This document shows, piece by piece, positions 1 through 64,000 of a DNA stretch of 64,000 bases (its first letter is position 1; every line of letters starts with the position of its first letter). Origin of the DNA: Minisyncoccia bacterium. Its GTDB lineage: Bacteria > Patescibacteriota > Minisyncoccia > Phycocordibacterales > UBA9973. Below the pieces are notes generated by a model. That model was not told the origin of the DNA. It ran no database searches and saw only the letters and a list, made by a program, of their open reading frames with translations. The stretch is from the NCBI GenBank assembly GCA_965656375.1, contig CBFHKH010000001.1, forward strand, positions 514,845 through 578,844, written 5' to 3'. The position numbers and the translations under genes are program-made.

Positions 1-1329
1 GTAAACCGTCTGTTGTAGTACCTGAAGGAACGGACATTGCAGGAGTTCCGGCTATGTTTGCAGGTACAGTGAATAAATCAGACATATACATCGCAATAGG
101 ATCATTTGATTTTTCTCCGAATTTAAACGGTGGGAATGGAACCGTCGGAGTGATGATCGCATCTACATCTTTGAATACTTCTCGAAGTTCCGCTTTGATT
201 GATTCGCGAACTTGTACTGCTTTATTGTAGTACGCATCATAGTAACCATGCGAAAGAATATAGGTGCCGAGGAGGATACGACGTTTTACTTCCTTGCCGA
301 ATCCGTTACCACGGCTTTTCGCATAGACGTCATAGAGTTTTTCAGACTCAGCCGATACTCCATATCGTATACCATCATACCGAGCGAGGTTACTTGAAAC
401 TTCAGCTGGCATAACGATATAGTAGACAGCAAGTGAATATTTGATACGTGGAAGAGACACATCGACGAGTTCATAACCCGCATCTTTTAATTTCTGGCAA
501 CTCTCTTCGAAGTTCTTCATCACTTCTTCGTTTATACCATCACCAGAGAGAAATGATCGCGGGATGCCAAGGCGCTTCCGTTCCACTCCAGTTGTTCTTT
601 TCTCTTTTGGAATTGAGGTACTGTCATTTGCATCATAGTCATTTGTTGCATTGTAGAGAATTTCCACGTCGCGCACAGTTTTACCCATTGGACCTACTTG
701 GTCGAGCGAGCTCGCCATCGCAACGATACCAGAGCGTGAGATATTGCCATATGTCGGCTTCATACCGACGAGCCCAGTGAATGATGCAGGTTGTCGGATT
801 GATCCGCCCGTATCACTACCGAGCGACACAAGAGCTCCATCCATAGCAACTGCTGCAGCAGAGCCGCCAGATGTGCCGCCTGGAACATAGTCGCGATTGA
901 TAGGATTCCGTGTAATACCGTAGGCACTTGTTTCTGTCGAAGAACCCATAGCAAACTCATCCATGTTTGCACGTCCCATAATGATCGCACCCTGTGCTTT
1001 CAATTGTGTAACAACTGATGCATCGTATGTGGCTTTATAATTCTCCAAGATTTTTGATCCAGCTGATGCGATGTGACCCACGACGAGCATATTGTCCTTG
1101 AGCGCAACAGGAATACCAGTCATGAGTGTCGCAGTACCTCGTGCAAACATTGCTTCTGCAAGCTTGATCTGAACGTCGAGGTCATCATACACTTCAAGAT
1201 ATGCATTTATATCTGTATTCTTTTCTTTGATACCTTCGAGATACGCATTCACAAGATCAGTCACAGTAAAGTCACCATTTTTAAATGATTCATGCGCTTT
1301 TTCAATTGTAAGAGTTCGTAGATCGATCA
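1..1329 (-). CDS. gatA: Glu-tRNA(Gln)/Asp-tRNA(Asn) amidotransferase subunit A; the C-terminus runs off the window edge
   Basis: Minus-frame translation from the ATG at 1329 reads MIDLRTLTIEKAHESFKNGDFTVTDL... and contains the amidase signature GGSSGGSAAAVA plus the GSDTGGSIRQPAS motif. It lies immediately downstream of gatC. Confidence 0.85.
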
Positions 1330-1334
1330 TAGTA

Positions 1335-1610
1335 TTATAGAATTTGTTTTACTTTCAAAAAATTATCCTGAGAGTCAGGCATCTGTTTTACTATAGCATC
1401 TGTGTATGTACCGGTTGGGTTTGTGACAATATCATCACGCATGACATTCTCGAGGGTGTATTCTACCTCGCTCTCAGAGATCTTCACTTCCCCCACTTGA
1501 CCTACATATGCCAAAATCGGGTCAAATTCAGTGGCCATAGGGGCAAGCTCTTCCTCGCTCATATCTATCCGAGCCATAAGAGCCAACTTTTTAATATCGT
1601 TTAGTTGCAT
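1335..1610 (-). CDS. gatC: Glu-tRNA amidotransferase subunit C
   Basis: 91 aa (MQLNDIKKLALMARIDMSEEELAPMATEFDPIL...), typical GatC length and sequence, sitting directly upstream of gatA. Confidence 0.8.
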   Translation of the reverse strand: MQLNDIKKLALMARIDMSEEELAPMATEFDPILAYVGQVGEVKISESEVEYTLENVMRDDIVTNPTGTYTDAIVKQMPDSQDNFLKVKQIL

Positions 1611-1638
1611 ATGACTACAATAGCATATTTTTACTGTT

Positions 1639-4219
<2,581 letters not shown>

Positions 4220-4220
4220 A

Positions 4221-4820
4221 TTATTTTTGCCAATTCAAAAGACTGATAACGAGAGATCTCGAGCGTACGAGCTTGCCATTTTGCCACTCAACGGTGACTT
4301 TGACATCGATCTCGTCCGGTCGTTTCGGATTTACACTCATGAGGACTTGCCGTTTAAAATTACTCGGAATGCCCACAGTACGGTATGTATAGAAATCATT
4401 CCCAGAACCTGTTTCATCGTAATTGAGAATTGGGCAGTTCGTATTACCAAATGAGGATACCACATTACAGATCTTTGGAACGGAGAGTACATCAGCAGGC
4501 TCAATATAGCAACCACCTTTTGAATTAAATGGTTCGAAGCAGCCGCCTTGTCTATACTTATTCTCAAATAAATCCCATCCACCACCTGTAACTGGGTCAT
4601 TGTTTTGGAATGCGATAGTATCACGGTCATTGCGGATGGCATCTATCGCTTCTTGAGCAAGGTATGTTGCGGTAACTTCATTGCGAGAATATCGGGCAGA
4701 GAATAAGCTACCTGCAATGAGGGCAAAGAATCCGGAGAGTGCTGCAGTTAGTATGAAAACAGCGATCATCGTCTCGATCAGGGTAAAGCCTGTATTCATT
4801 TTTGTTTTATTGATTTTCAT
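4221..4820 (-). CDS. prepilin-type N-terminal cleavage/methylation domain protein (pseudopilin)
   Basis: MKINKTKMNTGFTLIETMIAVFILTAALSG: a G/FTLIE prepilin leader. The listed 331-aa ORF 4221..5216 carries a spurious 5' extension; the true start is at 4820 or 4799. Confidence 0.7.
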   Translation of the reverse strand: MKINKTKMNTGFTLIETMIAVFILTAALSGFFALIAGSLFSARYSRNEVTATYLAQEAIDAIRNDRDTIAFQNNDPVTGGGWDLFENKYRQGGCFEPFNSKGGCYIEPADVLSVPKICNVVSSFGNTNCPILNYDETGSGNDFYTYRTVGIPSNFKRQVLMSVNPKRPDEIDVKVTVEWQNGKLVRSRSLVISLLNWQK

Positions 4821-4824
4821 ATGA

Positions 4825-5433
4825 TTATTCGAGATTTCTTTGTGAAACATTTGTCTGGAGTGCGAATGACGTTGCCTCCCCCTTGATAGTAACAGTGCCT
4901 TTGATGATGATGTATACGCTCGGCTGTACTTTATCCAAAACATCAGAACCAGTAACAAAAAATTTGAGTGACTGTATGTCGATATCAGACGAAACAAGGT
5001 CAAGACAATCCGGATTACATCTTTGGAGTACATGGGTAGAGGCACTCTGGCCATTTGTAGTCGGACGAGTAGCAAGCATGTATGCGGTATCACGAGATCC
5101 TGCCGGATGAAGTGCAGGTGTAAAAATGATCGCACTACCACCTTGGGTGCCAAGCGAACAATCCATATTGGCAGGCGCTGGGAGTGATACGCCTGTAGTA
5201 GACGTAACACATACATAATCTCTTCCCATGCGAAGTGATCTCGTCATGCTTTCCATCGCGAAGTTTACATTGTCCATGGCAGTTCGAAATGCCTGGGACT
5301 TTTTGGCAGTATCGGATGTAGTAATAAGAGCTCCCATAGCCATAAGCATGATGATCATGAATATCGAAGTTGCTACCATGATCTCGATCAAGGTAAAGCC
5401 GGTATTTGTATGTGATCGTTTTGTATGTTTCAT
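4825..5433 (-). CDS. prepilin-type pseudopilin
   Basis: MKHTKRSHTNTGFTLIEIMVATSIFMIIM: a class III signal peptide with Glu at +5. Confidence 0.7.
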   Translation of the reverse strand: MKHTKRSHTNTGFTLIEIMVATSIFMIIMLMAMGALITTSDTAKKSQAFRTAMDNVNFAMESMTRSLRMGRDYVCVTSTTGVSLPAPANMDCSLGTQGGSAIIFTPALHPAGSRDTAYMLATRPTTNGQSASTHVLQRCNPDCLDLVSSDIDIQSLKFFVTGSDVLDKVQPSVYIIIKGTVTIKGEATSFALQTNVSQRNLE

Positions 5434-5434
5434 A

Positions 5435-6127
5435 TTATTTTATACTTATCTGACCAATATTCGATATCGTGATCGTCTTTCGATCTTCGCTCTTTAGATT
5501 CTTTACAATAATATCTACGCTTTTGAGTGGGTCGAGGCATGTCGCACCGCCTATGCCACTTGATGCGCAGATATATGCATCAGGATTCGGACGAAGAAAA
5601 ACAATGTCTACAGAAGTCGCAGTGCAGTTGCCTGGCTCACTATTAGGACAAATGAATTCTATCTCGTCTTCACTGATAATTCGAAGAAGATCTATGCATT
5701 CGTTGCCTGCGCGAAGCGTAGTAGTATCGCAGAGAGACTGCTGGCTCGCCTGATCATAATCATAGAGTTTATTCGGATTACCAAGTGAGTCCGGGATGTC
5801 GTTGAACAAGATAAAGGATTTATTTGAACCAGCGAGCTGATTTGGAGTGGTCTTGTTTGTCGAAAAGTGGATGCCATAGCCGTTTGCAAATGTCGAAAGA
5901 GAACTCCCTACCCCGATCGCCTGGCCTTGAGCTCTTCTGACAGAAAGTGCAATGTCATCGGCGAGATTTTGAAGAGAAACATTTGACCGGAATTTCCCGT
6001 AATCGAATATTGTAAGTCCCGCTACCAAGACAAATATACCGAGCACAACGAGAAGCTCAACGAGGGTCATTCCTCTTTGTAGAGATTGATTACGGGTATA
6101 TTTTTGAGGGCGCAGTTTCTTGTTCAT
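5435..6127 (-). CDS. prepilin-type pseudopilin
   Basis: N-terminus ...LQRGMTLVELLVVLGIFVLVAGL, a prepilin leader followed by a hydrophobic helix. Confidence 0.65.
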   Translation of the reverse strand: MNKKLRPQKYTRNQSLQRGMTLVELLVVLGIFVLVAGLTIFDYGKFRSNVSLQNLADDIALSVRRAQGQAIGVGSSLSTFANGYGIHFSTNKTTPNQLAGSNKSFILFNDIPDSLGNPNKLYDYDQASQQSLCDTTTLRAGNECIDLLRIISEDEIEFICPNSEPGNCTATSVDIVFLRPNPDAYICASSGIGGATCLDPLKSVDIIVKNLKSEDRKTITISNIGQISIK

Positions 6128-6130
6128 ATA

Positions 6131-6943
6131 TTAAAAGTGAAATGCTTTGACGAGAGAGAATATATCAAGATCAAATAAAAGGACAATCAGTGTGCTCAAT
6201 ATCAAAAACGGAGCAAACGGTATCTCTGTCTTCATGGTCATCTTGTGACGAGAGAAGAACATAATACCAAGACTCACAATAGCCCCGATCCAAAATGAAA
6301 GCGTTAAGACAGCAAATGTTGCAAGTGGTCCCAACATCCACCCGATACCCAAGATGAGCTTCGCATCTCCGAGACCCATCCATCGTCCGCGCGATACAAG
6401 CCACAGAAGTGCAAATGGTAATGCAAAGAGCGGACCAGATACAAGAGAAAGGAGAGATGGCATCACAAAGAGTGGGCCTATACCAGTGTGATTCACAAAA
6501 ATTGAAAAAAGAGAAACGATCGCATACATATATACAAGTCGATCTGGGATGATCTTGTGTCTCATATCATATACAGTTATAACCATGAGGAGGGAGAAGA
6601 TGAAAGAGAACAGACATACAAGGAATACATATGCGCCTTGTGAAAACGCGAGTACATCCATAAAACGAAATGCAATGAGCGCAAAGAGTATTCCAGTTCC
6701 AAACTCTACAAGCGGATACTGATGCGAGATGGTCTTTGCACAACGGCGACACTTCCCTCCCTGAATAAGAAAGCTCACGACGGGAATGAGTTCATACCAG
6801 CGAAGCGTATGATTGCATGTCATGCAGATAGATCGGCCTGTTGTAATCGATTTGCCAGAATTAAATCTATAAATAACTACATTTAAGAAACTACCTATTA
6901 TCGTACCGAGGAGGATGATAAAGATAAATGCAAGTATATACAT
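6131..6943 (-). CDS. pilD: prepilin peptidase (A24 family)
   Basis: 270-aa polytopic membrane protein with N-terminal CxxC...CxxC (CMTCNH...CRRCAK) and the catalytic-region motif WMGLGDAKLILGIG. Confidence 0.85.
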   Translation of the reverse strand: MYILAFIFIILLGTIIGSFLNVVIYRFNSGKSITTGRSICMTCNHTLRWYELIPVVSFLIQGGKCRRCAKTISHQYPLVEFGTGILFALIAFRFMDVLAFSQGAYVFLVCLFSFIFSLLMVITVYDMRHKIIPDRLVYMYAIVSLFSIFVNHTGIGPLFVMPSLLSLVSGPLFALPFALLWLVSRGRWMGLGDAKLILGIGWMLGPLATFAVLTLSFWIGAIVSLGIMFFSRHKMTMKTEIPFAPFLILSTLIVLLFDLDIFSLVKAFHF

Positions 6944-6990
6944 GCACTGATTATATCATGTATATGACAAAGAGAATACATCCTAAAAAC

Positions 6991-7020
6991 AAAAAACACT
7001 CCAAAAGGAGTGGTTTTTGT
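6991..7020 (-). terminator. rho-independent terminator downstream of pilA
   Basis: Hairpin CACTCC-aaaa-GGAGTG followed by a T-run on the minus strand, just 3' of the pilA stop. Confidence 0.6.
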
Positions 7021-7035
7021 TAAATAGAGAATCTA

Positions 7036-7488
7036 TTAGTTACAAGCTGTTGCACCTGCAACCTTCGCACCAGCGCCAGATACACCCTGGTATGGAAGAG
7101 CATATGACTTTGAGACACCAGTACTGTCAACACAGTATGATGTGTTTGCTGAGACTCCGTTTGCTGAAACTGCCCATGCTGTCGCACTGTTTGCACAGTC
7201 TTTTGATGTAGTGATAGCAGTAAGGAGTGTAGCGAGTGAGTTTGTACCCTGGAACAATGAGCCAGATGTTGTACATGATGTACCAGCTGTACCGTAGCTG
7301 TTTGCTCCTGTTGTACTGTAATACAATTCAGCTTGTGCTCTCATACTTGAAAGCTGTGACTGAATCGCTGCGTCCTGACCCTTTGAACGTGCACTAGAGA
7401 GTGCTGCAAGCACGACTGATGCCAAGATACCGATGATTGCAATAACAACCAAAAGTTCGATAAGCGTAAAACCTTTTTGTTTATTCAT
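7036..7488 (-). CDS. pilA: type IV major pilin
   Basis: MNKQKGFTLIELLVVIAIIGILASVVLAAL, then a Ser/Thr/Gly/Ala-rich variable region and C-terminal cysteines; 150 aa. Confidence 0.85.
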   Translation of the reverse strand: MNKQKGFTLIELLVVIAIIGILASVVLAALSSARSKGQDAAIQSQLSSMRAQAELYYSTTGANSYGTAGTSCTTSGSLFQGTNSLATLLTAITTSKDCANSATAWAVSANGVSANTSYCVDSTGVSKSYALPYQGVSGAGAKVAGATACN

Positions 7489-7611
7489 ACTAAAATTTAA
7501 TTCTATTAATTGTGTCTTTGTATAAAGACGCGACCTTATTTTTAATATCCCTATTATATCATAGAACCTTTTAAAAAGTGCAATAGAGAGCCTCTCTGTG
7601 GATATCTTCTT

Positions 7612-8820
7612 CTATCCGATACCTCCGGCAATATTGTAAATCGGCATCAGTACTGATGTAAGAAGTAGACCTACACCTACTCCAAGAGCGACGATCATAA
7701 GTGGCTCGATCAAGCCCACCAAGGTATCTACCGCTTCATTCACCTCACGAGCATAGAAGTGGCCAAGTGTTTTTAAGATATTGCCAAGGGAACCCGTCTC
7801 TTCACCGACACGGATCATTCCGGTCATGATAGAGGGAATTTCCGGATGATGCGACAGCGCATCAGAGAGCGAACTACCACTCTTCACTGCTTCGGTAGAC
7901 TGCTTGAGAATGTCTTCGAAGATTCTGTTACCTACCACTCCTCCAGTGAGCTCGATAGCACGAATGATCGGAATACCTGATGAGAGCATCGTATCCATAT
8001 TGTCTGAAATACGAGAGAGATAGAGCTTTGTATAGATATTCTTGAATATCGGAGTAGAAATCTTCAATCGATCAAGATAGTGACGACCTGACTTTGATTT
8101 TGCAAGTCGAACCATATAGAGAATAAAAATGATCAAGCCAATAAGTAGGAATATTCCGTAATGAACCAGGAGGTTACTGAGTCCGAGGACGATCTGTGTA
8201 CTCCATGGTATTTCCTGTCCTGATTCCTTGATGATGACTGCGAGTCGCGGCACGATGAATACGAACATGAGTGTCATCACGAGAATGAATACTCCGATAA
8301 CGAATGCCGGATAAATGAGCGCATTCTTGGTCTTTGAAGTAAGCTGGTACTGACGATCAAGATACTCAGCCAAATATGCGAATACTTGCGTAAGCTTTCC
8401 CGATTCTTCACCAGACTTGACCATGTTCACATAGAAATCCGAAAATACCTGCGGATGTTTTGCTAATGCTCCTGAAATAGAGACTCCTGAAGAAATATCT
8501 TCGGATACGGTGTTTAAGATCTTTACCAAATTTGGATTCTCGGTATTCGTTGCAAGGAGGTTGAATGCTTTGAGCGCTGAAACTTGTGCTTCGAATAGTG
8601 TCGAGATCTGTCGTGACATGATAACGACATCTTTCATCGGCACACCTTTATCAAAAAATGTTATTGACTGCCATCCCTTTTTTGCTCCTTCTTCAGCAAC
8701 TGACAATACAATGAGTCCGCGACGCTGAATGGCAGCTATCGCCAAATCCTTGGAACTCGCATCGACGGTTCCCTTCTTTTTTTCACCTGTACTTGTGATA
8801 GCGTCGTATGTAAATAGCAT
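7612..8820 (-). CDS. pilC: type IV pilus inner-membrane platform protein (GspF family)
   Basis: 402 aa with two GspF repeats and a C-terminus ...PLMIVALGVGVGLLLTSVLMPIYNIAGGIG. Confidence 0.9.
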   Translation of the reverse strand: MLFTYDAITSTGEKKKGTVDASSKDLAIAAIQRRGLIVLSVAEEGAKKGWQSITFFDKGVPMKDVVIMSRQISTLFEAQVSALKAFNLLATNTENPNLVKILNTVSEDISSGVSISGALAKHPQVFSDFYVNMVKSGEESGKLTQVFAYLAEYLDRQYQLTSKTKNALIYPAFVIGVFILVMTLMFVFIVPRLAVIIKESGQEIPWSTQIVLGLSNLLVHYGIFLLIGLIIFILYMVRLAKSKSGRHYLDRLKISTPIFKNIYTKLYLSRISDNMDTMLSSGIPIIRAIELTGGVVGNRIFEDILKQSTEAVKSGSSLSDALSHHPEIPSIMTGMIRVGEETGSLGNILKTLGHFYAREVNEAVDTLVGLIEPLMIVALGVGVGLLLTSVLMPIYNIAGGIG

Positions 8821-8825
8821 ATAGA

Positions 8826-9884
8826 TTAGAGCATGCGCTCGAGCGCCTTAGGATTAATAGAGTATTGATACGCACTTTCCATGCTAATCTCCCCTTTTTG
8901 AACGAGTTCGATGAGAGATCTATTCATATCTACCATGCCTTCTCCTGAAGAAGTCTCGATGACGTTATTTATTTCGTGTGTGCGCTTTTCACGGATAAGA
9001 TTTGATACGGCATTGTTGTTGATCAGAAGCTCGTATGCTGGAATACGGCCACCTGCTACGCGCGGGATAAGTCTTTGTGAAAATACGGCAATCAAACTCG
9101 AAGCAAGCTGAAGCCTGATCTGATCCTGCTGACTCGGTGGGAATGAATCGATGATACGATCGATAGTTTGAGAAGCATTGTTTGTGTGGAGCGTCGAGAG
9201 GACGAGGTGTCCCGTCTCTGCAGCAGTCACTGCAGCTGCGATCGTCTCTGGGTTTCGCATTTCACCGATAAAGATAACGTTCACATCTTCACGGAATACT
9301 GACTTGAGGGCTCCAGAGAAATCCTTCGTATCGATACCAACTTCACGCTGATCAATAATAGACTGATCAGGTTCATATACGAATTCGATAGGATCCTCGA
9401 TAGTAACAATGTGTGCTGCGCGCTCTTTGTTGATCTTGTTGAGCATAGTCGAGAGTGTCGTAGATTTTCCTTGCCCTACAGGACCAACAACAAGGAAGAA
9501 TCCTTGCTTCTTGTCTGCGAAAGACTGAAGAATCGGAGGAAGATTTAATTCTTCAAATGATTTGGCCTTTGGTATGAGTCGAAACGCGATTGAAATATTC
9601 CCACGCTGGAAAAATGCGTTACCTCGCAAGTGAGTCATACTATCAAGCGTATATGAAAAGTCTGCCTCTTTCTCTTCCATGAATGCTTTTGTCTTCTCTG
9701 TACCGAGGATAACAGTAAGCATACCCTCCATATCTTCATTCGTAAGTGGATTCTTGTTGGCCAGGAAGATAAGCTGTCCATCAACACGGATTGCAGGCTT
9801 GCGACCTGCTCCGAGGTGGAGATCAGATCCGTTTTCATGCATGAGACTAGTGAGCAATTCGTTGAGAAGTTTTGAGTAATCCAT
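8826..9884 (-). CDS. pilT: twitching-motility retraction ATPase
   Basis: 352 aa; Walker A GPVGQGKSTT, plus the PilT-family His and Asp box regions. Confidence 0.9.
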   Translation of the reverse strand: MDYSKLLNELLTSLMHENGSDLHLGAGRKPAIRVDGQLIFLANKNPLTNEDMEGMLTVILGTEKTKAFMEEKEADFSYTLDSMTHLRGNAFFQRGNISIAFRLIPKAKSFEELNLPPILQSFADKKQGFFLVVGPVGQGKSTTLSTMLNKINKERAAHIVTIEDPIEFVYEPDQSIIDQREVGIDTKDFSGALKSVFREDVNVIFIGEMRNPETIAAAVTAAETGHLVLSTLHTNNASQTIDRIIDSFPPSQQDQIRLQLASSLIAVFSQRLIPRVAGGRIPAYELLINNNAVSNLIREKRTHEINNVIETSSGEGMVDMNRSLIELVQKGEISMESAYQYSINPKALERML

Positions 9885-9896
9885 AGTATGTAAATA

Positions 9897-10286
9897 TTAT
9901 TTATGAAGATCCTTTATAATTTCATTCACCTTATCTATAACTTCTGAAGGTGTGCTTGATGCTTTGACGATATATCCGGCTGCTCCGAGCGATTCCCCGC
10001 GTGCAATATCTGATGGCTGACCGCGATTCGAGAGTATTACCCGGATGGAGTTTTGTGAGAGCTTTTCTTCATTCATCTTCTCCATAAGTTCGAACCCATC
10101 CATAACCGGCATGACGATATCAAGGAGTATCACATCAGGAGTAAGTCCTCCGTGGAATTTTTCAAGTGCTTGCACAGGACCAAGCGCAGTAGTGACATCA
10201 AAATTCGACTGATTAAACTTGAGTGCGTACATGTCGAGCAGAAAGCTATCATCATCGATAATCAAGATTTTCTTTTTTCCTTCCAT
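9897..10286 (-). CDS. single-domain response regulator (receiver only) embedded in the pilus locus
   Basis: 129 aa: KILIIDDDSFLLDMY...DVILLDIVMPVMDGFEL...; CheY-like with a conserved Asp pocket. Confidence 0.8.
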   Translation of the reverse strand: MEGKKKILIIDDDSFLLDMYALKFNQSNFDVTTALGPVQALEKFHGGLTPDVILLDIVMPVMDGFELMEKMNEEKLSQNSIRVILSNRGQPSDIARGESLGAAGYIVKASSTPSEVIDKVNEIIKDLHK

Positions 10287-10328
10287 ATAAAGATATTATA
10301 GTATAGTCATGCGCGTTTGCCTATACAT

Positions 10329-12065
10329 CTAGAAGTTATAGACTTCTTGGAATGGAATATCACCCTTCAAAGCTTTTAGAATCGCGTCTTCACGGATAGA
10401 GAGCATGCCGCGTTCGCGTGCAAGCTTGTATATCTCCTGTTCTTGTGGCCGTTTCAAGATAACTTCTTGCATCGCCTTGTCTATAGAAAACATTTCGAAA
10501 ACAGGAATTCTCCCACGCATACCAGACGGGCATTCAGGCGATGGAATCGCTTCATAGACGCTCCCATCAAGCTTTAATTTCTCTTTGAATTGTGGAGGCA
10601 GGTCTGCAAACTGCTTGTCTATGATGATACGAGTTGCATCATCGATCGGTATCTCATGTTTGGAACCTGGATAGATACGGCGAGCAAGTCGCTGCGCAAT
10701 ACAGAGTGTAAGCGTTGGGGCAATCAGATATGGATCAATGCCCATATCGATCAAGCGTGGAATCGCACCAACCGAAGAGTTTGTGTGGAGCGTCGAGAGG
10801 ACGAGGTGTCCGGTAAGTGCAGCTTGAATAGCAAGCTCGGCAGTTTCTTTATCACGGATTTCTCCCACGTAAATAATGTCGGGGTCCTGACGCAGTATTG
10901 AACGAAGTCCTGATGCAAATGTATAGCCGATCTCCGGTGTGACTTGAGACTGATTGATACCATCGATATGGTATTCGACTGGATCTTCGAGTGAGACAAT
11001 ATTCTTCTCTTCGTGATCAAGCTCACCGAGCATCGAGTAGAGTGTCGTTGTCTTACCGGAACCTGTCGGACCAGTGATCAATATCAACCCATATGGTTTC
11101 TTTAGTGCATCACGAACAAGAGCGAGATTATCCTCTGAGAGGTCAAGAGAATCTACGGGGAAAATACCTCTTTGTGAATCAAGAATACGCATCACGATCT
11201 TCTCGCCATAGTATGACGGCATCGTTGAGACACGAAAGTCAATCTTGCGTCCATCTATCTTTGCGGAGAAACCACCATCTTGCGGTTTGCGCTTTTCATC
11301 GAGGCGCAATTTAGCGAGAATTTTGATACGCGCAACGACACCATTGTATACATTGATAGGAAGGACGAGCGATGTATGGAGAACACCATCGACACGAAAT
11401 CTGACTTTTACTTTATCACCTACATTTTCAATATGAATATCTGACGCCTGACCTTCTGTTGCATGGCGTAGGATAACTGCAACGATCTTGATGATCGGTG
11501 CATCTTCGACGATTCTCTCTTCTTCACCAGGCTTGAGTGTGTCTGATGTCTTTATATTTGTCTCGACAGTCACTCCCTCACTATCTCCATCTGCAATTTC
11601 ATTATCAAGTTCAGAAAGTGCTTGATCAACTTCGTTGCCCAGGCCTTCATACATTTCGAGAAGCTTATTGTAGGCTGATGCAGTGATAAGGAATAATTTG
11701 AACGGCTTATTGATACGAGCAGTGATAAATGTGAGGGCATCCATTGCCTGAACATTTTCCGGATCAATGATACCGATTTCAATAGCGCTATCGCTTACTC
11801 CGATCGGCACAAAGTGGTAAATACGTGCAGCGTCGACAGGGATCAGTTTGAGCGTCGATGGTGAAACAGTCTTCGGATCAATTTCTTTTGAAGGAATATT
11901 AAAAAGTGCTGCCTTTGCTTCGAGGATCTTTTGTTCATTTATATTGAAATCAAGAAGCGCTTGATCAACGCTTCCTGCATATTTATCAAGAGCGATCTTC
12001 TCTATTTCGGCTATTTGTCCTTCTTTGAGAAGCCCGCGTTTTAGTAGCTCATCGAGAAGTACCAT
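10329..12065 (-). CDS. pilB: type IV pilus assembly ATPase (GspE family)
   Basis: 578 aa with an N-terminal GSPII_E_N-like region and Walker A GPTGSGKTTTLYSML. Confidence 0.9.
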   Translation of the reverse strand: MVLLDELLKRGLLKEGQIAEIEKIALDKYAGSVDQALLDFNINEQKILEAKAALFNIPSKEIDPKTVSPSTLKLIPVDAARIYHFVPIGVSDSAIEIGIIDPENVQAMDALTFITARINKPFKLFLITASAYNKLLEMYEGLGNEVDQALSELDNEIADGDSEGVTVETNIKTSDTLKPGEEERIVEDAPIIKIVAVILRHATEGQASDIHIENVGDKVKVRFRVDGVLHTSLVLPINVYNGVVARIKILAKLRLDEKRKPQDGGFSAKIDGRKIDFRVSTMPSYYGEKIVMRILDSQRGIFPVDSLDLSEDNLALVRDALKKPYGLILITGPTGSGKTTTLYSMLGELDHEEKNIVSLEDPVEYHIDGINQSQVTPEIGYTFASGLRSILRQDPDIIYVGEIRDKETAELAIQAALTGHLVLSTLHTNSSVGAIPRLIDMGIDPYLIAPTLTLCIAQRLARRIYPGSKHEIPIDDATRIIIDKQFADLPPQFKEKLKLDGSVYEAIPSPECPSGMRGRIPVFEMFSIDKAMQEVILKRPQEQEIYKLARERGMLSIREDAILKALKGDIPFQEVYNF

Positions 12066-12067
12066 GG

Positions 12068-12709
12068 CTATTGTGTCTCGAACGTTACTATCTCACCATA
12101 GACTGGTGTGCCGTTTATTTTGGCAACAGCACGATAGAAATACGTTGTTTTAGGTGTTAATCCACTGATCGTGGTGACAAATGTACCAATGAGAGAAGGT
12201 GTAGCCTGAGGCGTAACCTTGCCGAGTGTTGGAGTAGGACCATATTCAAAATATGTATTTGTAACTTGAGTCGATGAATCGATCGTACCACTTAATACTG
12301 CAGTCTTTGTAGCAATTTTTACAGGAGCATCTGTGGTAACTGGCGAAGCAAGTGCACCATCCCCTACGGTATATGCATCGATCGGAGCAAATGGGTTCGG
12401 TCGTCCAGTTTCTACTTGTTCGAGTGCCACGGTATTGTCATTGAGTCTTTGGAAGGCGATGTTGTCGAAAAGCGATGTATCAATTTTCAGTTTTGTAAGT
12501 GAAGTGAGTGAGAGAAGAAATGCAGTGTCAACGGATATCTGGTCATTTGAAGTAGTCGCTGCCTGGAGTGGAGATGCTCCGCTTTGCGATGCTACTGATG
12601 AGGTAGGAGCTGCCGCTTGAACATTGAGATTTGCATCAAAATATACATAGACTCCCAAAAAGAGGAGAATGACCGCAAATGCTATTAGAAATGTATTGTG
12701 TTTGTTCAT
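12068..12709 (-). CDS. membrane-anchored hypothetical protein in the pilus operon
   Basis: 213 aa with an N-terminal TM helix and a Thr/Ser-rich extracytoplasmic region; position suggests a PilP-like role, which is unproven. Confidence 0.35.
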   Translation of the reverse strand: MNKHNTFLIAFAVILLFLGVYVYFDANLNVQAAAPTSSVASQSGASPLQAATTSNDQISVDTAFLLSLTSLTKLKIDTSLFDNIAFQRLNDNTVALEQVETGRPNPFAPIDAYTVGDGALASPVTTDAPVKIATKTAVLSGTIDSSTQVTNTYFEYGPTPTLGKVTPQATPSLIGTFVTTISGLTPKTTYFYRAVAKINGTPVYGEIVTFETQ

Positions 12710-12710
12710 A

Positions 12711-13301
12711 TTATTTTAGCCAATATGTTTCAACTTTTAATGTGTAGGTATAAATATCCGGATTAACTCCGACGCCTGCAGGCTGCGGTGGGACGGTAAA
12801 GGCAATCGATTTTACATCCACAAGGCGTAGATTATGCTCGATATCTGTGAGGAATGCTGCAAATGTCTCGTACGTACCTTCTGTAGTGAACTCAATCGGG
12901 AATATTCCATACGGCTTCGATGCTGCTGGGTCATTCGAAACAATGACAGTTCCTGCTGTAGCTGCTTTCGCGAGATCCGCCTTTGCTGGATCGAACTTGA
13001 TATTCTTTATTGGCATACTGTGGAGGCTCGCGATCTGCTCTATCTCCAATATAAAGCGAATGTTGTTGACAGTATTCGGAAGGAAGTGAAGCAGTCGCTC
13101 TTTATCACTTTCAGTTATGTTCTTGTAGGTATCAACGAGGGAGTCACGAGTCTTCTCGAGTTCTTTTGAATGATCAAGCGCAGTGTTGTACGTAGCGACA
13201 TCACCTCGCAACTTTGATACATCATCATAGAGCGGATTAACCACTGAGAAAAAGAGGAGTCCGGAAATTATTATGAATGATAGTGGAAAGATAAATCTCA
13301 T
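12711..13301 (-). CDS. PilO-like pilus assembly protein
   Basis: 196 aa with an N-terminal TM and a coiled-coil region, sitting in the gene-order slot after the pilN-like gene. Confidence 0.45.
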   Translation of the reverse strand: MRFIFPLSFIIISGLLFFSVVNPLYDDVSKLRGDVATYNTALDHSKELEKTRDSLVDTYKNITESDKERLLHFLPNTVNNIRFILEIEQIASLHSMPIKNIKFDPAKADLAKAATAGTVIVSNDPAASKPYGIFPIEFTTEGTYETFAAFLTDIEHNLRLVDVKSIAFTVPPQPAGVGVNPDIYTYTLKVETYWLK

Positions 13302-13302
13302 A

Positions 13303-14013
13303 TTATTGAACTTGGTTATTTATATCAGTACTTTCTGGAACTGTGGTATCGGTTTGTGATGCATCTGTTCTAGGCAGGGATGTTTCTCTCGGTGTCGTCA
13401 CTTCAGGAGTCTTTGGCTTTGCTCCTTCGATAAGAACGTTTTTCTGATAGGAAAGAAGTGCAGGATCGACGATAAACTCAAGATCAAAGCCGACACTGTT
13501 ATCCTTATTCTTTGTCAGGTTAGAAAAAACAATATTTTTAAACGAGCGACCCTTTGCGCTATTGAATGAATCTGCTTGAAGTGCGATAGAACGATAATCC
13601 GCTGAAACACCTGAGACTTTTACTGAGAATCCTTTATCGGTAGTTGCATGTTCGAATTTGGTGTATTGAACCTCAGGTATGGTGAGCTCTCCTAAAAGCG
13701 CAAAAAGCGGAGACAGAACAATGTGACCGTCGAGAATTTGCTTTGATGCCCCTACTCGCTTGTCATAGAGCTCGAGCTCATCGATTGTATCTTTCTCAAA
13801 AGAATCTCGGACCTTGAGCAGTGATGATGAAAGAACTTCTTTTTCTTTGATGAGGTAATTCTTGTAGAGGAATAGTCCACCGGATGCGATACCCATGAGA
13901 ACCATGAGAATAACTGCAATAACAGTAAAGAGACTTGTTGAACGCGGGCGCACTGCAGTCGTCGTGGTGACCGGCTTCTTAGGTATGAATGATGTTTGAA
14001 ATGAATTTTCCAT
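13303..14013 (-). CDS. PilN-like pilus assembly protein
   Basis: 236 aa, single TM (LFTVIAVILMVLMGIASGGLFL), immediately downstream of pilM. Confidence 0.45.
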   Translation of the reverse strand: MENSFQTSFIPKKPVTTTTAVRPRSTSLFTVIAVILMVLMGIASGGLFLYKNYLIKEKEVLSSSLLKVRDSFEKDTIDELELYDKRVGASKQILDGHIVLSPLFALLGELTIPEVQYTKFEHATTDKGFSVKVSGVSADYRSIALQADSFNSAKGRSFKNIVFSNLTKNKDNSVGFDLEFIVDPALLSYQKNVLIEGAKPKTPEVTTPRETSLPRTDASQTDTTVPESTDINNQVQ

Positions 14014-14015
14014 GG

Positions 14016-15182
14016 TTATGAAAGCTGACGTAGTGCAAGGCCCACTGCTACCGCGAATTCAGGACCGCTTGTTGCAAGAACCGGTTCTAGGAATGCCGGT
14101 GCTTCAGTCTTTTCGAACGGATTGCTGTATACAACTTCCATATGAAAGTTTTCGATCGCGCGCTCGAGTAATCCTTTAAGCAAAGATCCGCCTCCAGTCA
14201 TAATGACTTTACTTATGCTCTTATTATACTTCTTCTCATATGCAAGCACAACACTATTTGTGTCAGAAAATATATAATCTGTGGATAGACGGACGATATC
14301 CGCTACTTCAGCGCTCGCACTCGCATCAAGACCAACTGATCGCTTCATCTTTTCTGCTTCAGCAAATGACATTGAGAGGGATTGGGAGATATTTTTAGTA
14401 ATATCTTGAGAACCACGGTTGACGATGTGAAATACGCGCACAACACCAGCCTCGATGATCGAAAGCTTGGTCTTTGATGCGCCAAAATCCATGAGGAGTA
14501 CCGGCGCCAAATCATTGTTGAATGATGAACGGATGTTTGAGAATATTTCCATTTCAAAAGAATCGGAATTGATATTTGTTTTTGTCAGTATCTCTTGGTA
14601 TTTAGAAAGCGTATCATTGTGTATCGCGACAACGAGGACTTCTAGTTTTGGTTCATAGATTGTCTTCGGTTCTCCGTTATTCATATTCCCTTCAAAATTG
14701 TCGATCTCTTGCGGAATAACGAACCAATCAAGAGCAACTTCGGAAATCGGTACCGGAATATATTTGCGAGCTTCAGTTGGTACAATTGTTGCAAGCTTGT
14801 CTTCGGTAACATTTGCAGGGAGTGAGATGGTAAAGATCAAGCTCGATGATGATGGGATCGCGATAACACCACTGAGTGTCGTAATATTTGACTCCTTAAT
14901 GACATCGATGAGCGCACGTGCGATATCATCTGTGCTTAAATTTGTAACAGCACCGACGTCAGTATTGCCATACGGACCAAGAGAAAGAGCGCCGTATGTC
15001 TCGAGTATTGCCTTACCTCCTTTTTTCTTGAGCTGGACTGCTTTTATAGCCGACGAACCAATATCGATCCCAAGTACGCTTTTTGATGAATTCTCAGATG
15101 AGAATATATGAGAGAGATTTGCTAATCCTCCGGATATGATTTTCTTGAGTGATGTATCCATAGACTGTATGTAGTATAGCAT
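14016..15182 (-). CDS. pilM: type IV pilus assembly protein PilM (actin-like ATPase)
   Basis: Actin-fold phosphate-1 motif VLGIDIGSSAIKAVQL and Asp/Gly motifs in ...MDFGASKTKL... Confidence 0.8.
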   Translation of the reverse strand: MLYYIQSMDTSLKKIISGGLANLSHIFSSENSSKSVLGIDIGSSAIKAVQLKKKGGKAILETYGALSLGPYGNTDVGAVTNLSTDDIARALIDVIKESNITTLSGVIAIPSSSSLIFTISLPANVTEDKLATIVPTEARKYIPVPISEVALDWFVIPQEIDNFEGNMNNGEPKTIYEPKLEVLVVAIHNDTLSKYQEILTKTNINSDSFEMEIFSNIRSSFNNDLAPVLLMDFGASKTKLSIIEAGVVRVFHIVNRGSQDITKNISQSLSMSFAEAEKMKRSVGLDASASAEVADIVRLSTDYIFSDTNSVVLAYEKKYNKSISKVIMTGGGSLLKGLLERAIENFHMEVVYSNPFEKTEAPAFLEPVLATSGPEFAVAVGLALRQLS

Positions 15183-15202
15183 AGGTATAGTAAAATAAAG
15201 GA

Positions 15203-15868
15203 GTGGAATCAGGCCTTAAATCACTTATAGATGGGGTGCTCGACCTTCTTTTCCCAGAAAAATGTCTCGGGTGCGGCAAGAAGGGTTCTGCCCTCTGTCC
15301 CCTCTGCATCGCACGCCTCAGGCGAGCCGAAAGAGAAACAAATCCGCATATCATCGCATGTTTTGATTATCGTGACCCTGTAGTAAAGCGTGCGATATGG
15401 AGTCTAAAGTATCATACGCGTCGCCATCTCGGATCTACGCTTGGAGAACTGCTGTACGAATCACTGATCGAAGAGATTGCAGAGATGCGCGAATTTACAA
15501 AAGGAAGTCCGATATGCGTCATTCCTGTCCCGCTCTCACGCACACGAAAGAAAAAGCGTGGATACAACCAAGCAGAAGTTATTGCCCGCGGATTCTGTCG
15601 CTCGGGAGGACAGAACATTTTCGAGCCGAGGAACGACATCATCGTAAAGAAAATCGACACACTCCAGCAAGCGCGAATCACGAATCGTACGATCCGTCTA
15701 CGCAATATCTCTGGTGCATTCCACATAGAGAAACCTAACGATATAAAAGGGCGTACAATCATCATCGTCGATGATGTCACGACGACTGGTGGAACAATGA
15801 ACGAGATCATCAACGTATTAAAAAAATCCGGCGCCAAAAAAGTCGTCGGATTTGCAGTAGCACACTAA
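15203..15868 (+). CDS. comFC: ComF family competence protein (phosphoribosyltransferase domain)
   Basis: N-terminal zinc ribbon CLGCG...CPLC and a C-terminal PRTase motif IIIVDDVTTTGGT. Confidence 0.8.
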   Translation: MESGLKSLIDGVLDLLFPEKCLGCGKKGSALCPLCIARLRRAERETNPHIIACFDYRDPVVKRAIWSLKYHTRRHLGSTLGELLYESLIEEIAEMREFTKGSPICVIPVPLSRTRKKKRGYNQAEVIARGFCRSGGQNIFEPRNDIIVKKIDTLQQARITNRTIRLRNISGAFHIEKPNDIKGRTIIIVDDVTTTGGTMNEIINVLKKSGAKKVVGFAVAH

Positions 15869-15930
15869 GAAATAAAAAAACTTTACCATTTTCATAGTAA
15901 AGTTTAATATATTTCCGTGGCACTTTATAG

Positions 15931-16353
15931 CTATTTATCAATAAATACGTGCCCATTTTCATTGACATAAGTTACAGGTAATTTCAGAGGTGGAATTTTG
16001 ATCATATAACTATCAACTTTTTTTATCCAGCAGGCAAGATGGGAAATAATAGTGCGATAACCAATTTTTATTGGATCTCCTTCAATTGCTCCATCGTTAA
16101 AAAAATAGGTAGTCATAATGAATCTTGGAGTATTGCTCGGTTGTTCACCCAGATCTTCGATTCCAGTTACGATAAGCTTTGTTGTCTTAGGTTCGATATT
16201 ATTATCCTTGGTAACAAACCTCCAGTTAGTTTTATCTGATGGATTGATTGGTTCAACATGGAAATCAAAAATTGTTCCGATTTCCCAGTAATATGTTTTA
16301 TTATCAAGTGGACAATTCAATGTTGTCCAATGAAGTCTGATAAAGTTACTCAT
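15931..16353 (-). CDS. hypothetical protein
   Basis: ORF with no recognisable motifs; probably starts at the internal MSNFIRLHW. Confidence 0.3.
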   Translation of the reverse strand: MSNFIRLHWTTLNCPLDNKTYYWEIGTIFDFHVEPINPSDKTNWRFVTKDNNIEPKTTKLIVTGIEDLGEQPSNTPRFIMTTYFFNDGAIEGDPIKIGYRTIISHLACWIKKVDSYMIKIPPLKLPVTYVNENGHVFIDK

Positions 16354-16440
16354 GATGTGTAAGTTTAGTTTAAAAAAACAGTACACTATCAATCAAAAGT
16401 TGTCAATAGCACATTTCTAACAAGTAAATAAGTGTAAAAT

Positions 16441-17640
16441 TTATTTCCACAAATCCCAGATCATCCCGGCGATATTGCGCGGCTTGCCTTCGAGTGCATA
16501 GTAATGAAGATCAATGAATGGCAATGTGTTACATTCGATGATCCCCCATCGCTGTTCATCCGCGGGTTTGGTCGGATCAGGAATAATACAATCAAAACCG
16601 ACAACAGAAAGGCCGACAACACGTGCGGCATTTTCCAATATCGGGACAAAGCTCGGATGAAGTTCATCTATCATCTCTTTGGTAGTTCCGCCAAAAAGGC
16701 GTCCGTTCCTATGCGTAAGGATGATATGTGTGCCGTGAGGAAGTACGTCATCGATACTGTATCCTGCTCGTGCGATCGTATGATAGAGTTCTTCTCCGTG
16801 TCTGATTGCTTGAACTCGATCGGATCTATGTTCATCTTTCTCGCTGATAAGCTCGAGAATTGTTTTTTTACCATCACCTACGATAGAAGGTGCTTGGCCT
16901 TTATAGAATCCGGCGAGAATTCCTCCGACAAGCGTCGCTCGGCAGACAGATCCATGGAGGTGTTCTTCTACAACGAGATGTGATGCGATCTGGTGAGAGA
17001 TAGAGACGGCTTTTTTAAAATCAGAAAGTGTCTCTATGTTGGTGATCGTATGCCGTCCGCGAGATCCAAGTTCTGGCTTTACGATTATCGGCAGTCTAAA
17101 ACTCGCATACACAGATTCAAGATTAGTGAAATGAAACGGTGAGAGCTTTTTATATTTCGGTACCGGAATATTATGCTCGGAGAGTTCCCTCTTTAAAATA
17201 GTTTTGCTATCCCAGTTTTCTCTGAAATCCAAATATTCGGATTGAATCGGAATACTTTCAAAATAGACGGTCTTGCCATTAAGAGTAGTCCGGTACCAAT
17301 CAAGTGCACGTTTTCCGAGTATGATTTGCTCCATCGGAATGCCACGCTTTCGTGCTTCTTCCCAAATGATCCGGGATCGAAATGAACTCGCGCGCTCAAT
17401 ATCAGAAGAGAACCGTGCAAGACCAAGTGCAACAAATCCTCTAAAAAGGATTCTTGGTATCCATCCAGCAAAATCTTTCAAAAATTGAGGAGCATATTTT
17501 GTCGTTCGTACCATATGCGAATCCACGCTCGAAGAAATCAAATTCTCAAGATATGCAAGTCTATGATTTACCGGTGCATCTCCGCAATATGAGCAGGTGC
17601 CTCCGTGTGTAATTGGTTCACGTGTATCGTTCATATACAA
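16441..17640 (-). CDS. ATP-grasp family ligase (cyanophycin-synthetase / glutathione-synthetase-like)
   Basis: 399 aa containing PIIVKPELGSRGR, an ATP-grasp B-loop, and C-terminal IIECNTLP, an ATP-grasp Mg/ATP motif. Confidence 0.55.
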   Translation of the reverse strand: MYMNDTREPITHGGTCSYCGDAPVNHRLAYLENLISSSVDSHMVRTTKYAPQFLKDFAGWIPRILFRGFVALGLARFSSDIERASSFRSRIIWEEARKRGIPMEQIILGKRALDWYRTTLNGKTVYFESIPIQSEYLDFRENWDSKTILKRELSEHNIPVPKYKKLSPFHFTNLESVYASFRLPIIVKPELGSRGRHTITNIETLSDFKKAVSISHQIASHLVVEEHLHGSVCRATLVGGILAGFYKGQAPSIVGDGKKTILELISEKDEHRSDRVQAIRHGEELYHTIARAGYSIDDVLPHGTHIILTHRNGRLFGGTTKEMIDELHPSFVPILENAARVVGLSVVGFDCIIPDPTKPADEQRWGIIECNTLPFIDLHYYALEGKPRNIAGMIWDLWK

Positions 17641-17647
17641 ACAAAGA

Positions 17648-17684
17648 GACAGCCCTCGATTTCTCTTGACTGTCTCTTTGGGCG
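17648..17684 (-). terminator. rho-independent terminator after the sensor gene
   Basis: AAAGAGACAG-N17-CTGTCTCTTT, a 10-bp perfect stem. Confidence 0.55.
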
Positions 17685-17802
17685 AAATATCACCTCTTAG
17701 TGTTCTCCTCGTGTCATGGTGGTAATAAGATTATAGGGTTGATAAACGACCTATGAATATAGTATAGCACACCCGTATTTCCATGCGAGCTTTCTCATGG
17801 AC

Positions 17803-18855
17803 TTATGTTTGTGAATCACCTATATCTTGAACGGTACATACTACTCTTAGGGGATTGCCTTTTCCATCCCGCTTTATTTTACAAAGGGACATTATCTCAT
17901 GCTCTTTCTGATCAGGACTTTTGATTCCATATTTGAATGTGGCAAACGACGAATCATGTGGCATTTCTTCGAGCTCTTTTTGTATTCGAACAACATCTTC
18001 ATGATTCACGTACCCCATAAGGTCAGTCAAAGAAAGCTTCGACTGTTTGCTCCAGATAAGATCCATAACTACTTTATCGATAAGGACATCATTCGTGGCA
18101 GCGCTCCATGTCAATTGACCGAGACGCGCGATACCTTTCACTTCAAGCAAATGATCTCTTCCTGCTGAAAGATCCTGGTTTACTTTTTCGAGCTCTGTTC
18201 CATATGCGTTTGATCGTTGTATGAGAAAGACGAGAAGTACAATCACTAAAAAGAGAAGTATCGAAATGATGAGAACAGCTTCCCGAGCGATCCGAATACT
18301 TTCGAGTATATTTTTAGCATCTACATCCATACCGACAAGCGCCAGAACTTGTCCCGTATCAGGATCAAGAACCGGATAATACGCAGAAATCCATGTCCCC
18401 CATTCATCAGTATAGGGACCGCTCGTGTATGCAATAGCGCGAGTGTGGTTGTAGATATCAAGCTCAGTCGCATCGTTATATGGCTGACCAGGAGGAGAAT
18501 AATCTTTTGAAGATGGATTCTCAGAATCAACGTAGAAGAATTGACTTCCCCCACGGAGGCCCATCAGGTATACGAATCTGCTATCAGTATTTACAACATG
18601 CACATTTTCTAATGTTCGTTTGAGGTGTTCGTATGAAGTAGTTCCGATATCAGCGTCTGTACCAGTGAGATTCTGTATATCATTCACACTAATCAGTTGT
18701 GCAATCGTTCCCGCACGCAGGAGCAACCCTTCGCGCACGTTCTTGTTGATCTTCGAACCAACATACACCATCCCCCATAGACTAAGACCAATTATCGCAA
18801 AGAGCGCAATACTGCTTGCAATGATTCCATATCTACGATTACTCTTTGTATACAT
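17803..18855 (-). CDS. membrane sensor protein (Cache-like periplasmic domain plus C-terminal PAS-like domain, no output domain)
   Basis: 350 aa; a TM helix, about 150 aa extracytoplasmic, a second TM, then about 110 aa PAS-like; no kinase or GGDEF motifs. Confidence 0.45.
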   Translation of the reverse strand: MYTKSNRRYGIIASSIALFAIIGLSLWGMVYVGSKINKNVREGLLLRAGTIAQLISVNDIQNLTGTDADIGTTSYEHLKRTLENVHVVNTDSRFVYLMGLRGGSQFFYVDSENPSSKDYSPPGQPYNDATELDIYNHTRAIAYTSGPYTDEWGTWISAYYPVLDPDTGQVLALVGMDVDAKNILESIRIAREAVLIISILLFLVIVLLVFLIQRSNAYGTELEKVNQDLSAGRDHLLEVKGIARLGQLTWSAATNDVLIDKVVMDLIWSKQSKLSLTDLMGYVNHEDVVRIQKELEEMPHDSSFATFKYGIKSPDQKEHEIMSLCKIKRDGKGNPLRVVCTVQDIGDSQT

Positions 18856-19018
18856 ATATAGTGTAGTATCTCTTATTTTAAAGTAAAAATCTACAGGCCG
18901 TACATCGTATATGCAGCAACTGTCGTCTCCAAATGTCGAGCAAACAATACAAAGATCCCGATATTGGCAAGAATAAAGAGTGCGATCAAAATCCAGGATT
19001 TTTTAATTTTAGTTTTCA

Positions 19019-19468
19019 TTAGGAAATTCGAGATGGCAGCGGATGTAAATGTGCAGCAATACCAAATGCACATGCGATAAGGGCGAGGTTTTTAATAATG
19101 TATTGTCCTTCTAGTGTTGGGGTCATAAAACCTGACCATGTCTCCTGTGGTAGTAAAAAGAGTGGCATAAATGTCGTGATCATATGGAAAAAAAGTAACG
19201 GAATAACGATACGCTCAAATCCACGAATGAGAAAAAGGACCCCAATGAGCATTTCAAACAATCCAAATAATGTGAGGAAAGTCGCAAATAACATGAAAGG
19301 AATTGTGCTCTCAAAAAGCTCTTGTACTAAGCCGCTTGCAGGTGAAAGTCCGACAATTTTGAGAAATCCAAACCAAAAGAAAATCACAAAAAGCCCGAAT
19401 CGCGCAAGCGGCACTGACACTCTCCTGAAGAAGTGTATCACTTCGACATCAGTTTTATGTATATTCAT
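19019..19468 (-). CDS. DUF417/DoxX-like membrane protein
   Basis: 149 aa with four TM helices; paralogue of 21297..21743 (shared LxxFWFGxLKIxG motif). Confidence 0.5.
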   Translation of the reverse strand: MNIHKTDVEVIHFFRRVSVPLARFGLFVIFFWFGFLKIVGLSPASGLVQELFESTIPFMLFATFLTLFGLFEMLIGVLFLIRGFERIVIPLLFFHMITTFMPLFLLPQETWSGFMTPTLEGQYIIKNLALIACAFGIAAHLHPLPSRIS

Positions 19469-19471
19469 ATG

Positions 19472-19642
19472 CTAGATCCAATTTGCAAGATATGCGACAA
19501 AGAGTAAGAAACCAAGAAGACCCAAGAGTGGCTGAATGCGAGAAAGAATCCCGAGAATGATGATAGCAAGGATCATCTTGAGCACACCAAGGGCAAGGAT
19601 TGATGCCCATACGGTTTGGAAAAATAATTGTAGTAGTATCAT
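19472..19642 (-). CDS. small hydrophobic membrane peptide (56 aa)
   Basis: My own translation reads MILLQLFFQTVWASILALGVLKMILAIIILGILSRIQPLLGLLGFLLFVAYLANWI; preferred over the overlapping Cys/His/Trp-rich listed ORF. Confidence 0.3.
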   Translation of the reverse strand: MILLQLFFQTVWASILALGVLKMILAIIILGILSRIQPLLGLLGFLLFVAYLANWI

Positions 19643-19680
19643 GCGTTAATTGTACAATATGTCTAACTTTAAAGTCAAAA

Positions 19681-20070
19681 CTATCGTGCAATTGATGCGA
19701 GAGGAGAACTCGAGTGAAGTCTATGGTAGTTCACGTATGAGATGACAAGGAGAATACATGCGACAACAGGCAAGATGAGAAGGTTTCCGAAGCCAGCGAC
19801 TACCCAAATACTTATAAATGCGCAAATAAAATCAATAGCAAATCCTGCATATGCCCATTCCTTTACACGAGCTGGAACCTTGGGAATGATAAGCGCGAGA
19901 GAACCGAGAACTTTAAACACAGTAATGATAGTCACGAAATAAACAGGATATCCCAGGCTTGTGATACCTTCTATCGCCATTTGTGAATGCCCGGTAAGTG
20001 CTGGCATCACTCCTTCACCAAGAAAGATAATAGCAGTTGAAACCCAAAACAATATTTTTGCTTTTTTCAT
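19681..20070 (-). CDS. DoxX family membrane protein
   Basis: 129 aa with four TM helices in the DoxX arrangement. Confidence 0.55.
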   Translation of the reverse strand: MKKAKILFWVSTAIIFLGEGVMPALTGHSQMAIEGITSLGYPVYFVTIITVFKVLGSLALIIPKVPARVKEWAYAGFAIDFICAFISIWVVAGFGNLLILPVVACILLVISYVNYHRLHSSSPLASIAR

Positions 20071-20128
20071 ATGCCTCTACTGTATAATTTCCAAACTCGG
20101 TTTGCAAGCACTACCTCTCTAGGAAATG

Positions 20129-20743
20129 TTACTTGAGCGCGTCTTTTAAAACTGCATATACTTTTTGAGCGATCTTCTGATATCCCTCATCATTCGGATG
20201 TATCGGATCACTCATATAGTGTGTATTTGTAAGGAGGCCCGAGAGTACATCTGGAACATAATACACATCCCTCGTATCTCGTATCGTTTCAAATTCTTTC
20301 TTGAATGGATCCGATAGCAATCCTCCTCGAACTCCAAGCAGTATGACGGTGATTCCACGCTCCTTGAGGCGAACAACTATTTCATCTAGATTCTTGAATG
20401 TCTCTTCTATCGGAACTTTTCTCAGAAAATCATTCCCACCAAGGAGAACTATGACAATCTTTGGATCTTTCTCAAATACTTCATCGATCGCTTCGAGTCC
20501 GCCCGTTGTGGTTCTTCCTGGTACGCCCATATTCTCTATCGGCTCTCCTACCATAGTACTGAGAAGAAATGGGAAATCATGTTCTTTGGTTGATCCGACT
20601 CCGGATACCAAACTATCGCCAAATGCGACGATCGTTGTGCCAGTTGTTGACGGCGCTTTGTTTTGAGCTGGCTTTTTAAATATGTAATAGAGCAAAAAAG
20701 CGACACCACATATGATAAGGATTGAAATGATAATTTTATACAT
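20129..20743 (-). CDS. SGNH/GDSL hydrolase
   Basis: N-terminal TM, block I IVAFGDSLVSG, and block V DPIHPND near the C-terminus. Confidence 0.7.
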   Translation of the reverse strand: MYKIIISILIICGVAFLLYYIFKKPAQNKAPSTTGTTIVAFGDSLVSGVGSTKEHDFPFLLSTMVGEPIENMGVPGRTTTGGLEAIDEVFEKDPKIVIVLLGGNDFLRKVPIEETFKNLDEIVVRLKERGITVILLGVRGGLLSDPFKKEFETIRDTRDVYYVPDVLSGLLTNTHYMSDPIHPNDEGYQKIAQKVYAVLKDALK

Positions 20744-21284
20744 TGTGCAATAAAAATTCTCTAACTTGTTCTATCGGTTTTATGAGGAGGTATGCTTTGT
20801 GGTTATCTTCTTCATTCATTTCTGCTCGCGTTACTTCGTACCCTTCGGGAATAAATAGCCTGTCCCAGCCATAGCCATTCTCCCCTCTCGGTTCTGTTGC
20901 GATCTTGCCACCCAGTTTTGATTCAAAAAATTTAAGCGTGCTTCCGTCAAAGTATCCGAATACGCACCGAGCCGTCGCATTTCTATTTTCTTTGATCATG
21001 TTGCAAATCTTTTCGAATGGAACAGTGTCCACAAAAAATTTGATAAACGGTCCAGGCAAGCCATGGAGTTCTTCAAATTCAAGTGACACATCTTCAACGA
21101 GCACTGGCTTTTTGATCAGATCAAATGCCTGTCTAACTTTATGCTCGACGATGGTGTGTAAATCAAGCGACTGTATCTCATCGAGATCTAATTTTTGATA
21201 GTGTATCGAGAGTCCAAGTAACTTTTCGAGGTATTCGGCCTTCTTTTGATTACCAGTGATGAATGTTACGTCGAGTTCTTTCAT
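20736..21284 (-). CDS. rdgB: non-canonical purine NTP pyrophosphatase (Ham1/RdgB family)
   Basis: N-terminal FITGNQKK and overall Ham1 fold motifs; 182 aa. Confidence 0.8.
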   Translation of the reverse strand: MKELDVTFITGNQKKAEYLEKLLGLSIHYQKLDLDEIQSLDLHTIVEHKVRQAFDLIKKPVLVEDVSLEFEELHGLPGPFIKFFVDTVPFEKICNMIKENRNATARCVFGYFDGSTLKFFESKLGGKIATEPRGENGYGWDRLFIPEGYEVTRAEMNEEDNHKAYLLIKPIEQVREFLLHNV

Positions 21285-21296
21285 AGAAGGTTTTTC

Positions 21297-21743
21297 TTAT
21301 ACGAGAGTTTGAACAGTTGCTCGTCTGCGAGATTCGTGGACGAGGACCACGAGTCCGGCAATCGCAAGGGTCATATTTTTAATCACAAATTCACCATCGA
21401 GTGAAAGAATCGGAAACTGAGGGCTGAATACTACATGCCAGCCAAAGATAAATGTCGAAAACGTTCCCACAAGGTGAAAGAGTACGATGCAATGTGTAAA
21501 GAGAAGCGCGCGATTAATGAAAAGCATGAGTCCGATAAACGCTTCGACTACTCCCAAGATCACAAGCCCATGCCCGTGTGCAAGCGCAGGTATAACAGAA
21601 TTATAAATAAGGTCAAAGACAGGGTTATATCCGAGAATTTTTAGTATTCCAAACCACAAGAATATGAGTGCGAGTGTATAGCGAAGAGTAGTAATAAGAA
21701 TATTCTCATATCGAGATGAAAAAATAGTACGTAAGATTTGCAT
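21297..21743 (-). CDS. DUF417/DoxX-like membrane protein (paralogue)
   Basis: The internal start MQILRTIF... gives 149 aa, matching the paralogue at 19019..19468. Confidence 0.5.
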   Translation of the reverse strand: MQILRTIFSSRYENILITTLRYTLALIFLWFGILKILGYNPVFDLIYNSVIPALAHGHGLVILGVVEAFIGLMLFINRALLFTHCIVLFHLVGTFSTFIFGWHVVFSPQFPILSLDGEFVIKNMTLAIAGLVVLVHESRRRATVQTLV

Positions 21744-22005
21744 GCGTGTATTGTAGCAAAAAATCGAGGTCATGAAAATTGTGTTTGACAATCGACTGTA
21801 AAATTGTAATATGAGCTTGAAATCAATATTGATCACCAAAATTAAAGAAATGAAAAAGATCTTCAAGCTAGGATTCCAGCTCAAAACACCGTGGCAAATC
21901 TTGCCAGTTCTTTGGAAAAAGTTCCGGATGTCTTTGTCTCTTATAGTCACCCTTAACTTAAATGATTATCATGCAGGAGGGTTACGGAGATATTTTTTCG
22001 TCACA

Positions 22006-22956
22006 ATGATGAAGAAGCATCTTATAAAAACGAGCTTTTTTTATGTAAAGAACCATATGGTATCTCCAAAATTGTTGAAGGAAGTAAGAAAATTGTATCT
22101 CCAATTCTATGCCTTGCCGGAGGAAGTAAAAAAGAAATACTATTTCCCGGAAGTTGGCGGACAGTACGGTTTTACACCATTTGGCACTGAAAAGGGTGAT
22201 GGTGCAAAATTTGCTGACACGAAAGAATTTTTCCAGGTGGGCGATATGCATCCATTCCCTTTCGTGAAAGAAATTCCTGAACTCCAAGCAAAGACAATAA
22301 AATTGTTTAATGCAATGAGAAATACCTACCAGACATTGCTGGAGCCACTATCTCTCCTTTTAGGAAAGACAGCTAATTATTTGCTAAATAAAGAAGGCAA
22401 TTCTATTCTGCGGATTATCAATTATCCAGCACAGGCAAATCCAAGAAGGCACGAAGAAGGCGATGCGATTGTAGATGGTGGCAATGCTGGCGGTCTGTGT
22501 GCGTACAGGCATAGAGATATAAATTTCCTAACATTGATTCCTATACCTCAAAAAGGTCTTGAGTTAGAATTTAAAGGGAAATATGTAAAAATTCCTGTTA
22601 GACGGGGATGTATTTTAGTGAATGCTGGCCTGATGCTAGAACATATTAGTAACGGTTTGATCAAAGCAGGCCCTCATCAGGTGATTTGCGAAAAGGATCT
22701 CCAGCGCTTATCGATTGTGTTGTTTGGCCATCCTTTGCCACGGGCAATTATTAAAGCACTGGCTAAAATTAATGGTGAGCCAGATTATGAAAAATATCCA
22801 TTTACTATTGCACACGACTTTTTGATGGATGTGCTCATAAAGATTGAATTGCTTAAAGAGGCAATCTCGATTGAAGAAGTAGCAGGTGGAAATATTGAGG
22901 TATGTGAAGACGAGAGAGAAACAGAAGAAGTTTTTGATATAGAAATTTTCGAATAA
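22006..22956 (+). CDS. 2-oxoglutarate/Fe(II)-dependent oxygenase (isopenicillin-N-synthase-like)
   Basis: HxD...H-type iron-binding core (HRDINFLTLI ... GPHQV) and overall 2OG-oxygenase organisation; start moved to MMKKHL to avoid overlap with the divergent gene. Confidence 0.6.
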   Translation: MMKKHLIKTSFFYVKNHMVSPKLLKEVRKLYLQFYALPEEVKKKYYFPEVGGQYGFTPFGTEKGDGAKFADTKEFFQVGDMHPFPFVKEIPELQAKTIKLFNAMRNTYQTLLEPLSLLLGKTANYLLNKEGNSILRIINYPAQANPRRHEEGDAIVDGGNAGGLCAYRHRDINFLTLIPIPQKGLELEFKGKYVKIPVRRGCILVNAGLMLEHISNGLIKAGPHQVICEKDLQRLSIVLFGHPLPRAIIKALAKINGEPDYEKYPFTIAHDFLMDVLIKIELLKEAISIEEVAGGNIEVCEDERETEEVFDIEIFE

Positions 22957-22990
22957 TTAAAAGAGTTCGCAATTGCGAACTCTTTTTTAA
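22957..22990. terminator. bidirectional terminator between convergent genes
   Basis: AAGAGTTCGCAATTGCGAACTCTT palindrome flanked by T- and A-runs. Confidence 0.6.
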
Positions 22991-23532
22991 TTAATTAAAA
23001 CAGTTGTAATACCTGATACGTTATCCTTTTCGAGAAAACCTTGGTATTTCTGTAGTTCAGGTAGTTCTATCCCTTTTAAGTCAGAGAAATATATTTTAGT
23101 TTTGAATTTTTTACTGAGAATTTTATCTTTAAAACTACACGTATCAATATCTCCGGAAATTATCAATTTTTGCTTCTCGCTAACTAAATCAAAAACTCTT
23201 TCTTCAAAGAGATCGATATTTTTAATAATGATAACTCTATCGTTGATATCTAGCAGTGTGTCCATACACTTAGTAAATTCCTCTGCCTGATCTTTCAGAA
23301 AAAATATAACCCTGTCATCTTCTGCGCTCAATAAAGAGGTTTGTTTTTTGAATTCCTGCTTGGCCATTTCATACCCAGTAAGAAATAATAGTTTAGAACC
23401 ATGAGCAAATAAATTCGCAGCAATCGTAATGGTATAGAGCGATGCCCCTGCCTTATCTTCGCCATGAAGTAGAAGGGGTAAATCATTCTCCGCGTACAGA
23501 AACTTTTCTTCATTTAATAGGATTTCATTCAT
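22987..23532 (-). CDS. DnaB C-terminal/RecA-like domain protein with degenerate Walker A
   Basis: LLLHGEDKAGASLYTITIAANLFAHGSKLLFLTGYEM aligns by eye to DnaB LIIIAARPSMGKTAFALNIAQNVA...FSLEM, but GKT is replaced by GAS. Confidence 0.4.
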   Translation of the reverse strand: MNEILLNEEKFLYAENDLPLLLHGEDKAGASLYTITIAANLFAHGSKLLFLTGYEMAKQEFKKQTSLLSAEDDRVIFFLKDQAEEFTKCMDTLLDINDRVIIIKNIDLFEERVFDLVSEKQKLIISGDIDTCSFKDKILSKKFKTKIYFSDLKGIELPELQKYQGFLEKDNVSGITTVLIN

Positions 23533-23816
23533 AAATTTATTGTATCAAATTTGCTGCGGGCAGTGTGGTACGCAGTTGGAACCAAGTTAATAATCGATTA
23601 GCTAATTGCTGACGCATCTTTCACCGAATAAAATTGTACGAATAAAACTTGAATCGTACATCGTCCATGGCTGATTATTATATTTTATATAAGAAATTGA
23701 ATTACAGTCCCTTGGTGTTGCAAGAGGATTGAAATTATTAAGGGGAGTAAATCGAAGAATTATTAATAATGCGATTAAGATTACTATCCATTTCATACGT
23801 CTCAGTATAGCATTTC

Positions 23817-23904
23817 TGCGGAGGCGGTGAGATTCGAACTCACGGTCCTTTAAAGGGACGACGGTTTAGTAAACCGTTGATTTAAACCACTCATCCACGC
23901 CTCC
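23817..23904 (-). tRNA. class II (Ser-type, long variable arm) tRNA with apparent anticodon ACU
   Basis: GGAGGCG-TG-GAT-(11-nt D-loop)-ATC-A-ACGGT-TTACTAA-ACCGT-(variable arm)-GTGAG-TTCGAAT-CTCAC-CGCCTCC-G; the cloverleaf folds cleanly and positions 34-36 read ACT. Confidence 0.7.
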
Positions 23905-23919
23905 GTATGAAAGACTATA

Positions 23920-24228
23920 CTACAGTATAGTCTTTTTAGAAAGTAGTCTCTTACGATGAGGAGTATAGTACCACCATGGTCTCGCAGGTTGTCCTTTCAT
24001 AAAATCTACCACTGCCATAAATGTATCGAGTACACACGGGTCTTGCTTTGAATGAGTAATAGTTTGCAGTTTGTTATACATTTTGAGCGGATCTTGTTTC
24101 ACTAAATCTTTTGGATTTTTAATTCCAAGTATTCGAAAATCTCGAGCAATACGCGGTCCTACATTTGGAATTTCTTCGAATCTTTTCACTTTTGTATGAT
24201 CAGATACTTTCATACCAAGAGTATACAC
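23920..24228 (-). CDS. helix-hairpin-helix DNA-binding protein (TfoX-C / Cdd1-like)
   Basis: About 95 aa with IPNVGPRIARDFRILGI, an HhH motif; flanked by two tRNA genes. Confidence 0.45.
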   Translation of the reverse strand: MYTLGMKVSDHTKVKRFEEIPNVGPRIARDFRILGIKNPKDLVKQDPLKMYNKLQTITHSKQDPCVLDTFMAVVDFMKGQPARPWWYYTPHRKRLLSKKTIL

Positions 24229-24268
24229 TTATTTTGAGTAAAAATAGTAAATATGATAAGGTGTATTC

Positions 24269-24357
24269 GGAGACGTGTCGGAGTGGTCTAACGTACCTCC
24301 TTGCTAAGGAGGCAGGCTTTAATCGGCCTCGAGAGTTCGAATCTCTCCGTCTCCGCA
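24269..24357 (+). tRNA. tRNA-Ser (anticodon GCU)
   Basis: GGAGACG...CCTCC-TTGCTAA-GGAGG..., long variable arm, T-loop TTCGAAT. Confidence 0.85.
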
Positions 24358-24361
24358 GTTT

Positions 24362-24395
24362 TAAAAATAGCCCGATTTTGATCGGGCTATTTTTA
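24362..24395 (+). terminator. rho-independent terminator after tRNA-Ser
   Basis: AAATAGCCCGAT-tttg-ATCGGGCTATTT followed by a T-run. Confidence 0.6.
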
Positions 24396-24444
24396 TTATC
24401 GGCGAATCTTACGTCTAGTGATTTTCGGAACTTTTATCCGCCTC

Positions 24445-24648
24445 TTAATCCTTAAACTCCAAAATATCGCCAGGCTGGCAATCGAGCGCTTTACAGATTG
24501 CTTCGAGTGTCGAGAATCGGATCGCTCTCGCCTTTCCATTCTTCAATATCGAAATATTCGCCATCGTTATGCCGACTTTTTCTGCAAGTTCGGTTACGCT
24601 CATTTTTCTTTTTGCGAGCATTACATCTATGTTGATTATTATTGCCAT
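24445..24648 (-). CDS. XRE-family HTH transcriptional regulator (YozG-like)
   Basis: 67 aa, MAIIINIDVMLAKRKMSVTELAEKVGITMANIS..., a Cro/C1 HTH. Confidence 0.8.
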   Translation of the reverse strand: MAIIINIDVMLAKRKMSVTELAEKVGITMANISILKNGKARAIRFSTLEAICKALDCQPGDILEFKD

Positions 24649-24654
24649 AATTTT

Positions 24655-25137
24655 TTATACTGTTAGTTCATTTTCTGACTGTATATCGATCGCATTTTTA
24701 AGTAACTTCTCAAGTACTGCAGCAAAGACAGCGACTACAGCTGGAGCAGCCGCGATAACCATACCTACGATCAGAAGTCCCGGAGCATCATCTAACTCTG
24801 CGATCGGGTAAAGGAGGGGTACACCTCCGATATAGAGGACTGCGATAGTAGCTGCGCAGTATTTTATAGTACGAAGCGCTTTCACCGACATAGCTGAAAA
24901 TGCTTTATTCTGGTCGATAGAGCGAAGCAATTTAAATCCCTGTCCGAGTGCTATAAAGAATGGCACCACAGTAGCATAGAGACCGATCATAATCAAAAAG
25001 AGAATATGAGACGCCGATGGGAATTCCTCTCTGCCATCTATCCATATATGCGGCAATGCAAAGATACAAAGTGCAAGCACTGCTAATCCTAGAAAAAATA
25101 TTGCAAACCGCAAGAAGTGAGTTGATTTTCGTTTCAT
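24655..25137 (-). CDS. DUF2975-type membrane protein (usual partner of YozG regulators)
   Basis: 160 aa with four TM helices, immediately downstream of the XRE gene. Confidence 0.6.
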   Translation of the reverse strand: MKRKSTHFLRFAIFFLGLAVLALCIFALPHIWIDGREEFPSASHILFLIMIGLYATVVPFFIALGQGFKLLRSIDQNKAFSAMSVKALRTIKYCAATIAVLYIGGVPLLYPIAELDDAPGLLIVGMVIAAAPAVVAVFAAVLEKLLKNAIDIQSENELTV

Positions 25138-25200
25138 AGATATATAGTAATTTATCGCTTATCGTTTGTCAATATATTGTTATTGTTATAAATATCAGCT

Positions 25201-26277
25201 ATGGAGGTCGGGGATATAAAAAATGCTAGAATACTCTTGCACGATATGAAGTATCTTTTTTATACAAGTTCAGAACAAGCATGGAGAGGGTTCAAGATCG
25301 CCTTGGAATCTGCAAAAGAATCCATCTATATAGAGATGTATATATTTGTAGATGATGCGCCCGAAGCAAAAGAACTTCTTGAGATACTCGCCCAAAAAGC
25401 AAAGTCAGGGGTGTCAGTTAAAATCATCCTCGATGGATTCGGAAGCAAGGAACTCTCTTCTCGTGCGATAGATATGCTTGAGCATGCAGGTGTCGAATTA
25501 CTATTCTTTACTGCAGTATTTCGAAGACTACATCGCAAGATCATGATCATTGATGAGAAGATAGGTTTTGTAGGAGGCGTAAATATACATAAAAGTGCAC
25601 GTCTGTGGAATGACTTACTTATTCGAGTAGAAGGAAAAATAGTGCATTCACTGATACGATCATTTGCGAAAATATACAAGGCATGCGAAGGGAATAGTAG
25701 GTATCTTTTGAAATATCGAAAGAAGGCACCCTTTGGACGTACTCGCATTTGGTTCCTGGAACATTTTCCTGGGATGCATCGAATGCGGTTAAAAGATTAT
25801 TATATGGAAGCTCTCCTAGAAGCACAGAAAGAAGTGATCATTGTCACTCCATACTTCCTCCCCCACCGATGGCTCAAAAAGATTTTGCGAGAAACACATC
25901 AACGAGGAATTATGATAAAAGTTTTTGTACCTCAGCGAACAGATATCTCACTCATTACAAAAGCAAACTATACCTATATGCGACTGATGGGCCAAGACGG
26001 TATAGAGTTCTATACCCTTCCGATCATGAATCACGCAAAGCTTTTGCTCATTGATGAGAATCGTGCGCTTGTCGGTTCGCAAAATATTGATGCACTCTCA
26101 TTTGACTACAATGCTGAAGCGGGACTCTATTTTGATGACCCCATAATGATCAGAGATCTGAAAACAATCATTGAAAAGTGGCAGAAAACATCCACTCTTT
26201 TCAACCCTAATCATCCAGTGAGTCTCATTGATCGATTTTATTCATACATGGTCAGACTCTTACAGCCATTTTTATAA
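25201..26277 (+). CDS. phospholipase D / cardiolipin-synthase family protein
   Basis: Two HKD motifs: LHRKIMIID and NHAKLLLID...GSQN. Confidence 0.8.
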   Translation: MEVGDIKNARILLHDMKYLFYTSSEQAWRGFKIALESAKESIYIEMYIFVDDAPEAKELLEILAQKAKSGVSVKIILDGFGSKELSSRAIDMLEHAGVELLFFTAVFRRLHRKIMIIDEKIGFVGGVNIHKSARLWNDLLIRVEGKIVHSLIRSFAKIYKACEGNSRYLLKYRKKAPFGRTRIWFLEHFPGMHRMRLKDYYMEALLEAQKEVIIVTPYFLPHRWLKKILRETHQRGIMIKVFVPQRTDISLITKANYTYMRLMGQDGIEFYTLPIMNHAKLLLIDENRALVGSQNIDALSFDYNAEAGLYFDDPIMIRDLKTIIEKWQKTSTLFNPNHPVSLIDRFYSYMVRLLQPFL

Positions 26278-26285
26278 AATAAAAA

Positions 26286-26312
26286 AAGCAGTAGTAATTA
26301 CTGCCTTTTAAA
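26286..26312. terminator. bidirectional terminator
   Basis: GCAGTAGTAATTACTGC palindrome between convergent genes. Confidence 0.55.
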
Positions 26313-26325
26313 ACAAAAAAATCTA

Positions 26326-27840
26326 TTAAAGTGAACGGAAATAATAATTTTCATCCGTGCCCTTTTGCATTTCGACAACCTTTGCCTTTAGCCCATCTTT
26401 ATAATCTCTGAGGTACGACCGAACACCTACATCACTGATCGCTAAGATCTGAAGTGCAAGTAATCCTGCATTCGCTGCGCCATCTATAGCCATCGTTGCC
26501 ACTGGCACGCCGGCTGGCATCTGAACGATAGAAAGCATGGAATCGAGGCCAATCATCGAATTGGATGATTTTACCGGTACACCAATCACGGGTAATGTAG
26601 TATTCGCAGCAATCATTCCTGGCAGATGTGCAGCGCCACCAGCACCAGCAATAATAACTTTTATACCCTTTCTTATAGACCCTTCGGCATATTTGGTTAA
26701 TCTCGCAGGCGTGCGGTGCGCAGATATAATTCCAAGTTCAAAGGTAACCCCTGCCGCAGTTAAAACTTCAGCAGCTTTTTGCATAATGGGTAAATCGCTT
26801 TCGCTACCCATCACGATACTTACTTCTGCTCCTTCAATACGTGTGCGGATTTTTACCAGTGCGTTAAGGATTGGATCACCTTTTGTTGCAGAGTATACGG
26901 CAACATCATCCGTAAATTCACGGCCAACAACTTGCTCGTACAACTCTTCATAACGGTTACTGATGCCTTCGATGAATCCCTCATCGAATTCTGGCATTAC
27001 TTCTCCTGGTTTACCAGAAAACCCATTTTCTATCAGATATTGGCGAACAAACTCTTTGGAAAGTGCTTTTGGTTCCTCTCCTTTTGCGAATGCTTCATTG
27101 TATCCTTCCTTATACCAGTACCGGCTACTATCTGGCGTATGGATTTCATCTATCAGATAAACTTTTCCATCCGGCCCTTTGCCAAACTCATATTTAGTAT
27201 CCACTAATATGAGATTCCGATCATCTGCCATCTTTTGCCCTCTGGCAAAAAGTTTTAATGCTTTTTCGCTAATAAATTTCCATTCTTCTTCTGTAGCCAG
27301 CCCTCTTTCAACAATTTCTTTTGCTGAAATGTCTTCATCATGCTTTCCTCCATCAGCTTTAGTTGTAGGAGTAATTAGTAGTTGGGGGAATTTTTCATTT
27401 TTCTTCAAACTAAAATCTAATGCATATTCCCACGGTAACTTTTTCCTTTCCTGGTAATAATTCCGGTAGAAAGAACCGGTATTAAAAGCACGAACAATTA
27501 CTTCAATTTTAAATGGCACTGTTTTGCGCCAGATTGAGGTGTTCGCAGTCGGAACAGCAAGCATGCAGTTAGGAATGATATCCTTTGTTGCGTTCATAAA
27601 ATGTGCAGAAATTAAATTTAATACTGCACCTTTATTCTCTACCTGAAATGGCAGTATGTAGTCGAAGGCAGAAATACTATCTGTAGTTTCTGCAACTATT
27701 ACCTCGCCAACGGTGAAGACTTCCCTTACCTTGCCTTTGTAATAGCCAGTCTGGCCGGGATATTTATTATTTTGCATAATGTTTGGTAAACCAATTGTTC
27801 TATGTGGAAGGTTAACCCACTTTTTTATTTTGAATTTCAC
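26326..27840 (-). CDS. purCE: bifunctional SAICAR synthetase / AIR carboxylase (PurC-PurE fusion)
   Basis: N-terminal approx 300 aa SAICAR-synthetase-like; C-terminal approx 160 aa PurE (SIVMGSESDLPIM...AHRTP...IIAGAGGAAHLPGM). Confidence 0.8.
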   Translation of the reverse strand: MKFKIKKWVNLPHRTIGLPNIMQNNKYPGQTGYYKGKVREVFTVGEVIVAETTDSISAFDYILPFQVENKGAVLNLISAHFMNATKDIIPNCMLAVPTANTSIWRKTVPFKIEVIVRAFNTGSFYRNYYQERKKLPWEYALDFSLKKNEKFPQLLITPTTKADGGKHDEDISAKEIVERGLATEEEWKFISEKALKLFARGQKMADDRNLILVDTKYEFGKGPDGKVYLIDEIHTPDSSRYWYKEGYNEAFAKGEEPKALSKEFVRQYLIENGFSGKPGEVMPEFDEGFIEGISNRYEELYEQVVGREFTDDVAVYSATKGDPILNALVKIRTRIEGAEVSIVMGSESDLPIMQKAAEVLTAAGVTFELGIISAHRTPARLTKYAEGSIRKGIKVIIAGAGGAAHLPGMIAANTTLPVIGVPVKSSNSMIGLDSMLSIVQMPAGVPVATMAIDGAANAGLLALQILAISDVGVRSYLRDYKDGLKAKVVEMQKGTDENYYFRSL

Positions 27841-27941
27841 TCACCATACAACATATTATGGGATAAAGCAAACACTCTACATGCATCAAAAAAGCATGTG
27901 CCATATTTCATGACACATGCTTCCAAAACATTTTAGATTCC

Positions 27942-29072
27942 TTATTTATACACAAAAGTATTCCCTGAAAATTTTGAAGTTATCAAAAGTTGCGATGTTG
28001 ACCTCTCTTCTATCACGCCAGCAACTCGGGCCTGTATTCCAAATTGCGTTGCGTGTGTGATAAATGAATCTGCTTCATTTGAATCAACTACAACAAGTGC
28101 ACCTTGTCCACAACTCCACTTTTCATACAAAAGCTCATCAGAAAATCCAGACCACCGGGCCATATCTGCCACAATTGAAGGGGGTTCCCACAAATTGTGT
28201 AACTTCGCTGAAAGTCCTTTCCTTTTTAAAACATCATCAAAGAATTTTGATTTAAAAGATCCACCGGAAAGATGGCAAATCAAATGCGGCTTGATGTAGT
28301 GCTCAAAATTATTATCTATGTTATACCAGCCATTAAGAGATGCAAGAAAGTAATCATACAGCACCGAAGGTTCAGCGATCTTTTCAACAAGCTCTTTTTG
28401 TTGCCACCACTCTGGGCCAAATTGCTTTTCCATTGTTGCTCGCACGGCAGATATACCGTTTGAACGAAAGCCATTTTCTTTCAAAGCAATAATAACTTGC
28501 CCTGAGGCTAACGTCTCACCGGTGATACGTTTATCAGGATGTATGATCCCAATCATAAACCCTGACCAATTGTATTTTAGTGTAGCAGCAGGATTCGGAC
28601 TTGAAACGCAGACACTGAGTTCTGCAGTTTCACCTTTGATGCATGCAAACTTACCTTTGTTTGCAACTTCTACCAATCCATCAAATAAAGCCTGTGCGGC
28701 TAAAAAGCTTTTGTCATCCTTTGTATCTCCAAGTTTTGAAACATCAAGCACATTAGAGAATACTACGGGCAACCCACCATTGCGGGTGATATCACCGCTT
28801 GTCATAGCACCAAGGTCGTATGCACTTTTTCTGTGGAAACAAGCCGCATCGCTCAGTAATACTTTCGTTCCATTACCATCAGGAGCTATAATCATCCGAA
28901 TATTCGGTAAATGATTAATGATACTGAAGGATATTTCTGAACGAAAATGATCGTCAGGCTTGTCTACATCTACCCATATCGAATTGCCATGGGTAGTTCG
29001 GGTTAGTTTACCCGCATAGACGCTAATCAAGTCTCCTAGAGGCAGATTAACGGGGTCTTTAATTTTGCTCAT
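27942..29072 (-). CDS. purM: AIR synthetase (PurM family)
   Basis: APDGNGTKVLL resembles the PurM DGVGTK motif; KGETAELSV and RSNGISAVR blocks are also present. Confidence 0.75.
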   Translation of the reverse strand: MSKIKDPVNLPLGDLISVYAGKLTRTTHGNSIWVDVDKPDDHFRSEISFSIINHLPNIRMIIAPDGNGTKVLLSDAACFHRKSAYDLGAMTSGDITRNGGLPVVFSNVLDVSKLGDTKDDKSFLAAQALFDGLVEVANKGKFACIKGETAELSVCVSSPNPAATLKYNWSGFMIGIIHPDKRITGETLASGQVIIALKENGFRSNGISAVRATMEKQFGPEWWQQKELVEKIAEPSVLYDYFLASLNGWYNIDNNFEHYIKPHLICHLSGGSFKSKFFDDVLKRKGLSAKLHNLWEPPSIVADMARWSGFSDELLYEKWSCGQGALVVVDSNEADSFITHATQFGIQARVAGVIEERSTSQLLITSKFSGNTFVYK

Positions 29073-29142
29073 ATTATTGTTTTAAGTTTTAAAAATAGTG
29101 ATTTTCCTTTACTTAACCATATTTCGTCTCTAAATGCAAAAA

Positions 29143-29172
29143 AAATTCCGTGGTCGTAATAACCACGGAATT
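29143..29172 (-). terminator. intercistronic hairpin between purL and purM
   Basis: CCGTGG-tcgtaataa-CCACGG with flanking A/T runs. Confidence 0.45.
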
Positions 29173-29194
29173 CCATGCTGTTCGCATTTTTCTT

Positions 29195-32100
29195 TTATTG
29201 AGACTCTACATCTTGGTAAAGCCAAAGGTACATATTCACGAATGCTTTTGCCCAGACTGGAGTTGTAAAATTCCAATCCTTTGGTTTGTATGGCAAATGA
29301 TCATTACTCGCCGATACCCGTTCGATGTGTGGCATCATAAATGTGTGACGACCATTTTCTGTACAAAGCCCGGCAATTGCATTTGGTGATCCATTCGGAT
29401 TGAAAGGATAGTCATCTGTTTTCCGCCCATTGCTATCTGCGTACTGTACGGCAACTAATCCCAATGACTCTATCCATTCACTATCGTAGTCTGGCAAAAA
29501 CAACTTGCCTTCACCATGAGCTGACCATGCAGGGAGTATAGAGCCCTCCATTCCACTAAACATAATGGATGTTGTATTTTCTGGTATCAACAAATTCACT
29601 GGACGATGCTCAAATATACCTGAATCATTATGGAGGAGCCGTGGCTTCTGTCCAAGTGATTCATCGAGCACACCAAGCAATGTCGCAACCTGAAAACCAT
29701 TACATACCCCAAATGAAAGCGTGTCTGGTCGGGCATAGAAATCATCAAACATCTTCTTCAATTTTTCATTGAATAAGATGCTCGCAGCCCATCCTTTACC
29801 AGATCCACCTACATCTCCATACGAGAACCCACCGGCAAATGCTATCACATTGAAATCTTTCAAATCATAGGCACCTTTGATAAGCTCGTTCATCTGGATA
29901 ACGGATACGCTAAATTGCTGTTCCATTCTTCCAAACATAAATGCAAGCTCGTGGTGACCATTTGTACCAGGAGCTGCTAAAACTGCAACCTTGAACTTTT
30001 TATCCGTTGGAATTTTTTGATCTTCGTCTGGATTGAAGGTGAGTTTACAATTTTGTCTGAAATGCAATTCCCTACTTAAAAGCTTATGAGGCATTCCAAG
30101 TTGTTTTTTTATTTGCTTGCCGGTCTCTCTAAACCATTCTCGTACATCACTTGCAAATGGAGAATATTTAGTATCCTTTCCATAAAAAGTAAAATACTTG
30201 GACGATGATTTCACAGAACCAATAATACTAGCTTTTAATCCTGTATCTTGTGCCATCTGTATGATCTCTTCATTTTGCGTACGCCTGCATTGCACAATTA
30301 CTCCAATTTCTTCGTTAAAATAAAAACTTGCATATTCAGTTTCTGTGGGATTCTGAACGTGAGCCTCTACCTGTGAAGCAATGGACATTTTTGCAATTGT
30401 AGGAAGTAACCCTCCTTTTATCTTTGGTGAACCTGCAAGGATCATATTGTCTTTGACTAAACGTTGCACCAATTCAAAAAGTGCTTTTGCTTTTTTAGGA
30501 TTTGCATCAGGAACCTCATTACCAGTTTCACCATGAGCTTCACATAGTGCACTACCTCCCATACGTCCTCTGTTCTCTTCAAGCTCAATAAGGATAAGAT
30601 CTGTTGATCCTTCTCCTCCTTTGAGCTCCGGAGTAATCCGGCTTCGAAAATTATCTAGATGAACATATGGCTCTAAAATAAATGTCGGGAAAGACATCAC
30701 TGCATTTCCGTCAAAATTAACAGAGAGCGACGAGCTATCCTTACCTCCATCTATTCCAAAGCCTACATCAGCAAGTGCATCTGTAATCGCACTGTATGCG
30801 CTATAGAGTCGTGCTTTCATACCTGGCTGTTTAAACGGCCACATCACATTTAAGCGTCCTTTCATCATTTCTATTCCACCAGGAATTTCTACAAATGAAA
30901 GTGTTGCGAGCATGTGTGCAACAGTCATCCGGGCTGTAGCTTTCTCATCGATGAGCATCGCCACTGGATTGCTGCGTGCGATAGTAGAAACCACGCCAGT
31001 TGTGCCGGTAAAACCATCTGACATAATTGCATACGGGCAAATGGGAAGTTGGTACTCCCCGCTCCGCGGCCCTTGCACAACTCGTCCACCGACGGAACCA
31101 TCGAAATGGTCAGTCATATAGCCAAGGAGCGCTACTCCGGGAATCTGAGCAACCTTTTTAAAATGCTCATCAATACACAGATCAGAAATTACAAATGGTT
31201 GAAATGTAAACTCAATCAAAGTATCGGTATACGTCTTCTGGGGAAGGCTTCCCAGGATTTCAGGCAATGTCAGTGAAACTGGAGTTGATCTATCACGTGA
31301 GTCAGAAACTACAATTTTTGCTGAATCATTTGTCTCTCCCAAAATCTCTATTGGGCATTCAAATTTTTTACAAATATCCTTGAATAACTCAAGGTTCTCG
31401 TTCTTAATAAGAATTCCATACAGTTCCTGTGCTTCCGCTATCCAGATTTCAGTTTGGGAAAGCGAAGAGTCCCCTATTTGCATTTTTGCAAGATCAATAG
31501 AGCCTCCTGACGGATTTGTCAGTTCAGTGATTACATTAGAAGCACCGCCTGCGCCTTGATCATGTACTGCTTCTATAGGATTTTTATCTCCCATATATAC
31601 GCAATACTCGATCACGTTGTACGCACTGCGACCCATTAATGGTTCTCCTCTTTGCACTGATGCAAAATCAAGATCTGACTTGTTGTCGCCAGTATTCATA
31701 GAGCTTGCAGCTCCACCACCAACACCAATACGCCGTGTAGCACCACCGATTCGTACAATCATCATACCTGGTATAGCATCCATCTTGTCTTTTGCTAAAG
31801 CCCTAATAGAACCTACCGCACATGTATAGATGATAGGTTTTATAGATTCAAACCTTTGTCCTCCTGGCAAAATAACTCCAAGTGAATCATTACCAAAAAG
31901 TAATGTCGGTTCTCCAAACGGATTACCATAACCCGAGGCACCCTTTATTGATCCTACCAACACTTCGGTAGGGGTTGCCATATTTTTAGGATATGACCAT
32001 AGAGGAGCTCCGTGGATCCGAAGTTTTCCCGTCTGAAAATATACTCCACCAAATCCGATAAGTGATCCGCAGCCAATAGCAGCAATATCACGCAATCTTC

Positions 32101-32986
32101 CACCAACTCCCGTAGCAGCACCAGGATATGGACTGATTAGAGTGGGGTGATTGTGTGTTTCTGCTGTAGCAGTGTGGTTCATAGGGATCTGTACTAGTCG
32201 GTATACACCATCTGACCCAGGTAAGAACATTTCAACCATGCTCCCTTTAAGGATACCTCCGTTGTCTTTAAATGCTTTCACGCTCCCATGCGGATTCTTT
32301 TTTAAAGTTTGTTTTACCATATGAAAAAGAGTTTCTTTCATTTCTTCTCCACCGATGATAAATCTCCCTCCAAATTCCCAGTGTCGGCAATGACTGCTGT
32401 TACCCTGGGCAACCTGCATCAGTTCTACAATTGTAGGATTACGTTTATAGTCAGATACAAACAAATTATAATAATAATTCATATCAAACTCGTCCATACC
32501 CATACCGTATTGTTTATTTACCTCTTTAAACATGTCTATCCCTCCATGTATGAGATCAACGTCGAACGTTTTCTCTACATGAAATAAAGGAATCAATGTT
32601 TTTGGTAGGGCCGTGTACACAGACTCGGTCATACGATCATACGGCGGGCTCTCACCATCAGTGCAGGAGTACGCAGTAAATTGTTCGATCCTGAGGATAT
32701 TTTTCAATCCAAAAGATATACAAATTTTACGTAACTTTTCTGATTCTGGCGTTTCGAATCGCAGATTCGGTCCAACAAAAAAATTGTAAGTCCCACCCAC
32801 AGTAGATGTTCGTTCAGTTAGTACAGATGGATTGAGCATCACTGCATGTTCACTTGTCACAGTTGGATTTAATATCCACTTGAGACGCAAGATGTCAGTT
32901 GAATTCAAATTACCATTTGATTCAACCACAAAAATACATGGCTGATTGTCTCCTCCATTAAAGAAGAATGTGTTTTGAGTCTTCAT
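29195..32986 (-). CDS. purL: phosphoribosylformylglycinamidine synthase, single-chain large form
   Basis: 1263 aa with N-terminal SHCRH, central FGAM-synthase domains and a C-terminal class I glutamine amidotransferase motif GVCNGFQ. Confidence 0.93.
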   Translation of the reverse strand: MKTQNTFFFNGGDNQPCIFVVESNGNLNSTDILRLKWILNPTVTSEHAVMLNPSVLTERTSTVGGTYNFFVGPNLRFETPESEKLRKICISFGLKNILRIEQFTAYSCTDGESPPYDRMTESVYTALPKTLIPLFHVEKTFDVDLIHGGIDMFKEVNKQYGMGMDEFDMNYYYNLFVSDYKRNPTIVELMQVAQGNSSHCRHWEFGGRFIIGGEEMKETLFHMVKQTLKKNPHGSVKAFKDNGGILKGSMVEMFLPGSDGVYRLVQIPMNHTATAETHNHPTLISPYPGAATGVGGRLRDIAAIGCGSLIGFGGVYFQTGKLRIHGAPLWSYPKNMATPTEVLVGSIKGASGYGNPFGEPTLLFGNDSLGVILPGGQRFESIKPIIYTCAVGSIRALAKDKMDAIPGMMIVRIGGATRRIGVGGGAASSMNTGDNKSDLDFASVQRGEPLMGRSAYNVIEYCVYMGDKNPIEAVHDQGAGGASNVITELTNPSGGSIDLAKMQIGDSSLSQTEIWIAEAQELYGILIKNENLELFKDICKKFECPIEILGETNDSAKIVVSDSRDRSTPVSLTLPEILGSLPQKTYTDTLIEFTFQPFVISDLCIDEHFKKVAQIPGVALLGYMTDHFDGSVGGRVVQGPRSGEYQLPICPYAIMSDGFTGTTGVVSTIARSNPVAMLIDEKATARMTVAHMLATLSFVEIPGGIEMMKGRLNVMWPFKQPGMKARLYSAYSAITDALADVGFGIDGGKDSSSLSVNFDGNAVMSFPTFILEPYVHLDNFRSRITPELKGGEGSTDLILIELEENRGRMGGSALCEAHGETGNEVPDANPKKAKALFELVQRLVKDNMILAGSPKIKGGLLPTIAKMSIASQVEAHVQNPTETEYASFYFNEEIGVIVQCRRTQNEEIIQMAQDTGLKASIIGSVKSSSKYFTFYGKDTKYSPFASDVREWFRETGKQIKKQLGMPHKLLSRELHFRQNCKLTFNPDEDQKIPTDKKFKVAVLAAPGTNGHHELAFMFGRMEQQFSVSVIQMNELIKGAYDLKDFNVIAFAGGFSYGDVGGSGKGWAASILFNEKLKKMFDDFYARPDTLSFGVCNGFQVATLLGVLDESLGQKPRLLHNDSGIFEHRPVNLLIPENTTSIMFSGMEGSILPAWSAHGEGKLFLPDYDSEWIESLGLVAVQYADSNGRKTDDYPFNPNGSPNAIAGLCTENGRHTFMMPHIERVSASNDHLPYKPKDWNFTTPVWAKAFVNMYLWLYQDVESQ

Positions 32987-33105
32987 TTTATTTAGTTTTA
33001 AAGGTGATTAGAAAATTAGAAATAGGATATTTCTCCAACTAAAACACATTTATGGGTAAAAAGCAATTCACCATTATTTACAATAAATTCTGATATACTA
33101 CGTAG

Positions 33106-33843
33106 ATGGACGACATAGAAAAACTAAAGAAAGAAAACGAGGAACTCAAGAAGATGAATGCGGTAAAGTCTGATCTGATCTCCATCTCGGCACACCAGCT
33201 CCGAACGTCACTCTCTGCGCTCAAATGGATACTCAAGATGTTCATTGATAAAGACTTAGGTACTCTTACGAGCGAACAAGAAAGTTTTATACAAAAAGCA
33301 TTCAACAGCAACGAGCGCATGATCGCACTTGTAAATGATCTCCTTACTCTTAATCACGCCGATGATACGACTATCGCCTACAAGCTTAAAAATGTTGATA
33401 TGCTCGGCCTCGTCGAGCAGACAGTCTTTGAATTCTCCGGTGAGACAAGTAAGAAAGGAATCACTTTGATATTCCTTCGTCCTGAATCTCCGATTCCAAT
33501 GATCAAATGTGATGAAGAAATGATCCGTGTGGTTCTCCAGAACCTGATCGAGAATGCGATAAAATACAGCAATGATAAAGACAAGGTGATCATCTCAATA
33601 AAGGAATCAAATGGCGAGCTCCTGTTATCTGTTCACGACACTGGTATCGGCATTGAAGAGAAAGATAAGGATGAGATATTCAAGAAATTCTTCCGTGCAG
33701 GAAATGCAATCGAGAAAGACAGCATTGGGTCTGGGCTCGGGCTATTCACTACCAAAAATATTGTCGAACGACATAATGGCAAGATTTGGTTTGAAGCAAT
33801 CGGTGGCGGAACAACATTTTTCGTTACATTGCCTATCGCGTAA
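33106..33843 (+). CDS. cytoplasmic histidine kinase (HisKA plus HATPase_c, no sensor or TM)
   Basis: H-box ISAHQLRTSL with N, D(xGxG) and G boxes (HDTGIGI, GSGLGL). Confidence 0.85.
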   Translation: MDDIEKLKKENEELKKMNAVKSDLISISAHQLRTSLSALKWILKMFIDKDLGTLTSEQESFIQKAFNSNERMIALVNDLLTLNHADDTTIAYKLKNVDMLGLVEQTVFEFSGETSKKGITLIFLRPESPIPMIKCDEEMIRVVLQNLIENAIKYSNDKDKVIISIKESNGELLLSVHDTGIGIEEKDKDEIFKKFFRAGNAIEKDSIGSGLGLFTTKNIVERHNGKIWFEAIGGGTTFFVTLPIA

Positions 33844-33864
33844 ACCCTATGATATAATCAGCCC

Positions 33865-34230
33865 ATGAGAAAAGTACTTATAATAGAAGATGACAGTTTC
33901 CTGCAAGGCCTTGAAGCGAGCAAGCTTAAAAAAGAGAACTACGAAGTCATCGTAGCTTCGACGGGTGAAGAAGGAATAGCAAAGATAACCGAAGCGGGGA
34001 TTGATTTGATCCTCCTTGATATCATACTTCCAAAATTCGATGGCTTCGAAATTCTTAAAAAGATTCGTGAAACAGAAGCAACTAAAAATATCCCTGTTAT
34101 CGTATTCTCAAACCTCTCTGAAGAGAAAGACATTAAAAAGGCAGAAGCTCTGGGAGCGACTGACTTTATGGTTAAATCAAACTTTACTCTCGATGAATTA
34201 GTAGAGCACATCAATAAGATTCTAAAATAA
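33865..34230 (+). CDS. single-domain response regulator
   Basis: KVLIIEDDSF...DLILLDIILPKFDGFEI... receiver domain. Confidence 0.85.
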   Translation: MRKVLIIEDDSFLQGLEASKLKKENYEVIVASTGEEGIAKITEAGIDLILLDIILPKFDGFEILKKIRETEATKNIPVIVFSNLSEEKDIKKAEALGATDFMVKSNFTLDELVEHINKILK

Positions 34231-34232
34231 AA

Positions 34233-34260
34233 CCCTGCTTTGCAGGGTTTTATTTTAGAA
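34233..34260 (+). terminator. rho-independent terminator
   Basis: AACCCTGC-tttg-CAGGGTT followed by TTATTTT. Confidence 0.65.
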
Positions 34261-34274
34261 TTACCTCTATGGTA

Positions 34275-34458
34275 TACTTTCTTTATGAAAGTTGAGAACA
34301 AAAGAAAAGCGATTATCTTACTCCTTACTCTAATCGCCATCGGCGGCATTGTCATGTATGGCGGAGAGCAACCTCCACGCAGACAGACAGAGACAAGCAC
34401 TATTCCTAAAATTAAGGGTCCAACAACTCCTCCACCTGGCTATGAAGCTCCACGATAA
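34275..34458 (+). CDS. small membrane protein (about 60 aa)
   Basis: MKVENKRKAIILLLTLIAIGGIVMYGG... with a single TM; weak call. Confidence 0.3.
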
Positions 34459-36622
34459 GCTCGAGTCACATTTTCGCATTGATGCGAATCAAAAGAAAGC
34501 GCTCACGCGTTTGGGTATCATATCAGTACGTGATCTCCTCTACTACTTTCCACTACGCTATACTGACATATCCGATGTACGTTCTATTGATGCGCTTATC
34601 GTTGGAGAAACGGCAACAATACTCGGAACTATTTCAAAATTGAAAACAAAAAAAGGATTCAAGAGCAAGATCCCTATGGGGTCTGCTACTCTTACTGACC
34701 TTTCAGGAAGTATAAATATTATTTGGTTCCATCAGCCATATCTTGCAAAGATGCTTACCGAGGGAAGCACAGTCCGAGTGACAGGTAAGGTAACAGAACA
34801 TAGTACATATGGATTGACTCTCACTAATCCAGAAATAAGCAAAGAAGATGTTCTCCCGATCGATATCCATGACTCGCTCTTCCAAAAAGAAAGTAAGGAA
34901 CAATTTGGCTATCCAATCTATTCCGAATCAAAAGGTATCACTTCCAAGTGGATCTATCATACGATACAGAAAATATTAAAAAGTGACGCAGTAAAAAATA
35001 TAGTGGAGTATATACCTGGAGATATTCTTACTGCGTACAATTTACCAGCACTCCATACCGCACTCGTATGGATTCATATGCCAAAGATGAAAGAGCATGC
35101 AGATATCGCTCGTAAGCGCTTCGCATTCGAAGAAGTGTTTTTCATACAACTTGCACGGGGACAGGAACGCAAAGCATATGAAGCACTCTTTTCCTATAAA
35201 CTCGCAGTAAAAGATGCTGATATACGAGATTTCATTTCGCGATTTCCCTTTACCCCTACCACAGCACAAGATGACGCGATTAAAACAGTTCTCGATGATT
35301 TGAAGCGCGACAAACCTATGTCACGCCTTATCGAAGGCGATGTAGGAAGTGGGAAAACATTCATCGCCGCTACTGTCGCCTATGCAGTGATCAAGAATCG
35401 TCCCGCTGGTCAGAGCTTCGGGAATCTTCAGGTTGCATACATGGCTCCAACAGAAGTTCTTGCGACACAATTGTATGAGAATTTCATACAATATTTCGAA
35501 CATACTGGTATCTCTATTGCACTCATTACCGGATCAGGCTGCCGCAAATATCCAAGCAAAAGCGCCCACTGGGAAAATGGTCAACAAGTAAAAACCTGGA
35601 CGCCTATATCTCGCGCTCAATTACTCAAATGGGTAAAAAATGGCGAGATACCGATTGTCATCGGTACCCACGCGCTCATTGCAAAGAGTGTAGAGTTTGA
35701 AGACCTGGGCCTCGTTATCATTGATGAGCAGCATCGCTTTGGTACCAATCAACGAATGAAACTTGCAAAGAAAGAAGGTCATGCTCCACACTATCTCTCT
35801 ATGACTGCGACTCCTATCCCTCGTACACTTGCCCTTACGATCTATGGAGACCTTGATCTCTCTATCATCGATCAGATGCCTGCTGGACGAAAGGAAGTCA
35901 TTACAAAGATAGTTTCATCTGATAAACGGCAAGACGCATATGATGCAATCAAAAAAGAACTTGAGGCAGGGCGCCAAGCATACGTAATTTGCCCACGCAT
36001 TGATGAGCCAGATCCTGACCGCGCACAAGCAGTTATCGCGAAATCTGTGCTCGCAGAAGCAAAGCGCCTCGAACGCGAGGTATTCCCCGAGTATCGTATT
36101 GGCGTAATGCATTCGAAAATGACCAAACAAAAGAAAGAAGAAATTATGCAGGAATTCAAAGATCACGAGATAGACATTTTGGTTTCAACATCTGTTATCG
36201 AAGTTGGAGTGAATGTTCCCAATGCTACATCCATCATTATCGAAGGAGCTGAGCGCTTCGGCTTGGCACAGCTTCACCAGCTTCGCGGGCGCGTTATACG
36301 CTCTAACCATCAAGCATACTGTTACTTATTTGCAGAAGCAAAGAGTGGTAAGACAGTAGAGCGATTGAAGGCACTGACGAAAGCAGCAAATGGCTTTGAA
36401 CTTGCCGAACTTGACCTTGCACTACGTGGTGCAGGACTTCTCTCGGGTGACAAACAATGGGGCATCACCGACCTCGGCATGGAAGCAATCAAGAATATAA
36501 AAATGGTAGAAGCAGCCCGTACTGAAGCGACAAAGTTGATTGAAAAAGACCAGAATCTCTCAAGCTTCCCTCTCCTTCTAAAAGCATTGTCTGAAAAAGA
36601 TCTAGACCTACATTTCGAATAA
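34442..36622 (+). CDS. recG: ATP-dependent DNA helicase RecG
   Basis: N-terminal wedge/OB region, helicase motif I GDVGSGKT, motif II DEQHRFG, and a C-terminal helicase domain; start placed at MKLHDKL rather than the upstream overlapping ATG. Confidence 0.88.
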   Translation: MKLHDKLESHFRIDANQKKALTRLGIISVRDLLYYFPLRYTDISDVRSIDALIVGETATILGTISKLKTKKGFKSKIPMGSATLTDLSGSINIIWFHQPYLAKMLTEGSTVRVTGKVTEHSTYGLTLTNPEISKEDVLPIDIHDSLFQKESKEQFGYPIYSESKGITSKWIYHTIQKILKSDAVKNIVEYIPGDILTAYNLPALHTALVWIHMPKMKEHADIARKRFAFEEVFFIQLARGQERKAYEALFSYKLAVKDADIRDFISRFPFTPTTAQDDAIKTVLDDLKRDKPMSRLIEGDVGSGKTFIAATVAYAVIKNRPAGQSFGNLQVAYMAPTEVLATQLYENFIQYFEHTGISIALITGSGCRKYPSKSAHWENGQQVKTWTPISRAQLLKWVKNGEIPIVIGTHALIAKSVEFEDLGLVIIDEQHRFGTNQRMKLAKKEGHAPHYLSMTATPIPRTLALTIYGDLDLSIIDQMPAGRKEVITKIVSSDKRQDAYDAIKKELEAGRQAYVICPRIDEPDPDRAQAVIAKSVLAEAKRLEREVFPEYRIGVMHSKMTKQKKEEIMQEFKDHEIDILVSTSVIEVGVNVPNATSIIIEGAERFGLAQLHQLRGRVIRSNHQAYCYLFAEAKSGKTVERLKALTKAANGFELAELDLALRGAGLLSGDKQWGITDLGMEAIKNIKMVEAARTEATKLIEKDQNLSSFPLLLKALSEKDLDLHFE

Positions 36623-36641
36623 GCCTTATTTTACAAGGTAT

Positions 36642-36670
36642 TTTACCTTGACAAGAACGTGTATTTATGA
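36642..36670 (+). promoter_or_regulatory. sigma70-like promoter (TTGACA-17-TAAAAT) for the 36747 gene
   Basis: TTGACAagaacgtgtatttatgaTAAAAT, followed by AATTAGCTAATT palindromic sites at 36667..36696. Confidence 0.45.
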
Positions 36671-36746
36671 TAAAATATACTTAAGGTTATTAGCTAGACC
36701 TGATAATTAGCTAATTCAAAAAATTCTTCATTTAAAATTTAAGAAA

Positions 36747-37427
36747 ATGTCACAGTTCAGCTACAAACAAAGCCCAAGCGGCTCTCTTCTGGTAAGAGTT
36801 AAAGCGTTTACAACATTCACTGTTGAAGTAACTTATAAAGGTTACTGGTTACCTACCCCGGAGGAACTTGAAGGGAAACTACGTCCTGAAAAGGATTTCT
36901 CTTCTTCCAAAGGTAAAACAATTGAACGTGTAAACATACACATGTACAACAGGGTACGAGCATTGGTAAGGTATCTTACCGAAGACCTAAGTTTAACGAT
37001 CAATTCTGCAAGTATCAATGCGGAAAAGATCAAAACGAACGCCGGCAATGCTCTGTACAGAGCCTGGTTTGGAAGTGATAAAGAAGAAGCATGTTACTTC
37101 TATTTATCACAATTTCCTAAACGAAAAGTATACAGGTATCGTACATCTACCAATGAAATTAATTTCAGTTCCCTGATGACCCGCGCACAGTGGGTAGAAT
37201 TAAGGGAAATGATTTTAAAAGCTAAGGAAGAGTATAAAGTGATCCCGGTAACAGACAAAGACGAAAAAACTGCCGTTATGAATGCATTCTTCTACTCCCT
37301 TGCTTTGAAGAAAGTCAAAGAAGCGAGCGTGTTGGATTACAAAAAGAATTCAGCAAGAAAAAACGAAGATGTCGCTAAACCAACAGTTAAAAAATCTGCT
37401 CCAAAAAAGGCAGTAGCAAAAAAGTAA
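36747..37427 (+). CDS. hypothetical protein with histone-H1-like Lys/Ala-rich C-terminal tail
   Basis: 226 aa ending ...KPTVKKSAPKKAVAKK. Confidence 0.5.
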   Translation: MSQFSYKQSPSGSLLVRVKAFTTFTVEVTYKGYWLPTPEELEGKLRPEKDFSSSKGKTIERVNIHMYNRVRALVRYLTEDLSLTINSASINAEKIKTNAGNALYRAWFGSDKEEACYFYLSQFPKRKVYRYRTSTNEINFSSLMTRAQWVELREMILKAKEEYKVIPVTDKDEKTAVMNAFFYSLALKKVKEASVLDYKKNSARKNEDVAKPTVKKSAPKKAVAKK

Positions 37428-37502
37428 GTTTGGTACTAAAAATTACAAAGTTCCCTGCGCGTTATAAACGAGCAGGGAACTTTTTCGTATAAATAGTCTT
37501 TC

Positions 37503-40500
37503 TTACTTATTATCTTTTTCTTTTATACCACGTATTTGTTTTGCAAACTCTGCTTCCATAACTACAATTGAGTCCAACAAGAATGCTTTTATGTCTTTAT
37601 CTTTATTCTCAGGAATTTCTGTATATTCACGATATTTTTCATCTATATACGCCTTTTCAGGATCTCCTGTCTTAAGCGTAAAGTAACCCTTAAAATTAAA
37701 GTATCTTTCTACTCCCTTTCGATACGATTTCATTAATCGTGGGTCACTCATTACTCGATCGACAAGTTCTTTTGTAAGAGCAGTGTTTTCTCTGAGTTCT
37801 TCAAGTGTGACTTTTGTTTGCTTTTTCTTTACCTCATCGTGTGCATGCAATAAGGCAGACATGAATTCCTTCATTGACTGATATCTATCCTTTGGTTCAG
37901 GACTCATGCCTTTTTTGATTACTTCCTTGATTGGAGATGGGACTGTACCCGGGAACCTCATTTTTCCTGATAAATGAATTTTTTTGTATTCTTCCATTCG
38001 TTCAGATGCTTTCATATCCTTAGTTTCCTTTTCAATATCGTGAGGCCACTTATTTGTGATAAACCTATACAAGTTAGCTGAAGCTGCATAGACATCAACT
38101 GTTTTATCGAAACTTTTCTTTGCCTCAAATAATTCTGGGGCCATAGTAAATCTATTTCCACGAGCATAATCTCGCATTGATGTTTTTTGTGAACCTTGAA
38201 CAATAGCTGCACCATCAAGATCTGTTATTTTCAAATTATTTCTACTTAAGATTATATTACTTGGAGAAATATCTACATTAATTACACCCGCATCGTTGAG
38301 TGAATCAACTGCTTGAGATGTTTTCATAGTTGTCGCGATTGAATCATCAAGAGACAATCTTCTATTATTTAAATATGTTTGAAGATCCATATCTCCTGCT
38401 TCATATACTCTGTATGTTTTACCGTTTACTTCAAAAGTATCCATTGGTAATAATACATTTCGATTCTTATATCCCTTCTTTTTCAAGAAAGATTCAGGCG
38501 TATTATCTCCCCAGTAATGAGATTCCTTTAGTCCATTGAAATAATCTGTGTCTATCTCTTTTATAACTAAAAGTTTGTCTTGTCCTGGCTTATAACCCAA
38601 AGAAACCTTTCCTGTTTCAGTATTAGATAGTACAAAGTCTTTTGAGATTATATATGCACCTACACTTTCTTTATTTTCTGAATTTATAACTTCATTTACG
38701 TTTTTAACCCTTGGCTTTGTATCATAACCTACTATTACTTCATCAGAAAAATTATTTAACTGTTGCGGCAAATTGGAAGCAGGTTGTTGCCGTATCTTTC
38801 TAAGTTCTTCGATTGCTTCAGGTTTTCCTGAGCGTGCATCACGCATTAATTTCCCTTCAACTTGATATCGCTTGAGTCCATCTAGAAGAGGTCTCATCTT
38901 CGTTATGACCATATCGCCTTTACTATCGAGTTTATATTTAATTCCAAGCCAGCCTATTGCTTTGCGATAATAAGGACTATCCTTTCCAATTTTTTCACCT
39001 GCTTCCCAACTATCTAGAGTTCGATTTATGATGTATTCGAATGTTTTTTTCAATTTTTCCTGAGTTTCCAGATCATCATAGTCTATGGCATCACCGTCTT
39101 CCATTGTTAGCTTTCGAATTTCATCGTCAAACGCACTGAATCCTTTGTCCCACTGCTCAACAGGGGCAAGGCCTGATTTAAACGCATCAATAGCTCGACG
39201 AGACGAGGTAAAGAGTCGTGTAGTAGTTCCAGCAAAACCAAGTGCTTTTTTATTATCACCTCTTGCACTTATTATTGCTTGTCCAATAGAGATATCCTCT
39301 CCACCCTGGAGGTTGTCTATATAGCCACCAATACCCGCAAACATACTTGATCTGTAGGCAGAGTTAGCTCCACTTGAAACCATACTGTTCGTTCTATGAC
39401 GACCGATAACACTGAGATACTGGAAGAGTCTCGTTCCTATATGGACGCCTGGGTACTTCTGGTATGACTCTGGATCCCAATCAAGCTGACCAAGGAGTGC
39501 ATCAACTTCTGGATTCTCTTCAAACTTATCGATAAATGTTTGGATATATCTTGGATCAATACCTTTATTGTCAGCGTCATTACTTACCATTATCAAGTCT
39601 GGTGCGTCTTTACCTCTTTCGTGCTGGCGTACGAGTGTTGCATCTGAAAGTATCTTTCTGATTCTTCCGATTTTTGCTTCATCATTTGGCAATGCTTCAT
39701 ACATGACTCTGACATTCATGTCAGGATAGTCAGTTTTAAACTTTTCGATCGCAGCCATCGTCTCATCTGCATTCAACGGATTGCCATCCTTATCATTCTC
39801 GGGATGATTCACATAGAGAACAATTTCAAAATCTTCTGGCTTAGCAGTTTGGTAGGTATAATTCTTTAACGATTCGTAGATATTATTTCCCTCTTGGTGA
39901 CCTGCGACAGGGATACAGATAGAAATCTTGCAGTCCTTGCCCATCTTTTCTGTTGATTGCGCGAGTTTCTCTATTCTCTCTCTGTATTCTTTATCTTGCT
40001 TTTCTAGATAAAGAGCAATTTCTTCAAAGTGATCCAATTTTGCGTTTGGATTTTCTTTCAAAGTCTTTGATCTCAACTTTTCGAATAATGCTAATTTCTC
40101 TGCAGGAGTAGCACCACCAGCGTAATTTAAATAGTATTCTATTTTGTTATTAACCGGAACGATCTCTGCAGCCTTAGGCTTTTTGTATCCGAGCGGTTCA
40201 AGTGGAGTACGAGGAACAAGGGGTATAAAGTATGGCGGTTCAGTATCAATTGGGATCTCGAGAGTGTTTATCGGGATCTCTTTTGGACCAGGGACAGTAA
40301 TCGGACCGTGGTCAGGACCTTCGTACGTAGCAAGTTCTCTGACATGCAGACGTCCATCTGCATCTGTACCGAATGTCTCAGAGACTTCGGCAAAGCGTCC
40401 TTGGAATACGGCATGACCTTTATCATCTACACTAAAGAATAATTTTCCTACCTCACTATTTGGATCGATAATAGCGTTACCGTTCGCATCTATATCAACT

Positions 40501-42716
40501 TCGAATGGATGCATCTGAGTATCTCTCGTTAGTGAGAGGAACATCTTGAGTCCACCATTTTTGACTTTTTCTTGAGCATCCACTGAAAGACTATCATGGA
40601 ATGAACCACCTTTTGTCATATGAGAAACATTGAACACAATCTTGCCATCAGCATTGACCCCTGTATTATTCTCTCCGCCCCACCAGAGTTTCAATTCATT
40701 CTTATCAAAAACTGGCTTTGGGGTATCGTTGTCATACCATCCGTCACGAGCTATGTGTGTAGTCTGGTCTGGATGAGAATCTATATATTCATTCGGATTC
40801 ATTGTCGTATCTCCTGCTCCTTCAATCAAAGATGTTTCATTATTAGCAATAATTCCATCTTCCCCAAGTCTATTGATGGACGCTTGATCCAAAGCACCGT
40901 TTGCATCTGTATGGAGTTCTATATGATCAGAGATGACATCATCACCACGCATAATGTTGAAAGTACCATCCCCATTATCTATCATCGTTGTTCCCTCTGG
41001 AAGCTTGAAGTGGCTTGGTATATCAAAACTCTTACTAGTAAGAATTTGGTCCTGCGCATTCTCCATAGAGATATGCTGGTTACCTGAAAGGAGATGATCT
41101 AATGGAGTCTGTACATGATTTGATGTACCTTCCCCTGTTATGCGATGATATATTCCTTCGAAAACTCCTTCTTTATGTCCACCCCACAGTCCATCAGCAA
41201 GAGCAATACTTTCTTGCACTGCAGCTCCTATAGTTACACCCATGAGTACAGTTTTACCCATCTTGAGCGCAGCACGGCGCAATTTTAAATTGCTGAACGC
41301 TTTATCTTGTTTTGTGATGCCCTTTTCACCGCCAAGGAATGCTTTTTCTGTAGTATCAACTTGTTTTGCTAAATAAGACTCAAAGGTTTCTCCATCTGGT
41401 AAACCATCTTTCAATGTAGCATTTACTTGTTTCGCTAACTCAACTTTTGCACGAGCAAGCAAGATAACCATTTCAGTGTGTTCTTTTTCAACATTTGCAG
41501 GGTTTGAATATCGAATGAGATCGATTTTCTTTTGGCTTGCAAGTGACTCACGAGCTTCGATATTGCCAATGTGACCTAAAACTGACTCTAATTCACTTTG
41601 AGAGATTTGCTTTGCTACATCATTACCATCTTCATCTTTTGTAAAAAGTGATTCTCGGAGTGCCTTCATTAATACTTCTGCACTTTCTGTCTGATATGCA
41701 TATTTCTCCATCGATTCACGACGTGGGCTGTCTGCTTCTATCACACCGCCTTTTGCCATTTCACGGCCGTGCTGTCTTCGCTCTTCAGCAAGGCGCTGCG
41801 ATTCATTTGCAGCGGCAAGTACACCAGATGCAACTGCCGTACCTCCAAATGTCACCATGTGTGAGACTTTGCTTTTCATGAACATCTTTCCTGTCCCTGC
41901 TGCTACAGTATAGGCAAGAGCAACCGCTGTCGATAATGTCGCAGGATTGATGAATCTTCCAATCTTAGTTTTTTTGATTCCGGTGACAGTCTTGTCGATC
42001 CAGTTACTTTTCGCTTCTGTCTTAATACTACTTTTTGCCTTGCCGACAATTACATTGAAATCAAGATCAAGCTCTTCGAGCTTTGCCCCGTGTTCTACAG
42101 CAAGTTTGGCATTTTTAGCCATTTCAAAAAGATTACTTGCGTATATATTTGAACCCGTAACAAAAGAGTCTCCTATTGTATTAAAAATTTTAACCTTTTC
42201 TGAATTGAATGAATCTTCATTGATATCACCTTTTGCGTAATCAGAAATAAGTTTCTTTATATCTGCTTTTGTCTGGGCTGTCTTTGGATCAGTTTCTTCG
42301 AGTGTTTTTTTCTCTTCTCCAACTTTCTTGTTAACTGCTTCTTCATATTCTGACGCAAAGCGCTCTGTGATAGCTTCCATCGCTCTATCATGGGATTGTT
42401 TATCTTTCTCTACTGCAGAGTAAATATTATCTGACTTGAAGATTTCATCTCGAGCTTTGTCTAATGCTTTCTGTCTATAATACCCATCCATGTAGGTATG
42501 CTTCCAAAGTTTTTTCCAGAAACCAGCTTTGCCTTTTGCTTCAGTCATTGCTGCATCAGCAGCATCGCGAGCTTCCATTTCGGCCAAATGAGTCGCATCA
42601 ACAATTACGAGCTTTTGTTTTAAAGCTTCTAATGCTTTATTTTTTATTTCCTCACTTGTTTGCGGATTTTCAATTGTATCCGGCTTACTATATAGAGTAG
42701 GTGATTCAATTGGCAT
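37503..42716 (-). CDS. giant membrane protein (1737 aa): N-terminal coiled-coil/TM region, GT-A glycosyltransferase-like domain, C-terminal eukaryotic-like protein kinase domain
   Basis: GT2-like start ISICIPVAG...NIYESL and DxD motif SNDADNKG. Kinase subdomains are present: LLVIKEI (VAIK-like), VINVDISPSNIIL (HRDxKPxN-like), KITDLDG (DFG-like), TMAPELF (APE), DVYAASANLY. Confidence 0.8.
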   Translation of the reverse strand: MPIESPTLYSKPDTIENPQTSEEIKNKALEALKQKLVIVDATHLAEMEARDAADAAMTEAKGKAGFWKKLWKHTYMDGYYRQKALDKARDEIFKSDNIYSAVEKDKQSHDRAMEAITERFASEYEEAVNKKVGEEKKTLEETDPKTAQTKADIKKLISDYAKGDINEDSFNSEKVKIFNTIGDSFVTGSNIYASNLFEMAKNAKLAVEHGAKLEELDLDFNVIVGKAKSSIKTEAKSNWIDKTVTGIKKTKIGRFINPATLSTAVALAYTVAAGTGKMFMKSKVSHMVTFGGTAVASGVLAAANESQRLAEERRQHGREMAKGGVIEADSPRRESMEKYAYQTESAEVLMKALRESLFTKDEDGNDVAKQISQSELESVLGHIGNIEARESLASQKKIDLIRYSNPANVEKEHTEMVILLARAKVELAKQVNATLKDGLPDGETFESYLAKQVDTTEKAFLGGEKGITKQDKAFSNLKLRRAALKMGKTVLMGVTIGAAVQESIALADGLWGGHKEGVFEGIYHRITGEGTSNHVQTPLDHLLSGNQHISMENAQDQILTSKSFDIPSHFKLPEGTTMIDNGDGTFNIMRGDDVISDHIELHTDANGALDQASINRLGEDGIIANNETSLIEGAGDTTMNPNEYIDSHPDQTTHIARDGWYDNDTPKPVFDKNELKLWWGGENNTGVNADGKIVFNVSHMTKGGSFHDSLSVDAQEKVKNGGLKMFLSLTRDTQMHPFEVDIDANGNAIIDPNSEVGKLFFSVDDKGHAVFQGRFAEVSETFGTDADGRLHVRELATYEGPDHGPITVPGPKEIPINTLEIPIDTEPPYFIPLVPRTPLEPLGYKKPKAAEIVPVNNKIEYYLNYAGGATPAEKLALFEKLRSKTLKENPNAKLDHFEEIALYLEKQDKEYRERIEKLAQSTEKMGKDCKISICIPVAGHQEGNNIYESLKNYTYQTAKPEDFEIVLYVNHPENDKDGNPLNADETMAAIEKFKTDYPDMNVRVMYEALPNDEAKIGRIRKILSDATLVRQHERGKDAPDLIMVSNDADNKGIDPRYIQTFIDKFEENPEVDALLGQLDWDPESYQKYPGVHIGTRLFQYLSVIGRHRTNSMVSSGANSAYRSSMFAGIGGYIDNLQGGEDISIGQAIISARGDNKKALGFAGTTTRLFTSSRRAIDAFKSGLAPVEQWDKGFSAFDDEIRKLTMEDGDAIDYDDLETQEKLKKTFEYIINRTLDSWEAGEKIGKDSPYYRKAIGWLGIKYKLDSKGDMVITKMRPLLDGLKRYQVEGKLMRDARSGKPEAIEELRKIRQQPASNLPQQLNNFSDEVIVGYDTKPRVKNVNEVINSENKESVGAYIISKDFVLSNTETGKVSLGYKPGQDKLLVIKEIDTDYFNGLKESHYWGDNTPESFLKKKGYKNRNVLLPMDTFEVNGKTYRVYEAGDMDLQTYLNNRRLSLDDSIATTMKTSQAVDSLNDAGVINVDISPSNIILSRNNLKITDLDGAAIVQGSQKTSMRDYARGNRFTMAPELFEAKKSFDKTVDVYAASANLYRFITNKWPHDIEKETKDMKASERMEEYKKIHLSGKMRFPGTVPSPIKEVIKKGMSPEPKDRYQSMKEFMSALLHAHDEVKKKQTKVTLEELRENTALTKELVDRVMSDPRLMKSYRKGVERYFNFKGYFTLKTGDPEKAYIDEKYREYTEIPENKDKDIKAFLLDSIVVMEAEFAKQIRGIKEKDNK

Positions 42717-42723
42717 ATATGTA

Positions 42724-43029
42724 TTAACCTAAATATGTTTGTCTAAAAAGTATAAGTTCACTTGCAATTAGTTCGGCAAGATCTGGAATATGTGCTGCAC
42801 AAAATGCCTGTACCTCTTCATCTGTTCCCTTCTCTGATATTTCAACAAAAGCATCCATTTGATCCTCTGGGATATTTTTGACAATTACTGCGTTTATTCT
42901 ATCTTCGATACGACTCTGAAGATCAAGTTTGATCTGAAGTATAACTTCTGGCGCAAGACCCTCAAACTCTCTTTTTTCACTGACGATCTTGTCGATGAAC
43001 GTACTAAGATCTAAGTTTTTGTCATTCAT
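42724..43029 (-). CDS. small acidic hypothetical protein upstream of the giant gene
   Basis: 101-aa ORF in the same orientation with an 8-bp gap to the giant gene. Confidence 0.4.
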   Translation of the reverse strand: MNDKNLDLSTFIDKIVSEKREFEGLAPEVILQIKLDLQSRIEDRINAVIVKNIPEDQMDAFVEISEKGTDEEVQAFCAAHIPDLAELIASELILFRQTYLG

Positions 43030-43149
43030 TTTTTGTATTTTTAGTTAGTAAAAGTAACATCTTTATTATATCTTCTCGGTATTATAAGGTCAATAAAACA
43101 AGCTTCTTAAACCAAAATTAACTATTTATAATTATACAACCATCGAAGT

Positions 43150-43179
43150 ATAATTGTCAAGTAATATATTGACAATTAT
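43150..43179. promoter_or_regulatory. 30-bp palindromic operator-like site in a divergent intergenic region
   Basis: ATAATTGTCAA-gtaatata-TTGACAATTAT, perfect 11-bp arms; the right arm contains TTGACA. Confidence 0.5.
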
Positions 43180-43352
43180 GAGTAAATGTGCTACCATATC
43201 CCTAATGCCCTTCATGGGTCTAAATATCGAGCTCTTTGACAATGACAGGGTTAATTATGGATTGAGAAATTGAATCTTTCTTTGAGTAAACGTAACGTTT
43301 CCTTGAAAAAAGATAGATTTCTTAATTTATTTTAAACCAAAAAAACAGAAAA

Positions 43353-44471
43353 ATGAAAAAAACAAAGAAAGCCGCAACGGCTTCACAACAGACACCCCCT
43401 TTAAACAGGGCGCAAACTCTGGAAGTATTTAATTCCAGGAAGAAAGCCATTAACGACAGGATGGCAATACATGTTGAAGACATCACCAAGCTTAAAAAAC
43501 CTTTACCGGAAATGAGCTTGGAGTTGTACGGACACAAAGAATACGACCTTAAAAAGGGGTACAAATTTCTTTTAACGATTATTGTTTTACTGGTAGTTTC
43601 AGCCTTAGAAATTCCTTTGAATGCAACCGGACTTGAAATGCTGGGCCGCCCTCAAATGACGACCACATTCATGGCAATAGGCCTTGCATGTGCGCTAGGC
43701 TTACTTGCTGAAGGCGCTGGTTTTTCATTCAGAAGAGGAGTTGTTAAAAAAAGCTTTATTGGAATTTTTGGTGCACTATTTTGTGCCGGCGTAGCCTTAA
43801 CCATCATCTATTGGTTATCAGAATTTCGAGTGGCATATTTCCATCGTATGAAGTTTAACAAAGAGGACATCAGCATAACCGGGCAGGTGATATTTTCAAT
43901 TGCCGTTTGGTGTGCAGGTGTAATTGGAGTTTACTTTTTAACCAGTGGTGTAAAAAACTTACATCTGGAAAAAGTATTTAACAGCAAGCGTAAATCCATC
44001 AGAATTTTACAGAAAAAACATGCAGCTTTGGAAGCCGAAAAAGATAAACTTAAAGCTGAAAATGCTGTAAATATGGTTGCTGCAGAAGCATACGAAACAA
44101 ACATTAAGCATGAAAAAACAAAAGCTGAAAATTTGAAAAATGAGCTAGCAATAGCAACATTAAAAGACAAGGAAAATGCAGCAATGCAGCAGACAGCGCA
44201 GGAGAAAAACAAAATCACTCAGCAGAAAAATGCCTTTTATGAAAAACACACAGAATTATTAGGTATTAAGACCCGCGTTATGGAAATTGCGGGTAAGATT
44301 GAAGACAAAAGTGAGTTAAACCTCAATGAAGACTATGTATCATCAATGGACCAGGCTACTACCTTGATCGAAGAGATGAAGGAACTGGCATCCGTGGATA
44401 TACCTGGTACAAAAGAAAGCTTCGAACAAGCTGAACAAATTTTTAACTCATTAAAAAACCTCGCATCATGA
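43353..44471 (+). CDS. membrane protein (N-terminal cytoplasmic region, 4 TM, long C-terminal coiled coil)
   Basis: 372 aa with hydrophobic helices at about 70-210 and a Lys/Glu/Ala-rich heptad region at 215-372; higher GC and different codon usage than neighbours; no Shine-Dalgarno sequence. Confidence 0.5.
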   Translation: MKKTKKAATASQQTPPLNRAQTLEVFNSRKKAINDRMAIHVEDITKLKKPLPEMSLELYGHKEYDLKKGYKFLLTIIVLLVVSALEIPLNATGLEMLGRPQMTTTFMAIGLACALGLLAEGAGFSFRRGVVKKSFIGIFGALFCAGVALTIIYWLSEFRVAYFHRMKFNKEDISITGQVIFSIAVWCAGVIGVYFLTSGVKNLHLEKVFNSKRKSIRILQKKHAALEAEKDKLKAENAVNMVAAEAYETNIKHEKTKAENLKNELAIATLKDKENAAMQQTAQEKNKITQQKNAFYEKHTELLGIKTRVMEIAGKIEDKSELNLNEDYVSSMDQATTLIEEMKELASVDIPGTKESFEQAEQIFNSLKNLAS

Positions 44472-45163
44472 AAAGTGTAATTATCATGGCACTGGTGGCT
44501 GCAACAGCTACCCTGCTATCCTGCGGATCAGAAACACCAAAAACAAAAAATGATATCTACATTCTTGTAGATAATACCGACAAGACAAAATACTCCGGTG
44601 ATATTGTTTCATCAGATGCTATATTGGACCTTGTTGGCAAGAAGGGTACTGTGAAATTCAAAGCCCTTACTGGTGTTTCCCTGAATGAAGAATCGGAAAT
44701 TTCCTTACTGGTAGATGGATCCACTAGCGTTCTGCGCCAGGATCAGATCGACCCGTTCGTTGAAAAGTTGGACTCCCTTAAGAAAAAATACCTCGGTGTT
44801 ACAACTGAGTATAAAAAATCAAGCTTATGGGAACCGGTATGCCAAGCTCTGAATGAGCTTAGTGCATCCGCAGTTACTGAGCCCGGCGAAAAAACGATGA
44901 TCATATTATCGGATATGCTGGAAAACTCAGACTACTGCAACTTTTATAAGGATATGTCGATAGAAACAGTGAAGGAACAGTTGGCAAAATCAGGCTCAGC
45001 ACTTCCCAAAAATCCAAAGGTTAAGGTAATCATCATCTTTAATCCCAACCAGAACATTGAAAAAGAACGGCTGCACAAGAAAGCCATGAATTACTGGGAA
45101 AAGCTTTTTAAAGAAGCAGGGATCAAATTTGTTGTAAAAGCCAATCTTGGCGAAAAAGTGTAG
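44468..45163 (+). CDS. lipoprotein
   Basis: Signal peptide plus lipobox ATLLSCGS; its ATG overlaps the upstream stop (ATGA). Confidence 0.5.
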   Translation: MKSVIIMALVAATATLLSCGSETPKTKNDIYILVDNTDKTKYSGDIVSSDAILDLVGKKGTVKFKALTGVSLNEESEISLLVDGSTSVLRQDQIDPFVEKLDSLKKKYLGVTTEYKKSSLWEPVCQALNELSASAVTEPGEKTMIILSDMLENSDYCNFYKDMSIETVKEQLAKSGSALPKNPKVKVIIIFNPNQNIEKERLHKKAMNYWEKLFKEAGIKFVVKANLGEKV

Positions 45164-45165
45164 TC

Positions 45166-45660
45166 ATGGGAAACAAGGAAGCAAAAGAGCAGTTAAAAGG
45201 TTTTCTTTTAAAACTCAAGGTATTTAAAATGTACCTCGAACAAACCAAGAGTAAATTCACTGAAATAGCGTATTATGAAAAATTTATTTTTGGCTTTCAT
45301 CCTCCGAGCCCCATTCCTATTAATATATCAGAAGAGTTTTGGAATAGTTTGAGTTCTACTCAGAAGTTGTTACTTGAATTCAGGAAATCATTCAATGAAA
45401 ATGATCTTCCCGAAGACATACGGCAAGCTTTTGTGAATATGACGATTACTATAGTTCAAAATAAATTTGATGTTGATAAAGGAGTGATCAAGATTGGTGG
45501 ATTGGGGAAACCATGGTGGAAAGAAGTTGGGTATGTGAAAAAGAATTGGGGACCGATGGAATATGATGTAAAAGTTATATATTCACAAGAAGCATATTCG
45601 AATATTAGCTACTACTTTGTATTGATCGGCCAGATAGAGCAACTGGAAGCCATGTGTTAA
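45166..45660 (+). CDS. hypothetical cytoplasmic protein
   Basis: 164 aa, starting 2 nt after the lipoprotein stop; no recognisable motifs. Confidence 0.4.
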   Translation: MGNKEAKEQLKGFLLKLKVFKMYLEQTKSKFTEIAYYEKFIFGFHPPSPIPINISEEFWNSLSSTQKLLLEFRKSFNENDLPEDIRQAFVNMTITIVQNKFDVDKGVIKIGGLGKPWWKEVGYVKKNWGPMEYDVKVIYSQEAYSNISYYFVLIGQIEQLEAMC

Positions 45661-45750
45661 AAACATTTTCTGCTTTAACTGTCATTACGTAATTATTAAG
45701 ATCTGGAATTAAAACCTCCAGATCTTTTTTTATGTCTAGATTTGTGATAA

Positions 45751-45915
45751 CGCCTTGGCACGTCTGCCTCCAGCTTGGACATGATGTCGTCACGAATAAT
45801 TCCTCGCTGTCGCTGCGGAATTTTCTCGATCCTGTTTGGACTCGTCGTCACAAGTATTTTTCTGGTGAAAAATCTCGCGACCCCGCCTCGGCACGTCTGC
45901 CTCCGGCTTGGACAT
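45751..45915. repeat. degenerate tandem copies of an approx 55-bp repeat family
   Basis: cgccttggcacgtctgcctccagcttggacat (45751-82) and cgcctcggcacgtctgcctccggcttggacat (45884-915), plus a related copy ctgctgaaaaattccgcgaccccgtctcggctcgtcagcctccgacc at 49681-49740. Confidence 0.6.
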
Positions 45916-45962
45916 TTAAAAAAACGTAATGGGTAATTACGTTTTTTTAAATGTCCACCCGC
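45913..45962. terminator. long perfect hairpin (22-bp stem) acting as a bidirectional terminator next to the tRNA 3' end
   Basis: TGGACATTTAAAAAAACGTAAT-gggta-ATTACGTTTTTTTAAATGTCCA. Confidence 0.6.
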
Positions 45963-46027
45963 TTGGATTCGAACCAAGGACCCCAGAGGTATAAGCTCTG
46001 TGCTCTAACCAACTGAGCTACGGGTGG
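45952..46027 (-). tRNA. tRNA-Ile with apparent anticodon UAU
   Basis: CCACCCG-TA-GCTC-AGTTGGTTA-GAGC-A-CAGAG-CTTATAC-CTCTG-GGGTC-CTTGG-TTCGAAT-CCAAG-CGGGTGG-A; positions 34-36 read TAT. Confidence 0.7.
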
Positions 46028-46078
46028 ATGCGTGTTACTACTATATAGTATAGTTTTTTCTTCTGCAATACGCGGACG

Positions 46079-47989
46079 TTACACGTTCACTATCGTATCT
46101 TTTGTTTTTGGAAGAATACCGTTTAGTGTTATGAGTTTGTTGTATTCGTCTTGTTCGAGAGTTTCAACTTCCACAAGTCGAAGTGCAATCGCATCAAGAA
46201 CTTTTTTATTATCTGTGAGGACTTTATTCGCAACTGCGAGAGCGTTATTCATGATCTTTGATACTTCAGCATCTATGAGGGCACTCACACGCTCAGAATA
46301 CTCTTGATCATTTACTCCACGACCAAACATTGTGCGGCCTCCATCTGATTCGAGTGCAATCGGACCAATTTCATCACTCATACCCCAGCGTGTAACCATC
46401 GCTCGAGCCATACTCGTAGCAACCTGAAGATCATTCGAAGGACCAGTTGTAATATCGCCAAAGATCATAGTCTCTGCCGCATACCCTCCCATCGCCATTG
46501 CAATGTCATCAAGGAATTCTTTCTTGCTTTGAAGCCTACGCTCTTCGAGTGGAAGTTTGAGTGTATATCCGCCTGCAGAACCACGAGAAACGATAGAAAC
46601 TTTGTGCACTGGATCAGCGTGCGGAAGTACCGATGCGACAAGCGCATGTCCTGCCTCATGATACGCAGTGATTTCCTTTTCTTTCTTTGAGAGTAAGTGG
46701 CTCTTTCGTTCCGGACCCATCATGACTTTTTCGATAGAACGAATGAGGTCAAATTGCGAGACTTTCTTGCGATCTTCACGCGCAGCAAGTATCGCACCTT
46801 CATTCATAAGGGAATAGAGATCAGCTCCAGAGAATCCGGGGGTACGTTCTGCGATGACTTTCAGGTTTACATCTTCTGCAAAAGGCTTCTTGTGAGAATG
46901 AATCTTGAGTATCTCTTCTCGATCAGCACGATCAGGAAGATCAAGCATTACACGGCGATCAAAACGTCCTGGTCGAAGAAGTGCCGGATCAAGGACATCA
47001 GAGCGGTTTGTTGCTGCCATAACGATCACTTTTTCATTTGGTTCAAATCCATCCATCTCCACGAGTATTTGGTTGAGTGTCTGTTCGCGTTCATCATTAC
47101 CTCCCCCAACTCCAGATCCACGCACACGTCCAACAGCATCGATCTCGTCTATGAAAATGATTGCAGGAGCTGCTTTCTTTGCCATTTTGAACAAGTCGCG
47201 CACGCGAGATGCTCCGACACCGACAAACATTTCTACGAATTCAGAACCAGAGAGATGGAAGAATGGTACACTCGCCTCTCCAGCGACAGCTCGAGCAAGG
47301 AGTGTCTTACCAGTACCAGGATTACCAGTGAGAATAACTCCCTTTGGAATCCGTGCTCCAATCTCAAGAAACTTTTTCGGATTTCTAAGAAAGTCGACGA
47401 TTTCTTTAAGTTCTTCTTTTGCTTCCTTTGCTCCAGCTACGTCTTTGAATGTTACTTTATTATTCTTGTCATTCGGGTCAGTGATGCGAGCTTTGGACTG
47501 TCCAAATGTAAACGCTTGCATCCCCTGGCCTTTGACTTGGCGTGTCAGCATCCAGACAAAGAATATAACAAGTAGTACTGGTAAAAGGAACGGGAGGATA
47601 TTGAGAAGCCAATATCCAAATCCGGATTCATCTTTTACTTCAATTGGAGTAGTAGCAAGCTGTGCTGGAGTTACACCGTAATTGAAAAGTGTTTCCGTAA
47701 GAGAGCTTTCGGTTTCCTTTTTTGCCGTACCCGTAGTATCGTCCTTGAAAGTAACTGTGATCTCTTCTCCCGCGACATCGATTTTGTTTATTGTGCCTTC
47801 TGTAACGCTCTTTGCTACATCCGAAATAGTGAGCTTTTTAACACTTGTAGCAGGCTGCGTAACCAATGAGTAAATAAGAGTAATGCCTATAAATACAAAT
47901 AGTGCAATGCCTATTTGGCTGCCGATTTTTGGGATTTTCTTTGGTTGTTGAGGTTTTTTTTGTTGAGCCATAGTAGGAGTATTATACAT
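46079..47989 (-). CDS. ftsH: ATP-dependent zinc metalloprotease FtsH
   Basis: N-terminal TM pair, AAA Walker A GPPGTGKT, second region of homology, and zinc motif HEAGHA. Confidence 0.95.
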
Positions 47990-48059
47990 GAATAAGGGGG
48001 TAAATAGAAATAAGCCCGACTTTTAAAAATCGGGCTTATTAAAAATATATTGAAAAAGT

Positions 48060-48776
48060 TTAAAATCCTCTACGCCGGTATGGCTTAAGTGCTTGCGATT
48101 CTGCTGGATATTTTTTCTTTAACCATTTCATGAGAAAGTGCGTTAAGATACTGTAAAGTATAAGTATTGTAATGGTATCTGAAATAAAACTTGGCAAATA
48201 TTCCCAAGATACCCAATTATAAAGATTATATCCAAAAAGGTTGTCAACGAATAAAGCAGCTAAAATAACTATGGAAAAAATTAAAAAGAATATAATTCTT
48301 GTAGGGACACATGGTGCATATTCGACATGACCATGTGTTTTGTATTCCAAGCGTACTGCCAGCCATCGTAAGAAGAATGCTACCAGCATCCACATGAACA
48401 AATAGATAACATATGTATTTGGAACTCTTTGCTCTACACCAACTGAATTTTCAGGGTATATATACGGAGTGTTGTTATCTGATGAAAATGCAAGGCTTTT
48501 CTTTGTAATCTCTGGTATTTTACGGATCCAAAATAATCCTAATGGAAACATATTCGGTTTAAAAACCCAAACAGTAGTAACTGATGAACCGGTTTGCAAT
48601 ATCTTTTTAGCCTCTTCTAAAGTAGAAGTGCCAATTCCAGTTAGAAGTGTATCTTTTATAAGTGTATATTTTACCATTACACTTCCTTCCTTTTTAAGGT
48701 ATGTAGAATCTTTTTGTTGTGCATTGCTTGAAAAGAAACCAAGTAATACGATAACCACTAATAGAGTCTTTTTCAT
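48060..48776 (-). CDS. membrane protein with Bacteroidetes-style signal peptide
   Basis: MKKTLLVVIVLLGFFSSNAQ... followed by several TM helices; unknown family. Confidence 0.45.
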   Translation of the reverse strand: MKKTLLVVIVLLGFFSSNAQQKDSTYLKKEGSVMVKYTLIKDTLLTGIGTSTLEEAKKILQTGSSVTTVWVFKPNMFPLGLFWIRKIPEITKKSLAFSSDNNTPYIYPENSVGVEQRVPNTYVIYLFMWMLVAFFLRWLAVRLEYKTHGHVEYAPCVPTRIIFFLIFSIVILAALFVDNLFGYNLYNWVSWEYLPSFISDTITILILYSILTHFLMKWLKKKYPAESQALKPYRRRGF

Positions 48777-49002
48777 GTGTATAAAGTTTTAGTTTTTGAG
48801 TTTAGGTGATCTCTACTCCCCCGATGCGAGGAACACAGATCACCCAACAAGAAAAATTAAAACTATGTGTCAAAGAAGAATTATAGTGAAACACTATAAC
48901 ACCTAGGTATGTTTGTCAAGTTAAGGCACCTGGCCATTTGATTATTTTTAGAATACTTGTATGATGGGATCAAAACAACACTCACCAATAAAATTGAATA
49001 TT

Positions 49003-49608
49003 ATGGAAGAGAATAAAAACTCAACTAATATCGAGAAAGAGTTTAAAAATCTGATCTATGTAAATGAGTATGTAAAGACTCTCTCTTATCTAAAACTAAA
49101 ACCTCTCTTCGGGGTTATGCAATGTAATTCTTTTTTTGATAATGAACAATTAAGCTTACATAAAAAGAACGCGACGTTGCGCATTCGATTCAGTAATGGA
49201 GTTCGTGAACTGACTTTGAAGGAAGATGCTGATGATGGCAGACTGGAGACAAATTATAGTCCGTTATCCGACAAACAATTTGCAGATCTTATAATTGAAG
49301 GGATCATTCCAAAAAGTGATATTTTGACACGACTTCAACACTCAGGAGTAAAGGGTCCATATTGGTATCAAGGTGAGATGATCACCAATCGAATAGAGAT
49401 ATCATACAAAGGATGCAAACTTGCCATCGACCATGCTAAATATTTGGGCACGGAAGATTATGAGATTGAGGTTGAAAAGGATAACGAGAAAGTTAATCAT
49501 AAAAAAGTAGCAAAAAATCTACTTGAAAACCTTGGTATACCTGTACGAAAAGTAAAAGGTAAGAGGAAACGTTTCTTTGAGTTTAAATTACGAACCGAAC
49601 TAGTTTAA
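49003..49608 (+). CDS. CYTH-domain protein (triphosphate tunnel metalloenzyme family)
   Basis: N-terminal NIEKEFK (ExExK signature) and about 200 aa; start placed at MEENKN. Confidence 0.55.
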   Translation: MEENKNSTNIEKEFKNLIYVNEYVKTLSYLKLKPLFGVMQCNSFFDNEQLSLHKKNATLRIRFSNGVRELTLKEDADDGRLETNYSPLSDKQFADLIIEGIIPKSDILTRLQHSGVKGPYWYQGEMITNRIEISYKGCKLAIDHAKYLGTEDYEIEVEKDNEKVNHKKVAKNLLENLGIPVRKVKGKRKRFFEFKLRTELV

Positions 49609-49626
49609 GAAATGATAATAGAGAGG

Positions 49627-49660
49627 AAGGCAAATGCTTTCCTCTTTTTTTTGTGGAACT
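49627..49660 (+). terminator. rho-independent terminator
   Basis: GAGGAAGGCA-aa-TGCTTTCCTC followed by T8. Confidence 0.6.
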
Positions 49661-49672
49661 GGGCGGAGTTGA
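49652..49672. repeat. 21-bp direct repeat duplicating the tmRNA 3' end (distal att site of an ssrA-integrated element)
   Basis: tgtggaactgggcggagttga is identical at 49652-49672 and at 52419-52439, the latter being the 3' end of ssrA. Confidence 0.7.
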
Positions 49673-50212
49673 GTCACTGATATTTTTCTGCTGAAAAATT
49701 CCGCGACCCCGTCTCGGCTCGTCAGCCTCCGACCGTTCAACTCCTATCCCTACTTACCCCATATACCCAAAAAGCCTGCCATCCGAGGCAGCCTTTTATT
49801 GGTATTGTGGACTACCCCAGATTAAGGTACGAACACAAAAAATCATCAAATTCCTCTCCCTTACAAAAACACAAACCCATTGCTTGGGATGAAATCGAGA
49901 AAGAATTGTTCGTCTTAGAAGAGATTCTAAAATCTGATTCTTCTGAAGATGATCCTTTTACTTCTTCTGTATTTCCTCCATAGGCTTTTCAGGTTTGTTT
50001 TCGAGCTGCCAGAAGAAGGCCTCTACAACAATATCAGCTAAGATGCCTATTTGCTCATCTTCGGTGATATCCGGATTTCGTAGCCTAGCTATCATATCTT
50101 CTAGCTCATATCTTACAACTGTATCCATATCCACCGGTTATACCAGAATTTGCAGCATATGCAAATTCCCCGCCCTTACTAGCTGTATCATTAATTTTTA
50201 TAATTACACTAT

Positions 50213-50453
50213 GAACAAACGAAAAGAGATTGTTCCAAACAATTTGAAAGAGTATCGATTGAAAGCAGGGCTAACACAGAAGGAAGTTGCGAAATTACTT
50301 TGCTTACAATGTGAAGATCGCCTGTCTCATTGGGAAAAAGGACAAGCTGTTCCTTCTATCAAAAATATTATTAAGCTTTGTGGTATCTATCAAACCACTT
50401 TTGAAGAAGTATTTAATGTTCTTAAAAAACAAAATCCAAAACTAAAAATATAA
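50213..50453 (+). CDS. XRE-family HTH regulator
   Basis: MNKRKEIVPNNLKEYRLKAGLTQKEVAKLL...; about 80 aa HTH_XRE. Confidence 0.6.
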
Positions 50454-50754
50454 TCGAAAGGATAATAGGAATAGCCTTTAAACAAAAAATTATTGTAAAA
50501 TATTTTTTAACTCCCGGCTGATTCAAAAAATCTATGCGAAGATTAGCCGGATTGAGAAAAGTTTCTGGAGTAAGAACGCTAAAAACAGATGCATATACGC
50601 CGAATATTGCAGAGAAGGTTGCATATTCCTTATTTAAACGAATGGCTGCAATAATAGTGACTGCTAATGGAATCAATGAGAGAAAGCAAATTTCAAGGAA
50701 CTTAAAAAATCCTTTCTTTGCTTGAGCTTCTGAGAGTGGTGGAGTATATGACAT
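50422..50754 (-). CDS. small membrane protein
   Basis: 110 aa with two or three TM helices; weak call. Confidence 0.3.
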   Translation of the reverse strand: MSYTPPLSEAQAKKGFFKFLEICFLSLIPLAVTIIAAIRLNKEYATFSAIFGVYASVFSVLTPETFLNPANLRIDFLNQPGVKKYFTIIFCLKAIPIILSIIFLVLDFVF

Positions 50755-50763
50755 AAAATATTT

Positions 50764-51594
50764 TTATCTTGATAGCTGAGTAATTGCAGCCTGCAAAACC
50801 TGCCAGCAGATTTTTGCAGTATGTTCATCAGGATTAAAATTCGATGACATTTGTGCATATGGGTGAATGTAATTCCTAAAATCACGCAAGGCATGGCTAA
50901 ACTTCTTCACATCTTCACCAAGTAAATTAATATCCCTAGCAACATTTATAAAATCATTTAAAGCCCAATTTGGAAATTGCTTTACAGTTCCTCCTCTATC
51001 CCTTGGGCTAAGAGAACTTCGATTAAAATTTTGAGGATCCTTCGTTGCTATTCCAAGTAAAATTCCTTCCAATGTACTCCCGCAAAGAAAAATAACGGCT
51101 AAAGATGCTTTAGCATTGAGGCATTTAGCAATCTCATCCATTCTCTGTTCAAGAACACTGGTTATGCTACTGTCCAATCCTAGTTTATGAATAGAAACAT
51201 TCTTAAATTCTTTGCTAATAAAATCCTCTTCTTTCATCTCCGGGGTTTGGGTTTTAATACCAAGCAATTTATTAGCCACTGACCTGCCTGCCACCACTAA
51301 ATCATCGGGGAAATCTGACTTTTTTAAATTGCCTAATAGGATTTGATTTTCAATATACTCAATAAGCTTCGAAATCGATTTTCCAACCAAGGGATCATCA
51401 GCAACTTTCCAAAAGCCCCTGAGTCGATTAGCTTTGGAGCCACTCGCATAATTATATTTGTCATCATAAATATTTATACCAACATCGTCCTGGAAAAACT
51501 CTCCCATTGTTCTATCAGTAAAATTTAAAACATAGCCAGTCATTTGGAAGAGTTTCTCTAATATCTGCTTTTCGTTGGTACCAAGATTTGCCAT
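50764..51594 (-). CDS. hypothetical protein with a possible C-terminal HEPN-type Rx4-6H motif
   Basis: 276 aa; C-terminal ALRDFRNYIHPYAQ; no other recognisable motif. Confidence 0.35.
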   Translation of the reverse strand: MANLGTNEKQILEKLFQMTGYVLNFTDRTMGEFFQDDVGINIYDDKYNYASGSKANRLRGFWKVADDPLVGKSISKLIEYIENQILLGNLKKSDFPDDLVVAGRSVANKLLGIKTQTPEMKEEDFISKEFKNVSIHKLGLDSSITSVLEQRMDEIAKCLNAKASLAVIFLCGSTLEGILLGIATKDPQNFNRSSLSPRDRGGTVKQFPNWALNDFINVARDINLLGEDVKKFSHALRDFRNYIHPYAQMSSNFNPDEHTAKICWQVLQAAITQLSR

Positions 51595-51599
51595 TATGC

Positions 51600-52034
51600 T
51601 TAGTTTAATAAAGAGTCAAAATCAACAATTGCTTTTCTAAATATGTTTTCAATAGCCTTTACCGTCTCCTCATTCACGCTGGCTGGGCTGCTCGCCACCC
51701 ACTTTGCCAAGTTATACAATTCTTGGGGAGATAACGATAACCATTTTTCGTTCTTCCCCAGGAATATAAGAAGAGACATGACAGCCACACGCTTATTCCC
51801 ATTCTGAAACGGATGATTTTTAATCATGAGATAAAACAAGATTGCAGCTTTACTAATCAATCCTTTATACAAATCTCCTTTGTATGTCTGGAACGGTGCC
51901 AGGATGCATTGTTCAAGGGCCCGAGGGTAGCGAGTTGAAAACTCAGGAATTGGCTCTCCCCATTCTAAATATTTTCGAGCAAGTTCATGTGCAGAATATT
52001 CGATTTCTTCCATTGTCAGCCGTTTGGTTTTCAT
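51600..52034 (-). CDS. doc: Doc/Fic family toxin (death-on-curing type)
   Basis: Motif HPFQNGNKR matches the Doc-type Fic motif HxFx(D/N)GNKR; 144 aa. Confidence 0.75.
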   Translation of the reverse strand: MKTKRLTMEEIEYSAHELARKYLEWGEPIPEFSTRYPRALEQCILAPFQTYKGDLYKGLISKAAILFYLMIKNHPFQNGNKRVAVMSLLIFLGKNEKWLSLSPQELYNLAKWVASSPASVNEETVKAIENIFRKAIVDFDSLLN

Positions 52035-52036
52035 AC

Positions 52037-52306
52037 CTATTCTCGGCCAAGCATACGAATTGTTTCTCCGTAGTCTTTAATGGTTTTATCTACTAAGGCT
52101 TTTATTTCCTGTTTATCAATTTCTGTGAGTGGTCGGGTATCAAGATGCTTAATGACTTCCTCATGAGGAATAACATAATTACGACCAATCTTATGTGCCT
52201 TAATTGATCCATCTTTGATCCAGCGAAAAACTGTAACCCGGGTTACATCGAGAATTTTAGCGACTTCAGAAGTTGAAAAATAATTTTGACCATGTAACGA
52301 TTCCAT
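52037..52306 (-). CDS. HTH (excisionase/AlpA-like) DNA-binding protein, probable antitoxin partner of Doc
   Basis: 89 aa; STSEVAKILDVTRVTVFRWIKDG is a MerR/excisionase-type HTH; 3-nt gap to doc. Confidence 0.55.
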   Translation of the reverse strand: MESLHGQNYFSTSEVAKILDVTRVTVFRWIKDGSIKAHKIGRNYVIPHEEVIKHLDTRPLTEIDKQEIKALVDKTIKDYGETIRMLGRE

Positions 52307-52418
52307 AGGCCTATGGTAACATATGTTACATAACTATGCAAGAGTTGTTACATTTCCTATTTATTAGGATGCTATGAAATAAGCCTTTTTTAGAAATATA
52401 ACTTGTTATTTCTAACAA

Positions 52419-52816
52419 TGTGGAACTGGGCGGAGTTGAACCGCCATGCAAAAGATGTTCATAGATGAATCTACATGTGTATCATGTTCGATTGGGTTTA
52501 AATATGAAAGCTAGAGAACACGCAATATACTTTCACACCGAGCTTTTCATTGTCGAGATCTCTCGCAAGCGGTGAGAGATCCGTAACCCGATAAATTATG
52601 CCTCTCCTCTGTATCGGATGTCGAGAAGAGAGACACCTGACTGGCTTAAATTAAGCGAGTGCAGGAGCGAAGTTGAAACCAAATGCGTTAGCAAATGGTG
52701 ACTTCACCATAGCGACTTTGTTTGCACGTAGTCTTTTGGAAGTAGTTTAGCGAGATACCTCCGCACTCGACACGCACATCTATGAGGACGAACCTTTGTC
52801 GAAGCCCGTCAGTCCC
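52419..52816 (-). ncRNA. ssrA: tmRNA (SsrA)
   Basis: 5' GGGACUGACGGGCUUCGAC... pairs with 3' ...GGCGGUUCAACUCCGCCCAGUUCCACA (tRNA-like T-arm and acceptor). The internal frame GCU AAC GCA UUU GGU UUC AAC UUC GCU CCU GCA CUC GCU UAA gives a tag near ANAFGFNFAPALA. Adjacent to smpB. Confidence 0.8.
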
Positions 52817-52837
52817 ATGTATTTTACTTTCAAAGAA

Positions 52838-53281
52838 TTACCGTTTATATTCTCTTCGGATCTCCCGATCCGTATCACGTTTCTTTATGGTCTCTCGTTT
52901 GTCGTAATTTTTCTTTCCTTTTACAACTGCGAGTTCTACCTTAATGAGGCGCCCCTTACTATACAATGAGAGTGGGACCAAGGTCAAACCCTTTTTCTTG
53001 TCCTCATCTGCCAAGCGTTGTATTTGTTTCTTTGAAAGAAGAAGCTTCCTCGTACGAGTTGGATCATAGTCTGTAGGGGTATTACCAACTTGATAGGGCG
53101 GAATCTGCATGTTCATAAGGAACACTTCCCCACCACGAACAATTGCGAACGCACCTAGAAGTATAGCCCGCCCACCCTTGATAGACTTTACTTCAAATCC
53201 AAAAAGCTCAATACCTGCCTCGTATTTTTCAATCACTTCAAAATTAAAGTGAGCTTTTCTATTGTCAATCAATACGGTCAT
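52838..53281 (-). CDS. smpB: SsrA-binding protein
   Basis: 147 aa, ...KAHFNFEVIEKYEAGIELFGFEVKSIKGG..., with a basic C-terminal tail. Confidence 0.9.
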   Translation of the reverse strand: MTVLIDNRKAHFNFEVIEKYEAGIELFGFEVKSIKGGRAILLGAFAIVRGGEVFLMNMQIPPYQVGNTPTDYDPTRTRKLLLSKKQIQRLADEDKKKGLTLVPLSLYSKGRLIKVELAVVKGKKNYDKRETIKKRDTDREIRREYKR

Positions 53282-53710
53282 ATATCTATAGTATCATACT
53301 CTTTGCGCATACTTGGATAAAAAATAACCGACCCAAAAATGGAATCGGTATTTTAGTGATCAGAGGGATAATTTCTTATACAGTTTGTTTGCTTGTTCAA
53401 TTAAAAATTATTTTCTTTAATATCTTCATCTGGAGGAGAATTCAAATCTCTTATTAAAAGAAAAAGAAGGATTGGCAAGAAAATAGATAAATAGTGAGCA
53501 TTTTCCCTATAAAAGGAACTTAATAAAATAATGTTAACTGTCATTAGCGGTTAGTTTTGAATTTAAAATTGTTTTATTTAGTTATTTATACCACATTATT
53601 TTATATAAAGCAAATTTGAGAAATATAAAAAAATGCCGTCCAAAGAGCGGTAAGCCTGACGACATTTTTTGTATACCTCCGAACACTCGAAGCAAGGTAT
53701 AGTTTTGTGA

Positions 53711-53920
53711 TTAATTATGTACTTCTTCTATTCTTTTAAATCTTTTGAAAGCACTGTATATGCAAACACAAAAGAAATACATGCATGCCAGTATTACAAT
53801 TCCAGAAAGCATTCCCTCTCCGGTGAGATATACATGTGCAGCAATTGAAAGAATTACAAACAAAATAGCTTTCAAAATCCAGAGAACTCCCTGGAGTTTG
53901 TTTGATAACATTTTTTTCAT
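53711..53920 (-). CDS. small membrane protein
   Basis: 69 aa with two TM helices; weak. Confidence 0.3.
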   Translation of the reverse strand: MKKMLSNKLQGVLWILKAILFVILSIAAHVYLTGEGMLSGIVILACMYFFCVCIYSAFKRFKRIEEVHN

Positions 53921-54040
53921 AAAACAATTTTAATGATGAATTTAATGGATTTCCTTTAAATCAATACCAAATACTGTTCTGACGAAATATTAAAACAATT
54001 ATATCAGATTTACCTGTAAAAGTCAAGTAAAAAAGCCTTA

Positions 54041-54862
54041 TTAAGTAAGGCTTTTTATATCAGAAGCCGTATATTTCCCTACTTTTATGCGTTTTATAGA
54101 GTAAGTTACAAGAGGTACTCCTATCTTTTCTCCTATGTCATGTACAAGCTGACGGATATAAGTACCGCTAGAGCAGTGTATGATACACCTAAACAAAGTA
54201 AATTCTGTCTGATTAGATTCTTCAAATGTTCTATTCCATGCGTTCATAATTTCCTCTTGTCTGAAATCTCCATGTACGAGCCCTATGCGCCGCAATATCT
54301 CCTTTTGCAAATCATCTTTTGTAAATATCATCTCGCTAGTACACTGTAACGTATGAATCGTCACTTCATGTTCTGGAAGTATGTCAGGTAGAGTATCATC
54401 TTTGGAAAGCTGGAAGAGCTGTTTGCCTCCAACTGTCTTTGAAGAGAATGGTGGGTATTTTTGAGTCAAAGTTCCAATAAAAGACATTAGTATCTGAGCG
54501 AGGTCGGAGAGAGGATTTGAAACGGTCTGGCCGAGACCATCTGAGAATTTGGCGAGGAGATCCGAGGACCTTTCAAATCCTCTCTCCGACGTAATGACTT
54601 TTCCGAGCAAATCGTACGTATCAGTTTCAAACCCTACCAATATCTCAAACTCGTATGTCTTATCGAGGCCAAGGTATTTTTCCTTATTTTTGCATTCATC
54701 GCCAATAAGGAGGATCAGAATGCCTTCTGCCATTGGATCAAGCCTCCCTGCGTATGTCATAGGAATATCATTTTGTATACCGTATTCAAGTCTCGATCTT
54801 TCGAGACATTCAAGGGGTGTTTCCCCTAGATTTTTACAGGCGATGACCACAGATAGCGACAT
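54041..54862 (-). CDS. truB: tRNA pseudouridine(55) synthase
   Basis: Catalytic-Asp motif TYAGRLDPMAEGILILLIG and C-terminal GTYIRQLVHDIG. Confidence 0.85.
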   Translation of the reverse strand: MSLSVVIACKNLGETPLECLERSRLEYGIQNDIPMTYAGRLDPMAEGILILLIGDECKNKEKYLGLDKTYEFEILVGFETDTYDLLGKVITSERGFERSSDLLAKFSDGLGQTVSNPLSDLAQILMSFIGTLTQKYPPFSSKTVGGKQLFQLSKDDTLPDILPEHEVTIHTLQCTSEMIFTKDDLQKEILRRIGLVHGDFRQEEIMNAWNRTFEESNQTEFTLFRCIIHCSSGTYIRQLVHDIGEKIGVPLVTYSIKRIKVGKYTASDIKSLT

Positions 54863-54916
54863 ATTGCCATACTAGCATAGATATGCTAGTATTGTTCCAG
54901 GTAGGCTAGTCGTATC

Positions 54917-55480
54917 TTGCGTCCAAAGACAGAGGATATGCAATCTATTTATACTAGTGGCAATCATAATTTGAGAGAAAGAATCAACAATCAAATACGA
55001 GCTAATGAGATTCGCGTACTCTCGAGCACAGGTGAGAACCTCGGTGTTTTGAGTTTCAAAGAAGCATTTGCTCTTGCCCAGAAAGAAGGGCTTGATCTGA
55101 TTGAAATATCTCCCAATGCAAAGCCACCAATAGTAAAGATAGCCAACTACGGCAAATACCAATACGAGCAGAACAAGAAGCAAAAAAAAGCTAAGGCAGG
55201 TGCAAAGACAACTGAAACCAAATCTATCCAAATAAAGATAGGTACCGGTGACAACGACCTTGCGCTCAAAGCAAAGAAAGCTTCAGAATGGCTCAAGGAA
55301 GGTCACCGTATCAAAGTAGAGCTCTTCCTATCTGGCCGTTCGAAATTTATGCCAGACCCATTCTTGAAAGAACGCCTTGATCGTGTACTGCATCTCATTA
55401 CTGAGAATTTCAAGATTGCAGAAGATTACAAAAAAGGACCAAAGGGGCCAACCATTACTATAGAAAAAGATAAGAAATAA
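54917..55480 (+). CDS. infC: translation initiation factor IF-3
   Basis: INNQIRANEIRVLSSTGENLGVLSFKEAFALAQKEGLDLIEISPNAKPPIVKIANYGKYQYEQ; the true (possibly non-ATG) start is uncertain. Confidence 0.88.
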   Translation: MRPKTEDMQSIYTSGNHNLRERINNQIRANEIRVLSSTGENLGVLSFKEAFALAQKEGLDLIEISPNAKPPIVKIANYGKYQYEQNKKQKKAKAGAKTTETKSIQIKIGTGDNDLALKAKKASEWLKEGHRIKVELFLSGRSKFMPDPFLKERLDRVLHLITENFKIAEDYKKGPKGPTITIEKDKK

Positions 55481-55483
55481 TTT

Positions 55484-55678
55484 ATGAGTATCAAAACAAA
55501 CAAATCATTAACGAAGCGATTGAAGATCACAAAGAAGGGCAAAGTCCTCGCTCGAGCACCCGGTTTCAATCACTTTAATGCACGACAAACAAGAAAAAAA
55601 CAGCTCGGTGGCAAGAAAATGCAGAATTTCCCTATTTCAACAAAGAATGCTCGTACATATCTAGCAAACGCAAAGTAA
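55484..55678 (+). CDS. rpmI: 50S ribosomal protein L35
   Basis: 64 aa basic protein in the infC-rpmI-rplT arrangement. Confidence 0.88.
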   Translation: MSIKTNKSLTKRLKITKKGKVLARAPGFNHFNARQTRKKQLGGKKMQNFPISTKNARTYLANAK

Positions 55679-55770
55679 TTATAAATATTAAAAGTTACGC
55701 GAATTATATTCTTTCCTCGGGTAAAGTCACCAGACCGGCCCGGAAATAAAATAATTCGCTCCACAATATC

Positions 55771-56112
55771 ATGACAAGAGTAAAAAGAGGAACAATGAAA
55801 AATAAGCGTCGAAAGAATATCTTGGTACAGACCAAGGGATTCCGTTTCGGACGCAGTACAAAGGTTGCACAGGCAACAGAAGCCCTTGCTCATGCAGGAG
55901 CATATTCATTCGCTCACAGAAAAGACAAGAAAGCAGATGCTCGAGCACTCTGGACTACTCGTATTAACGCAGCAGCTCGCCCACAAGGAATTTCATACAG
56001 TAAGCTTATCGATGGACTTGCAAAGAAAAAGATCAGCCTTGATCGCAAAATCCTCGCTGACCTTGCAGAAAACAACCCTGAAACGTTTGCTCGAGTCGTA
56101 AAAAGCATCTAA
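55771..56112 (+). CDS. rplT: 50S ribosomal protein L20
   Basis: MTRVKRGTMKNKRRKNILVQTKGFRFGRS...; 113 aa. Confidence 0.9.
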   Translation: MTRVKRGTMKNKRRKNILVQTKGFRFGRSTKVAQATEALAHAGAYSFAHRKDKKADARALWTTRINAAARPQGISYSKLIDGLAKKKISLDRKILADLAENNPETFARVVKSI

Positions 56113-56124
56113 CTTAAAAATAAA

Positions 56125-56155
56125 AAATCCCTTCAATTGAAGGGATTTTTTATTG
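56125..56155. terminator. bidirectional terminator
   Basis: AAATCCCTTCAATTGAAGGGATTT with flanking T/A runs. Confidence 0.65.
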
Positions 56156-59068
56156 GGCTGGTTCGTCAGATGCCGGACTCTCCACCGGTGGAACAGCGGT
56201 TCCTTCTGAGCCTCCATCAGCTTCTGGAGCGATTTGATCTTCTACACACGTACTTCCATCGAGATGATAGCCAGATGGAACCGCTGCCTGATCGCCATCG
56301 ATGTTTGGACACATATCTGTAGCTTGTGGGGTGTCTCCACCTCCGCCGTTTCTCGTATTTGTATTATTGCTGAGCATCTGTAGAAGTTCTGCTTTTGTTA
56401 CACAAACATCCTCAAGACAAAGTTTCTTTGTATGCACTTCGCCAAAGAATACAATTTCTATACCATTGCCTATATCTGCTAGGAATTCTTTAATGAGAGA
56501 ACCAAGTGAGGCTTCGTTTGTAGTATCAAGTGATGAGAGTCCTTCGATCCTAATATTCATCTCCCTCACCGCACCCACCACATATGGCATGAGACCACTC
56601 ATGTTTAAGAACTTGCGGGTGGTGCCATCGATCCAGGTATGATCTGTAACGAGGTCTGGGAATTGAGTAGCGACTTCTTGAGCGATGAATCCGTACTGGA
56701 GTGGTGCGGATGTGCCTTCAGTGAGCCAGTGGTATGAGACGGGGTTGAGGGATGAGATCTTGGAAAGGAGATCTGATGTTGAGAGTGAGGTAACATCTTT
56801 CTTGAGGGTGAGGTCTGAACCGCAGGTTGGGGCTCCAGTGTTTGCATTGAAGTCACAGACTGAGTTTGTGTCTTGTAATCTCATGAGTGTGGTGCCGTCA
56901 GTGATGGATGAGGAGCCTACGTGGAGGAGGAAGCCGGGGGTTTGCTGGTTGATGCCGACGTTACCGTTTAACATGATGTTTTGTGAAGCAACTGAGGCGT
57001 TCTGCTGGATGTAGATTGGGGAGGCTGTTTGGTCGCCGGTGTAATCTGCTCGATCGAGTGAGTTAATGAATATTTGGTTTGAAGCGGTTGTAGTATACCT
57101 ACCTGCTACTGCACCAATTGCTACATTTGCAGTACCTGTTGTATTGTTAATTAAACTTCTATCTCCAATTGCCGTATTAGCATGAGCCTCGTTGTTGTAA
57201 AGAGTGTTTCGTCCAACTCCTACATTCTCAGATCCAGAAACATTGAATCTTAATGATTCTGCTCCGATGGCTATATTTGCTGTACCGTCAATATTAGCAA
57301 GGAGGGCACTCCGTCCAAATGCAGCATTAGCTTGACCTACTGTATTAGCTTTTAGAGCACCAGTACCAAATGCTGCATTATTAATAGATCCATTTACAAG
57401 CAATGCTTCATAACCGAAACTAGTACTATTTGTTGTTAGATCAATATAACCACTTTTCAAATTATTAGCTTTAAACATCAACCCCACATTATTAGTAGTA
57501 CCGATAAAATTAGTTCCTGGTGTTGTCCCTGCATTACCTGTTAAGGCCCATCCAGTTGGAAGCGTTATCCATGTTGGAGGAAGTCCTGCCCCTCCGCTTG
57601 TGAGAATTTGCCCTGCTGTACCAGGCAGATTATTCGGCATGAGTGCACCAGAGAAATTAATGTTGCCTGTGACATTGAGCTTTTGTCCGCCTGCAGTTGC
57701 ACTTCCGATGGTAACGTTACCTCGAACAGTATGCGAAGGGCTTAATCCCAAGAATATTTCTCCATCCCCACCTGCACCGTTACCAAGACCCGAGACGATA
57801 TATATGTTACCTCCCGCAGCTCCTCCGGTACTACCTGCATTACCTGCTTTTAGAGCAGCATAACCAGCAGAACCGCCTGATGTACCTCCGCCACCATTTC
57901 CCCCTTGAATTTCGACATATCCTCCAACCCCACCAAATGTAGTTCCCAAACCGCCATCTCCACCGAGAATAGTAATGCGTCCTCCGGCTCCGCCGATTCC
58001 TGTTGTTGGTGATCCTGTTATATTACCGCCATTCCCTGCGAGAATATCTATTGCGCCTGCATTGCCTCCGCTAACAGTCCCGGTATTATATGATGTTGCG
58101 CCGCCTGCACCACCTTGTATTTTGAGGGGCGAGCTAGCAGTAGTACCGTCTGAACCTGATACTGCACTTTGAGCAGCTTGGAATACATGGAGTAGGGCTG
58201 TCGGACTTGTTGTTCCGATACCAACATTGCCACCAATTCCAGGCACAAGTGCTATATGCGTCGATGCACCAGAGGTGATTGAACCGACGTTCGGAGTGTT
58301 CGCGAAATAGATACCGTAATTATTCGTCGCTGCAGTAAGACCATTTATATACAGGCCATACTGATCTGTAACACTACTACCACCAGATACGGAAACATCG
58401 CGCAGATCAATGTGTTTTAAAATCGTTGTGATTGCACCACCGGTCACCGAAGGACCTGTCTGATACTCGACCTGGTTTGCTACTGTGCCTGATGCTGCTC
58501 CGTGATTACTTTGAGTCGCCAGACTGACAATACTGCTCGGGAGATTAGTGATTCCAGATAATGTAACTGCAATATTCTGGCCAAGGATCGCTCCACCAGC
58601 ACCCGCGCCGCTTCCCGCAGTCAATCCTATTTTTGATCCGTATAAAACGCCACCGTTCATACTGCTTACAGTGGCCGCTATATTTGAAACAGTACTTCCG
58701 TTGCTTGTGATGGTTCCGGCGATGTCTAGTTTAGAGCTAGGGTTTGTCACTCCTATCCCTACATTGCCTGTATTGTAGTAAATATCCGAGCCATTTGTGA
58801 TCCACTGGCTACTACCTGAAAGAGCTACCCAGCTCGTCACACTTCCGTCTGTCATGAGGAACTTGCCAGTATTACCTGTTTGATCAGGAAGAATCTGAAC
58901 GAAACAATTCGTATCTCCAGGCGCACAGGAAGGATCAAGAGTCTCTCCTGCCTGATAGGGAGAGCCTGGTGGTGTAGCAAAAACAGAAATATATGCACCA
59001 AAAAGGAGTACGAAGAGAAACCCAGTCAAAAGTTTTGGATAGCGAAATGTAGATTTCTTCATATACAT
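56150..59068 (-). CDS. secreted glycine-rich tail-fibre-like protein with C-terminal intramolecular-chaperone (peptidase S74-type) domain
   Basis: Signal peptide; about 600 aa of Gly/Ala/Asn/Thr-rich repeats (GGAGGATSYNTGTVSGGNAG..., NAAFG/NIAIG/NVGVG repeats). C-terminal ...DLTLKKDVTSLSTSDLLSKISSLNPVSYHW...YGFIAQEV... resembles tail-spike autoproteolytic chaperone domains. Confidence 0.7.
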   Translation of the reverse strand: MYMKKSTFRYPKLLTGFLFVLLFGAYISVFATPPGSPYQAGETLDPSCAPGDTNCFVQILPDQTGNTGKFLMTDGSVTSWVALSGSSQWITNGSDIYYNTGNVGIGVTNPSSKLDIAGTITSNGSTVSNIAATVSSMNGGVLYGSKIGLTAGSGAGAGGAILGQNIAVTLSGITNLPSSIVSLATQSNHGAASGTVANQVEYQTGPSVTGGAITTILKHIDLRDVSVSGGSSVTDQYGLYINGLTAATNNYGIYFANTPNVGSITSGASTHIALVPGIGGNVGIGTTSPTALLHVFQAAQSAVSGSDGTTASSPLKIQGGAGGATSYNTGTVSGGNAGAIDILAGNGGNITGSPTTGIGGAGGRITILGGDGGLGTTFGGVGGYVEIQGGNGGGGTSGGSAGYAALKAGNAGSTGGAAGGNIYIVSGLGNGAGGDGEIFLGLSPSHTVRGNVTIGSATAGGQKLNVTGNINFSGALMPNNLPGTAGQILTSGGAGLPPTWITLPTGWALTGNAGTTPGTNFIGTTNNVGLMFKANNLKSGYIDLTTNSTSFGYEALLVNGSINNAAFGTGALKANTVGQANAAFGRSALLANIDGTANIAIGAESLRFNVSGSENVGVGRNTLYNNEAHANTAIGDRSLINNTTGTANVAIGAVAGRYTTTASNQIFINSLDRADYTGDQTASPIYIQQNASVASQNIMLNGNVGINQQTPGFLLHVGSSSITDGTTLMRLQDTNSVCDFNANTGAPTCGSDLTLKKDVTSLSTSDLLSKISSLNPVSYHWLTEGTSAPLQYGFIAQEVATQFPDLVTDHTWIDGTTRKFLNMSGLMPYVVGAVREMNIRIEGLSSLDTTNEASLGSLIKEFLADIGNGIEIVFFGEVHTKKLCLEDVCVTKAELLQMLSNNTNTRNGGGGDTPQATDMCPNIDGDQAAVPSGYHLDGSTCVEDQIAPEADGGSEGTAVPPVESPASDEPAQ

Positions 59069-59092
59069 ATAGTATATAGTAAAACCGAAAAT

Positions 59093-60463
59093 TTAGCATT
59101 CAAGCATAACTGATTCTCCGGCATCAGGAGAATGCACCTTGATGCCAAGATTGTCATGCAATTTCTGAGCAAGGAAAAGTGATGATTTTGGCTCTCCCAT
59201 GACCACAAAAGCTTTCTTGAGATTTTTTGCCATATGACTTACGAATTCTACCAAGTGATCAGAGTCTTTATGTCCGGAGTAACCGCTGATCATCTCTATA
59301 CGTGCACGAACTTTTACATCTTCACCTTGGATGTGTACAGTTTTCGCTCCATCTTCGATCAAGCGCCCAAGGGTACCGGCTGACTGATACCCAGTAAGAA
59401 GGATTGTATTGTTTGGATCAGGTAAATAATTCTTCTCGTGATGTATGATACGTCCACCATTCGACATCCCAGATCCAGCCATGATGATTTTCGGGTTCGA
59501 TGCTTTGAGTATCGCTTTTGATTCTTCGGTATCTGCTGTCTCCTGTAGTCCAGGAAATTCAAAGATAGGATCTCCTCCATCAATGATCTTCCGCGCAGTA
59601 GCATTAAAATATTTTCCATATTTAAGATAGATATCAGTAAGCTTAATCGCAAGTGGCGAATCGAGGAACATTGTCATCTCTGGAATCTCTTTTGCATGGA
59701 GTAGTGTGTCTATCTCGTAGAGAAGCTCTTGGGTACGCTCCAGTGAAAAAGTAGGAACGATAAGGGTGCCCTTTCTCTTGTAATTATCATTGATGACTTG
59801 TGCAAGTTTGTCTTTGCGAATTTTGCGGTCTTCATGATTGCGGTCACCATATACAGACTCCATGATGAGATAGTCTGCATCAGTAATGATTTCTGTATCG
59901 CGAAGAAGCGGTGAAGGAGAATTACCGAGATCACCGGTAAAAACGATCTTCTTGCCGTTGTACATCACCTCGAGCATTCCGGAACCCAAGATGTGGCCTG
60001 CGTCTTTATAGGAAAATTGGAATCCGTGATCGATATTGAGCTTCTGTCCGTACTCGAGGGTTTCCCACATATCCATCGCGCGCTTTATATTCTCCCCCGT
60101 ATAGATCTCACCCAAATTATTCTTTTTATCGTGTGAAAGCAAATGTGCAGTATCCTCGAGCATAACCGCGGTGATATCTTTTGTTGGGATAGTTGAGTAG
60201 ATCTTACCTCGAAAGCCCTCGCTTATAAGCTTCGGAATACGTCCAATGTGATCGATATGACCGTGTGTTATAAAAAGAATGTCTATTTCACTTACTGGGT
60301 ATGAGAATTTTTCCCAGTTTATCTCGTCAGCAAGGCTTTCCCCTTGTACGAGCCCGCAGTCGATAAGGAATTTCTTACCATTGCCTTCGAGGAGGAAGTT
60401 CGCGCCTGTTACCGTGCCTGCTCCCGAGCAGAAAGTGACTTTCAGTGTATGATCAGTTTGCAT
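59093..60463 (-). CDS. RNase J-like metallo-beta-lactamase/beta-CASP ribonuclease
   Basis: HxHxDH motif FITHGHIDHIG with further MBL and beta-CASP motifs; start placed at MQTDHTLKV. Confidence 0.75.
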   Translation of the reverse strand: MQTDHTLKVTFCSGAGTVTGANFLLEGNGKKFLIDCGLVQGESLADEINWEKFSYPVSEIDILFITHGHIDHIGRIPKLISEGFRGKIYSTIPTKDITAVMLEDTAHLLSHDKKNNLGEIYTGENIKRAMDMWETLEYGQKLNIDHGFQFSYKDAGHILGSGMLEVMYNGKKIVFTGDLGNSPSPLLRDTEIITDADYLIMESVYGDRNHEDRKIRKDKLAQVINDNYKRKGTLIVPTFSLERTQELLYEIDTLLHAKEIPEMTMFLDSPLAIKLTDIYLKYGKYFNATARKIIDGGDPIFEFPGLQETADTEESKAILKASNPKIIMAGSGMSNGGRIIHHEKNYLPDPNNTILLTGYQSAGTLGRLIEDGAKTVHIQGEDVKVRARIEMISGYSGHKDSDHLVEFVSHMAKNLKKAFVVMGEPKSSLFLAQKLHDNLGIKVHSPDAGESVMLEC

Positions 60464-60763
60464 ATAGGCTTTATTATACATGAATATAATAAAAAATCCT
60501 TCTATTTTCATAGAAGAATTGCTTATTAGGACTATTCAAGAGATATTACCATAGCGGAACGCTACGTGGGACCAAGGATACTACAGATTTGTTCACATTA
60601 ATAACGTTACAGCACGGTAGTAAAACTCTTTGTCCCCTATAAAATGTGTTCTAGGTAATACGTCTCAAATAACCCTACCTTGAGTATACTCGTGTGAGCG
60701 AAGTCTGCAAGTAAATTTACAAAACAGCACACTTTTGACAAGAGTTCAAATCAAGTCTAGAGA

Positions 60764-61420
60764 TTAGATTTCAAAATTTTTCAATTCTTCGATTATTTTC
60801 GCTACAGATTCATCAGTAATATCTTCAGGTTTGATGTTTGATTGCAAGAAAATCTGTTTTTCAATTTCGAAAATATTTTTTGCATAAAAATTCTTCTTTT
60901 CTTCATCAAAAGCCCTTCCTGTATCTTTGTATCGCTTATAAGCTTCTATGTTTCTCTCTTCAATAGACACGATTCCATGCGGAGTGACTCGATCATCAGC
61001 ATATATACTGATTTTTCTACCAAAATTATCACCTGTAACTATACTTTCTATATAAGTAGCATCTACATGTTTTGCAAGATCAAGCACAATAGAAGATGTT
61101 CTAAGTTCTTTAATAATAGCGATAGTTGCTTCATGCTCTTTTTCTCCATATTTTGTAAAATATTCTTGTTGAATATCCTGCCAATATTCTAATCCTTGTG
61201 GCTCTAGAAATCCGGGAAAGTTCTGTTTAGTATATGACAGATTGAACTTTATAATATTACCCATATCATGCATCAAGCATGCAGTCACTACAGATTTCGT
61301 ATCAATATCTTGATCTAGAGACTCGCAAACCTGTCTCGCTACAGCTGCAACTCGCAACTGATGCAACTGTAGCTGTGGCATTATTTTATATTCTTCATAT
61401 ATATCTGTAATTTTCCGCAT
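60764..61420 (-). CDS. HD-domain phosphohydrolase
   Basis: H...HD motif: HQLRVAAVAR ... LMHDMGN. Confidence 0.65.
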   Translation of the reverse strand: MRKITDIYEEYKIMPQLQLHQLRVAAVARQVCESLDQDIDTKSVVTACLMHDMGNIIKFNLSYTKQNFPGFLEPQGLEYWQDIQQEYFTKYGEKEHEATIAIIKELRTSSIVLDLAKHVDATYIESIVTGDNFGRKISIYADDRVTPHGIVSIEERNIEAYKRYKDTGRAFDEEKKNFYAKNIFEIEKQIFLQSNIKPEDITDESVAKIIEELKNFEI

Positions 61421-61425
61421 GAATT

Positions 61426-61965
61426 TTAAAATCTCATATTATTCCAATCAAGACCATAACGCTCGCGGATGAGTTTTGTCTCTCCTTGTGAAAGTGCTTC
61501 ATGATTTTCTAATTCAAGAAGTTTAATAGCGTGACCAACATGCTCTTCACTATTCCCTTCAATCTCTAAATACGCAGGCATTCCAGGATACTGATCAAGA
61601 TCGAAATTCCAGCTCTCAAATGAGAAAGAGATTCTATCTTTTTCTTGATGGGCATAGTGTACAAATCCCACTGCTTCAAGAAGAGATTTTGCATTTTCAA
61701 AATCAGAAACATCTATATTTATTTCTTGAGATTGGCGGGTATTACCAACAATCGTTTCTAGTGATTTCCAACTAATTTCGGCCTTACCATCAGATGTTTT
61801 TCGAACTCTTAAATACCATGGATGAGTAGTGTCGAGCGCATTCTTTGGGCAATACCAGTCGACAAAGAGACGTACGTCTTGAGTCTGATTTGCTCCTAAA
61901 TTTTTTAGTTTTTCTAAAACTTTTCCAGTATTAATTTCCAGAATTTTCGTTTCTATTTCGTGCAT
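61426..61965 (-). CDS. CYTH-domain protein
   Basis: N-terminal MHEIETKIL (ExExK); about 180 aa. Confidence 0.55.
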   Translation of the reverse strand: MHEIETKILEINTGKVLEKLKNLGANQTQDVRLFVDWYCPKNALDTTHPWYLRVRKTSDGKAEISWKSLETIVGNTRQSQEINIDVSDFENAKSLLEAVGFVHYAHQEKDRISFSFESWNFDLDQYPGMPAYLEIEGNSEEHVGHAIKLLELENHEALSQGETKLIRERYGLDWNNMRF

Positions 61966-61968
61966 AAA

Positions 61969-62520
61969 TTATTTCATTCCATACTTTTCAAAAAGCATGA
62001 TGTCGTATTTACCATCAATTACCCGATCTTCTTCTTGGATACCAAACTCTTCCAGAAATTTAAAAAGCTCTTCCTGAACTTTCATTCGCTCTTCAGGTTT
62101 TGTAAGATCAATAATTTTTTCAGCTTCAATAAAATCTCCGAGATTTTCTACAGTATCTAATACGATTTCTACACCCTGATACATTGTTTTGATTCTTTTC
62201 TTATCTACGGTGGGAACTTGCTTATATCCTAAAAAGTGAAAAACTTCCAACATCTTATCTCCATCAGAAATCTCAAACTCACGTTCTATACAATCTTGTC
62301 TACTTGATTGTGGAATCTTTAAAGTGAAAAAACTCGTACCGTTTTCCTTTCGTACTCGCAAAACTGGCACACCCAATGCGGGTGGAAAAATTGAATCTCC
62401 AGGTATAAAAATATAGTCTACTTGGTGCAATTCTTCAGAAAAAATGCACCCCTTTGATTTAAGCAAATCTTGCACTACTTTTTTATCCTTAAGTCTAGCT
62501 TTTACTTCAACTTCATACAT
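61969..62520 (-). CDS. CYTH-domain protein
   Basis: N-terminal MYEVEVKARL (ExExK); about 180 aa. Confidence 0.55.
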   Translation of the reverse strand: MYEVEVKARLKDKKVVQDLLKSKGCIFSEELHQVDYIFIPGDSIFPPALGVPVLRVRKENGTSFFTLKIPQSSRQDCIEREFEISDGDKMLEVFHFLGYKQVPTVDKKRIKTMYQGVEIVLDTVENLGDFIEAEKIIDLTKPEERMKVQEELFKFLEEFGIQEEDRVIDGKYDIMLFEKYGMK

Positions 62521-62568
62521 ACTGCTTACTATAACATAAAATCCCCTTTCGGGGATTTTATTAATTAT

Positions 62569-63153
62569 CTATTCATCAACACCGAAACGCTTGTAATCCA
62601 TGAGCTTGATATCGCCGAACCAGTGCTTGATCTCGTGTTCTGCTTCCTCTGGAGTTTCTGAACAATGAACGATATTCATAACTGCGCGCTTTTCCATGTT
62701 TGCAAGTGCTGGAGAATCAATAGAGAAATCTCCACGAATTGTGCCCATCTCAGCTTTGTATGGCATTGTATCGCCAGCAACCTTACGAACAACGTCCACA
62801 GCATGCACACCTTTAACTACCATTTTCACAAGAGGTGCAGATGTCATGTAATCGATGAGCCATTTACGGATCTCAGGACCGATCTTTGCAGCTTCAGTTG
62901 TACCGAAGTCTTTCATAGCATCATAGCCGTATTTTTCGTATGTCGTGAGAGTTTTGTTACCAAGGCGAGTGATCCATTCTTCGCTCTTTGGATAGTGATC
63001 ATTAACTCGATCGAATTCTGGAGTAAACATCTCAAGCGCGACGATCTTCAGATCGCGCTGTTCAAAACGCTTGATAACTTCACCTATGAGGCCTTTTTTG
63101 ACTCCATCCGGCTTCATCATAACATATGTAACTTCTTCTTTTGGGTGTTTCAT
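62569..63153 (-). CDS. ndk: nucleoside diphosphate kinase with an approx 50-aa internal insertion
   Basis: VMMKPDGVKKGLIGEVIKRFE..., active-site NIVHCSE; 194 aa versus the usual 140 or so. Confidence 0.8.
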   Translation of the reverse strand: MKHPKEEVTYVMMKPDGVKKGLIGEVIKRFEQRDLKIVALEMFTPEFDRVNDHYPKSEEWITRLGNKTLTTYEKYGYDAMKDFGTTEAAKIGPEIRKWLIDYMTSAPLVKMVVKGVHAVDVVRKVAGDTMPYKAEMGTIRGDFSIDSPALANMEKRAVMNIVHCSETPEEAEHEIKHWFGDIKLMDYKRFGVDE

Positions 63154-63223
63154 ATAAATAAAAAATCGCTTTCGCGGTTTGTAGTAATAAAGCTATTATA
63201 GCAGAAAATCCCTTGTTCGGCAA

Positions 63224-63835
63224 TTATTTCTTAATCTGCTCGGTAAATGTAATAACTGAATACTCATTCTCATTTATATTATTCATTTTATAAATCTGCA
63301 TTGTAGAACAGCGTAAATGAGTGCTCCAATCAAAGCCGAGCTTTTTTGCAACTGCTTCAACATTCTCCCAACTATTCCCTTCAAGCTCTACATACGGATC
63401 AATCATCGGCCATGTATCTATATCTACTTCAACTGTATCGAGAATATAACGTTCTCGTTTATTTTCTTCGTAGAACTTCTCTATCATACCTATTGATTTG
63501 AGGAATTGATCTGCAGTAGTAAAATCACTGACAACTATCTCGACTTCTTTCATCCCTCCATCACGCATCGTCTCACTATTTGCTTCGAGTCGTTGTTTAT
63601 ATGTCATGACAACCTTGTCTCCTTCATCACGCACTCGCACCCACGCATGCTTCTCTGCAAGTGGTAAACCCGGGAAATCATACGATTTTCTTTTATAATC
63701 AAAGCTACCGATAAAAACCGCTTCAAGTGCTTTGAGTTTGTCTCTTAGCTTCTCTACATCTATATGTATAAACTTTGCTTCTATCTCTTCCATATTATCC
63801 TTGCTGTCTGTATTTATCCATAATTTCTTCTTCAA
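63224..63835 (-). CDS. CYTH-domain protein
   Basis: MEEIEAKFI (ExExK) near the N-terminus; about 200 aa. Confidence 0.5.
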   Translation of the reverse strand: MKKKLWINTDSKDNMEEIEAKFIHIDVEKLRDKLKALEAVFIGSFDYKRKSYDFPGLPLAEKHAWVRVRDEGDKVVMTYKQRLEANSETMRDGGMKEVEIVVSDFTTADQFLKSIGMIEKFYEENKRERYILDTVEVDIDTWPMIDPYVELEGNSWENVEAVAKKLGFDWSTHLRCSTMQIYKMNNINENEYSVITFTEQIKK

Positions 63836-64000
63836 CTTCTCCGCGTTCGCGACCGAATTTCAAGTATGAGAGTTCTTTGATCTTCTCGACGATCTCGACT
63901 GTTCCTTGTGGCGGTGGGAATGTTGCAATATTGAACGGCTTTGTCGGCTGGCCACCAACGAGCATCGACATATATGCATTCCTATTCTCAATCTTCATAA

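Follow-up and report, generated by a model that had tools for sequence, protein, structure and literature searches.

Chaperone domains of the S74 family, found at the C-terminal end of phage fibres, are expected to trimerise, to fold the fibre and then to cut themselves off. In the eukaryotic membrane-bound transcription factor MyRF (myelin regulatory factor), cleavage frees an N-terminal trimer from a C-terminal transmembrane (TM) anchor. The closest known system to the gene analysed here is the S74 subfamily of the MAT (mosaic adhesive trimer) fibres of Bdellovibrio, long trimeric fibres that terminate in S74 or in a different adhesive tip. The S74 fibres (e.g., Bd3182) are displayed on the surface, self-cleave at an SDxxxK motif and bind prey glycans; all 21 MATs have in common a conserved β-rich N-terminal domain of ∼130 residues that follows the signal peptide, and the other taxa listed in the same paper do not include Patescibacteria (PMC10769870). 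The gene described below belongs to a family with a conserved N-terminal module (N-module), an S74 core and a conserved C-terminal sub-module, which we report as a new finding.

The gene lies in a 64-kb stretch of DNA (64,000 nucleotides, here called the window), and its features are collected in Table 1. The NCBI version of the protein (P0001) has 970 residues and starts at the second ATG, at 59062. A sequence-only reading of the window had described a 972-residue ORF with a signal peptide followed by long repeats rich in Gly, Asn, Thr and Ala. The ORF and the signal peptide are borne out, with one hydrophobic stretch only in the whole protein (residues 11–35), as is the biased composition (G 15.8%, T 10.8%, A 9.5%, S 9.2%, N 7.8%). 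Long exact repeats did not hold up: the gene contains no DNA tandem repeats, BLASTP of the protein against itself gives no self-hits, and the repetitiveness is mostly compositional. Only one repeat stands out clearly in the protein: its unit is 17 residues long and occurs seven times (starting at N547, N564, N581, N598, N615, N631 and N648). This region can be aligned with an S74 fibre of Bdellovibrio and with PHROGs tail spike and virion proteins, and in an AF2 model it forms regular strand pairs at low confidence. The full-length AF2 monomer, modelled from a 43-row fragment alignment, has a pLDDT of 52.9 and is uninformative for the shaft. An identical protein is encoded on an NCBI contig of 840,184 bp and collinear relatives exist as well; the ORF is therefore not the assembly artefact that would have refuted the earlier reading, and a collapsed-repeat artefact in particular is ruled out by the absence of DNA tandem repeats and of BLASTP self-similarity. 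Within the 64-kb window, tblastn found no second copy or template repeat such as a diversity-generating retroelement needs.

Table 1. Features of the fibre gene and its terminator (positions in the window; residues of the 972-residue protein).
Feature	Residues	Positions	Strand	Description
Whole fibre ORF	1–972	56150..59068	minus	972 aa from first ATG
Signal sequence	1–31	58976..59068	minus	K4, K5, R9, K12; hydrophobic L13–F30; V-F-A31|T32
N-module	32–100	58769..58975	minus	Family-specific; TPPGSPYxxGETLDPxCxPGxxNCxV (C48–C55 loop), then QTGNxGKFLxTDGSxTSW and QWITNGSDIYY
Junction motif 1	101–114	58727..58768	minus	GNVGIGVTNPSSKL; cassette's left breakpoint in comparison with L003 and L005
Replaceable cassette	106–835	56564..58753	minus	Shaft, tip and S74 catalytic core
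Junction motif 2	280–293	58190..58231	minus	GNVGIGTTSPTALL; start of the module common to P0003 and P0005
Gly-rich module	294–470	57659..58189	minus	GGxGG turns
Seven 17-residue repeats	546–660	57089..57433	minus	N-x-A-x-G-x-x-A/S-L-x-x-N-x-x-G-x-x; β-roll-like
Junction motif 3	702–715	56924..56965	minus	GNVGINQQTPGFLL; start of the S74 block common to P0186, P0003, P0007 and P0010
Pre-cleavage strands	716–750	56819..56923	minus	C738–C749 loop; predicted C-terminal tip of the mature fibre, last residue G750
Catalytic motif	751–756	56801..56818	minus	S751-D-L-T-L-K756 (SDxxxK); predicted scissile bond G750|S751
S74 core	751–836	56561..56818	minus	Chaperone/protease core
C-terminal sub-module	837–905	56354..56560	minus	Conserved; helix, C884-x4-C889 hairpin, helix
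Tail	906–972	56153..56353	minus	Gly linker, Cys-bounded mini-module C920...C941 (CPNIDGDQAAVPSGYHLDGSTC), acidic Pro/Glu-rich end
Palindromic hairpin		56119..56154		Flanking A and T runs; bidirectional terminator common to the fibre gene and convergent rplT

The signal sequence has a K/R-rich n-region and a helix at residues 11–30 in the AF2 model, and the Ala at −1 of its xFA| site is invariant among 16 aligned relatives; the segment could alternatively act as an uncleaved signal anchor. The eight Cys of the protein fall into four short-range (local) pairs, three of them conserved, and this arrangement together with the signal sequence is consistent with secretion. Residues Y38, G41, T43, L44, P46, C48, P50 and C55 of the N-module are invariant in 16 sequences, and the module is 76–86% identical in syntenic orthologs. 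A profile search of 1.84e9 representatives placed it N-terminally in ∼55 of the best 150 matches; the total of 3690 matches overstates the family because a repeated motif at profile positions 45–72 contaminated the search. Among 65 N-module proteins of at least 400 residues, S74 is present in 62 and the C-terminal sub-module in 59, and all occur together in 58 (∼90%). The window protein has the full set of family features: signal sequence, (TPP)GSPYxPGETLDPxCxPGxxNCxV, S74, a sub-module with a C-x4-9-C hairpin, and a Pro/Glu/Thr-rich tail. Direct homologs in Patescibacteria/Paceibacterota MAGs (P0011, P0018, P0045, P0090, P0230 and P0390) bear the NCBI name 'tail fiber domain-containing protein', which is a domain label only, and no discussion of such Patescibacteria/Paceibacterota proteins was found in the literature searched. 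The fibre sequence lacks a sortase motif, a lipobox and a second TM segment, and its Pfam search gave no SLH, LysM or PG-binding match; as no recognisable anchor was found, cleavage could simply set the fibre free.

Near the C-terminus the earlier reading had noticed a block resembling the S74 domain (DLTLKKDV...LNPVSYHW...YGFIAQEV, residues 752–800), and this assignment was confirmed by a Pfam Peptidase_S74 match (PF13884; E 5.6e-14, 52.6 bits versus a cut-off of 22) that covers residues 751–807 and profile positions 1–57 of 58. S751 and K756 are invariant in 35 aligned sequences, the pattern [ST][DE]xxx[KR] is present in 70 of 74 homologs, and MAT S74 proteins carry the same SDxxxK motif (PMC10769870). 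The S74 core, modelled by AF2 with a pLDDT of 85–96, has the fold of solved chaperone domains; Foldseek matched it to 7dc3 with a probability of 1.0 and to 3gw6 with a probability of 0.98. By sequence, a search of the PDB gave one marginal match only (MyRF, E 0.71), no NCBIfam family model matched the fibre, and neither Pfam nor NCBIfam revealed a known lectin or receptor-binding domain. The tail-fibre resemblance proposed earlier also stood: PHROGs tail fibre and tail spike families match residues 538–845, and there are 181 viral structure matches. Taken together, the three checks suggested with the earlier reading gave results that support it or are compatible with it. Residues just upstream of the predicted cleavage site are conserved in a sub-family and are not hypervariable. 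The part predicted to be released is a fragment of 222 residues and no short terminal block. It includes the C-terminal sub-module, which is 73–80% identical in syntenic orthologs and some of which may correspond to the canonical chaperone domain's helical half. A whole-protein scan of genome contigs, in a collection that does not include the source genome, returned only two Saccharibacteria loci, which share the small Cys-bounded tail motif.

Comparison with syntenic loci revealed a mosaic gene. Only residues 1–105 and 836–972 are conserved at the syntenic locus; the cassette between them has been replaced, with breakpoints at GNVGIG...P...L motifs. The breakpoints were located by blastn at window positions 58751–58757, 57746 and 56563, backed by a 30-residue identity profile, and DNA homology resumes at residue 836. 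The cassette is not conserved in L003 and L005, and L004 shares it up to residue 442 only. The Gly-rich module is 76–93% identical with P0005 and P0003, whose N-termini differ. Codon usage within the S74 block is foreign (GC3 of 0.60 versus a background of 0.36), and residues 660–750 together with the S74 core make up a high-GC3 block (0.51–0.71). In the paralog P0186 (635 residues) the S74 block is 96–100% identical to that of the fibre and the ends are 51–63% identical. P0186 very probably resides in the same genome as the fibre gene, its contig also being 840,184 bp in length; none of 10 further family members checked is on an 840,184-bp contig. FtsH from the same contig is 85–89% identical with Patescibacteria/Nomurabacteria/Paceibacterota proteins, and cassette exchange is seen between genomes whose FtsH is ∼90% identical. 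The source organism is accordingly placed as a tiny-genome, Parcubacteria/Nomurabacteria-like Patescibacterium.

The gene order HD - beta-CASP - fibre - rplT - rpmI - infC - truB is identical in L003, L004 and L005/L006, with flanking identities of 80–96% for beta-CASP, L20, L35 and IF3 and of 54–69% for HD and TruB. The stop codon of the beta-CASP RNase gene lies 24 nt upstream of the fibre gene, and the two are probably co-transcribed. The hairpin terminator is 94–97% identical across L003–L005. No phage structural matches were found among the neighbours of the fibre gene, and on this ground, together with the housekeeping neighbourhood conserved in related loci, a prophage context was rejected. 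The suggestion of a domesticated phage fibre thus survives in an evolutionary sense only.

We consider it reasonably probable that the gene encodes a Sec-exported, homotrimeric, self-processing, host-binding surface fibre of a Parcubacteria-type Patescibacterium that is diversified by cassette exchange. The signal sequence would carry the chain across the membrane, with predicted cleavage after A31. Three C-terminal S74 chaperone domains would then associate and nucleate folding of the preceding β-rich shaft, after which Ser751, activated by Lys756, would cut the G750|S751 bond, freeing the chaperone core, sub-module and acidic tail and exposing the fibre tip. The mature fibre (approximately residues 32–750) would be held on the cell by the conserved N-module and bind a host-cell surface structure. 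Points that weigh against this reading are the missing anchor, the poor full-length monomer model, the lack of a match to a known lectin or receptor-binding domain, and the conservation of the residues that precede the cleavage site. The arms, residues 1–105 and 836–972, would be inherited vertically at a fixed housekeeping locus, exchange of the cassette at the GNVGIG...P...L junctions would diversify specificity, and gene conversion may homogenise the S74 block between paralogs. An episymbiotic lifestyle of the source organism is assumed here by analogy with cultivated Patescibacteria (10.1101/2024.11.25.624915).

Several other readings of the protein were weighed. PHROGs tail fibre and tail spike matches, an S74 domain typical of phage fibres and the several fibre-like genes found in tandem at L007, in a related MAG, would all suit a tail fibre or spike that is built onto virions in the cytoplasm and that comes from a tailocin or from a phage, whether integrated or surviving as a remnant. 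We regard this as very improbable, given that fibres assembled in the cytoplasm would not be expected to have paired Cys or a signal sequence at the N-terminus, that the same housekeeping slot occurs without phage genes in three other related loci, and that the gene ends in a terminator common to rplT; moreover, pattern-limited scans of 2.9 million viral contigs yielded no confirmed relative, whether run with the whole protein, with the N-module or with the Gly-rich module. The invariance of the catalytic Ser and Lys, the strong conservation of the core (100% between paralogs) and the self-cleavage of all tested SDxxxK S74 proteins, including Bd3182 (PMC10769870), likewise make it hardly credible that the full-length fibre works uncut or that its S74 domain is a relic, even though a long conserved sub-module and tail after the core would be odd for a part that is discarded.

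The remaining alternatives accept export and differ in function. It appears unlikely that the protein is a trimeric enzyme akin to tailspike depolymerases, secreted and set free to degrade host or biofilm polysaccharide and not acting as a cell-bound adhesin. In favour of this, S74 domains frequently accompany depolymerases such as endosialidase (3gw6), no anchor was found, cleavage of the signal peptide is predicted, and phrog_4636 'tail spike' matches residues 550–694; against it, Pfam and NCBIfam gave no match to a glycosidase or lyase domain, and an N-module strongly conserved across unrelated shafts resembles a common handle for attachment, such as MAT fibres have. The same export signals, the housekeeping neighbourhood and the probable co-transcription with the beta-CASP RNase gene would also fit a surface fibre with another role, whether an envelope/S-layer-associated structure, self-aggregation or attachment to abiotic surfaces. 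Such a constant structural component, however, is not where cassette replacement and mosaic codon usage would be expected; they are the pattern anticipated for a partner-recognition molecule under diversifying pressure, and we rate a role of this kind as improbable too. Should the adhesin role prove wrong, the protein would be no more than an ordinary S74 'tail fiber domain-containing protein' whose history of recombination is of interest.

To our knowledge, even the hosts of Parcubacteria are mostly unknown. A more speculative proposal, which we advance tentatively and hold to be somewhat doubtful, is that Patescibacteria possess a fibre family peculiar to them, phage-derived, trimeric and self-cleaving, which determines the host cell to which they attach, with host range re-programmed in phage style by exchange of the cassette of shaft, tip and chaperone while the arms around it and the chromosomal locus stay the same, and with the chaperone block kept identical between paralogs by gene conversion. 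If true, this would provide a sequence-readable host-specificity locus for a phylum in which almost all hosts are unknown. For cultivated Patescibacteria, the literature retrieved gives type IV pili as the factor implicated in host binding, and one of these studies calls the molecular mechanisms largely unknown. A recognisable exported fibre family, with the N-module, S74 core and C-terminal sub-module as signatures, would supply concrete candidates for host recognition, and typing of the fibre locus in metagenomes could show correlations with the hosts that occur alongside.

Among known systems, the YadA-family trimeric autotransporter adhesins have similar short Asn/Gly/Ala repeats of the β-roll type in their shafts, and YadA_head (PF05658) matches some homologs of the fibre. 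In the fibre itself, Pfam at E ≤ 1 detects neither YadA_head nor a C-terminal YadA-type β-barrel anchor; the protein ends instead in S74 and an acidic tail, and its repeat period is 17 as compared with 14–15 residues. The fibre also differs from MyRF, whose ICA domain is represented by 7dc3, in that no TM segment follows the S74 domain. Phage S74 chaperone domains (MEROPS S74; endosialidase K1F, 3gw6; phi29 gp12, 3gud; T5 L-shaped tail fibre, 4uw8) have the same Pfam family, SDxxxK dyad and fold and likewise stand at the C-terminal end of a fibre; unlike them, the protein here is cellular, with a signal sequence, lies away from virion genes and has an extra tail of ∼70 residues. The MAT fibres differ in their ∼130-residue N-terminal domain, which is absent here and in whose place stands an unrelated Cys-loop module of ∼70 residues. 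The N-terminal 200 residues of the fibre show no similarity to the N-terminus of the Bdellovibrio S74 fibre P0091, the best match (E 0.28) falling on an unrelated motif, and N-module searches retrieve neither P0091 nor P0075. Further differences are the conserved sub-module and acidic tail that follow the S74 core and the producer's phylum, Patescibacteria. The features in common with MAT are a chromosomal gene, in the MAT case of Bdellovibrio bacteriovorus, which lives on other bacteria; a signal peptide; a long Gly/Thr/Asn-rich fibre of ∼1000 residues; a C-terminal S74 domain with SDxxxK; and a mosaic build with GNVGIG..P...L loops in which the N-terminal end is constant and the remainder variable. 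P0091 aligns to residues 552–848 with 31% identity (E 2e-21). With this family, the recruitment of phage fibres by bacteria that attack cells, a theme known from Bdellovibrio, would reach a second lineage, and a very large one.

The protein in NCBI that is identical to the window fibre (P0001, on an 840,184-bp contig) starts at the ATG at 59062, two residues downstream of the start of the window ORF, and is 970 aa long. Its only hydrophobic segment is residues 11–35 (numbered from the first ATG), with Lys4, Lys5, Arg9, and Lys12 before it and V-F-A31|T32 at its end. Gly accounts for 15.8% of the fibre, Thr for 10.8%, Ala for 9.5%, Ser for 9.2%, and Asn for 7.8%, and seven 17-residue units, read from the sequence, begin at N547, N564, N581, N598, N615, N631, and N648. 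The remainder of the long Gly/Asn/Thr/Ala repeats described in the sequence-only reading is compositional, because no DNA tandem repeats were found in the fibre region and BLASTP of the protein against itself returned no self-hits. A collapsed-repeat assembly artefact is excluded by these two results together with the identical NCBI protein. All eight cysteines fall in short-range pairs (48/55, 738/749, 884/889, and 920/941), which is in keeping with an extracytoplasmic protein.

Features of the window and of the fibre gene (aa, fibre residues)
Feature	Position	Strand	Remark
Fibre ORF	56150-59068	minus	single uninterrupted ORF, 972 aa
truB, infC, rpmI, rplT			one side of fibre gene; rplT convergent with it
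beta-CASP metallo-beta-lactamase RNase gene		minus	other side; stop 24 nt upstream of fibre
HD protein gene			beyond beta-CASP gene
Palindromic hairpin	56119-56154		flanking A and T runs; between fibre stop codon and rplT
Fibre segment	aa 1-270		GC3 0.29-0.49
Fibre segment	aa 480-650		GC3 0.04-0.29
45-codon window	aa 541-585 (57314-57445)	minus	GC3 0.04; within 17-residue repeats
Fibre segment	aa 660-835		GC3 0.51-0.71
Single block	aa 701-835		GC3 0.60
Fibre segment	aa 836-972		GC3 0.24-0.38
QTGNxGKxLTTDGxxTxW / GTAGQILTSGGAGLPPTW	aa 62-80 (58829-58885); aa 483-501 (57566-57622)	minus	
Cys-bounded module	56246-56311	minus	fibre tail
Purine synthesis genes	26326-32986	minus	large purL, fused purC-purE; contig ~0.84 Mb
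1737-aa ORF	37503-42716	minus	C-terminal Ser/Thr protein kinase, aa 1367-1615
tRNA-Ile	45953-46027	minus	anticodon TAT (UAU)
tmRNA	52418-52816	minus	24-residue tag ANKVAMVKSPFANAFGFNFAPALA

The C-terminal block that had been likened to S74, the self-cleaving intramolecular chaperone domain (aa 752–800), proved to be a genuine one. Profile searches against Peptidase_S74 and phage tail-fibre families both gave matches: Pfam Peptidase_S74 at aa 751–807 (52.6 bits, curated cut-off 22), and PHROGs tail fibre, tail spike, and virion protein families across aa 538–845. The domain starts at S751-D-L-T-L-K756; Ser751 and Lys756 are invariant and Asp752 is nearly so in an alignment of 35 C-terminal regions, and a [ST][DE]xxx[KR] motif is present in 70 of 74 S74-bearing homologs. 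Against the PDB, Foldseek paired an AlphaFold2 model of aa 687–972 (mean pLDDT 75, core 85–96) with 7dc3, the MyRF ICA, at a probability of 1.0, and with 3gw6, the endosialidase chaperone, at 0.98. Predicted viral structures yielded 181 matches at E ≤ 0.001; among the top 50, about half are nameless and the named ones are auto-processing chaperone, S74, or tail fibre/tail proteins. We conclude that the fibre is a bona fide S74-domain protein, an assignment that is in itself ordinary.

The fibre family is defined by the S74 core together with an N-module and a C-terminal sub-module. Within the N-module consensus, xFA|(TPP)GSPYxPGETLDPxCxPGxxNCxV, residues Y38, G41, T43, L44, P46, C48, P50, and C55 are invariant in an alignment of 16 sequences. 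The N-module profile returned 3690 hits among 1.84 billion representatives, a count inflated because many proteins carry 5–20 copies of a widespread repeat of the QTGNxGKxLTTDGxxTxW type, and many hits match this motif alone; among the best 150 of the 3690, ∼55 are a single match at the very N-terminus, in proteins of 93–2241 aa. Local HMMs were used to count co-occurrence in N-module proteins of at least 400 aa, the C-terminal sub-module being taken as aa 841–905. The S74 core was present in 62 of 65 such proteins and the sub-module in 59; for the 37 found via the N-module alone, the counts were 34 and 31. The sub-module comprises a helix, a C884-x4-C889 hairpin (each Cys at least 90% conserved), and a second helix, and exists as either of two subtypes; acidic tails rich in Pro, Glu, and Thr come after it. 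Schulz et al. in 2010 reportedly put the canonical endosialidase chaperone domain at ∼150 aa, so the first helix may be the domain's normal helical half; the parts that look specific to the lineage are the disulfide hairpin, the final helix, and the tail. The Cys-bounded module in the fibre tail, D-x-C-P-N-I-x-G-x-Q-x-x-x-P-x-G...C, has no Pfam family and recurs in Saccharibacteria secreted proteins (loci L001, 463–1155, and L002, 813–4868), the carriers being a 230-aa protein and a 1351-aa SpaA-like/PG_binding_1 protein with two copies.

The neighbours of the fibre gene are housekeeping genes, and FtsH, RecG, purL, purC-purE, a tmRNA, and tRNAs lie more distantly in the window. The suggested search for phage structural genes nearby came back empty, with no match among ten unannotated ORFs. 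The order HD – beta-CASP – fibre – rplT – rpmI – infC – truB, with an S74 fibre inside, is the same in three related loci, L003 (GCA_040384425.1), L004, and L005/L006, whose fibres are 952, 794, and 1246 aa. Their beta-CASP, L20, L35, and IF3 proteins are 80–96% identical to those of the window, and HD and TruB 54–69%. Shared fibre parts were mapped by a 30-residue identity profile and blastn of the locus. In the comparison with L003 and L005, homology extends across the flank and into the fibre as far as aa ∼105, and is then absent until exactly aa 836; relative to L004 it extends to aa 442 and likewise resumes at aa 836. The arms (aa 1–105 and 836–972) have diverged as the flanks have, at ∼72% nucleotide identity. 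Judging from these alignments, the cassette between them (aa 106–835), S74 catalytic core included, is replaced as a unit. Segments within it are common to other relatives: aa ∼280–520 to P0005 and P0003 (up to 93% identity), aa 660–835 to P0003, and aa 700–835 to P0007 and P0010. Three copies of GNVGI(G/N)xxxPxxxL, at aa 101, 280, and 702, coincide with module borders; a loop of this type has been described in MyRF and in MAT fibres, the mosaic adhesive trimer fibres of Bdellovibrio bacteriovorus (PMC10769870).

Codon usage along the fibre gene is a patchwork, the background in 650 windows of 135 codons from 35 ORFs of the window having a mean GC3 of 0.364 (sd 0.064, maximum 0.519). The GC3 minimum adjoins the block reaching 0.71, an extreme compositional contrast inside one gene. 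This high-GC3 block is common to the window fibre and P0186, a 635-aa protein found by the N-module profile. The NCBI record of P0186 is on a contig of 840,184 bp, equal in length to the one that carries P0001 and FtsH, which suggests that P0186 is encoded in the same genome as a second fibre gene, located outside the window. The two proteins are 63% identical over the N-terminal 100 aa and 51% over the last 135 aa, the P0186 shaft is unrelated, and P0186 carries the other subtype of the C-terminal sub-module. Over aa ∼705–838 they are 100% identical (96% over aa 701–838), the next best relative reaching 75%. Gene conversion between paralogs is the simplest reading. A different paralog type, the 1584-aa family member P0007, was seen in two samples (L008, 8001–12755, and L009, 4977–9731) in a second conserved slot among housekeeping genes, TatD – fibre – rpsF – ssb; the L008 sample is also that of the syntenic ortholog P0004. 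Locus L007 (1–8824, GCA_040384045.1) has five tandem fibre-like genes of 752, 717, 454, 386, and 579 aa, two with S74 and one with a Gly-rich module in common with the window fibre (up to 93% identity); the array may be either a cellular cluster or a phage fragment.

The window FtsH is 85–89% identical to Patescibacteria group, Candidatus Nomurabacteria, and Candidatus Paceibacterota proteins, which identifies the presumed small-genome organism as a Parcubacteria-type Patescibacterium. Nucleotide synthesis is absent from many Patescibacteria, making the de novo purine genes notable. A tRNA-Ile with a UAU anticodon is unusual among bacteria, AUA normally being read by a modified CAT tRNA. In the 1737-aa ORF the kinase is the sole recognisable domain, and ∼1300 N-terminal residues are without annotation.

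By analogy with the characterised S74 proteins endosialidase, T5 pb1, phi29 gp12, and Bd3182, the fibre chain would be exported, its C-terminal S74 domains would form a trimer that templates the shaft, and cutting of G750|S751 by S751/K756 would release a 222-aa fragment; in Bd3182, self-cleavage at the SDxxxK serine has been demonstrated (PMC10769870). The conserved N-module is likely the handle keeping the mature fibre on the cell, a role proposed for the unrelated MAT N-domain (PMC10769870). Retention is the weakest step, since no classical anchor is visible in the fibre. The mature fibre may bind a host cell, as suggested by the MAT precedent, by recombination of the kind typical of receptor-binding proteins, and by the episymbiosis reported for all cultivated Patescibacteria (10.1101/2024.11.25.624915).

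In NCBI, the sole name given to fibre homologs is a domain label, 'tail fiber domain-containing protein', and there is no NCBIfam model. Among the further taxa listed in the MAT paper there are no Patescibacteria (PMC10769870), no paper in the searched literature connects S74 or intramolecular chaperones with Patescibacteria/CPR, and no Patescibacteria paper retrieved on tail fibres, adhesins, or episymbionts mentions tail fibres. The family definition, the cassette locus, and the chaperone block common to paralogs are new here and make the host-recognition hypothesis testable. The fibre belongs with neither the trimeric autotransporters nor the virion proteins. Its closest parallel in predicted working is the MAT S74 fibre. 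A Bdellovibrio S74 fibre aligns to aa 552–848 (E 2e-21), but the common N-terminal domain by which MAT membership is defined is absent from the window fibre.

Follow-up and report, generated by a model that had tools for sequence, protein, structure and literature searches.

A neighbourhood of predicted triphosphatases and phosphohydrolases around ndk in a Minisyncoccia genome

Four CYTH-domain proteins are encoded in the 64,000-nucleotide stretch of Minisyncoccia DNA analysed here (the window). On balance, the interval around three of their genes is best read as a neighbourhood for phosphorylation and dephosphorylation of the nucleotide pool, furnished with optional phosphohydrolase cassettes; it would probably be neither a fixed multi-enzyme machine nor a cAMP-producing unit. 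The proteins, termed CYTH-A to CYTH-D, are most likely triphosphatases and not makers of cAMP, as predicted from their sequences. CYTH proteins are ancient and widespread, with few physiological roles established, and automatic annotation still labels the majority of prokaryotic members as adenylate cyclases. The cluster is made of known enzyme families, and its conservation is too low to define a new system. Its CYTH genes are optional add-ons missing from most relatives, a modest variation on known enzymes. Two of the CYTH proteins beside ndk (A and C) carry the residue that gives a mammalian enzyme its specificity for thiamine triphosphate, and are concrete candidates for bacterial organic-triphosphate specificity. 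The locus also provides a clear case of a 'class IV adenylate cyclase' annotation that is probably wrong, and the presence/absence series across Nomurabacteria can be used to correlate CYTH content with other traits.

The genes for CYTH-C (63224..63793, 189 aa), Ndk (62569..63153, 194 aa), CYTH-B (61969..62520, 183 aa), CYTH-A (61426..61965, 179 aa) and an HD-superfamily phosphohydrolase (60764..61420, 218 aa) follow one another in this order on the minus strand. The gaps measure 70, 48, 3 and 5 bp, so that the co-localization with Ndk and HD remarked on in a preliminary description of the window is indeed a tight same-strand string. The most likely start of CYTH-C is ATG 63793 (MEEIEAK), in agreement with the public gene call and 20 of 20 orthologues. 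The preliminary description had placed the gene at 63224–63835; that ORF is present and could reach TTG 63835, but ATG 63793 is the more likely start. This codon lies 1 bp past the stop of the upstream gene for a 909-aa DUF8128/DUF87/TraG-like ATPase (public gene call and Pfam), whose 3' end occupies 63795..64000 on the minus strand and which runs past the window edge. The conserved backbone reads SecY, Adk, AA_kinase, further genes, Map, the 909-aa ATPase, slot 1 and Ndk, then slot 2, a small RNA, (a small membrane protein), a beta-CASP RNase and L20/L35/IF3. The ATPase gene is also upstream of ndk in loci L082, L083, L085 and L086. Here CYTH-C occupies slot 1, and slot 2 is filled by CYTH-B, CYTH-A and HD; all are co-directional and nearly abutting. 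The Adk and AA_kinase genes upstream make this a nucleotide-kinase neighbourhood. Spacing suggests co-transcription of the cluster with ndk. Against this, a promoter-like site (TTGCCG-17-TATAAT with TG; 63195..63223, minus strand) lies between C and ndk, a 10/12 consensus match only, and such sites in the region do not exceed the count expected from shuffled sequence. The host genome, of Candidatus Nomurabacteria/Paceibacteria (CPR) affiliation, measures about 0.84 Mb (identical proteins are encoded on a contig of 840 kb) and has four CYTH genes, three of them beside ndk. CPR genomes generally must salvage nucleotides, and the cassettes would act in an organism that probably shares this need.

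Ndk itself is a recognizable kinase (Pfam NDK, 118.7 bits). Its catalytic histidine is kept (H163 in NIVHCS, aligned to NLVHAS of PDB 1xqi). The preliminary description had noted a single insertion of about 50 aa. The extra sequence is there, but it forms two insertions relative to a 139-aa Ndk, one of about 40 aa (residues 59–98) and one of about 10 aa (147–156). It is no local peculiarity: residues 7–184 align to the Pyrobaculum aerophilum NDK (1xqi) at 173 bits, without gaps over 178 residues and with both insertions included, although the host here is bacterial (CPR). Among 4666 homologues the top 120 share at least 79% identity and are nearly all 194 aa long, and the long form is conserved in thousands of relatives. 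Other Paceibacteria carry in the same slot an Ndk of 170–173 aa that is 38% identical and has a first insertion 27 aa shorter.

The HD protein exceeds the Pfam HD cutoff (26.5 against 22 bits) and has both hallmarks of the superfamily, the H...HD...D metal-binding residues and an all-alpha HD fold. Invariant positions are H20, H51-D52, N55, K58, H96 and D142. It falls under every subfamily threshold applied, including those for YfbR/HDDC2/oxetanocin-like 5'-nucleotidases (HD_3), HD-GYP/HDOD and YqeK-like proteins. Against HD_3 (PF12917) the window protein scores 19.5 bits (threshold 22.5), while 13 of 13 family members match this profile (best E 2e-5) and four match YfbR-like proteins (best E 0.002). 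It differs from known HD hydrolases in having Asn, not Glu, three residues past HD, and in a C-terminal 70-residue region that is unmatched. Its model (pLDDT 95) gave no significant PDB match by Foldseek. The lineage is found only in CPR. A cyclic-di-GMP phosphodiesterase of the HD-GYP type was considered and rejected, as no GYP motif follows the HD region. In all five HD homologues that were looked up directly the HD gene is immediately downstream of a kinase gene, and at one of these loci an ADK-domain kinase replaces Ndk.

How firmly these genes belong together was judged from 61 related Nomurabacteria/Paceibacteria genomes that span the interval. CYTH genes are absent from the interval in 30 of them, and both CYTH and HD in 27; three genomes have three CYTH genes, and the full set occurs at one locus only (L002). 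The order C-ndk-B-A-HD never varies, even though presence is patchy. Thus, of the dedicated module for nucleotide or polyphosphate processing or signalling first proposed, the nucleotide-kinase setting holds and an obligate, dedicated unit is not supported; likewise, the gene order is fixed, but co-occurrence is inconsistent. Half of the relatives have no CYTH gene here, so a functional link with Ndk need not exist. The same slots carry HAD, HIT and NUDIX hydrolases in relatives, as well as selfish genes (an IS200-like Y1 transposase, DUF559 and a 23S rRNA IVP). Divergence of A and C does not follow that of the backbone, taken as beta-CASP identity (Spearman rho -0.19 and 0.26), and with histories so uncoupled, mobile accessory genes fit at least as well as metabolic partnership. 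Patchy occupancy, selfish neighbours and these discordant histories are what would be expected if the ndk flanks were simply a permissive insertion slot, in which small genes for CYTH, HD, HAD, HIT and NUDIX proteins accumulate independently and serve unrelated housekeeping. We regard this explanation as unlikely, yet it is the strongest competitor. It sits poorly with contents strongly biased to nucleotide and phosphoester hydrolases, with the invariant order, with the divergence of B and HD, which does follow the backbone (rho about 0.6), and with the recurrence of HD after a kinase gene, even where that kinase is of the ADK type. In the preferred nucleotide-pool reading the CYTH genes would be optional cassettes, and the succession of kinase gene and HD the recurrent element.

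The CYTH assignments are secure for all four proteins. Against PF01928 (179 profile positions; gathering score 23.2 bits) A scores 34.4, B 65.3, C 54.2 and D 62.6 bits, each covering about 160–175 positions. These scores and coverage indicate that the N-terminal ExExK signatures (EIETK, EVEVK, EIEAK and EKEFK) are not chance matches and that each ORF is a complete domain and no fragment of a frameshifted gene, which disposes of the two objections raised against the initial CYTH identification. All four ORFs are full length and keep the complete tunnel set (ExExK, RxR, K, K/R-x-R, D and ExE). Within orthologues of A, B and C the E, E and K of ExExK are invariant, with one exception (K in 20/21 C members). 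RxR, the next-strand Lys, K/R-x-R and the last-strand ExE are invariant or nearly so in these sets, and present in D. They map onto R56/R58, K69, K110/R112 and E135/E137 of SaTTM (Saci_0718 of Sulfolobus acidocaldarius). SaTTM and Pyrococcus 1yem/2een/2dc4, the best sequence and fold relatives of A, B and C, belong to CYTH cluster 3 (Vogt et al. 2021). Shared features are single-domain size, ExExK, RxR, K, K-x-R, F/Y-x-E-x-E and a plug-helix Tyr; identity is only 13–24%, and the hosts here are CPR bacteria, not archaea. Each protein would be a divalent-cation-dependent triphosphate tunnel metalloenzyme (TTM). Metals would be held by both Glu residues of ExExK and both of ExE, the triphosphate clamped by RxR, K and K/R-x-R, and the terminal phosphate hydrolysed, not cyclised. 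B, of the SaTTM type, and D, of the Bacillus YjbK type, resemble generic triphosphatases that act on PPPi or NTP.

The label of paralogues, and with it the 'striking expansion' by duplication that had been suggested, proved misleading. A and C are 30% identical (BLASTP, E 7e-17), A and B give no BLASTP match, and B and C match only at E 0.02. By sequence, the genes represent three or four old lineages: A and C are sisters, B is SaTTM-like and D is YjbK-like.

CYTH-A and CYTH-C stand apart in one tunnel position. CYTH-A has ExExK, D36-W-Y38, W50-Y51-L-R53-V-R55, K67, K109/R111, D124, E134-I-E136 and Y170, and its key residues are invariant in 72 homologues. Its AlphaFold2 model (pLDDT 93.5) is an eight-strand barrel, for which Foldseek returns closed, substrate-bound SaTTM as best match (TM 0.78–0.80; about 0.55 for ThTPase). 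The barrel is modelled for A, and B, C and D were judged on sequence. CYTH-C, whose best solved relative is also SaTTM, has E3, E5 and K7 (ExExK), W51-x-R53-x-R55, K66, R113, D126 and E136-x-E138. In HMMER alignment Y51 of A and the W of C fall on A54 of SaTTM, a residue equated with W53 of mouse ThTPase (PMC8233210), and residues 3–57 of the C-family profile align to 7–59 of the human enzyme. C also differs from SaTTM in having no clear DxY motif. The mammalian enzyme owes its specificity to W53, which stacks on the thiazole ring (PMC8233210; 2021 review). The position is W in 20/21 C orthologues and Y or F in 15/15 A orthologues, whereas B (V/I) and D (T) have no aromatic residue there. The 150 nearest relatives of C include 143 full-length representatives, and 123 of these are aromatic at the position. 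Matches to C at E <= 1e-10 come from 716 or more clusters at 50% identity. The A/C clade is metagenome-only, and all taxon labels seen are CPR.

The motif W/Y-x-R-x-R, with ExExK and ExE intact, likens A and C to THTPA (3bhd, 3tvl, 5a64), but overall similarity is weak. The C profile matches its N-terminal 55 residues only (E 0.008, against 5.6e-12 for SaTTM), and the A profile has no THTPA match at E <= 10; TM and E values place A and C much closer to SaTTM than to THTPA. Reports of ThTPase activity in CYTH proteins are confined to metazoans, and the CYTH activities given for bacteria include no ThTP hydrolase (2021 review). In A and C the aromatic residue, Y/F or W, precedes RxR by two positions and would occupy the place that stacks the organic moiety in thiamine triphosphatase. 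Both probably prefer an organic triphosphate, e.g. a nucleoside triphosphate or thiamine triphosphate. The prediction draws on a single position in the motif, together with a classification that was worked out on the ten largest CYTH clusters and may not hold here. The residue may be convergent with ThTPase and stack on a nucleobase instead. We raise, quite tentatively and as a bolder and rather improbable proposal, that the clade independently gained a ThTPase-type aromatic gate (W/F/Y-x-R-x-R) and contains the first prokaryotic TTMs specific for organic triphosphates (ThTP or particular (d)NTP), encoded in cassettes that are traded at the ndk locus and by which nucleotide-scavenging episymbionts adjust their triphosphate pool.

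Downstream of HD lies a structured non-coding RNA (60483..60680, minus strand; core 60524–60680, terminator about 60483–60519). This conserved element of 130–160 nt belongs to the backbone and stands outside the CYTH story; it matched no Rfam family, and has its own upstream promoter-like site and an intrinsic terminator. Next is the gene for a beta-CASP metallo-beta-lactamase ribonuclease (59093..60463, minus strand; Pfam Beta-Casp, Lactamase_B and RMMBL), which probably starts at M17 (60463), since a longer ORF to 60511 would overlap the RNA terminator. The protein is aCPSF1-like without KH domains (NCBIfam aCPSF1, 301 bits, below cutoff), and its gene is the conserved downstream anchor of the slot in nearly all loci. 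One C-like relative carries a fused ASCH domain, a domain linked to RNA or nucleoside binding. This fusion and the invariant ribonuclease neighbour invite the idea that a CYTH protein strips the gamma phosphate from 5'-triphosphate RNA in the manner of Cet1-type TTMs and so primes the beta-CASP RNase; the TTM superfamily does include RNA triphosphatases (PMC8233210; 2021 review). Such a role in 5'-end processing appears improbable. The RNA gene with its terminator parts the beta-CASP gene from the cluster, the ribonuclease gene has its own promoter-like site and is present with or without CYTH genes, and PF02940 (Cet1-like mRNA triphosphatase, separate from PF01928 in Pfam) was not matched at E <= 0.1.

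Hypervariable content framed by conserved anchors, the disagreement of the A and C phylogenies with the backbone, and adjoining mobile-element genes in relatives would also suit a conflict system, with cassettes acting as nucleotide-depleting effectors against phage or host, or as counter-defence enzymes. We consider this very unlikely: no CYTH protein has a PADLOC or PHROG match, a single 18.7-bit dGTPase match is confined to the HD motif, no sensor or effector partners are present, and the GC content of the cluster is ordinary for the window.

The nucleotide-pool reading also has to meet the annotation of these families as cyclases. CYTH-B (ExExK, V53-L-R55-V-R57, K68, K107/R109, D122, E132-A-E134 and Y172) matches the archaeal SaTTM/Pyrococcus-like TTMs in the PDB (1yem, 2een, 2dc4, 7ns8). 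All four proteins have superfamily and size in common with CyaB and YpAC-IV (2fjt, 3n0y), and B exceeds the cutoff of NCBIfam TIGR00318 (76.5 bits against 57.95), with A (45.5) and C (41.1) below it and no match for D. This model also takes in archaeal TTMs that have been shown to lack cyclase activity (PMC8233210). Three determinants of class IV adenylate cyclases (AC-IV) have been published: HFxxxxExExK, an extension for adenine stacking, a small residue for the first Arg of xRxR, and ExA for ExE (PMC8233210). All three fail in A to D, so that on these criteria the assignment does not apply. A and B begin two residues before ExExK in ORFs that cannot extend, the N-termini of C and D have no HF motif even when extended as far as possible, and neither RxR nor ExE has lost its Arg or Glu residues in any of the four proteins or of the families. 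SaTTM, which uses two metals to hydrolyse PPPi/ATP, forms no cyclic nucleotides (PMC8233210). Signalling was one of the functions suggested in the preliminary description. For a module in which at least one CYTH protein is a cyclase (class IV adenylate or another nucleotidyl type), HD the phosphodiesterase and Ndk the supplier of NTP, the TIGR00318 score of B and the public label 'adenylate cyclase class 2' for relatives can be cited; with the determinants missing, a closest solved relative that makes no cyclic nucleotides, no GYP motif in HD and no cNMP-binding effector gene within the cluster, it is highly improbable.

CYTH-D (49003..49608, plus strand; 201 aa from M15 of an ORF beginning at 48961) sits 12 kb from the ndk cluster, beside FtsH and a small tmRNA-adjacent islet. 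That a fourth CYTH gene lies here was correctly seen, and its proximity to the ssrA island less so: about 2.8 kb and genes for HTH, DUF4145 and Fic/DOC proteins separate it from the tmRNA gene (52418–52816). It is unlinked to ndk, and 80 related loci have no D-type gene near ndk. The protein (E-K-E-F-K, T-L-R-I-R and E-I-E-V-E) aligns end to end with the Bacillus YjbK-type TTMs of cluster 5 (BH2851, 2gfg; GBAA_1210, 3sy3), over residues 21–209 at E 9e-19 (2gfg) and 7e-19 (3sy3). Another cluster 5 protein, from Staphylococcus aureus, has been reported as unable to form cAMP.

The final 3.3 kb of the window holds five tightly packed minus-strand ORFs. These encode CYTH-C (63224–63793, extendable to a TTG at 63835), Ndk (62569–63153), CYTH-B (61969–62520), CYTH-A (61426–61965) and an HD protein (60764–61420). 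The intergenic gaps along C-ndk-B-A-HD are 70, 48, 3 and 5 bp, and a beta-CASP ribonuclease gene lies downstream. A fourth CYTH gene, CYTH-D, is found about 12 kb away on the plus strand (48961/49003–49608). Proteins 100% identical to CYTH-A and the HD protein are encoded on an 840-kb contig. A public contig carries an identical copy of the region and reveals what lies upstream: SecY is followed by Adk, an AA_kinase-family protein, two unknowns and methionine aminopeptidase. Next comes a 909-aa ATPase (DUF8128/DUF87/TraG-like), the gene for which ends 1 bp before the CYTH-C ATG; CYTH-C is called there as 189 aa. The best-supported picture is a neighbourhood of conserved nucleotide-kinase genes (Adk, AA_kinase, Ndk) that includes a recurring kinase–HD pair and, as optional cassettes, genes for phosphohydrolases; the complement of cassettes in this genome is unusually full. 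The preliminary description proposed a dedicated nucleotide or polyphosphate processing or signalling module. Its observation of a real CYTH cluster with ndk and HD stands; its interpretation is borne out only in part.

All four CYTH ORFs exceed the Pfam CYTH gathering score of 23.2 (34–65 bits) across almost the entire profile, and HD and NDK likewise score above their Pfam thresholds. Each CYTH ORF has its own ExExK, RxR, Lys, K/R-x-R, Asp and ExE, and tunnel residues are invariant or nearly so in the orthologue sets of CYTH-A (n = 15), CYTH-B (n = 17) and CYTH-C (n = 21). An AlphaFold2 model of CYTH-A forms a full barrel (pLDDT 93.5), for which the top PDB matches are closed, ligand-bound states of the Sulfolobus acidocaldarius triphosphate tunnel metalloenzyme, SaTTM (TM 0.78–0.80). 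Because the profile matches are significant and every ORF is a complete domain, the CYTH genes are genuine and the ExExK signatures are not chance matches. Frameshift fragments of a single gene are excluded, since each ORF spans the full CYTH profile and CYTH-A folds as a complete barrel. Recent tandem duplication is excluded by pairwise comparison: CYTH-A and CYTH-C are 30% identical, A and B give no BLASTP match, and B and C match at E 0.02. CYTH-D groups with the Bacillus YjbK/BH2851 proteins (E ~1e-19 to 3sy3 and 2gfg). The four genes are therefore not recent paralogues. The CYTH, Ndk and HD enzymes are members of known families.

The extra sequence attributed to Ndk is real, but instead of a single block of about 50 aa it forms two segments, residues ~59–98 and ~147–156, when set against an Ndk of 139 aa. 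Alignment of the entire protein to Pyrobaculum aerophilum NDK (PDB 1xqi, 173 bits) needs no gaps, and the catalytic His is kept. Relatives conserve the insertion: the best 120 of 4666 homologues of this 194-aa form are at least 79% identical. The Ndk homologues assign the source to Candidatus Nomurabacteria/Paceibacteria. A second form, of 170–173 aa, occupies the same syntenic position in Paceibacteria; it is 38% identical and its first insertion is 27 aa shorter. In one genome, a 360-aa ADK-domain protein replaces Ndk, preceded by a CYTH gene and also flanked by an HD gene. The genes for these shorter Ndk and ADK-domain proteins lie at 5436–5948, 5394–5909, 3433–3954 and 2863–3945 of related loci L082, L083, L086 and L084, respectively.

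Conservation of the arrangement was surveyed in 80 species-representative loci carrying the 194-aa form of Ndk, with ORFs labelled by comparison with the window proteins. Occupancy of the two slots flanking ndk (from the ATPase gene to ndk, and from ndk to the small RNA and beta-CASP gene) was counted in the 61 loci spanning the interval. The order C-ndk-B-A-HD-beta-CASP is never violated in the loci examined, and presence is patchy. No CYTH gene occurs in 30 of the 61 loci, one in 19, two in nine and three in three. The HD gene is present in 10/61 and none of the four genes in 27/61; the full set of C, B, A and HD is confined to a single locus, L002. The C-ndk-B-A-HD arrangement is a lineage-specific, non-obligate variation. 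In all five independent look-ups of HD homologues, the HD gene came immediately after a nucleotide-kinase gene, with beta-CASP further downstream. The slots of relatives (L006–L076) also carry HAD, HIT, NUDIX and cytidylyltransferase-like genes, as well as selfish genes (IS200-like Y1 transposase, DUF559, 23S-rRNA IVP). In 49 loci, the gene for a multi-pass membrane protein of 124–179 aa, with no Pfam match, directly precedes beta-CASP; the window lacks it. For each cassette gene, a Spearman coefficient relates its pairwise divergence to that of beta-CASP, a protein of the backbone. Judged by these coefficients, CYTH-B (rho 0.60) and HD (0.59) look mostly vertical in descent, whereas the values for CYTH-A (−0.19) and CYTH-C (0.26) suggest exchange, or sorting among deep allelic lineages.

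Conservation of the 252-bp spacer that separates HD from beta-CASP far exceeds that of the proteins on either side. Within it are a promoter-like site (CTTGCA-17-TATACT), a structured RNA body of ~157 nt and an intrinsic terminator, into which the start of the long beta-CASP ORF extends. The RNA element lies at 60483–60680 on the minus strand of the window, and between ndk and beta-CASP in loci L002–L083. A covariance model recovers it, in the same orientation, from 70 of 83 sequences (the window and 82 loci); these include almost all loci that reach from ndk to beta-CASP, even distant ones. There are two size forms, 157 nt and 132 nt, most relatives having the form of ~132 nt. The apical helix has clear compensatory changes; one pair, for example, is UA in 25, CG in 25 and AU in nine. 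A long closing stem leads into a bubble whose 5' strand has 13 nt and faces a small 3' hairpin, then come G-C pairs and a terminal stem; the predicted layout is similar to that of 6S RNA. The spacer has no match to a family of Rfam 15, whether at gathering score or with the limit relaxed to E ≤ 10. The longest beta-CASP ORF begins at 60511 (minus strand), within the terminator hairpin, and TGTATAAT, an extended −10, follows the terminator in the region 60463–60511 (minus strand). Together, these features suggest that the true start is probably M17 at 60463. The beta-CASP protein is 456–461 aa long in relatives, against 472 aa for the longest ORF in the window. That the CYTH enzymes might be RNA 5'-end triphosphatases feeding the beta-CASP RNase downstream is less likely, as the gene for the latter is predicted from sequence to be an independent transcription unit.

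Three sequence features mark genuine class IV cyclases (Vogt et al. 2021, PMC8233210): the motif HFxxxxExExK, replacement of the first Arg in xRxR by a small residue, and ExA rather than ExE. By the same scheme, thiamine triphosphatases (ThTPases) have W/Y-x-R-x-R, and CYTH members that are neither are triphosphatases. CYTH-B scores above the cutoff of TIGR00318, 'class IV adenylate cyclase'. Its nearest solved relatives form the Pyrococcus/Sulfolobus cluster, the characterized member of which forms no cyclic nucleotide (PMC8233210). None of the four CYTH proteins has the HF motif or space for one, and all keep both Arg of RxR and both Glu of ExE. Adenylate cyclase identity is rejected on these three sequence criteria, which leaves a cAMP signalling module, and with it the signalling role first suggested, less likely. 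Because cyclase motifs are absent and the nearest solved relatives of CYTH-B include a non-cyclase, all four proteins are read as hydrolases. SaTTM hydrolyses a terminal phosphate via two-metal catalysis (PMC8233210). By analogy, each CYTH protein would hold a triphosphate in its tunnel and cleave the terminal phosphate in the same way. CYTH-B and CYTH-D are predicted to be likely generalists for PPPi/NTP, and for CYTH-A and CYTH-C the probable substrate is an organic triphosphate. A defence island or phage origin is likewise less likely, as the CYTH proteins have no PADLOC or PHROGs match and GC content is ordinary. Among the papers of the literature library searched, none relevantly links CYTH with Patescibacteria, or tunnel metalloenzymes or CYTH enzymes with Ndk.

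CYTH-A and CYTH-C carry an aromatic residue two positions ahead of RxR (W50-Y51-L-R-V-R and A-W-V-R-V-R). By HMMER it aligns to SaTTM A54, which has been equated with W53 of mouse ThTPase (PMC8233210), and residues 3–57 of the CYTH-C family profile align to human ThTPase 7–59. The position is Y/F in 15/15 CYTH-A orthologues, Y in 114 of 120 CYTH-A database homologues and W in 20/21 CYTH-C orthologues. Among the 150 nearest CYTH-C relatives, 143 representatives are full length, and 123 of these have an aromatic residue there. Since CYTH-A and CYTH-C are overall far nearer to SaTTM than to ThTPase, the residue is a lead on substrate, pointing to an organic triphosphate, and not proof of ThTPase membership. 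The wider CYTH-C clade (716 representative clusters at E ≤ 1e-10) is nearly all metagenomic, and the sole taxon labels seen are CPR. Of 20 C-like clusters queried, 18 have no source name, one is Candidatus Dojkabacteria and one is labelled just 'adenylate cyclase class 2'. This aromatic-gate clade is the most interesting part of the finding and is open to direct enzymology. In some relatives (P0452, P0410, P0447, P0370, P0383), the C-like domain shares a protein with DUF1835+DUF3658, ASCH or DUF1653, partners that give no clear functional lead.

Several other features accompany these genes. Between CYTH-D and the tmRNA gene (52418–52816; SmpB follows at 52838–53281) lies a small islet, 49700–52420. 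It encodes an XRE-type HTH (within 49995–50453), a weakly matched DUF4145 protein (50764–51594) and a Fic/DOC protein (51600–52034) that matches PADLOC candidate-defence models PDC-S23 (E 9e-16). A 972-aa Gly/Thr/Asn-rich protein (56150–59068, minus strand) is encoded between beta-CASP and IF3/TruB, where loci L082, L083 and L085 have L20/L35 directly after beta-CASP. It ends in a Peptidase_S74 (endosialidase chaperone) domain and has tail-fibre/tail-spike matches in PHROG. The GC content of this gene is 0.45–0.48, against ~0.38 in neighbouring sequence. In most bacteria AUA is read by a lysidine-modified CAU tRNA, and a UAU tRNA-Ile is uncommon; ARAGORN identifies a tRNA-Ile with anticodon TAT (UAU) at 45953–46027 on the minus strand.
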